This document shows, one piece after another, positions 1 through 64,000 of a DNA stretch of 64,000 bases. Position 1 is the first letter of the stretch. Every line of letters starts with the position of its first letter. Origin of the DNA: Adineta vaga (Eukaryota > Animalia > Rotifera). The notes under the pieces were generated by a model that was given only the letters and a program-made list of their open reading frames with translations, was not told where the DNA came from and searched no databases. The stretch covers positions 7,130,001-7,194,000 of the forward strand of contig CP075493.1 of assembly GCA_021613535.1 (NCBI GenBank). Direction: 5' to 3'. A program made the position numbers and the translations under genes.

Positions 1-123
1 TTAAAGAAGAAACCTATATATTAGATCTATATTTCTAGAATAGTTTGCATAAAGTTGATTTCAAACTCTCTAAGAGCATATGAATAGAATATTGAATCAA
101 TATATTTTATTATAATCATTTAG

Positions 124-404
124 AGTAAATCCATTTGAACGTGAAACATTATTTCGTCAAAGTGTCTCTGAAAAACGTCGTCTAACACATCAACGAAATA
201 AACAAGTTATTCAATGGAAACAACGATCATTTCATGAAAGTCGAACACAAAATGAACGAAGTAAGTTTAGTCAGATTGTTAATCATTATTTATTTCATAT
301 AATAAATCATTGGTTTTTTGATTAAAATGAGTTCTTATTGCAGAATCATATCCGATATCGACTGCAACATCAATTGAAATTCTTACACCTCTCATCGATA
401 TCTC

Positions 405-435
<31 letters not shown>

Positions 436-2014
436 AATGAGACAGATGAACATTGTCGATATTCTGTGACGAGACGAGCAGGTCTCTATCTCTCTTTTCT
501 TTTTTGAAATTATTTCATTTGTTGTTGCATGTCTACATTGACGAAAAAACACTTGTTTATGATATGGGACATCTTCTTATATCGAAAAAAAAGCAATGCA
601 TGTTTCTTGAAGAAAAAAAAACAGTTCATTTTTTAATGAGCATGTCTTTTGTTTTTCATTTCAAAGTTCAATTTATAAATTAAATTTTTTATGTTTTATT
701 TAAATAGAACAATCAACTCGTGTATTACCCGATTCAACTTCGAATAAAAATCGTACATCGCCAAGTTTAATTCGTTCGTCATCATTAGAAAGTATTCCTA
801 AAATCATCGACGAACGTGAATCATCGAAATCTATATCAAACAATGATGAAGAGCGAAAACGTCAAGCAAAACTTCGTAGTCGAGCATGTAATGATTCGTT
901 TCGACAAGCTGTAGATAAATCCTACGGTCAAAATTCAAATCTAAATGATGATGGTAAGACTATCATAAAGAAAGAGAACAGATTTTGCAGTAAAAAAAAG
1001 ACGTTATTTTTACTGGAAAATATCATACTTCAAAAAGAACGAGTAGGATGAACTGATTGTTGATTAGAAAGTGATGTTCTGACCTTGACGTACTTTATTA
1101 TGAAATTTTTTGTCATAGCGGATATCAATGTGTCTTTATGAAACGGGAAATCGTCATTAATGTTGATGATTACTTCAGTGGGCAGTAGTATTGAGTAAGA
1201 ATTCATTTCCCAACGGTAATTATTTGTCGGAAATATTCAAAAGTTCATTTCCGCATAACTGAATCAAATTATCCAATTTTCAAGGTTGTAAATGTAATAA
1301 TGTGTTTAGATTTGATAGATGAAGTTAAATCAAATAAATCAGATAAACAACGATTTCGTTTTTCAAATTTATTTACAACTAAGTAAGTTTCTTCTTTTTT
1401 ACATGATAGTATCATTATTTATGTTTCTTTTCGTGATCATTTATTTCAGATCAAAACGAAAAGAATATCCCGAAGAAAGGTAAGAATAATTTTCTTTTGT
1501 CGTTTATTATCTCATGTCTTTTCCTATACATAGAATATCAAAAACGATTCCTATACAATATCAATTAGCATCTCATGACATTCGACCGATATTATATTCA
1601 CTCCCACCACCTGCACCTTTTAGTTCTCGACAAGATTCAGTTTCATCATCCTCATCTTCATCCGCACAAAGATCATTGAAAATTCCACACGTATACTGAA
1701 TATTTACACTCTTTTCCTCATTCTTAATTTAATATTTAGAAGAATAATCGTCCTTCAGCGGTATTTTCCTATTCACTATCTTCAAATGAACAAACACAAC
1801 AACAGCAACAAGGTTATCAACTATACCGTTTCAATACATCCACTCAAACACCTTCTTCAAATAAACCAAAATCGGAACATTTCACTTCAGTTCGTCATGA
1901 ATTCCATGGATTTCATGATTATCAAACAAAAAACATTCCAAGTCAATCATCTCTTTCGATCAATAATCAAAAATCATCTGGTAAACGAATGGATATTATT
2001 CATTCGTTACACTA
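124..2014 (+). CDS. PARD3: Partitioning-defective 3 (Par-3/bazooka), 3' exons only; gene begins upstream of the window
   Basis: Manual splicing gives PFERETLFRQSVSEKRR (aPKC-binding CR3 motif), RSSSLESI and RSRACNDSFRQAVDKSY, all characteristic Par-3 motifs. The final exon and stop are uncertain. Confidence 0.85.
405..433 (+). repeat. (GAT)n trinucleotide repeat encoding a poly-Asp tract in a par-3 exon
   Basis: gatgatgat... run, in frame with the par-3 exon starting at 344. Confidence 0.85.
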
Positions 2015-4822
2015 ATACATCATACTGATTTTCTTTTCTTGTATCATATATATTATTGTTATCCATCCTCGATTAACTTGGATCATGCTCATTATACAGT
2101 CAACAGAAGGAAATGATATATCATCTTCTCTTCACAAAGAAGATATATCTAGGTTCATTCTTTCTCTCTCTCGTCTATGAATTTTTGTTAAATAAATGTG
2201 GTTGATTTAATGTATCTAAATTATGAATAAACTAAATCGGTAACACATCTCATCCATCGATTCCTCGTCAATTCTTCCAAAGGAATGTTAACGGTTTCAT
2301 CAACCATCATCTACTCGTTCACCTTATCCATCAATATTCACCGTTCAATCATTACATTTTACATTCTATAGTCAATAATATGGATGCGTCCATGAATAAA
2401 TACATCTCAACAACAACCAAAATGAATGGATTTCGTATGTTATTTGGAAAATCCAGCTAATATTTAACAAAAAAAACTAAACTGACGGTGATTATTTATT
2501 AAATAATAATTATATCGGTGACAAAATCTTCATTTTTTAATCGAATTTGCGAAAATATTAATCTTCAAACTTCTCACGTTTTTATCCTCCTATTCCTATC
2601 TTTAACCTATTTATTACTACTCTTATTTTTGTTTGTTTGTTTGTTTGTTTGTGTCAGATAATCTACTTGTTCATTCTTTATGTTTGTATATACATATGTC
2701 TATACTTTACTTTCTTGCTCTTGAACAAAACGAATTTGTTGCACAACACATTCAATAACTCTGGTTTTTCTTTCGTTCTCCCTTCTTTTTTTCTTCTCTA
2801 CTCTCTTTATTCTTATAAAATATGTATGCACATATCGTATCTTATTATAGAGAGAATAGAACAACAATGTGCACGTTTATAATTATTATTCTGTTCAAAA
2901 AATAAATTCTTTGATTGATTCAAATGACTTTTTTCTTCAATAAATATTAAAGATTTGAATTGAACATATATGAAGAAAAGATAATGATCATTTCTATATG
3001 TATGACAACATACAGATTGCTGTTGATTCTTTGTCCTCTTTTCTTTCGTCTATCATTGTCAAATATATTTGTCTGTAGGTTAAATTTAGAAATAAAAAAA
3101 GGAAATCAACAATTCTTTTGTTCTTCATTAATGTGACACGTACAATCTTTATCAGATGTCATTGGTGCGTCATATAGACAGTAAGTAAATATGTAGTATT
3201 AGCACGAACTGAATTGTTGATGATCATGATTGAAGAACAGTTGCTTTTTATCTTCTCTAAATGAACAGATGGTTTAACAGAACATCTTATCACCTCAATG
3301 AATAATGTATGTATATATCTATGTTTCTCACACTTCAAAACGTGATATTTTAACTTGTTCAAGTTTTGTTAAAAGAAAAATTATTTCAAGTAAAAACACA
3401 TTTCTTTAGATCATGACATCAGAGATGTATATGAATAATAGAACATTATCTTACGATTATTCTGTCAATAAAAAACGAAAGCTAAAGAGTAAATAGGCGG
3501 ATAACGAGTGATATTTTTGTTTTCGAAAAAAGAAAAACAGAAACGCAAGTATCAAAGGTAAATCACCTATGAATGGCATAGAACCTTTGATCGGAAAGTG
3601 TATATGAGTCAAATTTGTGCATAACACGTGTTTTTACCTTTCGACAGGCTCGGATAGACAATATCATTTTTTGTATTATAGGGGAAAAGCACATATTTTT
3701 TATCTGAAATATTATCTTTCATTAAATTTATGTCAACGACACTCATTTGCTTATTACCAAAATAATTCAGACATAGACACGCGATGAACATTATATTAGA
3801 TAATCGATTTTAAACAACTGGTTAAACTCATCGATCGTATTTATTGTCTCATAGGATGTTGAAAAAAGACATGAAAAAAATATGACACATAATTTGATGT
3901 TTAACGACAAAAATCACATAATGTGAAAGGGGTATTTTGCAAATAGTACCTATAACTATGTAAAGGAAAGAGGAAAAAAAATCGTTTGCACACATTTGTT
4001 GTCTCCTTCCTTACCTTTCTTTTTTCTCTCGGGCTTTTTTTCCTATTCATTCGGGCTCGTTCGTATTTCTTTTTACATGTAAATAATGAATAATCTTAGT
4101 ATAGTGAAGTGTCTTTTAATACGAATGCGTGCAAAAACAATAATAACCTCAATCAACGTATGTCAACTGTTCTTCCTTTCTCTTTTTTGCGTATCAACGA
4201 ATATGTACGAGACAATCTCTTCCTATTATGGACACTCTTCATTCACATCGTGTAACAGATGAAGGAAAAAAAGAAACCATACTAGCCTTTACTCCTCATG
4301 CGCTGATTACAATAAGTATTGTATTACATTTATTACCTGACTTTCTTCAGACAACCTTGATATTAGAAGTTCGATTCTTTTCTTCAAATTAAAATAGCAC
4401 TATTTAGTATTGTAAGAACTGTTTTATAGCAATCAAATGACGTTTTATTTTCCTTTTTCTACATTCATCAAAAGAAACTAATCGAGTTCTTATAATCGCA
4501 CATGATTTTATTCAGACAAACTTGTAAAAGATCGAGAAATCTCGATTGTCATATTATTTACTATCAATAACGACATCATTTTGAAAGATTTTACGAACGT
4601 TGTCTTTTATTTTATGATATACCCATCTGTTACTACGCACTTTGTCCCTTATGTAAATGAACCATTTCCATCTGTTGATAACTTTACCGGTTTTTTTTTC
4701 TTGTTCGAAAAAAGAAAGAAACGGTCAAGGTTATAGAAGACAACTAACATATCTCCTTCTTTTTCTTTTTAGAAAGAAGAAGAAAAAAGAAAAAAAAGAA
4801 TTACTTCATCAACCCGGTAAAT

Positions 4823-6199
4823 ATGAGAAGAATCTATGGACGATTATTTGATTTATATTCAATGAAAACTTTTGTATTATCTATTATTTTCTTTCCAAAT
4901 TTTCTCAATGGTCAATTAACTTCCATGATTAAGTATGAATATTATTCTTCATCATCAAATTATCTAGATCGAACAGAAGAAAGTCAAACAAATGGTATTG
5001 TTTCATCACGAGGTAAACAAACAACTGTGTCAAATAAACCAGCATTTACATTAATTGATTCGAATAAGAATTACGATGCTTGTCAACAACCGATCAATAC
5101 TATCAATTTTCCCGATGGTATTGCAATTATACAGCGAGGAGGTGATTGTACATTTAGTGTAAAAATTACACGTGCAAAACAATACGGTGCATCAGGTAAT
5201 TTATGAATTAAAATTTACTTTTAAAAGATAGATTCTAGAGCGTACAAAAATCATTTGTAGAGTTCTATTGAAAATTAAACTAATATATATATATGTATAT
5301 CTTTCTCCTATTTTAGCTGTGATTATTTACGATCCGCGTAGTGCTGGTCAAGATGCATTTGATATGTTACAAAATAATTCTGATATATTAGCTTTGTACG
5401 TTTCACAATCGATTGGTTCGATATTATTTGCTTTAGCAAATGATAATCGAACATATTTAAATATTACATTAGAACCTACTCAGTTTGATTATGATGATCT
5501 TAATCGAAGAGGTCTATGGTATAATTCTCGTGGAGCAATTATTTTCGTTGCTATATCTATATCTGTTCTTGTTTTTCTATTTCTTGCATGGTTTATTTTT
5601 TATTATTGTCAACGATATCGTTTACGTACAGCTAAAGATCATTTAAATAATCGATTGACACATGCTGCTAAAAAAGCATTAAACAAAATTCCAATAATTA
5701 CAGTTACAGAAAATTCTCCAATTGAAGAATCATGTGTCATCTGTCTGGATACAATTAAAACTGGTGATACTGCGCGACAATTAAGTGAGTAGAAAAAAAA
5801 AAGAACAAATCTTCTTTTTTAACTTGTACGTCAATTTCTTCTATAGAATGTAATCATACATTTCATCAAACTTGTGTTGATCCATGGTTAATTAATCATC
5901 GTCATTGTCCATTATGTAATCTTGATATCCTCGTTGCATATAGCGTGACGATTCCAGGAACGAATAGTCGTCGTCACCCAGTACTAACTGAAACTCTCGC
6001 ACCGATTTCATATGCTTCACTTGCTACTACAGCTGCATCATCTGTATCTGAACAAAACAATGTTCCTCATAATGAACAACAACAACGACAAGTTAATTTG
6101 GACGTGTCATATCAACCCATTTCGACTATATCAGGTTCGATAAGGAATGATATGCATGGTGAACAGAATGCCATGTTTACAACGGACGATGGATATTAA
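4823..6199 (+). CDS. PA-TM-RING E3 ubiquitin ligase (Goliath/GRAIL, RNF130/149/150-like), 3 exons
   Basis: Signal peptide, PA domain ([25 protein letters not shown]), TM helix, and a RING-H2 split by an intron (CVICLD...[14 protein letters not shown]...CPLC). Confidence 0.92.
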
Positions 6200-6317
6200 A
6201 ATATAGAAACGATTTATTTTTCTTTTTTATAATCTTTTGTATTACATCATGACAATAAATAACATTTTTTTTTCTTCTTTCATTAATTGATAATAAATTA
6301 TATCATAGCAACTAAAA

Positions 6318-8622
6318 ATGAATCAACAAATGTATACTCGACAATTAATAGAACTACATTCTTTACTGAAAGATGAACAACATGATCGAATTACAATCAT
6401 CATTTCAGGCAAGCAATTTATCGCACAAAATCAACAAGTATGTTTCTATTTAGCTTTCACAGTTATCAAACAGATCGTCGTTTAGTTGAAAAAATTTCCT
6501 GATACATTACTGGGTAATGAAATGAAACGACGTTTATTCTATGATAAGAATTTTGATGTCTATCGATTTGATCGTCATCCATCTGTATTTGAATCAATAC
6601 TTTATTATTATCTAAATTCTGGAATACTTATACGGTAGATAAATAGAATTGAATTCTGTTTTAAATAATTAGAATCGATTTTAAAAGACCACCTCATATT
6701 GAACTTGAAATTTTCTATGAAGAACTTCGATTTTGGCAAATCAATGAAAGTCTTATTGAAACATTTCTTGACGAAGAAATGGTATATTGTCGTTAGAGGG
6801 AAATTTCTATAGAGAAGAATTTTTAGACTCCTTTAGATGATATTCGTTTACTTCCTACGGAAAATTGGCGTCGTATTGTTTGGAAAACGCTGACTTATCC
6901 AAACAGTGTACGTTTTCCCTATGGTCAATTGATCACTGGTCTATCTATGTCATTAACCATTCTATCATGTATACCATTTTTGAGCGAGTATATTCAGAAT
7001 TCCATTCAATGAATTCCAATTTGTAAATATGAAAATTCTTTAGAATTGTTCCAACAGTTACTGAACTTATTCAATTTCAAGCGATACTTGGTGTCGATCA
7101 AATACATTTTCCATTGTATATGCGTCCATCATATATCATGGAAATATTCTGTATTGTCGCATTTACAATTGAATTAAGTTTAAGAATCATTTCTGCACCA
7201 ATATTTTCATTGATTCTACATGATGTTTCAAATTTTCTTGATTTCGTAAGTGACTTTTTATCGTATATAACTAATGTAGAATGATTTGGATCTAGATCAT
7301 TATCTTATCAAGTTCAATATGTTTAATTAGTTATCATTTACATAATATTGGTTATATTGATAATTTTCTTTCATTTTATTATTGGCTATTAATAATAAAA
7401 TCATTTCGTATCTACGGTTAACACGACACATGTCTCATTTGAGATTATTATATAAAGCCATTGCTATGAGTTTATATGAACTTTGTTCTTTAATCATATC
7501 AGGTACAAATTAGACGAGATTGAAATCAAAATTCGCATGAAATAGTTTGCATTTTAGTGATATTCTGTATGTTACTATTCGGAACTATGATTTACATCAT
7601 TGATAATGCCGTCCGGAATCAAATACAAGAAATATTCTTGGTAAGAATAAAAGAAAGGAATATATTTTATCAGCGATATCTCTAATAAATGAAACTAAAT
7701 TAAAGTAAATCTCTTTTCGAGTTGATATACACATGTTACAAATCAACTAATGTGTAATTAAAATGTTTCCTTGTCTTAGGAATCTACGTAATATATTGAT
7801 AAATCACTTTTGTTCGACATTAACTAATAAATATTTTGATAGAACCAAGTATAATCAAGGGTGTAATCGGTTTCCTTTTACATCAATTACGTCGTTAACT
7901 ATGCTTTTCATATTTCATATATACTTTCGATGTCAGCGTAATCATACGCGTATTTATTTATTTTCTCTGAAAAACCTGTTATGAAGTTAATAACTCAAGG
8001 TAGTACGATATTTTTTTGTATTTATTATGTCAATCGTCATTGAAAACAATATGATGTACAATAATTAAAAGGTAATTGATCACGTGACGTGTATGTCAAT
8101 AATTAAAATTGAAAAAAAATATTCTTATTAACACCTACACGCACAATGTGATATAGGAGTCGATTCTTTCGTTCGATTAGTTACTATGATTGAGAAGAAT
8201 AATGAAGAGAATTGGTTTCAAGGTTAAACAGAAATTTCGTCATATTTTAGATGGATTTTGGTTGGCATTTATCACATTAACTACATTAGGTTATGGTGAT
8301 ATCTATCCTCGATCTGTAAGTCGAACAGAGAAGAACATTTTGTGTATTTTACCTGGTTTTTTCTTCTTCTTCTTCTTCTTTTCTAATAGTTCGCAGCTCG
8401 ATTAGCTGCTAGTCTTTGTGCATTGATTGGTATTGTTGTATTTAGGTAAGGAGAAAAACATAAGGATTGAATTTTTTCTATTCATTCACTCGTTTATCTA
8501 TCGATCTATCTATCTATCATTCTTATAGTATGCCAACAACTATTGTCTTTATCAAATATACAACTCTAATACAAAATCGTTGGAAACAAAATCGAAATAT
8601 TTGCTATGTGACAGGAACCTAA
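6318..8622 (+). CDS. Voltage-gated potassium channel subunit, divergent Shaker-superfamily, multi-exon
   Basis: T1 domain (KFPDTLLG...FDRHPSVFESILYYY), S4-like KSFRILRLTRH, pore FWLAFITLTTLGYGDIYP, S6 GIVVFSMPTTIV. Confidence 0.9.
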
Positions 8623-9244
8623 TTGTAATTAGTTTTTCTTTTTCGTTGAGCAAACGATGTAGTGTATAAATTAAATGATAGATAATATATCAAAATCAAA
8701 ATATAAATTAGTGTGTATAGTTTCTTCTTTTTTCTCTCTCATTCTCTCTTTTTGTTTGTCTCTCTCTCTCTCCTCCCCATCGTTTTCTGTCTGTCTTTCT
8801 TCATAAAAACTGTCCTAAGAAATGAAATATATGCTTTATATGATGCACAAATCTACGATACGGATTGGCGACAGATTCGATGTAAGCAAAAATCAATCAT
8901 TTGATCAAATCATATTGCAAAACCATGTGTTATATGTACCATTTAACGACCCTCTTTTGTGTGTATGCTTATTATCAGTAAAACGAGAGAGAAAAAAACG
9001 ACATAGACAGGTGAAGCGTAACCATTGAAATGCAGAGAAGTATATTTTTGTTCGTGTATGTGTCTAACGTATACACGTTTATAATTATTGAGCCAGTCAA
9101 CGATTATGATGGGCAGATCAACTAGTTAGATATCGGTCATCGTTGACTTATTTTTTTATAACGATAATATGAAGTTAATTATAAACATGTTTTAGATTAT
9201 AATAATCATAGTAGTAGACCATTTGATTGGAAAACAAGGAAACA

Positions 9245-10934
9245 ATGAGTCAATTGATAACTTATAATAGTGTCAATGATGGTGTTACATCTCGACGTTA
9301 TACGGGCTATCCACTCAATTCAACATTGGTTAGTTCCTATACTCCAGATACAATTCGGAGTATTATAAATCATGCTGCAGCTGGACAGCCGTATTGTATG
9401 TAAAGATTTCAATTGAATTTCTATATGCTTTGAATATATTCTAGCAACATCCGTATGGATCCGTATTAATCGAGTGGGAATTCAAATAAGTGCTCAAGAT
9501 CCTCAAATTGCTCGAACACGTATACCAGTTTTTATTCCTATTGGACTTGTACATGATATTTATATGTTACCTAGCATAAATAATGTTATTTGTGTTGTCT
9601 ATGATGAGCTACAATCGAATATGAAAGGAGTTTTATTATATGTTATACATCCTTCGGATGCACAATTATTACGCGATGATTTTCGTATTGTTAAACAAGC
9701 AAGTAATAGTCAACAAGCTCCAGCTCAACAACCACCCTATTCAAGTCCATTTGATAATTTGTATCCACATGAAAATAATCAAGTCTATACACCTGCACCA
9801 AGTAAATCACCATTGCTTTATGAACCTTATCGTAATAATACCAATATTCGTCATCCATCGCCTAGACGTATTTTATATAATCGCGAAAATGAATCAAATA
9901 GAAAACCTAATATAACACCAACATTACTTTCTATAACACATTCACCATATAAAGGTAGTTATCATAGTGATCGAGAAGAGCATGCTCATCGACGACATCG
10001 AAGTCCAAAAAAACAGAAAAGTGGACATTCACCAGCGAAACGCTCAAGTGATAGTCGAATTAAACAAAGAAAACATCGATCACGATCACCGGAAAAACAA
10101 GTCAAACCCAAACCACCTACTACTAGTAACAGTTTAGAATTAACTCCTGAACAATTACAACAACAACAGCAACAAATGCTTTTACAACAACAACAACAAA
10201 TGGCCGCTTGGCAAGCTTCTCAACAACAACAACAAATGCCTTTAATTCCAATGGGTATTTACAATCGGTAAGAATATTTTTATTTTTTTAAGAAAACTAT
10301 TCGTTATCAAGGTAATGTTTCTGTTTTTAGTTATGTACCGAAAACAATTCCATTACCAACAGGTGAAACTCTTCGAACAACATTACCACCTGCAGGTACA
10401 GGCCAAAGCACAACTAATGGTTCAGCCGTGGCATATATCGAGCCACAAGAAGCTACAAAAGCAAACAATGCTGCTAGTCGTACACCATCACGTTCACGTT
10501 CAAATTCTCCTCGACGTTTTAATGATCATCAACAGAATCGTTCTGTTAGTGCACAACATTCATCAGCTGCACCATCGAATCGTCATCATCATCGACGTCA
10601 TCGTACCAATGGTAATGCTTATGTTATCACACGTGGTGAATCAGGTACATATGATACATCTTCTCAACAATCACGTTCACGATCGAAATATACATCATCA
10701 ACAAATCCGAATTATAATTCAAGTGAAAATGAAGATGACACAAAACAATATTTAAAAATGTTAATCGATGAAATGCAAGCAATGAAATTAGAAATGAATA
10801 GAATGCGACAATTAGCTGTTAGTGCACCGAAAGGACGTTCCGATTCGATACATGCTGATATCAAAGATCTTCGTACACACATTGATTTAATTCGATCACG
10901 TATAGCGATGACACCAAAAATTACTGAAAAATAA
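9245..10934 (+). CDS. Hypothetical protein with a possible PTB-like N-terminal domain, polyQ and Arg/Ser-rich regions, and a C-terminal coiled coil; 3 exons
   Basis: ATG at 9245; GT-AG introns at about 9397-9444 and 10268-10330 join ORFs 9474-10271 and 10428-10934 in frame. Confidence 0.7.
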
Positions 10935-11599
10935 AATTACACTTTTCTATTCTTGTTGCATTTTATTTATTTATGTTATTGACATGAATAATTCATTCGA
11001 ACTAGTTGAAATTGTTTCTTCGTTTTCTATTTCTTAATTATATAAAGTATTTATAAGAAAATATCATCACTATTTATTATAGAAAGAAGTTTTAATGTAT
11101 CGAACTACACCCTAACAATAGAATAAGTTGTATAGCATTACGATGTGTCAAAGTTAATATAATCGAATGATTAAATCATTTGACATTAATATCAAGGTAG
11201 CGTATTTATACTCTGACACTATTACATATCAAAATGCTGTTGACAAGTCATGAACGACGATTTGTCATAGATTACCAAGATGATAAGGTATAAATCATGT
11301 CATGATATACGCCTGTCCGTCAATGTGATTAGTATGTATATATGTAAAACTCATCTTCGTACGTTGTAGAGAATTTTAATGAAACGATGCTTTGTATCTC
11401 TTCGTATTTGACGCTACAAAATAAAAATCACGTGAGCAAGAAAAAAGTATAATTAGGTCTCTACTAATTCAATGTAAAAAAAACTTGAAAAATCTTTTAT
11501 TTAAGTAGTGATCACCTATGTGAATTATCAACTGTTACAATACAGGTAGAGTTGATCTCGATTACTATTTTGTATTGTTTTATTCACAAAACAAATGAA

Positions 11600-13038
11600 T
11601 CAACGAAATGAACGAGTAATTTCAAGTATTTCACGTTTAACATCTAAGAAATAAAATCTTCTGTAAATTTATATCAAAAACATTTTGACCTTCGCTTACT
11701 TGCATCAATAACTCGAACTACTCGAGTACTGAATAAACCAGTTTGGATAATATATTCTTCAAATTGGCGAACACCACCTTGAACACCAAAATAATATACT
11801 TTAGCTGCAAGATATCTATTCAATAGAAAGCTATTTTTCATCATCTTATTTCAATAAACTTCATTGACATACATAATACCTTGTGGTTTAAGGGCATGAT
11901 CAAATAATTTCACTAATTTATTATAATTTCCAGTATTATAAATCGTTTCTGACGTAAGTATAATATCATAACTGAAAGAAAGAAAAATATAATTTCAATG
12001 ACGCTTTCTTTATCAATGATTGTTTACTATTGAGCTGGAATAATGTTTATTAAATCTCCCCAATCACCAAAAAACATACGATTATTATAAATTCCTCTTT
12101 CTTTTTTCAATTGTTTGCCTGTTTGCTCTACGACTTCACGATTCTATAACAACATGTCTGTATAAACTTCTTCTTACAACCATTCAACTTACAAAATCTT
12201 GAAAATCTACTTGAATATGTGATGATTTATTCAATTCGATTCCTGGTAAACCACTGCCACATCCTAACTAAATAAATAATAATCAATACATATTCTCCTT
12301 GCATTATCTTCACTACTTCTATAACTGTTGTTCTATCGTGAAACGTATTGATAATCGATTGCAAATAATCAACTAAATCATGTGAACATTCCCATGTTTT
12401 GAAACCACCTAAAACGCGACTAAATTTGTCGACAGATATATGTATATATATAGTTAAACATTTTACCTTCATACACATTTGGTACAAGATCTGATTGATT
12501 CAGTTCCAATCTTTCTCGTATTTTTTCGACATTTTTCTCCGATTCATCTAAATATATTGTATGATTTTATCAATACGTGTACTTATGAAAGTCTCAATAT
12601 TCGTTCTGAGTCAGTTATTTGATTTAATTAGACTACTATATAATAAAGAGTACATGTTAATCACTCATTTATCAGTTACATTGAAGATTAGCATGAATAT
12701 TTTAACATCTATCCTTCCGCAATATATTTTCTCTGTTCATAAATAGAAAAGAAGAAGAGTTATGCACATCATTGATTTGTTTTCATCAGTTTCAATAATT
12801 TCTTTCTTCACAATGACTTTCCTCTACAAAATCAAATGAAACACATCTCATTGTATCATCAAAAAAAACCATCTTGATCTTTTTTTAGATTTTTATTTTC
12901 AAATCTAATCATACTTTTTAAATCATCAATCTGAATAAATCCAAATTCTTGATTCAATGCACCAAATTGATCATTTTCGTTTCTAGTTTTGTTTTCATTT
13001 TCATTATTTTCTTCAATATTAAAATTGAATTTAAACAT
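11600..13038 (-). CDS. METTL18: Histidine protein methyltransferase 1 homolog
   Basis: MFKFNF start, YEGGFKTWECS, SAM motif GCGSGLPG, YDIILTSETIYN, AAKVYYFGVQGG across short-intron exons. Confidence 0.9.
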
Positions 13039-13053
13039 ATCTGAAGAAAAAAA

Positions 13054-14126
13054 TCATTTTCGTTTCGATTGACTGTCATCATGATCAGATTTTCGTTTTA
13101 ATGAAAATAAATTTCTATCAGATATCGTTTGTTTAGCATCAAGTATTCTTCCATATTGACGATATTTAGGATCATTTTGATGTTCACTTAAAAATTGATC
13201 AATACGCATTTTTAATTGTTGAGCAACAACTGGTTGAGTTACTTCAGTAAATGATTTTAATGTAAATGGATCACGTGGTAAACGAGACCAACGTGTATCT
13301 TCAGCAATACATTTTTCTAATGTTGTTCGATCAATTAAATGACCACTTGGCAATAGCATTGGAATTAACATAAGATCAGATGTTAAAGAATCAAGAAAGT
13401 CAGAAGGAATTTCTTCGGAAACTTTCGAAGAGATTGAATCATTGCTTGCTGAAGGTTGAACTGGAGTAGGAAAGAGAAGTTCTTGAAGTTTAGTTTTGAA
13501 TTCTGTCGGAATGGAATTCGATAATGATCCCCAAATTTGTAGATATTTCAAAGCACATGACGATACACGCCAAGTACGTTTAATGGTAATTTTAATTGAA
13601 CTACAATTGATTAAATGTGTATTGGCAGAAAATCGATATTTGGACGTATTTGAATTGGTTTGTTCATTATCATGATCATAGATTTCAATTCGTTGAATAG
13701 TTTCATCTTCATTTAAAATTTGTGCAATTCGATAAAATGTTAATTGTCGAGAATTGATGAGATTCGATTTATTCGATGAATCGATTAACCAAGATGTTTT
13801 CTCCTCCATCCTTTGATGATTTACACAAAATTCAATCAATGTGGAGCGATGATGACCCAACGATGGACCGAGATAGATATGTTTTATATCGATATTAAAA
13901 GGAAATCGAATGTAAATATCAACAGGTGGTCGTTGTAATGAGTCAGCGAGAAAACCATTGCTATTGTAATAAATGAACTATCAAATTAATATAAAGAAAA
14001 GTTTTTTTTCAATCGATACTTTTGTGAAAAGTTTTTGGCAAGATTTTGAGCATGGTAACCATCGAGTTGCATTTGAAAACATTCGAGTAGTGGTTGAAAT
14101 TGAGCTGTACAAAAATTTACAAGCAT
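13054..14126 (-). CDS. UBOX5: U-box domain protein 5 / RNF37-like
   Basis: N-terminal MLVNFC...DGYHAQNL, RPPVDI motif, U-box IPSDFLDSLTSDLMLIPMLLPSGHLIDRTTLEK...DPFT; one intron. Confidence 0.85.
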
Positions 14127-14666
14127 GGTGGGATGTTATAACATTGATTGAGAATTGATTAAATTGTTACTCGTTTCTTCAGAAGATATCACTTGTTTAT
14201 TAATCTAAAATTTTAGTACGATTATAAGATAGATTTTAGAACAGATACTGAAGATTAACAAATAGGAACAGTACAATATGATAATTCGATCTTTGTATAA
14301 ACACCGAATTATGATCATGACATTATCAGAATGATACACATTTAATAATTTTCGAAGAATAGTTCTTTCATTATCAAATTGATTCTAGCCAGTCAAATGA
14401 ATAGAGATTCATGTTTTAGAACATAAGAAAATTGTTTATTTTTTTAAATGAAATTTTGCAAGAGAAATCTGACATAAGTTTACGTGTAAAAATAAAGTGT
14501 CATAAGATCTGACATAAGTTTCATAAAGAAGAAAGACTAGACAATCATAATTACTCACATATCAAGAATATACAAAAACGACAAGAAAAGAACGAAAAAA
14601 TAATAATCATATACAAAATAAATTAAATCATCATTGTTCACAAGAAAGAATTTTTTTTTCGTTGAT

Positions 14667-16076
14667 TCAATCAAATGGCATTTCATCTTCTGATGGTAAA
14701 TTTGACCAATTGATTTCAGCTAGACCAACACTTTTTAGATATTCATTGGCTTTAGAAAAATGCTACAAAATAAATCGAATTGAGTATGAAAGATGAATCT
14801 CGCTGTTTGCTACTGTACCTTACAACCCATAAATCCGTTATAAGCTGACAGAGGAGACGGATGTGCAGCTGTAAGAACATGGTGTCGATTCTAAATACAG
14901 AATGAACTTTATTGAAATAATGAGTTATATGAAAAACACTAACTTTATTAATTCGAGCGCCTTTGTTTTGAGCATCTCTTCCCCAGAGTAGAAATACAAT
15001 ATTTGATGAACGATCATTTAAATATTGAACAACTGCATCCTATAGATCGAAATCGATGGAGAAAAAAGATCGATGACAACTTTTTCAATCATTTCTTTAC
15101 CGTAAATTTTTCCCATCCTCTTCCTTTATGTGAATTAGCTTTACCCTTTTCAACTGTCAAACAAGCATTAAGCAATAGAACTCCTTGTCTTGCCCAGCCT
15201 GACAATGTTCCATGATTTGGAGTAGTAAAATCTGGTATATCAGCTTTCAATTCTTTGTACATATTTACAAGACTGTAGAATAATTAAGAACAAAAAGAAA
15301 TGAATAAGAATTAATGAATTTTTAACAAACCTTGGTGGTGGTGTAATATTTTTTCTTACTGAAAAACATAGACCATGTGCTTGATTGGGACCATGATATG
15401 GATCTTGTCCAAGAATGACTACTTTTACTTCATTTAACTCACACATACGTGTAAATGTGAAGACATGATGCGGCGGTGGATAAACTGTGACACCTTTTTC
15501 ACGTTCATCAGCAATAAAATTTGCTAACTGATCAATTAAATAGAAGATTTAGAATATCTAATTCATCCACTATTGTAAACATACTTTTTGAAAATAGTCT
15601 TTGGAAAATTCTTTTTCAAATGCTTTATACCATGATATACCCATATCAACAACTAATCCACGTGTAGCTTTTGTTTCAAGTTTCATTTTCGCTGCAATAC
15701 GATTATTTTCAACACGTTCAGCTAAACGTTTTTCTTCTTCTGTTTTTGGTACATTTGGTGAATTGACCTTCGAATTTGGCTGAGATGTCCGAAAAGGTGA
15801 TGCTACTGGTGTATTGGATGCTGTTTTCACTCGTTTTGGAGTTGTCGAAAGAACCTTAAATATGGAATAGAAATTCCTGCTGATTATTTAATTCACAATT
15901 CTTTTTTTCTCTCTCTCTCTCTATTATTTTATCACTCAATATAATAAGTTACTTTTTTATGAGAGAATATTTCCATTGGATATGTTTACCTCCTTAACGT
16001 CTTCATTTTCATCGAGAACATCAGAAATTTCGCGTTTTTTTTTGAAGAAAAGTGTGATTGATTTTTGTTGTGCCAT
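14667..16076 (-). CDS. UNG: Uracil-DNA glycosylase (family 1)
   Basis: PIP-box-like [53 protein letters not shown]. Confidence 0.96.
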
Positions 16077-16223
16077 GTTTTTTCTTCTTCTTTTTTATCG
16101 ATCTAGAAGAATGTAATATGAAAAAAAACAAGTGTTGATTTCGTTTCGTAAAAAGGTTACGATATTTTATCCTTTATTTTATTTATTCCGAAAAACATAA
16201 CAATGAACAATACAAAACAAAGA

Positions 16224-18792
16224 CTAACGTCGATCTGTTTTGCCACTTGATCGTTTGCCGGAAACTAAAAATCGAATCAAAGAAAGAAAAATGAAGTTTA
16301 TGAATCAAAAATAAAACAAGAAAAAACTTACATAAGTGTTTTGGTCTTTTAACGAAAACTCTTCTATCGGATTCACCAATTCTAGCATCCAGATTGTTTT
16401 TACGTTGGCTAATCTTATTGACTTTTCTCGCCTTTTTAGCCATAGCCACATCTCGAATACCAGATTGATCACGAGGTCTTTTCGAACTACTTCGAACATT
16501 GCCCTCCGAATCTTCACGTTTACGTTTTGTTTCTGGTCGACTCAATGATCGACTACGTGTTTCATGCATCTTGGCAACATAATGAGACTAAAAATAAAAT
16601 ATTTAGAAAACATGCATTTCTTAAATCAATAGTTGCTTCTTTATCTTACATCTTCTTTATTATCCATATCAATGCCTAATTCACTCATCGTATTTTCTAA
16701 ACGTTCTCTTGCTATGGGTAATTTTGGTCGTGGTACAGATGGTGTTCGTCGTGCTTGTTTCTTCGATCTTGCATCACCAATAATAACTTGTCGTTTATAA
16801 CGAATTTTTTTTGCTAATTTTCGAATTGCTGTTGTTTCTTCATCATCTTCACTTTCATCAATATCATAGAATCCAGCTTGTTCACGTGCTTCTTCTTCAC
16901 GTTCTAATTCTTCTAATTTCGCCATGATATCTGGATCAATGAAGTCAGCAATATTCTTGTTTCCATGGATTTCTGGTAAAACATCATAACGTTCATCATT
17001 ATTTTCTAATGACCATGTTTTACGTAAATCTAAATGATAATCTTCTTCCAATTCGACTTCCAAATCACGTTCAGTTTTCTTCTTTGTGCCTTTCGATGGT
17101 GTTACTTGCATAGATTCTAAACCTTGAATAACACCTTCAGGAATAAACGGTGCACGAACACGATCATCACGTTTTAGTGGTTGAGCAACATGTAAACGAT
17201 TGAGAACATCGTTAACTTTACGACTTTTCAATTTGATATCAACACGATGTGCTAATAAACGATCACAAGCCTAAAATCAAATATAATAATCAAGATGTTG
17301 GTGTTTTTGTTTTCTTTCGATAATTGATAATCGATTGAACACTTACTTCATTTCGAACTTCAATAACACCTTCTTCAGAGAATGTACTCATTTCAATGAT
17401 ACGAACATCATCTTTACGAAATTGTTCGAATACAGCCTAGATATGAAAATCTATTTAGAACAAATACATGGAAATATTAGGTAACTGCATACCTTTTTGT
17501 CTTCGGGCAATTCATCGAGTCGTTTGATATCAATTTTGTTAACAACAATTAACAATGGTTTATTTGTAAACAATACTTTAATATTGTTGAAAAGATTGAG
17601 CTACAAAAAAGACACAAGAAGAATTGTGATGGATAGATTTACACTATCAATTAGAAAATAATTGATATAGCTATTTTGTATTCAAAAAGACTGAAATAGG
17701 ACTTTTTTGTACGCTTTGTCTCAACTTCATAATTCTATTCACTCTAATGTCTTACTTGTTCTTCCAATGTATAACCACATGTTTCCGAAACATCCATAAC
17801 GTAAAGAATGGCAGCACGAAGATGTGCTAATGCAGTAATAGCTTGCATTTCAATTGTATTTCGATCCTCTATTAAACATATAAATTGATAATTATTCATT
17901 AAAGAATCGAAAATCTTACCTAACGAATGATCGAGAATACCCGGTGTATCAACAACTTGCCAACGTAAATATTTATAATCTGTATGACCGACATAAAGTG
18001 ATTTCGTTGTGAATGCATATGGTTGAACTTCGACATCTGCTCGTGTAATTTTATTCAGAAAACTTGATTTACCAACATTTGGATAGCCACATACTAATAA
18101 TGTTCGTGTATTTGGATCAATGGATGGTAAACGTGATAAATGTTGACGAACTTGTTCGAGATATTGTAAACTTTGATTTTGTCGTTTGACAATTGTTGCC
18201 ATTCTATCCGAAAAATAAATCAATGTCAGATATTCATTTCGTATGTTAATACTAACCTTCCCAATGCTGCCTTTTTCAAGCATTTACATCGGTAAAGTGA
18301 ATCAGCAAACTTCAACATTCGTCCATAATCTTTAGCCACACTAATTTATTTTTAAATAGAGAATTAATAAAACTAATCATTCGTTTATTGTTATTCTTAC
18401 TTATCAATTAAATTCTTTGCAATACTTAATTGACCAAGAGCAAGTTTATAATGATTTTTATCATATAAAACATTCATTAAATCAGCATAGAATGGATGAA
18501 CTTCCTATAGGAAAAAAAACCGCCAATGTTCCTGTTTAGTTTCTTATAATAAACAAATATCGAAATTTACTTCAAGTTTTGGAAATTCCGTGAGAATTAA
18601 TTGAAGTTTATCATGAAAACTTTGTTGAGTAAATTTGATTTTTCGTAAATAAAAATTACGAATACGAGAAATTTTATATTGTTTATGAACAACGGTTGGT
18701 GTTTTACGTTGAGTTTTCGATAGGATAATATCAATAAAATCCTGAGCGGTTGGTATTGTAATTATTTTCTTAAAATTATATTGTGATGCCAT
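16224..18792 (-). CDS. GTPBP4: Nucleolar GTP-binding protein 1 (NOG1)
   Basis: YNFKKI...[11 protein letters not shown]1 [21 protein letters not shown]-terminal GKTDRR*. Confidence 0.97.
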
Positions 18793-21050
18793 TTTGTAAA
18801 GATTTCTTCAAGATATTAATTGAAATCTGAAAAATAAATAACAAAAAAGAATTAAAATATGTTCTTAAGTAATTCCGACGTTTCAGTTAACCTGACTGAC
18901 TAAGAAATGAAAATATACTGAATGGTTTGTTTTTTTCGATCGATTGAAGACAGTGGAATTCATTTTGAAAAATATGAAATTGTAATATAATTTTGATTTT
19001 AATTTCACTGAAAGTAAATCGAAATTTAATTATGAAGAAAATGTTCGAATTTTACTATAGATGACGCTAATGTACCATTCGATTTCATTAAATCGACTAT
19101 ATACTGTATATGATATATATATATATATATGTATGAATTTGTATTCATATAAGATCTGAATGACAATGTTTGTATCATTCGTTTTCTGTTCAAAATATGT
19201 AGAATATCCTTTTTTTTTAGTGATTTTCAATCGTTTTTCGATGATTTTTAACCTTGTCTGTTCGTTTATCACTTGGCAACGAATAGATTTGAACAAATGT
19301 TCATAGTGATTTCTTTTTGGTTGCTATTAATCTCCTTGTTGAATGTTGACGTTTGTCGAGTGTTATAAGAGAAAAGAAAACGTTAAACACTTGTTCAGAT
19401 TTAAAGTTTTTTCTTTTCATTGACACCATAAATAAAATTTTCTATCAATCGTTTATCTTTATTTTCTTTCAGATTTAATTAACCATTGTATATTTGGTAA
19501 TTATATCTATATATATATTTATATACAATTGTAAGTAGAAAGAATAGATTTGTTCGTGTCCTTGATATTCGATTCGAAAAAAAAAAGAAGACACACAAGT
19601 CTATTTAATCTTGTAAAAGGAAACCATAGAAAAAAGATATTTTCTTTTTACATGAATATAATGTCTTAATTTCGTCTTTCGGTTCTTTTTTCCTCTGTCT
19701 GTTCTTACATTAGAATTTTGTTTCTAGTAATAGAAACTTTGTTGGTTGATAAGGTATGATTTCGCTTACCAAATCTGAACTGATTTTTCATACCTATGAG
19801 CAAAACAACACAATCATTTTTACTTCGAAATATTGAAAGAAACAACCGCAAAGCAAAACAAAATACGGCTTATATATTTCCAATTTCTTTCGTTTTTCTT
19901 TCTAAATGTACATCGAAGAAGAATCAAAATCTTTTCATCCATAGCAATCGCATCGAACGAGAATACTCAATTAAACTCTGTCTTGTTTGTCTTTCGTTTT
20001 TCTTTCTCAAGTAATATTGAATTGATAGCAGAAGAGAAAAAGAAAAAAAAACGGTTCGATGCCTGAAATTTATAAAACCTTGAAAAAACAAACGAAAAGA
20101 AGTAGACTCGAATAAATAATCAATACATTTTTGACTGTATGACGTAGTTATACAATAAAGTTCAGAGTTTTTTCTTTATTTTATCATTGAAGTGATTATG
20201 ACTTTGATGAGATTAGTTTTCTTTCATGCCATTTTTATGTTAAAACTTTCAAATAGAAGCACTTTTTTTCAAGAACAACACATAGACCAATATATACGAA
20301 GGCATATAACTGACAATTTAAGAATGTGTTAGATAAATTTCTATGGATTCTTTTGGTTAGTCTTGATTGATCATATTTCAATAAAAAGTTCAATATAACT
20401 TCTCGTCTCATACATATGAATTAATAATCAAACATTGTCGTTAACGATAATTGTAATCAACCAACTGACGTTTCTCTTACATCACAGAAAAATGACGGAC
20501 ATGCACTCGACTGATTGAATGGATGATTAAATATTGATGATTACTTTTCTTAATTGTCGATTAGGTCTTTCCTTTTGAATAACCACAAAACCACAATCGA
20601 AATATGTTAGTTGAGATGAAGGAAGAAAAAAAAAAGAAAAGATTGTTTGTTTTCTATTTCTCAATTTCTTTGACTTTCATTTGAATTAATCGAACATTTG
20701 GTCAGATTCATTTTATACATTTGAAACATATTTGAAATCATCTTGAGAGGATGACCAAAAAAAATAAACCATTTCGTCGTCGGCAATAAATAAACAAAAA
20801 AACGAAGAAAATTTTCTTTTTTTTTCTCGCTTGTTTTTTCTCTTTGACTTTTTTTCATTCTCGTCTTTTTCGATAGCATTGTAATTATCGTCAACAGTTA
20901 GGCCACTTTCGTTACTCGTGTGGTGTCACATCACCAAGAGCAGAACGTTCGATCAAGAATTTCATATTTATAAACAAAAGAGTTCAGCTAGTTGCCAGGT
21001 GAAAGATCATTATTTGTATTCGAACATAAGAATTTTCGTTTATCAGCGAT

Positions 21051-24000
21051 ATGATGGTAGACGACAATGTTCTTGAAAATTCGTTTGTATGTATTGACTA
21101 TTTTCATCATTGTGTAGTTTTATCATCTGTTCGAATGATTGAAACATAAGAATTTGTTCTTCTTAATTTTCTAGCGTTTAGAAGAAATTCTATCGGATGA
21201 AGATGACAATCGTAGTAGACGATTCGTGGTCGAACACAGGATATATTTATAAATCGTATTCGCACACCTCCAATAACACGATCTCGATCTCAACATACAG
21301 TTTCAAGTCAATCGTCTGGTCGAAATTTAATGGGTACACCAAGTGCAGTTCAAATTTTTGATGAAAATCGTTTTCTCAATGATGAATTGAATCGAGTTGA
21401 AACAGTCTTAAATTTGACTCGAGCAGAAAAAGATGAATTAAGTATTCGTTACAATGCTTTATCCGATCGAGTAAGTCACTTTTTTTTCAATCATCTTGTT
21501 ATGTCTTTAGTTGTCATTGAAAACTTTATAAAAACATATTAGAAATCTCGATGATATTCTTCAATTCCTAATGATTAATAAACATGAAAGAGTAACTTCG
21601 AGTTTTTTTTTCTTTCATCATCGAATATATGCAGTCAGCAAATATTTCCGTTTGAATTTTTTTGAAAAGCTTCTTTGATTTATTTTCTCTAGCTTGAACA
21701 ATCATTACGTGCTCAAGGTATTGATATATCATCTGATGTTAGTGAAGGTGAACCTGAACGACGTGTTCTTGTTCAACAAAATATCGATCTAAGACGAAAA
21801 TTGGAAGAAGAACATCAATCATATAAACGTAAATTGTCTAATTATCAAGAAGGACAACAAAAACAAGCACAACTCGTACAAAAACTACAAGAAAAAGTTA
21901 GGGCTTTCTTTTGAAAAAGTGAATTCTTAAAATGTTTTTTTCGTCTATTTAAAGGTTGTACAATATAAAAAACGATGTACAGAATTAGAAACATTAACTG
22001 AACAACAAAAACCTCATATGGATCGTATTCGAGTTTCAGTAAGTAGATCAACGACGGAGACAAATCTTGAGAGTTTTCTGAATTGAATTTAGTCAACGAA
22101 TAATACATCAACTTCGGTTTATAAATCTCGTGTTCCTGAAACGAATGAAGATGAACAAAATGCAACAACTATTATTCTTGAAGAAGAAAAACAAAAGTAA
22201 GTATATCTACGATTATTACTATGTAGAGTCTAAAGATAAGAAACATATTTTCAGATCAGTAAATTTAACTCAATTGAATATTCTCTTACGTGAACAACTT
22301 GATCAAGCGCATTTAGCTAATCGACAATTGAGTGAAGATCTTCGTCATCTTACCAGTGAACTTCAACAAGTTCGTGAAGAATTTATGAAAAAAACTCATG
22401 ATTTTAAAGAAGAAACACGAGTTAGTATCACTCTTTTTCTCGTCGTTTATATCATTTCTTAATGATTTTATTAGGCATTCAATAAATATTATGATAAAGA
22501 ACATAATCTAATGTATGAATTATGGCGAGAAATTGTTTCTTTTCGTCAACAATTTACGGAATTGAAAGGCACAACTGAACGTGATTTAACACGCGTTCGA
22601 AATGATCTTGCACAAACAGGTCGATCATTAACAAGTGCTTGTTTTAGCTTTTTAACATCCGCCAAAACCGCTGAATCACAAGGACAAGTATAGTCAAAAA
22701 CTATTCCGATTGTCTTTTATAATCTATTCAATTTCCTTTAGGCTGTAGCCGAACGTGAACGTAATGATCGTACTAATTTAGAAAGTCAAATTCGAGAAAA
22801 AACACGTGAAATTACTGATTTACAACAAAAGTATGTGTATTCTTTTCAGATAAATCACAAAAGAAATCAACAATTTCTTTTATAAAGATTGCAAGACTTA
22901 ACTCAACTTAATGATAAATTACGCAATCAATTGACTGAAAAAGATAGTACAATTACAAATCTTACACGAACTAATCAAACTATGGTAAGTTTATCTTGAA
23001 GAAGCTTTTGAAGATAATTGAAATTTAAAAGTGTTCGTTATTCTTTCTTAGCATGAAAAAAAAGACTTTCACTAATAGATTCTCTTGTTATTAATATATC
23101 AGATTTTGTTAGACGATCGTATGTCCTTATACGTTTGAAGAGGAAATTTAATATCAAAAGTTTCATTCAATCAGTCAGACAGACAGACGAATAAAAAAAA
23201 CAAACTTTTCGATTTGATTTTTTTGCTAATCAATTCATAAAGACGATTTTTTTTTCTTCATTTCATCATACGTATATCAATCGAAAGAAAAACATTATTT
23301 AAAAGAATCAAAATTGTAATGTCGTTTTGTTGTATGAAAGATTTTCGAGTTTCATTAAGCCGTTTGTAATGTATCACATTTTTTCTGCAAACAAAAATTC
23401 TTTGCTGGAAAGCACAATCAATTGTGTTTGCAATTATATACTCTCGTTTTCCCTTCATCTACTTGTGCTGTTTATTGACATAATGCTATTCTCATCAGTA
23501 AATTTAAATGAGACCCGAATGATTGAGAGAAAAAAAGAAAAAAAATTTTGGTAAAGAAAAAAAACGTATTTTGATAAAAGAAGCCCGTTAATAAATTACA
23601 TAGTGGAGGCCGCGATTGTTTACTTTGCAGTACTTGTGATAGTGTTGGTGGCAGTAGTTTGAGAAAAAGATTAAACAACAACTGCCACTAGCATTTTTAG
23701 CTGTTGTCACTTACTTGTTGTTTGCGGTATACTTTAAGCGAAATGGTGCAAACTAATGCGGTTCCACAGGTGCACCTGTAGACATATTTTCCATTTTAAT
23801 ACCTTCATGACTTTGTTTCTCGCTCTCTTTCACTCTCTCTCTCTCTCTCTTGTTCGCTCACCCGAGCGGTATCCAATGTACTGAATGAGATTTTGAGAAC
23901 AATTAGAAAAGAATTTTATCATTCATTAAACATTTCAATTGGAAAAACAATAGTGATTGTCATCGAATCTGCCAGTTGTTCGTTGTCGATTTTTTTGAAG

Positions 24001-27000
24001 ATAAAAAGAAAAGCAAACTTGAGAAATAGACAATAGTATACCACTTGCATAGCTTTATGAAACGCAAACATATTCACGAGAAATTGTTTTGCGAAATTTG
24101 CTCAAATTTCTGACTTGACAACTCTTGCTTGTTTGATTTCGTTGAAGCCCTCGAGAGCTATGGCCAGAAGCATGAAAAGAATTCAGAAATGAAATAAGAT
24201 GTAACGGCTGTTGCTGTTTAGCATTCTTTCTTCTTTTTTTTTGTTGAAAATATTTCATAAAAAGAGAAGAGAGGGGGGAAAGAGAGAAAGCAAGCAAGAA
24301 AAAAAGTCTCTTTATCGTCGTCGTGTGGTAAGCATAAGTACCCACCGCCTTCAGCCTCAATTCTTCTTCTCTCTTCTCTTCTCTTCTCTTTTCTTTCTCT
24401 CGCATTTCGTTTTCATTCATTCATCAACATCGATCTCTTCGGTTTGCGGTTCTTGTCTGACCACCATCTGAAATGCATCGACGAACACAGGTATAAAAGA
24501 AAAAAATATGAATTCAATTATCATAATTAAAACCTATACAATTCTTCTTCCGTAACTATGTGTACAACGGAAATTATTAGTGAAATGCCTTAGAAATGAA
24601 ATCATTGAAGCAATGACTTATAAAAGATCATCATTTAGTCTTTTTTCTTTTCATAAATAGTCATTGTCTCTTCCTTCTTATTTAAGGAATGTCCTTAAAC
24701 AGTAATGAGGTTTGCTTAGAAAAATCTTGAAGAATATAGTTGAATATTACAAACGTTTGATTTTTTTGTTTCTTTTAAATAGGAAGGCTCTTCTTCATCC
24801 ATGGAAGTACGTAATCGGGAAGTCCACGCTGATTTCGAACGTCTTCATCAACGTTTACGAGATATTGCACAAGCAGTCATCAATGATGAAGATTATTCCT
24901 ATGAAGGAGACAATACAGGACGAACATCACCACGTCATCTATCACCATCCAGAGGTGCCGATCGATTTGAATCACCTGAACGAGCATATACCCGGTATGT
25001 TATTACAAATTTGTAAGAATTAGAAAACAAACATGATGTATCGAAAAGAAAAAAACACATTTTCGTATTTATTATACAAGGTAATTAGTAAGAACATTTT
25101 TTTGTTGTCATCAATAACAGAATATATTTTTCATAGCAATATGAATGGTTTCTTCTAGTTTATTTTAACTCGAAGAATAAAATAGGTTTAAAGTGAGAGA
25201 GAGAGAGAAAGAAAGAAAACTATGTATGATGTCCTAAAAAACTAGCTTTTTCAAGGTTTTCTTCAAATAGGTTGAAATAACCTTGAAAGGATGCTGAAAA
25301 AATCATAGATTTTAAACTGTCTAAATCGAAAATATGTTCGAGTGCTTTTTTAGAATTGAATTATTTTGTTTTGTTCAAACGTCTGCTCTTGGCAAAACTA
25401 TATTTATTTTCCATTATCTTGAAAAAACAATACAATAGATTTTTACATCAGACAAATTATACAAACATATATTTTTCATCAAACATTCATAGTTCTTTCG
25501 ATAAATAATCGTGAGATGAATTAAAAGTGAATTTAATGTAGGATAAAATGAAGTTTCCTTTTCAATAAAGAGGCAACTTTTTATGTAAGAAGAATAAGAA
25601 GAAACTGGTACTGAATATGATGAAGTTAGGTAACAGTATATTATAAGAAAAGAGATGCTAGAGGCAATCATGTATCTTAGTTATGAATATGTTTATCTAA
25701 TAGAAACGAAAAATGAGTCAAGGCTACTTCTGATGGGATTGAAAACTAGTTTGATAATAGTATTTCCCTATTATATAAACCAAGATGGACACTCTTTGTA
25801 TTTGATCAATTTTTAAACTTGTTTAATTTCAGTCTTCGTTCACCACGATCGCATTCACCACAACGTCATACTCAAACAACATTGGTCCATTCTCGAAGTC
25901 TCTCACCATCATTTGCTGATAGTACCTTCAGTGCTGTCCATGCTGCTTTAAGTAAACGTCAAGTTCAAGTAATTGACTCTTCTTTTTTGTTGATTCTGAT
26001 TTGTAACACAATTTTATTCTTTTTTTTTTAGGTGCATGATTTACAAACGAAATTATCAAGCACACGTGACGCAGTTCAATTATTAAAAGATCAATTAAAT
26101 CAAACTGAAACTGAACGACGTCTTTTCGAACAACAAGCAGCAAGTTATAAAGGACAAATTGATGATATACGTCGACAATTTGAAAATACAGCACAAGAAC
26201 GTGATCGTTCCAAATCAGCTCTTGAAACATCAAATCATGAACGATCAAATATGGAAAAAATGCGTATTGTAAGTCGAAAAAAAATTGATCCTATTGATAA
26301 TATCTTTCTATTGCTTGAAAAGACATTGAATTCTCAAATTGAAACTTTACGTTCGGATTGTGAACGTTTACATCAAGCAAATACAGAATTACAACGTCAA
26401 CGTGATATACTCGATGAAGAAAAAGAAGATTTACAGAAAGATCGTATTCGTCAAGTGAAAGAAAATGAACGTTGTATTAAGGTGATTGAAAATCTTGAAA
26501 ATCAACTTTCGAAATTGAAAAAAGATGTATCGGATTTACGTGAACATTATCAAGCAGAAAAACTGGCTAAAGATGTATTAACACAAGAAAAACATGTTCT
26601 TTGTAAGTGACGTACTTTTAATTCATAAAGATAAGAGAATTTGTTTTGTTTTCGATTTTTCTAGCCGATGCTTTATCACGATCGGAAATTTATCGTGCAG
26701 AAGTTGAACTTGATTTGAGCAAAGAACGTAGCGAAGGTGCTGCTTTAAGAGATCTTATCTGTAAAGTTCAAGCATTAAATGAAGGTCTTGCACAAGATAA
26801 AATCGAATTGAATAAAATTATTCTTTTAGTATGTATAAGATGAATTAAAGCGAATGTTTTACTTTTTCTATCACATTTTTTATATATTTAGATCGAACAA
26901 GAAAAGAATTCTATTCATAGTGAAAAATCTGATGCTGAACAAGACAAATCAACACTTCGACAAGTAATTGAAGTTGTTCGTATGTTCTCATAACATATTT

Positions 27001-30000
27001 TCTTATGTATTTTTAGGAATTAGTCAAAGTCGAACAAGAAAAGATCGATGTCGAGAATGAAAGAGATAGTAAGTTAAGGAAACAAACTGAATTTTCTTTC
27101 CAAGAAGATTTGCGTTATCATTTATCATGAGAAGTTCTTTAGCTTCTTCGATCTTATTCAGTACCTTGTTAGAATCAATTATTTTACTACACGAAAGGAG
27201 CCATCTTCTCTTACATGTCAATAATTTTAAAAACTAGAGAGCTCAATATTCATTTGTTTCTTCTAGCTCTTCTTCACCGTCTTCAACTAACTGAAGTTAG
27301 TCGTCAACAAATCGAAGAAGAATTAAGCGCAACCAATAAAGAACGAGCTGATGTTATTGAACAATTTCAACAAGTAAGATATCAAACTTTCAGAATGTGT
27401 AAATATATATATGTTACTTTAGATGACCCGATTAAAAAATACATTAGCTGAAGATTTAATTGCTGCTCGAAAAGATATCGAACGTTTGAGCGATCATAAC
27501 ATGCGTTTAAATAAAGAAAAAGAAGAATTAACAAAAGAACGTGGTAATCTTGTTATCGATCTGACTGGTTCTGAACGTGACAATCAAACTTTGAATTCAG
27601 TAAGAACTTATACTTACATATCTCAAACTATTTCACTTCCTCTTGTTCTTTCCTTTTTCTTAGACAATTAGTGCATTACGTGCTGAGTATGTTTATGTTA
27701 TTATTCGTTTTTTCCATATAGAATCATTTGTTTTTTGTTTATTTATAGCAAAGAAGCTTTGGAATCAGCTCTCTATGAAGCTCAAACAATTGGTAGTCAA
27801 CTCGATGTCAAACGAGAACAATTAGAAGGCGAAAATCAAGAATTATTATTACGTAAAGAACAACTTCAAAATGAAATTCAACGTCTTCATGCTGAATTAA
27901 ATAGTGAAATTGAAAAATCAGCTCGTACACGTGATCAATTACAAGAACGTTTAACAAAAGTAGAACATGATAATGAAACATCAGTTCGTCAACATAAACA
28001 AGCACATGATGATGATGTCGATCGTATGACACGTGAAAGAGAAAAGATTCGTCAAGAATTAGAAGCGGCAAGAGAAGAAACGATTCGACAATTTACTAAA
28101 GATAAAGATGATTCTTCACAACTTTATACCAAAGAAAAAGAAGATTTACATTATGAATTAGCTAATGTGATGGCTGAACGAGATAATGCATTGATTGAAG
28201 CAGAAAATGAAAAACAAAAAGTAAATAGGAGTTTCTTTTTTCTCTCCTTTGTCTTCTTCTTCTTCTCGTTCGATAAAAACTAACTTGATTTGAAAGAAAT
28301 AGCAGTTCTCTTCGTTTCCATGTATAATATTTTAACCGCCGAAGAAAGAACGTAAGTTGACGTTTTCTTGTGAGAAATTTAAACCAAACAAAGGATATTT
28401 TGACTTTAAATTGACTTTGTAAATCTATCTTTTACGAAAAAATTGTGTGATTTCAATGTCTTCTTTCTTTAGCTTCTTTCAATGGCTCAATCCGAACGTA
28501 ATGCTTTAGGAGAAAAATTATCATTAACCAAAGATGATCTCTTACGTTTACAAGTTGAATATGATAAGACTCGTCGTGATGCTGCATTACATCGTGAACA
28601 AGAACGTCAAGTAATTATAGCTTTACAAGATGAATTGAAAAAATTCCAAAACAAATTCGAAGATGTTATTACTGTTAATGAACGTGATGTCAAAACATTA
28701 AATGATGATCTTGAACAATTACGACAAAAGATTCAATCACAAAATCATGAAAATTTTGAATTAAAAACACAATTGAAAGTTACAGAAGACAATCGTGATC
28801 AATTGAAACGTGATTTAATCGATGCTAATCGACGTATTCGAGAATTTGAAGAAAATGTTGCATTACAACGTAAAGAAATTCAAGACTTAAAACGTTATTT
28901 ACAAGATGAACAACGTGATAAAGAATTATCATTACATTCAGGTGATGATTTACGTTCAAAACTGAAAAATGTAGAAAATGAAAAGATTGATTTGAAACAA
29001 ATTTTGGAAGAAGCTAAACAACGACTTATTGGTAAGTATTTATAAGGATTTGATTGTTTAACAAATAAATTTTTTCGTTTTTAGTCCTTGAAGAACAAAA
29101 AACTCAAAGTCAAAAAGATTCCAATGAATTACGTTATAATTTACGTGATGTTGAACGTTCTCGATTAGAAGCACGACGTGAATTACAAGAACTACGTCGT
29201 CATGTGAAATTACTTGATGGTGAAACAAAGAAGAAATCTAAAGAATTAGAAGATTTAGGTGATCGTGTTCGACAAGATGAACATCGCGAAGAAGAAATGC
29301 GTCGTGAAGTTTTCGGACAAAAACAACGTTTTGTCGAAGCGGAAGCATCACGAGAAGTTTTACGTAAAGAATTAGCAAGTCTTCAACGACATTATGGTGA
29401 TTTAGAAGAAGAACAACGTTTGAAAGAACGTGATCATAAATTAGCTGTTGAAGATGCACGACGTCTCGGTAAGTTGAATGAATGAATACTCAATCAAACA
29501 GTAAATTATGTTTTCAATTCACGTTTATTTTTGTATAGAACGTAAAGCAATTGATGAACGACGAAATGTCGAATTAGCTCTCGAAGGTGCCAATCAAATG
29601 ATTTCAGAATTACGTATTGCATTATCAGGTGCTGAAGGACGAACAAGTGCACTTGATACACAATTAGCACGGTAAATAGATACTGATTCTAGTTTTATAC
29701 AAAAAAAAGTCAATGTTTATATTTTGCTTTCTAGAGTCGAAGGAGCGAAACGTGATGCTGAATATAAATTAGGTAGCATTGTTTCTAGTTTACGTCGTAC
29801 AGTTGGTTATGGACCACGTAGTAGCAGTCGAACACGACTTCGTAGTCGTTCACCAAGTCCACAAAATACTCGTCGTCGACCAATATCACCAACAAAAGGT
29901 CTGGATACAAATGAAAATCGTGCCTCACCTATCTTACGTCGATCATCACGAAGTCCACATCAACGATCACGTTCACCAGGTTATGATGATGAACGTTCAG

Positions 30001-32310
30001 CTAATTCAACCTATGTTGATGTTGCTGAAGTTGATCCCGAACAGATTCGCTATGCATTAAGAGATTATGTTCAAAACTCTATGCAAACGGAACGTGAACG
30101 AGATGATTGTATTGGTAAGATATCTCATATGAAAATAACAATAAGAATAAGATAGTTTTTCTTTTCTAGCGGAAGTAACACAACTTCGACGAACAACGAA
30201 AGATCTTGAAGAAAATCTTCTCAGAAGTGAACAACGATTTAATCAATTACAAAAAACACTTTCATCATCGGAAGAAGGTATGTTCATAGAATTTTGTTTC
30301 AAAGTAGATTTTCTAAATATCGTATCTTTGTCTTTCTCTTTCAGACAAGAAAGGTGTCGATACTCGTTTACAAGGTGCTCAAAGTACTTTATTATTACAA
30401 GAAGAAACTATTCGAAAGAGCGAACGTGAACGTAAGACAATGTTAGATCAAATAAGTGGACTTGAACGTCAATTAGCAGCATTAGATAATGAAAAGAAAC
30501 AATTTCTTGTATGTTGTAAATCGAAGAATTCTATGAATGATTGAAATTTCGGTTTTGTTTTTTATGTAGGAAAAAATAGATCTATCGAAATCAAATGAAA
30601 CACGTTCGAATGATGAAAAACGACAATTAAAACGTGCTTTGGATGATAGTGATGCTCGTGCAACTGAACTTGAAATGAATAAACGAGCATTAGAAGGTGA
30701 AATTCAACGTTTAAGTATGATTTTAACCGATAAAGATACCGAAATTCAAGTCTATCAAGACCGATGCGAATCATTAATTCGACAAATACAAGTAAAACTT
30801 TCTCATTCTTCATTGCATTTACAATTTTCATATCTTCTTCAAAGGATCGTGATGAAAAATGTCAATCATTACAATTAAGTGTTGATCGTCTTTCATTAAC
30901 ATTAGCTAAAGCTGAAGAAGGTGAATCAAGTTTGAAAACTCGCGTACAATCATTAAATCAAACAATATCACAATCATCCTATCAAGCAGCTGATTTACAA
31001 CAAAAACTTGGTGGTATTCAGGGTGCTTTACAAAGTAGTGAAGCCGAACGTCGTATTGCACAAGAAAAATTAGAACAATCACGGTAAATTCATTCAATAA
31101 ACTGAAGATTTTAGTTAAATGTTCTTTTTAGAACACAAATAAGTGAACTTAAAAAACAAAATCATGAATTACTTGAACGTGTTGGTCATTTTCAAAATGA
31201 ACTTGCTGATTCTGAAATGCGACGACATGAATTAGAAAATCAATTACGTAATACAAATACCGTAAGTTTCCATTTGTATATAGACTCTAAATTGAATGAT
31301 GTATTGAAATATTTCAGTTCCTCGTTCAACGTCAAGAAAGTGAACAAGAAGCAATTCAAAAAATTTCTCTTCTTACTGCTGATAAACAAGCTTTACAAGA
31401 AAAAACTTCTCTTTTACAACGTCAATTAGGCAATCTTGATGTTGAAAAACGTGATTGTGAATTATCAAAATTACGTTTAGAAAAAGATAAAAATGTTTTA
31501 AAACGAACATTAGATAAAGTTTGTAGACTATCAATGAATATTAGTTTTTAACACGAATCATTATCTTTAGGTAGAACGTGATCGTGTTATTACAGAAGAT
31601 ATTATTCGTTCATGGGATCGATCAGAAATCGATCGACAATTTCGACGAGTTGAAGATGAAAATCAATCTTTACAACGACAAGTTGAACAATTACAAAATG
31701 TTCTAAATAAATCAGAACATCAACATGCACAACGGTAGGTCAAGGAAAATGTAAAGTAGAAAATTTACGTATTATCATTCTAGTATGATTGATTTTACAA
31801 CACGTAATCGACGTGAAACTGAAGCCGAAACTGAACGTCTTCGAACATCGCAAACAGCTGCTGAACGTGTTTTAGAATCTCGAGAAAAATCACATCGTTC
31901 TCGCGTTAAAACTTTAGAAGAACAAGTAAGAACGCTTTCTTTTCTTTTTTGGAATGATTTTTAAATTCAATAATTAGGTACAAACACTTCGAGAACAACT
32001 TCATTCAGAAATTCGTCAACGTCAATCTGTTCTCAATCGAAGTGGTGATGATTTAACTATTCTTCGTCGAGAAATCAATGATCCATTATCATATGTTTCT
32101 CGAGATCCACTCGGTCTTGATCCTCTTCTTTTGGATCATGAAACAAAACGATTAAGTGAAATCAATGAACCACCTGTACGTCTTCGTTCACCAAATCGAC
32201 GTACTCTTTCACCATCCATTGCTTTACGTTCAATGCGAGCTGCAGCTGCTGTAGCAGCATCATCGTCCTCATCAAGTACGCGTCCACGTTCTGCACGACC
32301 ACGCTATTAA
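21051..32310 (+). CDS. CROCC: Rootletin (ciliary rootlet coiled-coil protein), many exons
   Basis: Very long coiled coil with rootletin hallmarks: YQEGQQKQAQLVQKLQ, QLNILLREQLDQA, LWREIVSFRQQFTELKGTTERDL, KLGSIVSSLRRT, VDPEQIRYALRDYVQ, REKSHRSRVKTLEEQV. Confidence 0.93.
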
Positions 32311-33995
32311 ATTTTCAGAACATTTATCTTCTCTCTCATTTCGAACAGTGTGATAAAGCGTTGTGAAACAAATAAAAACATGTAATCCATCTTGAGAAAA
32401 TTGAACAGTGTCATCATATGCTAACAATGATTTTCTTTTCTCTTCCTTCTTAGAATAGAAACTATTTTTTCAAATAACATGAAATCAAATATTTCTCTTT
32501 AACTAATCTTTCTTTTTTCGCTTTTTTTTATACTGACTTTTTAAATTTCATTTCTTATTATCTTAAACGATCTTTTCTTTTTCTACATGGCCTTGTGAAT
32601 GTGCCAAATATATATTTTTCTCCAATTTTTTATTCCACACAAAATCTGTTGTCAATGTACTTTTCATATCTATGTCATCGAGACGCGTTTTCCTACTATC
32701 ATGTCTTGATTCTCTTCTAAATTTATTCATTTATAATTATATTTAGTTATTTCTATTTATCTTCGTTTTCATTTAGTTTGAATTGAACTTTTTTTTCTCT
32801 TTTCCAAATAAACGAGGTGTATTCTTTAAAAATAAATTGTAACAAAAAGAAATCTTCACTGAGAAAACGAAAGAAATTACAGCAATATAATTCTGAATTA
32901 TTTTAAGTTTTCTCTTTATCATAAATTCTTTTCACTCTTGAAGATAATGTCATATCTCTCTCTCTCTCTTTTTTCTTGAAAACTAATTCTATTTCTATTC
33001 TCTTGTGATTTGATATCGAATCTTTCATGTTTAAAATAATGATTTAGCACATATTGTTAAACATTTTTAATTCCATTAGAGAGGAAAAAAAGAACACTAA
33101 AATAAAAGACTGCACAGATGTACACTAAACAAGAAAATCATAGAAGCATATCATCCAACTTCTATTTGAATTACTATTCAACCGAAAACAAACATTTTTC
33201 TATGAATGTTCAATGTATAGATCTATATTTAATTGAAATGAACAAGGAAAATTAACTGGAATGATTTACTTTTTCATTTACTTTTTTTTTGACAAGTGTT
33301 AAAATGTCTAGCAACAAGTTGTTCCCATGAGACATTTACGAAGAGATCGATGTGCAATTGTCGACAGTATATACATCTTCTTTTTCCATTCATATTAAAT
33401 GATGTTAGATGATTAACGAGTAAAGTTTAAAATTATGAGTTCAATTTCATTAGGATTGGTTAAGAAAAAAAGAAAAAGAAAAGACGAGCAAATTTTGATT
33501 GGTCATAGAGTAGAAGTAGACTAAAAGACAAACTTTAATGTTCTCTTCTTTTTTTTCTTCTTCTTCTTCTTCTGATTTCAAAGTAGTCGGCGGAAGTCGT
33601 TAGTTAATCTATTAAATGAATAACAACAAACGAAGTCTACATTCAATTCCTTGGAGACAGAGAGAAAGAGCCTACTCTTTTTTTTTCTCAAGCATCACTG
33701 ATGCACAACGATTCGCTACAATAATCATCGTCGTCACTTTTAATCAAGTCGTCTTTTTTCTCTCTTTCTTTCTCTCTCTCTCCTCCTCTTTTTTTTCTTC
33801 AAACAGCAGGAAGAGAAAAGACTTGAAACGAATCATTGGCTTTTTATTCATTCGACACTGTATATACATTTGAGAAATACTCAATCTACTGCATATCTAG
33901 AGTAGTAACGCTCTAGTGCAATCTCTCTTCCCTTCATTGACTTTTCAAGACTGTCTCTCGGTTGTGCACAAGAGGCTTGTTACTGTGTAAAAACC

Positions 33996-35864
33996 ATGTT
34001 TCCGTTCAACCAGCTCGTTGCAGCTCAATACCGATATTCTAAATTCGGTAGGTATTTCTGTCGATTTCTTCCATTCTGTGTTTCGATGGATCATAAGAAT
34101 CACTTGTTCGAACTTTTCTTTTTTATACATAGGACACGGAGGAATCAATCAACTTGGAGGAGTTTTTGTCAATGGGCGACCTTTACCAGATACTGTTCGG
34201 CAATCTATTGTTGAATTAGCTAAACAAGGTGTACGACCATGTGATATTAGTCGTCAATTACGAGTATCACATGGTTGTGTAAGTAAAATTCTCGGAAGGT
34301 ATAAAACGAAATTATTCTTCTTCAAATTGAATATTTTTCTTCTGATTTAGATTTCATGAAACTGGTTCTATACGGCCTGGTATTATTGGAGGAAGTAAAC
34401 CAAAAGTCGCAACACCTAAAGTTGTCGATGCAATTAATAACTATAAGAATCAAGCTCCAACAATGTTTGCATGGGAAATTCGAGAACGTCTCATAACTGA
34501 CGGTATATGTGATGCAGATAAAGTTCCAAGTGTTAGTTCAATTAATAGGTAAGACATTTGTCGTCATTGAAGATTAATTGAAATTTTATCGTACTTTATA
34601 AATCTCCCATCAAAACATTAATATCATTTCGATTGTCAAGTAACTAATGAGTCGCAACGATATTCAATTGTCAACATACAAAATTATCGTTTTTTTTTCT
34701 TCATGTACGCTATAGAAGCAGGTGACAGTATGAGAGAAGTTTCATATCATCAGTTATACATTTCTTATTTCTTCTCGATCACATTCAATATCTTCCAATC
34801 AGGAATGATTGCTTTGCTTCCGATCATATGTTGTCATATCTATTAATCCCAGAAGACAATCTGTTCTATTTGTTTGAAACAAAAACTAAATTTTCTACTC
34901 AATTAATTCTTAAAAGAAGTAATATGATCTATGTGTCAAAGTTCATTAGGATGAATTAATATGGAAATGAAAAAACAACAAAAATATTTTTCTTTACATC
35001 TTCGTTCTTTAGAATTGTTCGTAATCGAAATAATTCAAATGACTCATCATCACCTACAGCAACAACAGCCGAAGATGATAGTCGAAATCATCATCAAACA
35101 AATGTTCCATCATCATCACCAAATGTTTATAGTATTCATAGTTTACTTAATCATTCTCAATATGAATATTCAACAATAAAATCACGTTCATTATCTCGTA
35201 CAAATCATTCTAATGGTATGAGATTTCTTTTTTTCTCTATTCAGACAGACCATTAGTCTTACTGTCAGAAAAGTTTCGTTTAATTCTCAAAAGAATAGAA
35301 TAATGACACTTGTTTTCTTTTAGAACCATTAGACGAGAAATATTTTACAAATGAACAAATGAAATTTTTGGATAAATTTTTTAAAGATAATCCGTGGGCT
35401 GATCATGCACAAATCGAATCTATTGTTAAACAAACTGGTCTTGCAGAATCTATCGTTAAAGTAAAAACAAAATTGAAAAAAATATTCAATAGAATGATGT
35501 TTTTATCAAATAGAATTATCTTGACCAACGTCGTGCGAAATGGAACCATCTCTATTCTGCAAATAACTATCCGAATTATAATACAAATGAATTTATTTCG
35601 ATCAAAAATGATTTTGATACAACATCAACAACACGTAAATGAGATTTTATTTAATTGAATTCAATGAAATTCTTCTTTCTTTTTTTTTAGATTCCAATGA
35701 AATCTTTTGTCCATCAGCAACTTATCCATCGGCTAACTTTTCTATATCAGTTCCACCACCTGGTAAGAATAACACATACAACAAAAAATAAAGATGAATA
35801 TTTGTTTTATTTAGATTATTATTCATCATATCCTTATGCATCCGATTGGCGTTATAAATTTTGA
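33996..35864 (+). CDS. Pax2/5/8: Pax2/5/8-class paired-box transcription factor
   Basis: Paired domain [20 protein letters not shown]...[24 protein letters not shown]...[10 protein letters not shown]...SVSSINRIVRN, octapeptide YSIHSLLN, homeodomain-like segment, C-terminal DWRY. Confidence 0.92.
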
Positions 35865-36500
35865 ATTAATGTTTAGACTGTCTATTTTCTGTATTGCATT
35901 GTTTCAAAAAAAAACATACGTTAAATAAAGAGTTGAAATAAATAACTATTGAAACTAATCTTGTACGTTAAATCCAAGCAATTTGAAAACCATTTGTTGT
36001 TAAAGTTCATTAGAAAAGACTTACTGATGATTTGTAATACAGTTTTTGAAAAGCGGCACCAAAATTTCATCTATCCTCCTCCACAACATTCAATATGTTT
36101 GTTCTAGAAACACGGAATATCGATAATTAAGTTATAACACTAAAAATCAAATGACTATGGCATCCGATAGCAGATCTTTGGAAAGAAAAAGAAATCTAAC
36201 ATTTGGTTGTTAATTAAAACATTCGATTTTGAATATAGAATGAAAAACAGATGAAAAACAAACGAATATTTCTATGGATTTGAACTGTATACCAGATAAA
36301 ACAAAAAAGAATTAAAATATCTGAATAACTAGTATAAAAGCAGATGCATTTTATGAAGTAAAAATCAGAAATATTTTCTAGTAATGTTGAAATGCTTTTC
36401 AATGTTTTTTTCGGAACATAAAACATTGGCTATGTCTTCACTTCTACTTTAGAGAATAATTATTTAAAAGTTCACTTTTGTTGTCAAGTAATAAGTTTAC

Positions 36501-39500
36501 ATGAAGTATCGTACTTCAATCGTGCTTCTATTGATTTATATGGTAAAGCTATTTATCTTTTGAATGCTCATGTTGTTCTATATTTGATTATGTAGATTAT
36601 CATCTTATATGCTGATGAAGATGATGAGAATTTTTAGACTAACATCGATTTGAATGGTGATCTTAGTTTTATGGACGAATCAACACGACGTTAGTTTAGT
36701 AGTTGAAAGAAGTTTTCTTTTAATATTTTCTTGTTCTTATGTTCAGAAGCTTGGGAAAGTAGTTTAGACCAAGTCTACAATGATGATACATTTTTATATT
36801 CAGATTCACCCGATACAATATTTGATAGTAGTATGAAAGATGATAGCTGTGAATTTAAATTTGATTCTCGATTCAATGTTTTCCTTGGTGGTCAATTATT
36901 AATTGGAGAATTGACTGAAAAGAAGAATATTATAGGTGTGGAAATCATTCTTTGTGATAGTAACGAAAATAGTATTTTTGATTCTGATGGTAATCCGATA
37001 CTATATATGTCAAGATCTCATGATTTTGGACATCTTCTGGATATAGTACATCAAAGCTATGAATTTACTTATGTGAAATGTCGTTTAACATTACAAGCAA
37101 ATTCTAATTTTGATTTGCATAATCTTTTTTTTCATTGTGCACGTCCATTGCCAACATCGTCAGGAGGTAAGCAAGAGAAAAAACACATGTAAATGATATA
37201 TTTCAAAGCTCATTTCATCAGATCTCAAGGGAATGATCACAGGTAAAACTTCATTTTCAGTTGATTCAATGAACCAAACTTATCGAGTATCAATTGAATG
37301 TCCTTCGGATTATACGTGCAAATGGTGCTTCGATAATAAAATTATCTTTGAAAAACCAGATGTTATCTTTACATTAATTCTTAATGAGGCCTATGTTGGT
37401 AATCGAACATTATCATATGTGGCATATCGTGGAAGTATTCGTCGAGTTTTGGCATTATTGCAACTATTTATTTTGTCTAGTAAAACACCAGGTAAGGTGG
37501 TGACTAGATCCACATAAGAATACAACATTGCTTGTTTACCTTTGAAGAATATTTCTTTGACAAATGACTACTTCGTTTTAGTTTTATTTCATGAACGTAG
37601 ATAACGGGTGGAGCAAAAGTTTTGCATTAATTTTGTTTTTGATGCCATGCTGCCATAGAATGTCATAGAGACTTGATTCTTTTTTTGTTAGAAAGAGCGA
37701 AGTGTTTAGCACAAAAATACATGAAAGATTTATATTAGAAATGTTTTCATAGCGGAGAGATCTTAGACTGCAACACATCAGAAACCTCTTCCACAACTTT
37801 AGCACAGATTTTTGTATTGAAAAAACATTGTTTAAGCTTTTTATTATTTATGTTTGATGCTTTTGAGTACTGTACTTATACAATATGTTCTCTGAAAAAA
37901 AAATTGTTCTATTTCAGACTCTCTATATCACAACATATCCTTGTGTGAATATCTCGGTAGGAGCATTTTTCCCGATTTCAAATAATATGTTTTGATAGAT
38001 GACTCAATAAATATTGTTTTACCTCTAAAATAGATAGTATTGAATAATCAATCGTTTTGGGAGACAATATTTTTTTGAGTACTATTTTAATGATGAGAAA
38101 TTCGCGATTCTGGCTTAACAATAAAATAACGATCTCAATTGTTCTAAACCATGCGGGAAAGTTCTTCCTTTGCATATTAGTATTACTGTGTCTTTCATTC
38201 ATAAAACTGGAATCAAACGAATAAAAAAGATAGCCTGTTTCATTCTGTAAAAGTTTTTCTATTATCAGAAACATTGTGGAAGAGCTTTCTGATGTGTTGC
38301 AGTCTAAGATTTCTCTCACTCTATAAAAATACTTCTCATATAAATCTTATATATATATATTAATGTATTAGACAATTTGCTCTTTCTAACAAAAAAAGAA
38401 TCAAGTCTCTATGACATTCTATGGCAGTATGGCATCAAAAACAAAATTAATGCAAAGCTTTTGCTCCCACCCATTTCAATGAAATCATTGTCAACAACAT
38501 CAATAGAGTCATTATCGACCATATCAATATCATCACCACCAACAACGACGACAGCACCATAGGTGAGTATTTTATTAGAATATATTTAAAACTCTTTGTA
38601 GTTATCATCGGTGGCGACACTAAATAGTTATTTTATAAAAATTTATAAGGATAAGAGATGCGTTTGTTTGTTCCTGTAATCTTCAGTGAATATTCTGACT
38701 CTTTACACTTTTATTTGTAGCACCAACGTGTTCAGATCGTAAAAAGAATCAAGATGAAACTGACATTGACTGCGGTGGTCAAATTTGTCCAGCAAGATGC
38801 GCTCACCATAATACATGTTCATCAAACACAGACTGCACAAATAATAATTGTAATTCCAAGTTGAAAATGTGTAAAGGTAGATAAGTTTTGAATTTCTTCT
38901 TTTGTCCTCTCTCAGTTTTTACTAACGGAAAGGTAAATTCCGAACTGATAGCACGATATTACTTTCGTTTTAACACTGTATTGGTTGTGAAAGTTAAGAA
39001 AAAGGGTTTTTTATTCATGAATAAGTTACTCATGTGTTTTCACACTGAAACATAGAAGGAAAACATATATCTCTTACTGTTTTTATCAAACGCAAAACAT
39101 ACTAATCTAATCAAATTAGTTTCGATTTTTCAATATTATTTATAAGACGAATATAATCTCATCGAAATCAACGAGAGGTCTGCAAACAAAAGAAGATGCG
39201 AGATAAATTCATATGAGAAGCTTCAGCTTTCATCTGAAAATCTACGATCGGAATAAACTTCATAGATGTATATTATACCAATTGTCGCTTTAAAGTCATT
39301 AGCAAGAATACACGTAAACGTGCCTCTAAAAAATAAATGGAAATAAAATCAGTCTATAGCTTTGATTGTTCCACCTGCTTTGTTGCATTGTTGAATCCCC
39401 CCGTTATCTACTTTTACTATTGACAATATGTTTTTAGACACTAATCTATGAAAGTTATAATTTGCGCTAATAGTAGGATTCTGAAACTATTTTATTTTTA

Positions 39501-39976
39501 GTTTATTACTACAAGTGTGTCGGAGTAAATCTATTTTTTCCTTTGTCTCTAATACAAGTGTTGACTAGTCCTTTTTGCATTTATTTTTGAAATGATATCC
39601 AACAGATATCTTACATTCATATACGTACTTTAGTTGCAGATCTCACGAAAAGAGACCTTGTTTCATACTTTTATCTATTATCTAGACTGAATAACTACCG
39701 GTTCGATGAATTTTGCACGAATATATCATACAGCAACCCCATTACCAAATGGAAATGTATTAGTTACTGGAGGTATGAGTGCGGATAATGCCACACTTAT
39801 TTCTGAATTATAATGCATCAACAGGGATCTGGACTATTACTGGTGAAATGAATACTTTACGAGCGTATCATACAGCAACCCTATCACCAAATGGAAATGT
39901 ATTAGTTACTGGGGGTGACAATAAACATGGTGTCTTAAATAGTTCTGAATTGTATTTACCAACATTCTTAAAATGA
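36501..39976 (+). pseudogene. Probable pseudogene: secreted-type protein with a Cys-rich (CxD..KNxDETDxDCGG) module and C-terminal Kelch repeats
   Basis: Spliceable exons, but with an in-frame TAG at 36635-36637 and a frameshift between two Kelch repeats (spacing 142 nt, TAA at 39811). Interrupted by an inverted-repeat element. Whether all pieces form one gene is uncertain. Confidence 0.6.
37606..38472. mobile_element. Fold-back / MITE-like element with ~92-bp inverted arms
   Basis: 37606-37698 is the reverse complement of 38379-38472 with about 2 substitutions and 1 indel; no clear TSD and no transposase seen. Confidence 0.5.
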
Positions 39977-40459
39977 CATTTTTATTTGTGAACTGAAAAC
40001 ATCATTAATAATAAAATAACAAAACATCATTACTTATATGAAAAAGTCGTACGTCCATTGTATCATCTTTTCTTTTCGTATATTTCATAGCCTCAAATAC
40101 TGACAAGAAATATGTAGTTTACTAGTATTTCCTTTGCTATTTTATTTATATCAAACTTCATTTATTATCTAGGTAACACTAATACAAATAGCAAGCGTTA
40201 TTTAACTGTTTTGCATATACTTCGAGGGTGGCTGTGGATGAGGATATAAATGTAGATGTGAATGAGGTGTGTATTAGTTTTAGTTTATTTTTTAAATGAT
40301 CTCTTCATTCTGCACATATCGTCACCCTCTACATTGATGTGGGTAAGTGTGGAAAAAAAGGAGCATACAAGCCTATACCTGCACTCCAATGCACACCCAC
40401 ATGTCCATTTTGATCTCATGAACACTTTTAAAAAAACGATATTTACACTAATGAAGAGT

Positions 40460-43400
40460 TCAAAAGCCTAGTACATCATCATCATCGTCATTATGAATAT
40501 TTGTAAGAGATTGCTTCGAGTTTCTCGAACTTTTGCGTATTGAGATATTGCTTTCATGAGACATTGCTCGAATATTATCATGTGGCAAACCACGATCATT
40601 CGACGGTGAAATTGAGCGTCGCTAAAAAGTTTTTATAAAATATGGATAAAATATATGAAATAAATTAATTCTTACAATTTTCAGTGAAGATTCACGATCA
40701 AAATGATTAGCAGAATTGAATTTATCTAAACAATGACATAGAAACAGGGAAATATATAGTTTATTCATAAGCATCTGATATCATTCTTGATTTTGAATCT
40801 TTTCGCCTTAATCCTTTGTTTCTATTTCATCAATGGGTAAATATTTCTCTCTGTGACGATGATTTGTTCTTTTATCTTGAACTGTTTTTGAGACATTGAA
40901 TCGAACATTTTTCTGTTGATTCATATGAGAAATATTACAAGTGCATATTTATTGTACTTTGTAAGTTATATCTATGTGAAAGCAGAATTATTTCAACTTT
41001 AACAGACACTGTTTCCTTCAAAAATCATAGATAGACAAGAGATTTCATATAAAAAATGTCATTCAAGAAAATATTCTCATGAAAAGACACGTTACCTTTA
41101 TTATCGAACAATGACTGTTTTGAACCATTGATATGACCAACACGTGGAGATGATGACAAACGCTAGAAAATGAGAATAGTAAATATTGCAATCTGAAATT
41201 ATGAAGATCTTACTCCAGTGACAGACATATCTTGATCTTTCAGTGAAAATCGATTTTCTAAGCCGAATTTATCTAAATGAATTGACTATAAATATTGCCG
41301 AGAAGTATATAATAAGACCGACTTTGATTATTCAGTGAAGATTGTTTCAAAGGTCGATGCTAAATAAAAGAATTAAAAAATTGAATATTTCATTGTGAAA
41401 CAGTTTTATTCTACTTCTGATGCTGGTAATCGATTGTTGGATCCATGTTTATCTATACAGAGTATACGATCATATTGAGAAAAAGCAAATTGATCATATT
41501 TTTTTACCATGAAAATTATCCATATTGCTATGAAAACTTGCTCGTTTTCTTTCACTAGAAGAATAATATTTTTAAACAAATTAATTTCTATGAATATTAG
41601 ACCTGTTATATGAAGATACAAATTGTTTAGATGATGTTGGGAAAATGTCATCATCATCATCACTTCCACTGTGATGTGATGGTTTTCTTCGAGAGAATTG
41701 ATCGATATTGGTTCGATCTATGTATCCACGTAAGGATGCTTGTACGATTTTCAAAGCCGACTAGAAATTTCAGTTATTCACTATACATTCTCCTATGAAA
41801 ATGCTTACTTCATTTGTTAAATTAGTTGATGATGATCGACTTTTACTGATACTACTACCAAAATTATCAATTTTCGAACCTAATTTTTGTTGACTACCAC
41901 GTGGTGATTGAATTGCCGATGATCTCTATTGACGAAAAAACGTTACACATACATGTTTTCATTGAATAAAAATAATAATAATGAACACAAGCAAAAATTC
42001 TGTATTTAATTGAATAAATAAACTAGGCATTCATATTATCATGTACAGTAGTAACAATTACTCTTCAATACTGTCAATATATTTTATAGCATATATATTT
42101 CGTATGCATGCAAGACAAAAGTCTGATATTAGCTAGAATCAAATGAATTTAGTATAAAGTTAATCAAAACACATGCAAGAAAATGATGATTTACTCGTCA
42201 ATAGAATATTTGTAAATTGATATCACTATAATGAAATTTAACGAATATTTCAAAACAAAAAAAACACTTTTTGAGATATGATTTTATTTTACAAAAGCTG
42301 CTCATTTTATTCTTATTAAAAACGCTTTTAGATGTACTTACCATTCCATTGATCTTCGAATTTCGCTAAAGAGACAAAAAAAAGAAAGATAATAAAAAAC
42401 AGAAGAAAAATAATATAAATTTGTTACTCGATCGAAAATATCTTGTTTTGATTTGTTCATAAACGAATGTTTACGTGTTCGTTTATGTTTACGCCAACCT
42501 CGTTGAATAATTGTAGCTGCACGATTTTCTCGAAAATATTTTACACGATAATCATCATCACTGAAAACAAGTTTTCGATACAATAAAATGAATATAAATC
42601 TATTTGTACCTAGTCCATTCATATCGACGTAAATTTCGAGATGATGTTGATAATGACTTTCTTGACATTGATGTCGATGAAATCTTACGATCAAATTTCG
42701 TTAATGATGTACGTGAATTAAATTGTTCACTAGGTTTTCGTAGTGATAAATTTGATCTGCAAGAGAAATACAAAACCTTTCAATGATGAATGTCTCTTCT
42801 ATTTGCTACTTACCTTAAATCATGTTTGCTACGATCTTCTGATGAACTTGAATTTCTTCGACGTATACCAGTAGTTGATGAATAACTTATATGACGATTT
42901 CGATCACGTTTAACTTCTTCAAGATCTTCATTTATATTATCGAATTTATCACGATATTTATCACGTTCACGACGCATCTGTTTCAGATCATCTTTTATTT
43001 GTTCAAGTTCATCTTCGTAATGTGTACATCGTTCTTTCAATTCTTCCACTTTTTCCAAGCGATGTCTATCAGTATTACCATTCTATTATTCGTACAAAAC
43101 ATAATTAAGCAAATAAGAACTGTTGATTATATGATTTCATTTGATGCAATACATAGTACGTTTTCAAAATAAATTCTTTTAGCTATTTTAGATAGTTAAT
43201 ATATGTTTTAATTATTGAAGTTAAGTGGAATTAGTCACGTAATGATCGATGAAATTCTTTTCTACTTACATGTTTCCGTGAAGATGATGATTGTATATTA
43301 TTTTCTATAAATTTAAAGAATATGTTATTAGTTCTACTTCTCTTCATTACTTACCGATTTGTTCTAATTCATCTACTCGTTTTTTTAAATATTCATTTTC

Positions 43401-44481
43401 AGTTTTTAAGTCTCGTTTATCAACTTCAAGTTTTCGTATCGCATGTTTTGTTTCTTCATCCAAGCATACCGCGTAATTACTAGTAAAACAAAACGAATTT
43501 AATTGAGCAAAGAAAATCTTGTTATCGTTTGTATATACTTTTGTAAAAGATTCAATCGTTCTAATTTGTGTTTTTCGAGTTCATTGAATAGAGCACGATT
43601 TTGAATTTCTAATTCTGTACTTCGTGTCCATCGTAGATCATTCTTCATCTCACTATAATAACAGCGATTTTCATTACGAGTTTAATCTCTTCTTTCACAT
43701 ACTCAATGATTGTTTCCCGTTGTTTTAATTGCAATTCTAACTTGAATATACGTTGTTTTAAATTCATTACAATATTCTGAAATTTAGTAGAACGAAAACA
43801 TACATAACCTAAACATAGATAAGAAACTTACGGCATTTGGAGCTGAAGAACCAGCTAAAGTTCGACGTAAATCTTCATTCTAAGAAAATACAATTCTATT
43901 TTTTTTCTCTTCTCAAAGAGACATGAAAGTATACTTTATTTGGATCATAAAGATTATCAATTTCTTTACATTTACGTGAATTATCTTCTTCTAAACGGCG
44001 AATCTTAGCACGTAAATTATTGTTATCTTCTTTCGAATATTTCAATTCCTAAAGATGAAGAAAAACCATACAGCGTAAAAAAAGTACAAATTTCATTGAA
44101 ACCTTTTTTAATAATTGAATTTCATCATAATAATCTTCCTGTGCTTTGTATTTCGGATTTCCGATATTACTTTGTCGATTAACTAAACAAAGAAAATTTT
44201 TCATTCGGAATAAAAAATCTTTTTTTCTTCTTACTATTATTTTGTGTAGATACTTCACTTGCACTATGTGTGCGTGTTAAACTTCGAGCTGAATATCCAT
44301 TCGAAGAGTTCGATGTATTTAATAATCGTTTGAGATATTGCGGTGCACTTCGATATGCTATATCACTATCATCGTATGAATATAAACTTCCGGATGATTT
44401 CCGTTTTCGAGTTTTATGATACGGTGATTGTTGATAATAAACATCTCGAGGTGGTTTATTTCGCATTGCAGTTTTTGACAT
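40460..44481 (-). CDS. IQCE: IQ domain-containing protein E (ciliary)
   Basis: YKAQEDYYDEIQLLKK, LRAKIRRLEEDNSRK, LKQRIFKLELQLK match the IQCE N-terminal coil; IQ motifs AATIIQRGWRKH and IVQASLRGY; acidic C-terminus. Confidence 0.85.
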
Positions 44482-44562
44482 ATTGAAAAAGGAAAATTTC
44501 TTGGAATACCACTGTAACCGAAATATTTGACTGAGTTGTTAATATTTCCCATCAGTGACACT

Positions 44563-44576
44563 GATACTATGGAAAC
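44563..44576 (-). promoter_or_regulatory. Putative RFX X-box upstream of IQCE
   Basis: GTTTCC-AT-AGTATC, one mismatch to the GTHNYY-AT-RRNAAC consensus, about 80 bp upstream of a ciliary gene ATG. Confidence 0.5.
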
Positions 44577-44821
44577 AATAAATAGCATACTTAATTGACG
44601 AGAAATTGCGACCTCTATGCATATGTCATGATTGGTTCAAGCGAGTGGAATATGATCGTATCGTAATAAAAAACAGAATCGCACACACCCACTTTCTCTT
44701 GTTCTCTTCTCTGTAGATGTGCTTGTTTGTTTTTCTTCGAACTTATTGCACTCATATTGTTGAAACTATTGGATTTTATTTTTCATCAATATTCCTTTTG
44801 TTTTAGACATAAATTTTAGAC

Positions 44822-47331
44822 ATGCTAGCAATAAGATACCGATTACCTACACATACAGCTCGACAAGTATTCGTTGCTAGTGTTAATAGCAGAAAAGAAC
44901 AGAAACGCTATGCAACTTTAACTATGCAAACACTTAACCCTCTTGTTAAAGAGGTAGAATATGCTGTTCGAGGTATAAAAAAGCATTATTTTCATTCGAT
45001 TTTGCCAAAGATTTCTTCTTATCTCTCTTATTCATAGGTCCGATTGTGATTCGTGCAGGTGAAATTGAAAATCAATTAAAGGTAAATACATATTTTATCT
45101 TATCATATGATTGTTTGTACCTAGAACTAAATGTTTGCATAGAATAAGAAGAAAATATATTTACTATCATAAAAATATCGAAAGATACCCTTTTCAATAC
45201 GTAAAAATATGTGCACCTGTGTTCTTGACTTTTGCATGTACAAAGTTTTATTTAAATTTCTATCAATGTAAATAAGTGTAATCTCCATCCGTTAGAGAGA
45301 GAGAGAGAAAGAAAGAAAATAAAGGATGAAATAACATACAAATATGTTCTTGATGGTTATTCGGTTTCTGTTTAAAAAAAGATCTGACTATTATTATTAA
45401 ATATTGTCATGAATATGAATGGATGTCTAACGATAGAAAATCTAAATCCACGTGTCATATCTATTGAATATGCTGTTCGAGGTCCAATCCTTACTCGTGC
45501 TGCTGAGATTGAAACAGAAATGAAATCAGTATTGATATTATTTCTATGATAGTTTTTTAAATTAATTTTCTGTTACTTTTTAGGGTAAGCACAATTTCCC
45601 ATTTGATCGAGTTATTCGAGCTAATATCGGTGATTGTCATGCTAGTGGAAATCAAGCACCAATTACATATATTCGACAAGTCTGTATCAAAGATTTCTTC
45701 TTATTTCCCGACAAATAAACAAACAAAATGATCGATTCTAGTTCGTAGCTGGTTGCACTCATCCAGAAATAATGAATTCGTCAAATTTTCCACAAGATGT
45801 TAAACAACGTGTCGAACGTTTATTATCAGCATGTGGTGGAAAAAGTCTTGGTTCATACACTGAAAGTCAAGGTATTGTAACTATACGAGAAGATGTTGCT
45901 ACTTATATTCAACAGCGAGACGGTTATCCATCAGATCCCAAACATATTTATCTTTGTAATGGAGCTTCTGATGGTATTAAAACTGTCATTAAGCTTTTAA
46001 TGAATAATAATGCCGCAAAACCCTCAGGAATTGTATGTTTAAATTCATTTTCAAACAATTTGAATTTGATTGATTTGCATCTTCTAGATGATTCCTGTAC
46101 CACAATATCCATTATATAGTGCAACATTATCTGAATATGGTGCACATCAAATTGAATATTATCTTGATGAAGACAATAACTGGGCTTTAAATATGGATGA
46201 ACTAGAACGTGCATTAAATGCAGCAAAAGATCAATGTGTTCCACGAGGTATTGTCATTATCAATCCAGGAAATCCTACCGGTAAAGAATAAATGTGAAAA
46301 TTTCATTTGTATATGCAACCTTTTCTTTTCTATATCAATTAGGTCAAGTACTGTCACGTGATAATATTGAAAATGTACTTCGATTTGGTAAGAAAAGCAT
46401 TTCAATTATTTTTTCTTGCTTTTAAGCAAAAAAACAAAATTTGTATTCTATAGCACATAAACATCAATTATTTGTCTTGGCTGATGAAGTCTATCAAGAA
46501 AATGTTTATTTACCTGGTTCAAAATTTTTTTCATTTAAAAAAGTTTTGATGGATCTTGGTTCACCATACAATCAAATGCAAATGGGTATGATAGACAAGA
46601 AAATATTGTTTGCTCAATCCTTATTGACATGTATCTTTTGTTTTTCTTTAAGCTTCATTTCATTCAGCATCAAAAGGTTGGCATGGAGAGTAAGTTGAAA
46701 TTGATTTCTCGTATAGAAACTATCTATTCTATTTGTCATTGTAGATGTGGTTCTCGTGGTGGCTATTATGAATTAATTAATCTTGATAATGATGTACGAA
46801 TGCAAGTAAATAAATTAATATCTGCATGTTTATGTTCGACCTCTTGGGGTCAAGCTGTTATGGGAGCAATTATAAATCCTCCGAAAGAAGGCGAAGAATC
46901 ATATGAACAGTATAAAAAAGAACGCACATCCGTAGTTAATCGATTAAAAGACAAAGCTGATCTTGTCAGTCAATTGTTCAATTCAATTGAAGGCGTACGT
47001 TGTAATGCTGTTATGGGGTAAATGATACAAAAAAAATATTTCTCATTATTATTATTAAAATTCTTTTAGAGCTATGTATGCATTTCCACGTATTGAAATC
47101 CCTAAGAAAGCAATAGAACATGCTAAATCGAAAAATATGGCACCCGATGCATTTTATTGCTTTCAATTACTTGAAAAAACTGGTATTTGTGTTGTACCTG
47201 GTAGCGGTTTCAAACAAAGACCTGGCACACATCATCTACGCACAACAATTTTACCACCTGTTGATCAAATGAAAGATATGGTTGAACGTTTTCGTACATT
47301 TCATATGTCTTTCTTACGAGAATGGAAATAG
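44822..47331 (+). CDS. GPT: Alanine aminotransferase (glutamate-pyruvate transaminase) with alternative N-terminal exons
   Basis: [59 protein letters not shown] (PLP Lys), GAMYAFP, VPGSGF, RTTILP. Confidence 0.96.
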
Positions 47332-48986
47332 ATATCCCGAGCTTGATCTGCCTTTCTGTTTTTCTATGATCGTAGTGTTTGTTTTATAGTCTTCTCTTTT
47401 CCTACCAGAGTATGTAAACCTTATGTTCTTTCGGTTTGTCTTATTCTAAACATGAGCATTGATATTTTTCTTTCTTTTGATTTAGTTAGTACTCAATGTT
47501 TATGTTTATACGAATGAACAAACACTGAACAAATAAATGAAGTATGGATATTAACTGAATGGAATAAATAATTCTCAAGTCTAAAATGTGATATGTTTAG
47601 TTTATTGCATATCAAGAAAAAACACGGAGAAAATGACTTCATATTCACAAATATCAAACGAAATCTATATTTCAGTATATCTCGATATAATTCTATCATT
47701 TTACTAAAATTGTTGTGTTTTGTTACTCTAAATATTTGGAGTAGTTATGTAATATTATTTTGTATACATACAGCGAATTGATAATTGAAAACTATCAGTC
47801 AAAACGAACGACGTCATATACTTTTTAATATCTTATCGGAAACATATGATTTGTAAGATAAGTAGGTAGATTGAGCATTACTCATGCACAAAAAATCATG
47901 CCTATGACTACTATTGACTAAAGTACGATGTACTCATAATTAAATCAATTAGTAAATTTTTAAAAACAACGTAATAGCAAGAACGATTCACATAACTATT
48001 GATACATGAGTCAGTTCTCTTATAGCTTCGAAACAAACAACTGCCTGACTATACTAGTGACGCAAGTGAGAAGAAAGAAAGGAGAATCTCTCCGTCTTCT
48101 AGCGACATATTGTGAGACATTAATCATCGTCAGCTATTGAGGTTCTTCATTATTTCCAACTGATTATCTCAAATAAAAAAAAAGACTGATCTATTCGGTT
48201 TCATTTACAACGTGATGAATCACGCTTGAATCAAGACAATGACAGTCTTGTTTTTTTGCATGATTAACATGACAAAGCATTTTTTTACTTGTTATTCCCT
48301 ACAACAGACAGAAACCGAGGTAGTAGAGGAAGAAAAGGAAATAAGTGAAGTTTACGATGTTTCATCTAAGCTTAACGAAATCGATTCTATGCGCCCACTT
48401 TATTTTCATGACAACTGCATCGTCATCACCACATTCGTTTCTTTCTCATATTATTCACCTTACGTATATATAAATATGCTTATATAACTCTTCTTTTTCT
48501 TTAATTTAACACAAAAAAACACGAAAAGACAGCGAGTAAAACTCAAAGTCGACAGCAAGAAAAGCAAACATTAAATCGGTAAGCTATGACAAGAAAATTT
48601 AGTTCTTCGATCATTATTTGTTGTGTAGTTGTGAATAGAAAGGTGCTCAACAGATCAACACACTCTCTCTAGAGAGATTAGATACCTAAAATTGGATATA
48701 TAGATAAAGTTGTTTTTTCGTTTATTCGCCAAAAGTACGGACTTGTTGACATGCACCCCTTCAGAAATTCTTGATTACACCCCCTACAGTTTTTTTATTT
48801 TTATGACTCTAGAATAATACAGAAAAGAACAGAAAGAAAAACGCCATCCTTATATTAAATAGCAGAATGGAAACTTCATTTCACTCAATGGATGTCATGC
48901 AATTCTATGAATAACTATATCATCATCTCTATTACATAGAATTCTTTTAAAAAAAATACTATGTATATATTTTAGAATAATAAATC

Positions 48987-50837
48987 ATGTTACATAGTCG
49001 CCGTGAAGTTGTACCATTTAATCAAGTTCAAGGTATTACCTCGACAAATGTTTACGCTTATTCAAATGGTGATGATCATTTTTACTCTGTTGAACGTCAT
49101 TATTTTCATGGAATATTTTTGGGTTTCAAATGGGAATGTATTGAATTCGCTCGTCGATGGCTTTTAATGCGTAAAAGTTGTGTATCTTCTATTATTCCTT
49201 GTGCTGCAGATATATGGATTAAATTACGAACACTCGAACGTGTCACTGACGGAAAACAAATTCCACTAATACCACATTTAAATGGTTCATCTATAAAACC
49301 TAAACGTGATTCATTACTTATTTATCCACGTACATCAGCATTACCATTTGGCCATGTCGCTATTATCTGTGATGTTGTACCCGGTTATATTCGTATTGCT
49401 GAACAGAATTATGAATATTATAATTGGTCGGATAATTATTCACGTGAAATTCCATTACGATTTGAAAATAATTGCTACTTTATCGAAGATCAACATAGTG
49501 TTTATGGATGGATGGAAATATCCGATAGTGAAAATTTGGAACCATTAGATGAAACAAAACTTGATTTAGTATTAAAACAATATCAACAGATTAATTCTGT
49601 TGGAACATTAGAACGATGTGTTATTCCACTTAAAACCTCGTCTTTATCATTTACATGGTTGAATGAAAACGATAAAGCCGAACAATTATTTATGAAATTA
49701 TATGGAACAGATCTAATACGTACAGATACGAATACTTTACCTTATTATAAAGCTAATCAAGAATTATTATTAAATATTGGTGGTGTATCGAATGAATTAC
49801 ATGATATGTTTCTTAAAGCAACTGAATATGTTTTAGAAAATGATGATTTATTAAGACATTTTTGTATTCCCGAAATTTTCTGGCCTAGAATTCGTCAATC
49901 ATGGTCGGATGAACAATATTTAACGATGACAGGAAGATTTGATTTAGCATTCAATGGAAAAGAAATCAAAGTTTTTGAATATAATGCTGATAGTGCTTCT
50001 GCTCTATTTGAAATGGCTGTAATACAAGAAAAATGGGCACAAACCATCAATTTCGAACGCACATTTATGTCTGGTTTTCAATTACATAATACTTTAATAA
50101 AAAATTGGAAGAAATTTTCTTCAATGAAACGTGTACATATTTTAATTGATACAGACCAAGAAGAATTATTAACTGCTTATTATATGCAAAATGTTTTGAA
50201 AGATTCTGGAATTGATTCGAAAATATGCATTCTAACTGATGATTTGTACTGGAAAGATTCCAAGATTATCGATAATGATGGTTATGAAGTTGAATTAGTA
50301 TGGAAATTATGGATGTGGGAAACCGTCTTTAGTAATTATCTTCAATGTGAAAAAGAAGACAATCTAAATCGACAAATCAATGGTGAACATCCGTATCTTC
50401 ATCAAATTTTATTAAATCAACAAATTAAAGTTATTGAACCATTATGGAAAGTTATTCCAAGTAATAAAGCAATTTTACCAGTTCTATGGTTATTATATCC
50501 TAATCATCCTAATCTATTACGTAGTGAATATATTTTAACAGACGAATTAAAACAAGTGCCATTTGTAAAAAAACCAATTGTTGGTCGTTGTGGTCATAAT
50601 GTTACTTTATTTGATGTTAATGGTGAAGCAGTTATTGATGAAACACAAGGCATTTTTATTGATCGAAATTGCATCTATCAAGAATTATTTTCTTTAACAA
50701 ATTTCGATGGATATTATCCGATTATTGGAAGTTGGATTGTCCACGGATTGTTTGGTGGATTTGGTATACGAGAAGATAAGAAATTAATTACCGACGCCGA
50801 AAGTCCAGTGACGGCTTGCTGTATAGTTTGGAAATAG
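48987..50837 (+). CDS. gsp: Bifunctional glutathionylspermidine amidase/synthetase (Gsp / trypanothione-synthetase family); intronless CDS, likely horizontally acquired
   Basis: N-terminal CHAP amidase (KWECIEFARRW, GHVAII, IAEQN) and C-terminal ATP-grasp synthetase (GRFDLAF, FEYNADSAS, WKLWMWE, EPLWKVIPSNKAILP, KKPIVGRCGHNV, QELF, GIRED); 616 aa. Confidence 0.93.
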   Translation: MLHSRREVVPFNQVQGITSTNVYAYSNGDDHFYSVERHYFHGIFLGFKWECIEFARRWLLMRKSCVSSIIPCAADIWIKLRTLERVTDGKQIPLIPHLNGSSIKPKRDSLLIYPRTSALPFGHVAIICDVVPGYIRIAEQNYEYYNWSDNYSREIPLRFENNCYFIEDQHSVYGWMEISDSENLEPLDETKLDLVLKQYQQINSVGTLERCVIPLKTSSLSFTWLNENDKAEQLFMKLYGTDLIRTDTNTLPYYKANQELLLNIGGVSNELHDMFLKATEYVLENDDLLRHFCIPEIFWPRIRQSWSDEQYLTMTGRFDLAFNGKEIKVFEYNADSASALFEMAVIQEKWAQTINFERTFMSGFQLHNTLIKNWKKFSSMKRVHILIDTDQEELLTAYYMQNVLKDSGIDSKICILTDDLYWKDSKIIDNDGYEVELVWKLWMWETVFSNYLQCEKEDNLNRQINGEHPYLHQILLNQQIKVIEPLWKVIPSNKAILPVLWLLYPNHPNLLRSEYILTDELKQVPFVKKPIVGRCGHNVTLFDVNGEAVIDETQGIFIDRNCIYQELFSLTNFDGYYPIIGSWIVHGLFGGFGIREDKKLITDAESPVTACCIVWK

Positions 50838-51431
50838 GCATAAAAAAATCCTTTTTTTTTAGATAACAAACGCAATCTTTTACTTTTCTTTTTCTCTTTC
50901 GTTCTCTTTGTAATTATTAAACCGAAGATTTTTCTTTTTGTCAAATATTAAATACTAGCAGTTTTCCGTGACTGTATATACAACGATTTTCATTTCATGA
51001 ATGATGTAAGAAAGTTTACTAATCTGTTTTTTGTCAAACTCTCAAAATCGAACAAATGAAGAGTCAAAATCTAGGAGTAAAGCTACTCTTCAATCTTAAT
51101 CTTTTCTCCTTCGAGAGACGCGATAAGAAGTAATTCAAAATATTACATTCGACCAGCTTTTTTTCTCATCACCAGATGAAGTAGGTTGTTTTTGTCTAAA
51201 GTCTATTCGAAATACTCGAATCCATGCTGGGATTTGTTAATCAATATTTGAACTTATCGAATTCATGAAATAACAAATTTTAATAGTATTCTTTAAGAAG
51301 AATGTCATTTGCCCGTTGCACGCAAAAACAAACTAGCCTATCAAAAGAAAACAAACGAATTTTGTCACACATATACAAAAGTTATTTGATCATTGTCATG
51401 ATTTGTACAAAAGAAAATAATTGAAATAGGT

Positions 51432-52612
51432 CTATTTCTCTAATTGACTATTAGTTCGATGTATAGGTGATGATGATGATGCTCTTGAGGGATGATTATT
51501 TCCATTACTAAGATTATCATTAGTGGTGATAATATTATGATCATTGTTGATTAATTCAGTTATTCGAACAGATACACCATCGACAGTTATGGTTGTCGTT
51601 GTATGTATTGATGAGGAATTTGATGATGTCGATGATGAAGAAGACATGGATGAAAGTGAAGATAATTTTGTTTTTTTTCTTAAAGAATAAAGTTTGATTC
51701 GTGATGATTAAGTTATGTAAGAAAACTATTACTTTTTTTGCTGTACATGATTTTTCGCTTTATTTCGATCATTTGTTGTTGTTGTTGATGTTGTTGTTGT
51801 TTTTGATTTTTGATTATGATCATTTGATTGTCGTTGTTTATTGTCTTTCGATTTTGATGATTGATGTTTCAAAGATTTCTTTTGATCACTATCATTATTT
51901 AGATTTTTTCTATTTGGAATTAATGAAGATGCTGATTTAGTTGATCGTGATAAAGAATTGAATGTTGCACGTTTCTTTGTTGTTGATACTTTTGAATGAT
52001 CATTTACTTTTGAAGATGATGATGGAGAAGCTGAACGATATGATTGTATTGTTGTCGTAGATGATGCTGGCGAGGAAATACTTTCATTAAAATGATCACT
52101 TGGAAATGATCGTCGTGTATGATTTTGATGAGATTGAGTACTTTTTCGTTCTTCATGATGAAATTCTTCATCATCATCATCATCATCATCGTCATCATCT
52201 TGACCATCACTATCATCAGTAGTTGACGCATCTGATGAATAATCTTCATTTGTTTTACGTTTCGATCGAGGTAATTGTTCAACATGTTTATTCACGACAA
52301 GTTTTGGTTTACTAGATAGAAAACAGATAGAATTTTAGGTCTTTAAAAATTCGTTTGTACAAACATTTATTCAATTTACGTTACAAACAAGCGTTTTTTT
52401 TTCTTTTAAATTTAAAACTTACCGAGTTGCAGTTCCTTTTCTCGAATCACACATTTCACATCGAAATGCTACACATGGATTTTTATATGTACATAATGAG
52501 CAATCCCATGTTCCATCATTAATTACTACACGTGATCGTTTCGTTCTAGCAAAATATAAGATATTCAATAGAAGAACTCACATTTAATATCAACCTACTT
52601 TCGATCCGTCAT
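51432..52612 (-). CDS. RYBP: RYBP/YAF2 (non-canonical PRC1 subunit)
   Basis: RanBP2-type finger WDCSLCTYKNPCVAFRCEMCDSRKGTATR and C-terminal ITVDGVSVRITEL motif; 4 exons. Confidence 0.88.
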
Positions 52613-52703
52613 GATTGTCGACGTTGACGATTCATATAAGATGAATATGAAAAAAGAAATTCTATTCTCTATCTAAAAATACAAGACAATATTCTTTAAT
52701 TGT

Positions 52704-53385
52704 TCAATTTTCTCCCGAAGATTTTTTCTTTTTTTCGGCTTCAACTTTTTTTTTCAAACGTTCAGTATATTCAAGTTTTGCTTGTCGATCAGCAGCAAAT
52801 TGGCGATAATTATTGATACCTTTCGGTACTGTATTAAGAAATTCTTTCATATTCGAATATGTTCCTTCTACTGCATTGCCCATATGCATTTGCATGCCAG
52901 CAAAACGTGTACGACATGATTGATCACAATACGGTGCCTTTTCCGTTGTTTTACACATACATAAATCTGCCAATTGAAATTTTGATGATGTAAATTTCAA
53001 TGGTCGAAAATCACCTTTTAAATGTTTACATGATTGATCGCAAAATGCCTGAATATAAAGATAATTATCTTTTCTCGAACGAAAATAATCTTACTTGATG
53101 TTCTGCATAACCACATGAACACCAATAGTAGGTTTTATTAGGAAATAATTCTGTTTTAATTGATTGAAAACCACCAATACGTTTTCGATGAAGACTAGCT
53201 TCAGGATTTGAACGTGCTTGAAATGATGTTTTCAAAAATTCCCAAAATGGTATTCGAACATTCTATAAAAGGTTCAGAAAAAAACAAATTTGAATTTGAA
53301 AATTAACATCATTCAACAACGTACGCACACGTTTTGATATAATGGTTTGATTTGATGAATGAATCAATCGATTAAAATGAAACAT
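52704..53385 (-). CDS. CISD3: CDGSH iron-sulfur domain protein 3 (MiNT/Miner2)-like, variant motifs
   Basis: Mitochondrial-like leader and two NEET-type motifs, KTYYWCSCGYAEHQAFCDQSC and LCMCKTTEKAPYCDQSC, joined by a PLKF linker. Confidence 0.85.
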
Positions 53386-53561
53386 GTTTATCTAAAAAAT
53401 ACAGAAGATAAGTTAACAATGGGAAGATATTTGGAATAATATATATATATAGATTTTATATATACAAATGATGGCAAGAAAAGAAAAGAAAAGAAAATGT
53501 TGTTGCACATAAAGAAAAGAAAAGAAATCATCATGGCGGATTGTTTTAATCATTTAGTAAC

Positions 53562-54643
53562 TTAAAGTGACGTATTAAAAGCTTCTTTAATCATTGTTTT
53601 GACATGATTAACAATGGTTGGCGTGTCACTAAAATGAATCTATATGAGAAAGAAAAGATACATAAGAAACAATTTGTTTTATTGAAAAGAATTTACTTTG
53701 AATAAATATGGTTGAATATCAGTATAAGATGTATCGAAAACTAAATCCAATTCAGATAGATGAGGTGGTTTAGGAACATAATCTGGTTTGTTACTAAAAG
53801 AAAAGAATTGTTGAAATCAAGTTTGTCTTTTTCTCAAATTATCTTACATAATTTCAGTTATTTGAAAAATACGTTCAGTTAATGTATCCGAGAGTTTTTC
53901 ACGCATAAATTGTCGTTCTAAATTGCAGAATATTCAATTTAGATTTCACCAAATATTGTTGATATAATGTGACTTACCATTCTCACTGGATAATTGCATT
54001 TGTTCAATTTTAATTGTCCAAATTTCCCAAGGAATTTCTTCAGGTTTAAACATCCAACGAGATTTTTTCTTTTGATAAAATTCAAGTGTAATCTAATGTA
54101 ATAAAATTATTCAGCAATAGTATGGGAAAAGATTCGATTTGAAATTACTTGACCACTACGATTTGCTTCGGATGAACGAAGTTTATCATGAAATTGATTG
54201 ATTTTTTCAGCAACTGCTCGTTGAAGTTCTTGACTAGTTACTTGAAGCTAAACAAAAACATATTTATAATATGATATCATATGATTCTACAAAAACAAAA
54301 GGCGCAGTAAGGACGTGTTTTTATGTTATATTTATGAAAATATTTTATCTTTATTCGTTTACGATGAAACAATGTAGAATCGTAATAAATGATACTTACA
54401 TATGTGAAATCGATATAATCACAATCAACATCTGTATAACCTAACGTTCCAACTGAATAACTATCTTCTCCTTTGGTATGATACTAGGAAAAAAAGAAGA
54501 ATCAAACATGAAACGATGAATTTTTATCAACAAACTTTTCCTACACAACGATGAAACAGTATTGTATGAAACATACAAGATACAACTTCATCTATTTGTC
54601 GACCTTCGACTGCAAATTCAAAAGTTTGAGATCGCGCATTCAT
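53562..54643 (-). CDS. ATG101: Autophagy-related protein 101
   Basis: MNARSQTFE...FHTILFHR, YSVGTLGYTDVDCDYIDFT, LEFYQKKKSRW, IPWEIW, FDTSYTDIQPYLF. Confidence 0.93.
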
Positions 54644-54721
54644 TTTAATCTGAAAAACAAAGAAAATAACGAAATTCTTTCATTCACTGGAAGAAAAAAA
54701 AAATAAACCAATGAAAAATTT

Positions 54722-56002
54722 TTATGAAGAAGAAGTCGGTAATTTTTTCGTTTTTTTCAAAGCACAAGCTTCTTCATAAGCTGGATGAATAGGTCGTTGA
54801 ATTGGCTCAATATATTCTTGTTCTAATGGATATGTTTTATCCGAATCAAAACCATCGAGACTTCCACATGCAATGAATGGTATAATAGATGAAGATGTTT
54901 CTGCATTATTCAATGTTCGTTCGTATGTATAAACAAATGGTTCATCCATATTTGGAATGAAATTATCCGGTAAATGAAATTGTCGACAAACAATAAAGGA
55001 TTCAACAGATGAATTTCTTGATGAACGTGGTTTAGCAATGACGACATCATCAAAGAATAATTTTAATTGTTGATAAAGTAAATCAATATTTTTTGTACGA
55101 AAAATTTTCGATACAAAATTTCCGTTTTCACATAAAACATGTAGACAAATGTTTAGTGCAGCTAAGACAAGATTTCCTTGAACAAATTCATCAATATCAT
55201 GTAAACCGGTCACATCAGGTGCACCATCACAGATCACTAAATCAGCTTTATTAATTTTATCATCAGATGTTTTGAAACGATTAAGAATTTCTTCGATTGT
55301 TGAACGTTTCGTTATATCACCTTTGATTTGTTCGACACCAGGTAAAGGAGCCATTGTTTGTAAATCAACAGCAACGATTTTAACTTGTTCATCGACCGAA
55401 TCAGTCTTATATAAAGTACGAGAAAGTACTTGTGACCAGCTTCCTAAGAATAAAATGCATAAAAATCAAATATTGACTACAGAATATCTTTACTATCATA
55501 TTCCCAATTAAAAGGGGAAGATTTTAAGAAAATACGTATCAGTTAGCTAAATAATTTCATTCTATGTGATTGCCAATGAGAGACATAATTTGTCACAATA
55601 TTATATTATTATTTTTTTTGTGCTTTATTAATGTCTGTGACCGTATTTCAATTTGTATAGACATTTTTTTCCTGTATAACTGATAATGTGCATCAAATGA
55701 AGCATACAAAGGTTCAAGGACTGATTAATTTGACTACTAATAAAATTTTTATGAATTTGTTCATCAATTGACGAGTGTTCTACTCGTGTTTAACTGAAGG
55801 AAAATATATTTGTAAATATATACATTAAAATGAAGAACCTACCAGGTGCTGCACAAAGATCGACGACACGTTTGACATTATCATTTAAAATATTAAATTC
55901 ACTGTTTATTTGTAGAAGTTTAAAAGCAGATCTTGCACGAAGACCTTGTTCTTTTGCCAAACGATAATAAATATCTCGTTTATCTTTTGTTGATTTACCC
56001 AT
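54722..56002 (-). CDS. FTSJ1: tRNA (cytidine32/guanosine34-2'-O)-methyltransferase (Trm7)
   Basis: [64 protein letters not shown]; one intron. Confidence 0.96.
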
Positions 56003-56080
56003 CTGAAATACGACAAAAAAAGAGAAGAAACAAACAAATATTTATACACAAGAGGAAAAAAAATTTATCGATATTTTTAT

Positions 56081-57956
56081 TTAATGAGTTTTTTTCGAGG
56101 TATTTTTCAATTTAGGTCTTTCAAAAACTTGTTTCATTCCGGCAGCATGTTCTTGATGAAATTTAATATTCGATTGTTTGTCCGATGCCCATGGAGATTG
56201 TTTTGTACTTGTATCTTGATCAACCAAATGCGTATATTTCGTTCGGCCAGCCATACCGAAATTTTTCACTTGCATTACTTTTGGTAGAACACTCTTATTA
56301 AAATGATCTTCAAGTGTTGGTTCACTGTAATCTCGTCGAAGAATATCTTCTTCTTTATCCTAAATGAAAGGAAACATCAATGAATATTTTGTTCAAATGA
56401 TAAATAAAAGATGAAATACGAACCATGAAAAATGCACCACGATGATAATATTTTTGTAAAAATTTATATTTCGCTTTCGGTGCTGCATTTGTAATCGTTT
56501 TCGAGTCGTTTCGTAATTCAGCTTGTCGTTCTTCTTCAGTCATGTTACGCCAACGTTCAAGTTCTTGTTGTTCACGTTCACGTCTAAACATTTTATTCAT
56601 TAAAATAATCAATGAATTTCTAATAGAGATTTGACTTACTCATCACGTTCTTTTCGATCACGTTTTAATCGTTCAAGTTCACGTAATTTCCATGCATCGT
56701 ATGCTGCTTCTCCATCTTCATCATCGGTAGTGAAATCACAAGGAATACCACTTTCGTCTTCAGTTTTTTTCATTTCTTCTTGTTTTATTGCTTCTGCTAC
56801 TATCTATAAATAAACATATCGTAATGGAAACATAAAGTTCTTGAAAAAATCAATAACAAACCCTTTGAGTTTGCATTCTTCGTTGATGAGCGAGACGTTT
56901 TTTCTCACGTTCTAATTGTGCTTGATGTTCTTCTTCTGCTTCACGTTCAGCAACTGTTCGACGATCAGTTCTAAAAGAATATATATATATATATATCAGA
57001 CAATTTCGACAGATATTTCAATCGAGCAATTAACTTACTTTCGAACAAAAACAGGCTTTAATCTTGGCATACCTTCATCATCTTCTTCTTCTTCGTCTTC
57101 TTCTTCACTTTCCTCCTCTTCTTCACTTTCATCTTCTTCCTGTTCAAGTTCTTTTTCATCTTCAACTTGTAATAATTCCTTAAAAATAATCAATTAAGAA
57201 TAACATCATTTGTTTATTTAATCATAAGTTTTACCTCTTCTACTTTTGCCTTTTCTTTTGCTTTTAAAATTCGACGTTGACGACTTCGTTCAATTTCATC
57301 GTCGTCACGTTCTTCATCGTCATCATCATCCGATGATTCCATATCCACTTTAACACGACTGCTAATAACTTGATTTTCTATATCCATTTTATCATCATCA
57401 TCATCTTCCCTTTCCAACTCTTCCTCCTCTTCTTCTTCTTCTTCTGAACTCTGTTGAAGAATTTCAGGATCAATAATTCGACGATGTTGATGAATTCTAA
57501 AATAAAACATATCTATTTTAAAACAATCATCTATTTATAAAATCTAGTCTACCGTTCGAAGTCATCATCATTGTGAGTTTCACGTTCTTGTAAACGACGT
57601 AAACGACGATCTTCTTGTTCTATTCGTGCAACTAAAATAAAATAAAATCATAAATAATATCGTGAACAGTAGTTCTACTCTACTACGTACCTGATGGTGC
57701 TTTGGTTTGTTCTTGAAGTTGTTCGTCATCGTCATCGTCACTAACATGTGATTGTCCAGCAAAGTCTGGTCTAAAAAGCAAAATATTTTATTTTGTTGTT
57801 TTTGACAGTTATAATTCAATCTTACCGCTTTCCAGCAACATATCGATGTACTTTTACTTTTTGTGTCACCAATTGTCCTTTGGCATTTCGAACACTAATA
57901 GCACCAGCTGTAGAAAGTGATGGTGCTTTGAAAAATCCTTCGTCAATATCAATCAT
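56081..57956 (-). CDS. MFAP1: Microfibrillar-associated protein 1 (spliceosomal MFAP1)
   Basis: [79 protein letters not shown]. Confidence 0.95.
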
Positions 57957-58229
57957 GTCAATACAGGTTAAAGCAAAACAAGAATAAGTAACTCTTCTTA
58001 TTACACAAGATGGATGATCGAAGAAAATAAAGAAGAAATTATTACATTCATTATACGTTCTACGGTCAATGATGATGATCGAATCAAATATAATGACATC
58101 TAGATGTCGTTAGATGTCGTATGGAGATTCTATTTTCTCTCATTTATTCTCTATATTATATCAAAATCTATTTAGATAAGATAAGATAAAATTGTTATTC
58201 GGAAAAAAAGTTCAAATCACAACTCAGAC

Positions 58230-59273
58230 ATGACTGATACTGATGAGAAAGATACTTTAATGAATAAAATATCAACGAAGAATAGTCCTAAAGGTTTGAT
58301 CATTTCTAGTAGTATCCTCATTTCAGTCTTAGTTTGGTATCATGCTCTTTTTCAAATCGATTTAATTAAAAGCAATTGGTTTGATATTATTGGAACATTT
58401 TTTTGTTTGGAATTTTTATATACAGGATTATTTATTACTTGTCATGATGCAATGCATGGTGCGATTAGTTCTCGCGTAAGTTCCATTCGATTATGTAATC
58501 GACGTGAAAACGAAAGTTTTTTCAAGTTCTTTCATGTAAAAGATAAGTGTTAGAGTGCATTTGATTATGAGAAAGGAAGTCAGAACTTGTGCTCATTAAA
58601 CATCCGAGTACTTCTGTATCTGATATTTTATTCCTTACATGATTTTGAGCATAAATCAAAGAAAAATATTTGAGTTACATGATAAAGAAAGATACTCTTG
58701 ATTTATCATTTCTCGTATTTTACTCTCTAGTATCATCGACTGAATAATGCTATTGGTCGTATCTGTTTTTCTGCATATGCTTGGTTTGATTATCGCCATA
58801 TGTATGAGCAACATTGGCGTCATCATAATCATACAGGTATTGCAAATGAAGATCCGGATTATCACGATGGTCAATCGATTGGATTCTTTTCATGGTATTT
58901 TCGTTTTATGTTAGAATATATTACTATAAAGCAAGCAATCAAAATGACATTATGGATTACAATACTTTTATTTGTATTTTCTGTTTCAATATCTAATATT
59001 CTTGTTTATATGTTAGTTTGTGGATTATGCAGTTCGTTACGTTTATTTTTTTTCGGTACATATATTCCACATCGACCAACAATGATCGATGGAAAATTTG
59101 AAAAAATAATGCCATGGGAAAAATCGAGATCAGCTAATGTCAATCGATGGATAAGTTTTTTATGTTGTTATCATTTTGATTATCATTGGGAACATCATCG
59201 ATGGCCATATGTACCTTGGTGGGATTTATGGAAATGCAAAGAGATGAGAAAGAAAATAAATTCATTACAGTAA
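58230..59273 (+). CDS. crtW: Beta-carotene ketolase (CrtW/BKT type), 2 exons (58230-58475 and 58731-59273), likely horizontally acquired
   Basis: Three His boxes in ketolase context: EFLYTGLFITCHDAMHG, HWRHHNHTG...DPDYH, FLCCYHFDYHWEHHRWP; also YAWFDY and RLFFFGTYIPH. Phase-0 GT-AG intron at 58476-58730. Confidence 0.9.
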
Positions 59274-59356
59274 ACTTAATCAAACTGCTTGATTATAATT
59301 TTATTCAATTGAAGAATAAGAAAAAAAAGTAACATTTGCTTCTATGTATCATGTAT

Positions 59357-59863
59357 TCATCGTTGTTTCGTTTTATCATTTGAAGAGTCAATAATTATAG
59401 TACCAAACCAAGCTTGTTTAGGAAAAAGTACAATAAGTCGTCCGATGCAAACTACTGAAAGGAAAAGACTAAATCCAATTGAAAGAATTGTTCGATGACG
59501 AGTAGAAATCAAAAGATAAATCAAACAGATTTCACTACCAAATAAACCCCAGTAAAGAAAACGACGAACATGAATTAGACCAGCTGTTAAAGTTGGTGTA
59601 TTATATTTTGATGGTACTGCAGCAAACATGAGAGCAGTAATAATAAAAAGCCATGAATTCCACCAGAAAAGAATATGAGTAGTCAATGGAGTTATTTCCT
59701 CAATAGGCTGAAGCATAAATGCAAGAAATGTCGATGGATAAAAATAGATAAAGAAAATCAAACCAAGATTTGACATAGCTTCAGCAAATAAAAGAAGACG
59801 AATAGGTTGATCATTGATTAGACGAAGTTGATTAAAATCGTCAAGTATTGTTTGACGAGACAT
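59357..59863 (-). CDS. Intronless hypothetical multi-pass membrane protein (~168 aa)
   Basis: Single open frame with about four hydrophobic helices; ATG at 59863. Confidence 0.7.
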   Translation of the reverse strand: MSRQTILDDFNQLRLINDQPIRLLLFAEAMSNLGLIFFIYFYPSTFLAFMLQPIEEITPLTTHILFWWNSWLFIITALMFAAVPSKYNTPTLTAGLIHVRRFLYWGLFGSEICLIYLLISTRHRTILSIGFSLFLSVVCIGRLIVLFPKQAWFGTIIIDSSNDKTKQR

Positions 59864-60244
59864 TATTCTCTTGGTCGAAGAATACAACTATTTATCTCAA
59901 ACAAATAAACTAAAAGAAAACAATTCAATGACGACCTTGGATAATAATAGATGAAAATATTCTTCTCATTAAACTCATTCACCTTATATAGATGTAAGAT
60001 AGAAAAATAATACAGTACACTGATTGGTAAATAAGATTTACAATCATTTTGAGTAATCAAAAACAAAGAAAATAGAATCGACGAATGATTTTTGAAGAAC
60101 GGATAATGTATAATGTTACTAAACACTGTACTGAGAGACTGATATGTCTGGTATTCCTTCAAAATGAGGAAAGAATTAAATGAAAAACCAGTTATTTTTT
60201 ATTTCGGAAAACAGAAAAAAAAACAATAATAATAAACTGAATTA

Positions 60245-62009
60245 TTAAGCACTGATCGTTTTAAAGATATTATAACCGGACAATGCAGTACTAAGTAATA
60301 ATCCAGGTATTTGTTTATGCCAATGTACTTCTTTTATATCTGTTTGTCCCATATGAATAAAAAGTAACTGATCAGGTAGATTTTCCGTTGGACTACTATC
60401 ATTAGCAGATGCTTGATCTTTCTTTTCTTCATCATCTTTTTCAACTGCCAAATCCCATAATGTGATTTGATTATCGGCACCAGCTGCAGCAAACACACTA
60501 GAATCTGTATAATGCCATTCAACACTGGTTATAGCTGAACGATGATGTTTAAATGAAGCTACTGGTGTTTGTTTCTATAGAAAAACGATATATATTTAAA
60601 AATTTCAGTACAAAATTTCCTTTTTTTAATACTCACAGAGAATTGTCGTAAATCCCAAACTTTAATATAACCGTCATCACCACCAGAGATCAAAAATGGT
60701 TCAAATTTATTCCAACTAATTACATTCACATCGGATGTATGTGCATCGATTTCTGTAAGCATACATGCTTTTGATGGCATAGCACGAATATCCCATATAC
60801 GTATACTTCGATCAACACTACACGAAGTAAAAACCTTCAAGAGAAAAAAGAAGAAAAGTAATTCATTTTTGAAAATAAAACAATCAGATGTTTTCTTACA
60901 CTTTCTTCATTGGGAGACCATTGAATATCTTCTACAGATGATGTATGACCTATATAAGGTCTTTGATCAACGAGCCATTCGGTTTCATTTGGTTTCCAAA
61001 CATGAATATTTTTTGAACAATCACCAGTTGCTAACACTCCTAATCGAAACAACAAAACATGAAAGTTCGATTTTTCTGATTCTACATCATGTATTTATTC
61101 TATTAACCTGGCGCAACTGGAGACCAATCCATAGCAAAACCTAATAATGAAACCGTTCGTTAAATTGTATCGAAAAGAAAAATCAACATACCTTCTGTCA
61201 TATGTCCATTAAATGTAAATAATGCTTTGGGTGATTCTTGATTTCGAGTATAACTAGCCATCACAGATGAATCATTAACAGCATGAATTAATCGACTTAA
61301 ATCCCAGATATGTACTTTACCAGTATCAGACCATGTTGCTGCTATTTTACGATCATTAATCACTGTTGACTAGAAGAAAGAAAGAAACGATTTTATATAG
61401 AAGATTTTCATTGATTTACTCGTATTCGATTGACACCACCAAAATGTTTCAATGAAACAGATTCAAATTCTGGTTTTGCATCTTCTTCATCATCATCCTC
61501 ATCATCTGATTCGGCATCCGATGTCGTTTCCTAAATAGAAAATTTGTTTGCAATCTTTCTTCTATATTGAAACATACTTTCAACGTTTTTGCTAAATTTG
61601 ACATTTTTACAACCATAACACTATTTCGATCAGGTTTTTCTGCTTGTGTTCCACAAACAATGAACACTGTATGTGGATATTGATTTCTATCCATACCCAA
61701 ATTATCCGGTAGAACATCAAAACTTAAACATGGATCACCTGAAAGAAATATATCGTGGAGGTCTTTCTTCTTCTTCTTTTCATACACAAACTTACCTGTT
61801 TGTGCTTCATGAAACATTTCATATGCACTTTCTTCACGAACAAGTTCTTCATCTTCATTCAATGGATCACCGGGTAAATAAACTTGTTTTGTTACTTGAT
61901 TATTTTCATCTTCGGCCTCCATATCTTCATAGTCATTATCCTCATTTTTAGTGTCTTTCACTTTTTTTTCTAATTTCTTTTTCTTATTTTTTCCTTTGGT
62001 TTTAACCAT
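60245..62009 (-). CDS. GRWD1: Glutamate-rich WD repeat-containing protein 1 (Rrb1)
   Basis: [77 protein letters not shown]. Confidence 0.95.
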
Positions 62010-62206
62010 TTTTCTTTTCAATGATCTAAAACACAACAGCCACTTTATATATAAACAAATGCATCGTAAGAGTAAGACAAATCAAACAGATATTGTTTTG
62101 TTTAATAAAAAACGAAAGCATGAATAAAATGTGACATGACCACGAGCACGAAAAAAAGAGATCTACTTAAAATAGTTATTATCTTTTGTTGTATAGAATA
62201 AAAAAC

Positions 62207-63928
<1,722 letters not shown>

Positions 63929-64000
63929 TCAATTAATATTATCGTAAGAACGAATAAGATGAGATGAAACAATATATAACATCGATCGATCAATCAATCA

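What the first reader, a model, noticed from the sequence alone, without database searches (positions are those of the whole stretch)
58230..59273. Algal-BKT-like beta-carotene ketolase gene with a spliceosomal intron in an animal genome
Seen: an intact two-exon ORF with the three His boxes (HDAMH, HWRHH, HWEHH), embedded among metazoan housekeeping genes, with a canonical 255-bp GT-AG intron. Knowledge: the context motifs (LEFLYTGLFITxHDAMHG, YAWFDY, HHNHTG..DPD, RLFxFGTYxPH, CYHFDxHWEHHRWP) resemble green-algal BKT and bacterial CrtW. Characterised animal ketolation uses cytochrome P450s instead (CYP2J19 in birds, CYP384A1 in spider mites). Inference: a domesticated horizontal transfer letting this animal make canthaxanthin/astaxanthin from dietary carotenoids, plausibly for pigmentation or oxidative, UV or desiccation protection.
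Basis: partly seen in the sequence, partly recalled or inferred. Interest (0 to 1): 0.9.

Follow-up and report, generated by a model that had tools for sequence, protein, structure and literature searches.

The report
Alga-type carotenoid ketolase in rotifer
A bdelloid rotifer (Adineta vaga) chromosome carries an intact green-alga-type beta-carotene ketolase gene with an animal-style intron, so these animals can probably turn dietary carotene into red keto-pigments without the cytochrome P450 enzymes other animals use.

Summary
There is a two-exon gene, 58230-58475 and 58731-59273, split by a 255-nt GT-AG intron. It encodes a 262-residue membrane di-iron enzyme with every hallmark of CrtW/BKT beta-carotene 4-ketolases.

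The genome is Adineta vaga. The gene is single copy, has host-like composition (GC3 21%), and lies between the animal genes MFAP1 and GRWD1.

The same gene order holds in A. ricciae, A. steineri and Rotaria magnacalcarata. The same phase-0 intron site is used in five bdelloid genes, and dN/dS is 0.13-0.31. It is therefore an old, fixed, selected horizontal transfer, not contamination.

In trees the bdelloid clade (100/100) lies with green-algal BKTs (92/92) and apart from 26 named bacterial CrtWs (100/98). The exact donor is unresolved.

The genome has no phytoene synthase, true CrtI or CarR-type lycopene cyclase, so the substrate must be dietary.

Together the two genes give a full carotene-to-astaxanthin route. 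This fits published echinenone and astaxanthin in bdelloids.

No paper in the searched library describes the gene.

The parts
58230..58475 (+). Exon 1 of the ketolase gene (82 codons). It holds a short N-terminus, two hydrophobic segments and His box 1.
   Evidence: NCBIfam CrtW gives 45 bits over model positions 13-84. Hydropathy segments lie at about residues 23-41 and 53-71.
58476..58730 (+). Spliceosomal intron, 255 nt, GT-AG, phase 0.
   Evidence: The boundaries read gtaagt...ctctag, and reading on from exon 1 meets an in-frame stop at 58551-58553. The same site (HDAMHGxxxxR|Y) carries an intron in A. ricciae (167 nt), A. steineri (206 nt), R. magnacalcarata (2900 nt) and Rotaria sp. Silwood2 (148 nt). 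The site is intronless in Didymodactylos.
58731..59273 (+). Exon 2 (180 codons plus TAA stop). It holds His boxes 2 and 3, the Asp-rich motif, the aromatic motif and two hydrophobic segments.
   Evidence: NCBIfam CrtW gives 156 bits over model positions 88-254 of 257. Pfam FA_desaturase gives 65 bits.
58443..58457 (+). His box 1, HDAMH.
   Evidence: The H and H columns are invariant in the 60-sequence family alignment A1.
58812..58826 (+). His box 2, HWRHH.
58848..58865 (+). Asp-rich motif EDPDYH next to His box 2. It corresponds to DDPDFD of Paracoccus CrtW.
   Evidence: D-P-D is invariant or nearly invariant in A1. The motif is described in PMC2288588.
58893..58919 (+). Aromatic WX3FX3Y motif (WYFRFMLEY).
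   Evidence: The W, F and Y columns are invariant in A1. The motif is described in PMC2288588.
59067..59072 (+). The P-H pair of the GTYxPH block, an extra family-conserved histidine.
   Evidence: In A1 the H is invariant and the P is nearly invariant, and the window gene keeps both.
59184..59198 (+). His box 3, HWEHH.
56081..57956 (-). Upstream neighbour, transcribed in the opposite direction: a multi-exon MFAP1 gene (animal pre-mRNA processing factor). The outer limits are approximate.
   Evidence: Pfam MFAP1 matches ORF pieces 56081-56275, 56355-56612 and 56636-56773. MFAP1 sits at the same place in A. ricciae, A. steineri and R. magnacalcarata.
59357..59887 (-). Downstream neighbour, facing the ketolase gene: a 176-aa hydrophobic ORF of unknown family, conserved in position.
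   Evidence: A 163-166-aa gene sits at the same place in A. ricciae and R. magnacalcarata. Pfam finds nothing, and the atlas gives only weak leads of 0.88 or less.
60559..62036 (-). GRWD1-like gene (CAF1C_H4-bd plus WD40), multi-exon.
   Evidence: Pfam matches. The gene is syntenic in A. ricciae.

Best explanation
[quoted passage not shown] CrtW/BKT enzymes are membrane-bound and non-heme di-iron, with the fatty-acid-desaturase fold. An ancestor of living bdelloids took the gene from a green-alga-like BKT lineage. The gene then took on rotifer base composition, gained a spliceosomal intron after Didymodactylos branched off, and has been inherited vertically under purifying selection. Inferred mechanism: the four-helix protein sits in an internal membrane, probably the ER or lipid droplets. 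There are no added N-terminal residues beyond the algal core that could serve as a plastid transit peptide. The conserved His-box histidines hold two irons, and O2 plus an electron donor (in an animal, probably cytochrome b5) oxidise C-4 of the beta-ionone ring. Because the genome cannot make carotenoids itself, the substrate is dietary beta-carotene, giving echinenone and then canthaxanthin. A separately acquired, Bacteroidota-like CrtZ 3-hydroxylase on another chromosome could complete the route to astaxanthin. Shown here: gene anatomy, family membership by sequence, integration, conservation, selection, and absence of the upstream pathway. Inferred: transcription, activity, products, cellular location and benefit (pigment, antioxidant or photoprotection).
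For: Family membership. The best profile match is CrtW, collinear across both exons. All 18 invariant and 20 near-invariant family columns are kept. The His boxes, the Asp-rich motif, WX3FX3Y and four hydrophobic segments are all present. The A. steineri ortholog folds with pLDDT 96.2, and its nearest solved folds are membrane di-iron enzymes: a desaturase-like chain, AlkB and SCD1. That ortholog scores 218.6 bits on the CrtW model, above the characterised Haematococcus BKT (195 bits) and Chromochloris BKT1 (187 bits).

Integration and age. The gene is single copy, 7.19 Mb into an 18.1-Mb chromosome. The window's GC is about 30% throughout, and the CDS has GC 30.8% and GC3 21.4%. The order ATG101-FtsJ-MFAP1-[ketolase]-small ORF(-GRWD1) holds in A. 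ricciae and R. magnacalcarata, and as far as the ketolase in A. steineri. Five genes share the same intron site. dN/dS is 0.13-0.31 over 15 pairs. The bdelloid clade has 100/100 support.

Origin. Bacteria from at least 9 phyla split from the rest at 100/98, and bdelloids group with chlorophyte BKT1/BKT2 at 92/92. The N-terminal motifs W..QY and Y.PP.SD.KG are shared only with chlorophyte BKTs.

Pathway context. The only PF00494 hits are squalene synthase. There is no CarR-type cyclase and no full CrtI. A CrtZ gene lies at C3:7491590-7492000 with all four His motifs. It is conserved in Rotaria and A. steineri and is nearest to Sphingobacteriaceae CrtZ.

Phenotype in the literature. Echinenone was found in wild bdelloids but not in their food, and astaxanthin was reported in Philodina roseola (PMC3779155).
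Against: Splicing and expression in A. vaga therefore rest on gene structure and conservation only. No activity was assayed. The summed CrtW score (about 201 bits) is below NCBIfam's equivalog cut-off of 350, although characterised algal BKTs fail it too. The AU test does not reject a placement of the bdelloids on the stem between bacterial CrtW and the other BKT-like sequences (delta lnL 8.8, p 0.33), so 'algal donor' is not proven. As far as I know A. vaga itself is not a conspicuously red animal (my knowledge, not tested).
Confidence: 0.8

Rival explanations
1. The gene is real and selected, but the enzyme has changed job. It would be a di-iron oxygenase or desaturase acting on another lipid (retinoids, other isoprenoids, fatty acyl chains) and not a carotenoid 4-ketolase.
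For: Activity was not assayed. Identity to characterised BKTs is only 45-50%. The score is under the equivalog cut-off. The family belongs to the broad FA_desaturase superfamily.
Against: Every invariant and near-invariant column of a 60-sequence CrtW/BKT alignment is kept, including the ketolase-specific WX3FX3Y and Asp-rich motifs. Characterised algal BKTs score lower on the same model. Echinenone, the direct product, is reported in bdelloids but not in their food. A partner CrtZ gene is kept as well.
Confidence: 0.12
2. The donor was not a green alga. It could have been a bacterium, another protist, or an alga-infecting giant virus carrying a BKT gene.
For: The AU test cannot reject a basal position (p 0.33). 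BKT homologs sit on giant-virus-like metagenome contigs, one beside a family B DNA polymerase and one beside KilA-N proteins. Several nearest relatives are unnamed metagenome or Logan sequences. None of the four algal genes examined has an intron at exactly the bdelloid site, which would fit transfer of an intronless copy.
Against: The free trees put bdelloids with chlorophyte BKT1/BKT2 (82/96, 92/92), with the virus-like rows outside that group. All 26 named bacterial CrtWs form the opposite clan (100/98). The N-terminal extension motifs are shared only with chlorophyte BKTs. Identity is highest to chlorophytes (45-50%, against 43% or less for bacteria).
Confidence: 0.25
3. The gene is contamination, a misassembly, or a decaying pseudogene.
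For: None was found. The only gap is the missing read-level check.
Against: The assembly is chromosome-scale. The same neighbours appear in independent assemblies of three other species. The gene has a rotifer-type intron and rotifer composition. The ORF is intact in six species, with dN/dS well below 1.
Confidence: 0.01

Closest known systems
Green-algal beta-carotene ketolase BKT (Haematococcus lacustris CRTW/BKT1-3, Chromochloris zofingiensis BKT1/BKT2)
   Same: It shares the di-iron CrtW/BKT family, 45-50% identity, all conserved motifs, and the N-terminal W..QY / Y.PP.SD.KG region. It falls in the same tree clade.
   Different: It is encoded in an animal nucleus with AT-rich codons. It has a single intron at a site not used in the four algal genes checked. 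The N-terminus is much shorter (262 aa against 310-320 aa), with no transit-peptide-like extension. The substrate is dietary, not self-made.
Bacterial CrtW (for example Paracoccus, Brevundimonas, Nostoc; NCBIfam NF045690)
   Same: It has the same fold, the same motifs, and the same expected reaction: beta-carotene to echinenone to canthaxanthin (PMC2288588).
   Different: Identity is only 30-43%. It lies in a separate clan in the trees (100/98). It is not in a crt operon. Bacterial CrtWs lack the algal-type N-terminal motifs.
Animal carotenoid ketolases of the cytochrome P450 type (CYP2J19 in birds, CYP3A80, CYP384A1 in spider mites)
   Same: The expected product class is the same: 4-ketocarotenoids made from dietary carotenoids.
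   Different: The enzyme class is unrelated, heme-thiolate P450 against membrane di-iron. The window protein matches only FA_desaturase in Pfam.
Fungus-derived carotenoid synthase/cyclase and desaturase genes in aphids, spider mites and gall midges
   Same: These are also horizontally acquired carotenoid genes fixed in an animal lineage (cited in PMC4632278, PMC3499245).
   Different: Those genes build carotenoids from scratch and come from fungi. Here the upstream pathway is absent, and only the two late, ring-modifying steps (ketolase and CrtZ) were acquired, from two different donor groups.

Membership tests
CrtW/BKT beta-carotene 4-ketolase (NCBIfam NF045690; within Pfam PF00487) | Three histidine boxes (HDxxH, HxxHH, HxxHH) that bind the di-iron centre | tested here: met
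   HDAMH, HWRHH and HWEHH are present, and their columns are invariant in the 60-sequence alignment.
CrtW/BKT beta-carotene 4-ketolase (NCBIfam NF045690; within Pfam PF00487) | Asp-rich motif beside His box 2, and the aromatic WX3FX3Y motif (PMC2288588, reporting mutational analysis of Paracoccus CrtW) | tested here: met
   EDPDYH lies at 58848-58865 and WYFRFMLEY at 58893-58919.
CrtW/BKT beta-carotene 4-ketolase (NCBIfam NF045690; within Pfam PF00487) | Four transmembrane helices | tested here: met
   This is prediction only. There are two hydrophobic segments in each exon product. Long helices appear in the AF2 model of the 80%-identical ortholog, which has pLDDT 96.2.
CrtW/BKT beta-carotene 4-ketolase (NCBIfam NF045690; within Pfam PF00487) | Full-length, best-scoring match to the family profile above the curated cut-off | tested here: inconclusive
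   The match is the best hit and is collinear over model positions 13-254 of 257. However, 45 + 156 bits is below the cut-off of 350. The characterised Haematococcus and Chromochloris BKTs also fall below it (195 and 187 bits), and the A. steineri ortholog scores 218.6. The cut-off is tuned to bacteria.
CrtW/BKT beta-carotene 4-ketolase (NCBIfam NF045690; within Pfam PF00487) | Placement inside the clade of characterised ketolases in a tree | tested here: met
   The gene lies within the clade that holds Haematococcus CRTW and Chromochloris BKT1/2 (82/96; 92/92 and 99/94). The exact position is not fixed by the AU test.
CrtW/BKT beta-carotene 4-ketolase (NCBIfam NF045690; within Pfam PF00487) | [quoted passage not shown] | not testable with these tools
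   This needs heterologous expression and HPLC.
CrtR-type beta-carotene hydroxylase (NF045688) | Best or significant full-length match to the CrtR profile | tested here: not met
   Exon 2 scores only 18 bits against a cut-off of 475.
CrtO-type ketolase (CrtI-like flavoprotein, NF045689) | FAD-binding CrtI-family fold | tested here: not met
   The window gene does not match this model. The genome's only CrtO-model hits are in a different multi-exon gene on C5.
Animal P450 carotenoid ketolases | Cytochrome P450 domain | tested here: not met
   Pfam finds only FA_desaturase.
Domesticated horizontally transferred gene of bdelloid rotifers | No relatives in other animals, with the nearest relatives non-metazoan | tested here: met
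   The named hits are bdelloids only, then green algae and bacteria.
Domesticated horizontally transferred gene of bdelloid rotifers | Physical linkage to host genes, host-like composition, a spliceosomal intron, and purifying selection | tested here: met
Domesticated horizontally transferred gene of bdelloid rotifers | Transcription and correct splicing | not tested

The most novel reading that the evidence does not exclude
Bdelloid rotifers own a complete two-enzyme route from dietary beta-carotene to astaxanthin, put together from different kingdoms. It combines a green-alga-type BKT ketolase (this gene) with a Bacteroidota-type CrtZ hydroxylase on another chromosome. Both were acquired before the Adineta-Rotaria split and kept under selection. 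If so, bdelloids would be the only animals known to make ketocarotenoids without a cytochrome P450. It would also give a genetic basis for the echinenone and astaxanthin long reported in them, possibly as part of their protection against oxidative, UV or desiccation damage.
Probability: 0.45. Interest if true: 0.75.

Novelty: new member of a known kind. Interest (0 to 1): 0.65.

Why it matters
How animals make red ketocarotenoids has so far been answered only with cytochrome P450s, in birds, fish and mites. This gene points to a third, independent solution: an imported plant-world di-iron ketolase, apparently paired with an imported bacterial hydroxylase.

It turns old pigment observations into a directly testable two-gene hypothesis. 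Those observations are astaxanthin in Philodina (1962) and echinenone in wild bdelloids but not in their food (2013).

It is also a clean case of a foreign gene becoming an ordinary animal gene. The evidence for this is intron gain, host-like codon composition, and fixed gene order across two bdelloid families.

If active in an animal membrane with an animal electron donor, the enzyme could be of practical use for making ketocarotenoids in animal cells.

Tried and rejected

2. The spliced protein was never handed to a search tool. All searches used exon 1 and exon 2 by reference, or the full-length A. steineri ortholog P0001. In one script the exons of six species were joined in memory, with a temporary file in /scratch for MAFFT, only to compute dN/dS.

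3. Literature. 'bdelloid' + 'ketolase', 'rotifer' + 'ketolase' and related searches found no paper on this gene. The supplement of Boschetti et al. 2012 lists only a KEGG 'carotenoid biosynthesis' row, with one EC number represented purely by foreign transcripts and no gene named.

4. Finding CrtZ. The Pfam PF04116 route gave nine ORFs, none CrtZ-like by NCBIfam. A back-translated HDGLVH pattern gave four hits at chance level. Both failed because the rotifer motif reads HDGFIHHR and its Pfam score is sub-threshold. A bacterial CrtZ taken from beside a crtW gene (L105) then found it.

5. Was the intron inherited from the donor? Haematococcus, Astrephomene and Monoraphidium have no intron at the site. 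Scenedesmus has one 1 nt upstream in another phase, in a region with an assembly frameshift. I rejected this as evidence of inheritance.

6. Dating against the old genome doubling. The FtsJ and GRWD1 neighbours are single copy, so there is no second region to compare.

7. AU test. The tree with bdelloids held together with the 16 bacterial-type CrtW rows of the tree was not rejected (p 0.33). I therefore do not claim a resolved donor.

8. The NCBIfam cut-off as a membership criterion is uninformative for eukaryotic BKTs.

9. Foldseek against the PDB shows no solved CrtW structure, only distant di-iron membrane enzymes.

Full report
**What is there.**
- An ATG at 58230 opens an 82-codon exon that ends ...HDAMHGAISSR at 58475.
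- A 255-nt intron follows (58476-58730, gtaagt...ctctag, phase 0). Reading on from exon 1 meets an in-frame stop at 58551-58553.
- A 180-codon exon runs from 58731 to the TAA at 59271-59273.
- The exons were concatenated only inside one script, to compute codon statistics.

**What family it is.**
- Pfam sees only FA_desaturase (65 bits).
- NCBIfam's best model for both exons is the beta-carotene ketolase CrtW. Exon 1 covers model positions 13-84 (45 bits) and exon 2 covers 88-254 of 257 (156 bits), so the match is collinear. The CrtR hydroxylase model scores 18 bits.
- The summed score is below the curated cut-off of 350. However, the experimentally characterised Haematococcus CRTW/BKT (195 bits) and Chromochloris BKT1 (187 bits) also fail it, and the A. 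steineri ortholog scores 218.6. The cut-off therefore says nothing about eukaryotic members.
- In a 60-sequence alignment of bdelloid, algal, virus-like and bacterial homologs, 18 columns are invariant and 20 nearly so. The window gene keeps all 38.
- These columns include the three His boxes (HDAMH, HWRHH, HWEHH). They also include the Asp-rich stretch beside box 2 (EDPDYH) and the aromatic WX3FX3Y motif (WYFRFMLEY). A review of the Paracoccus CrtW mutagenesis work lists both motifs as typical of these ketolases, along with four transmembrane segments (PMC2288588).
- Hydropathy finds two hydrophobic segments in each exon product.
- The 80%-identical A. steineri ortholog folds with mean pLDDT 96.2 and pTM 0.92. 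Its nearest solved folds are membrane di-iron enzymes: a desaturase-like subunit of the Chlamydomonas Ycf2-FtsHi complex, AlkB and SCD1. No CrtW structure has been solved.

**Whose genome, and is the gene really in it.**
- The window is 7.13-7.19 Mb of an 18.1-Mb contig in a 100.8-Mb, six-contig assembly.
- A protein encoded elsewhere in the same assembly is 100% identical to an NCBI entry named Adineta vaga, on a contig of the same length as this assembly's C3, 20,354,754 bases.
- The published AV20 assembly of A. vaga also has six chromosome-scale scaffolds (PMC8494291).
- The ketolase is single copy.
- Window GC is flat at about 30%. The CDS has GC 30.8% and GC3 21.4%, like the intron at 29.8%.
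- Its neighbours are multi-exon animal genes. MFAP1 lies upstream on the other strand (Pfam on three exon pieces). FtsJ, a CDGSH-type gene and a GRWD1-like WD40 gene are also present.
- The order ATG101-FtsJ-MFAP1-[ketolase]-small ORF-GRWD1 recurs in two A. ricciae assemblies. It holds as far as the ketolase in A. steineri. In Rotaria magnacalcarata it holds from ATG101 to the small ORF, where the contig ends. The neighbourhood is therefore shared by two bdelloid families.
- Contamination or misassembly is effectively excluded, although I could not add a read-level check.

**Intron and selection.**
- Mapping the public gene models onto their DNA shows an intron at the identical phase-0 site (HDAMHGxxxxR|Y) in four further genes: A. 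ricciae (167 nt), A. steineri (206 nt), R. magnacalcarata (2900 nt), and a second, non-syntenic Rotaria sp. Silwood2 gene (148 nt).
- Several metagenome ORFs begin with intron-derived residues just before the same exon-2 start.
- Didymodactylos carnosus has no intron at this site. Its model stops eight residues after His box 3, and a WWELWK-coding stretch follows about 115 nt downstream in another frame. This could be an unannotated intron or a frameshift; I did not resolve it.
- The algal genes checked do not share the bdelloid site. Haematococcus, Astrephomene and Monoraphidium have introns elsewhere. Scenedesmus has one 1 nt upstream in another phase.
- The simplest reading is that the intron was gained in the rotifer lineage after Didymodactylos branched off.
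- Pairwise dN/dS among the six bdelloid genes is 0.13-0.31, so the protein is under purifying selection.

**Origin.**
- Named hits are bdelloids only (56-80% identity), then green-algal BKTs (42-49%), then bacteria. No other animal appears.
- An exhaustive HMMER scan of 1.84 billion cluster representatives gave 593 family members. A single representative (P0002) stands for the bdelloid cluster at the top of the list.
- A careful tree of 55 rows gives the bdelloids 100/100. It places them in an unresolved group with the chlorophyte BKT1 and BKT2 clades (82/96), inside a 39-row clade separated from bacterial-type CrtW (100/99).
- A second careful tree uses 26 named bacterial CrtWs from at least nine phyla. 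It separates all bacteria from the rest at 100/98, puts the bdelloids in a 25-row clade with chlorophyte BKTs at 92/92, and places two giant-virus-like sequences just outside at 99/94. Its bootstrap had not fully settled.
- The N-terminal region adds a qualitative link. The motifs W..QY and Y.PP.SD.KG are found only in chlorophyte BKTs and bdelloids. They are complete in Didymodactylos and eroded in Adineta.
- Against over-reading this, an AU test does not reject a tree in which the bdelloids attach on the stem between the bacterial clan and all the others (delta lnL 8.8, p 0.33).
- I therefore call the gene alga-type with fair support, but the donor is unresolved.
- The bdelloid gene tree (Didymodactylos, then the Silwood2 copy, then Rotaria plus Adineta) fits one early acquisition and vertical descent. 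The Silwood2/Silwood1 type is probably an old paralog.

**Pathway context.**
- The genome's only PF00494 matches are squalene synthase (TIGR01559, 436 bits).
- There is no CarR-type lycopene cyclase.
- The CrtI and CrtO models hit only FAD-binding N-termini, plus one multi-exon CrtI-family gene on C5 that I take, without testing, for a retinol-saturase-like animal gene.
- The animal therefore cannot make beta-carotene, and the ketolase must work on dietary carotenoids.
My first two attempts to find it failed.
- A bacterial CrtZ taken from beside a crtW gene (Rhizorhabdus, L105) then hit an intronless 154-codon ORF at C3:7491590-7492000 (E 4e-27).
- That ORF has all four His motifs of CrtZ hydroxylases, and motif 1 reads HDGFIHHR.
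- It is conserved at 65-71% in Rotaria sp. Silwood1/2 and A. steineri. Its nearest non-rotifer relatives are Sphingobacteriaceae CrtZ at 50-55%.
- It sits among RRN3, TBCC and GMP-synthase exons.
- The rotifer thus holds both ring-modifying enzymes of the astaxanthin route, from two different donor groups, on different chromosomes.

**Fit with biology.**
- Mialet et al. 2013 found echinenone, the first product of a 4-ketolase acting on beta-carotene, in wild bdelloids but not in their biofilm food. They proposed conversion from beta-carotene. They also cite Gilchrist and Green 1962 for astaxanthin in Philodina roseola (PMC3779155).
- Boschetti et al. 2012 flagged the KEGG carotenoid pathway as enriched for foreign transcripts in A. 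ricciae, without naming genes.
- Ketolases implicated in animals so far are P450s (PMC11676133).
- No paper in the searched library links rotifers to a CrtW/BKT gene. Public records carry only automatic names.

**Mechanism proposed.**
- Shown: a conserved, selected CrtW/BKT-family gene with a complete set of metal-binding and family motifs, in a genome that lacks the upstream pathway and holds a CrtZ.
- Inferred: the protein is made and spliced as modelled.
- Inferred: it sits in the ER or lipid-droplet membrane. It has no added N-terminal residues beyond the algal core, so nothing that could serve as a plastid transit peptide.
- Inferred: it draws electrons from an animal donor such as cytochrome b5, and it oxidises C-4 and C-4' of beta-rings of dietary carotenoids.
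- Inferred: with CrtZ the end product is astaxanthin.
- The benefit (colour, quenching of reactive oxygen during desiccation, or UV protection) is speculation.

**Verdict.** This is a new member of a known enzyme family in an unexpected host. It is made more interesting by the partner CrtZ, and it is untested for expression and activity.

Noticed in passing
G000 C3:7491590-7492000 (-), = L131:1453-1917 (-); outside the window: An intronless 154-codon CrtZ-type beta-carotene 3-hydroxylase with all four His motifs. It is conserved in Rotaria and A. steineri and is nearest to Sphingobacteriaceae CrtZ (50-55% identity). It lies among RRN3, TBCC and GMP-synthase exons. With the ketolase it would complete a beta-carotene-to-astaxanthin route. 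NCBI annotates it in A. vaga only as a 138-aa hypothetical protein.
   Followed up: yes
window 48987-50837 (+): An intronless 616-aa ORF with CHAP and glutathionylspermidine synthase domains (NCBIfam bifunctional amidase/synthase, 489 bits). It lies 7.4 kb from the ketolase and is syntenic in A. ricciae and A. steineri. Foreign glutathionylspermidine/trypanothione synthase transcripts were reported in A. ricciae (PMC3499245). A second antioxidant-related foreign gene therefore sits in the same neighbourhood.
   Followed up: partly
L019 (ENA metagenome scaffold) and L020 (JGI metagenome contig): BKT/CrtW homologs P0075 and P0033 sit on contigs that look like giant viruses. One is beside a 1143-aa family B DNA polymerase and an ABC1 kinase; the other is beside two KilA-N proteins and a 1415-aa ORF. 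In the trees they branch just outside the chlorophyte-plus-bdelloid group.
   Followed up: partly
window 59357-59887 (-): A 176-aa hydrophobic ORF faces the ketolase gene and is conserved at the same place in Adineta and Rotaria. It has no Pfam match, and the atlas gives only weak leads (TP53I11-like or Erg28-like membrane proteins, 0.88 or less).
   Followed up: partly
L013:4420-5400 and L014 (Didymodactylos carnosus): The Didymodactylos ketolase has no intron at the Adineta/Rotaria site. Its model stops eight residues after His box 3, and the conserved WWELWK tail is coded about 115 nt downstream in another frame. This could be an unannotated 3' intron or a frameshift. The same structure appears in two assemblies.
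   Followed up: partly
L012:8001-8949 (Rotaria sp. Silwood2): A second type of bdelloid ketolase (P0010; P0067 in Silwood1) branches outside Rotaria plus Adineta and has the same intron site. It lies in a different, transposase-rich context beside an ADP-ribosyltransferase gene. It is probably an old paralog that A. vaga has lost.
   Followed up: partly
G000 C5:13847574-13850139 (-): A multi-exon CrtI/CrtO-family gene, with about 217 bits summed on the CrtO model against a cut-off of 1000. It is possibly a retinol-saturase-like animal gene and was not examined further.
   Followed up: no
L016:2090-2340 (Scenedesmus sp. NREL 46B-D3): The public BKT gene model skips His box 1, because the assembly has a 1-nt frameshift within the FIT(T)HDAMHG coding stretch. 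Read by hand, the intron there lies 1 nt upstream of the bdelloid intron site.
   Followed up: partly
No A. vaga entry appeared among the ketolase homologs, although A. vaga proteins are in the collection.
   Followed up: no
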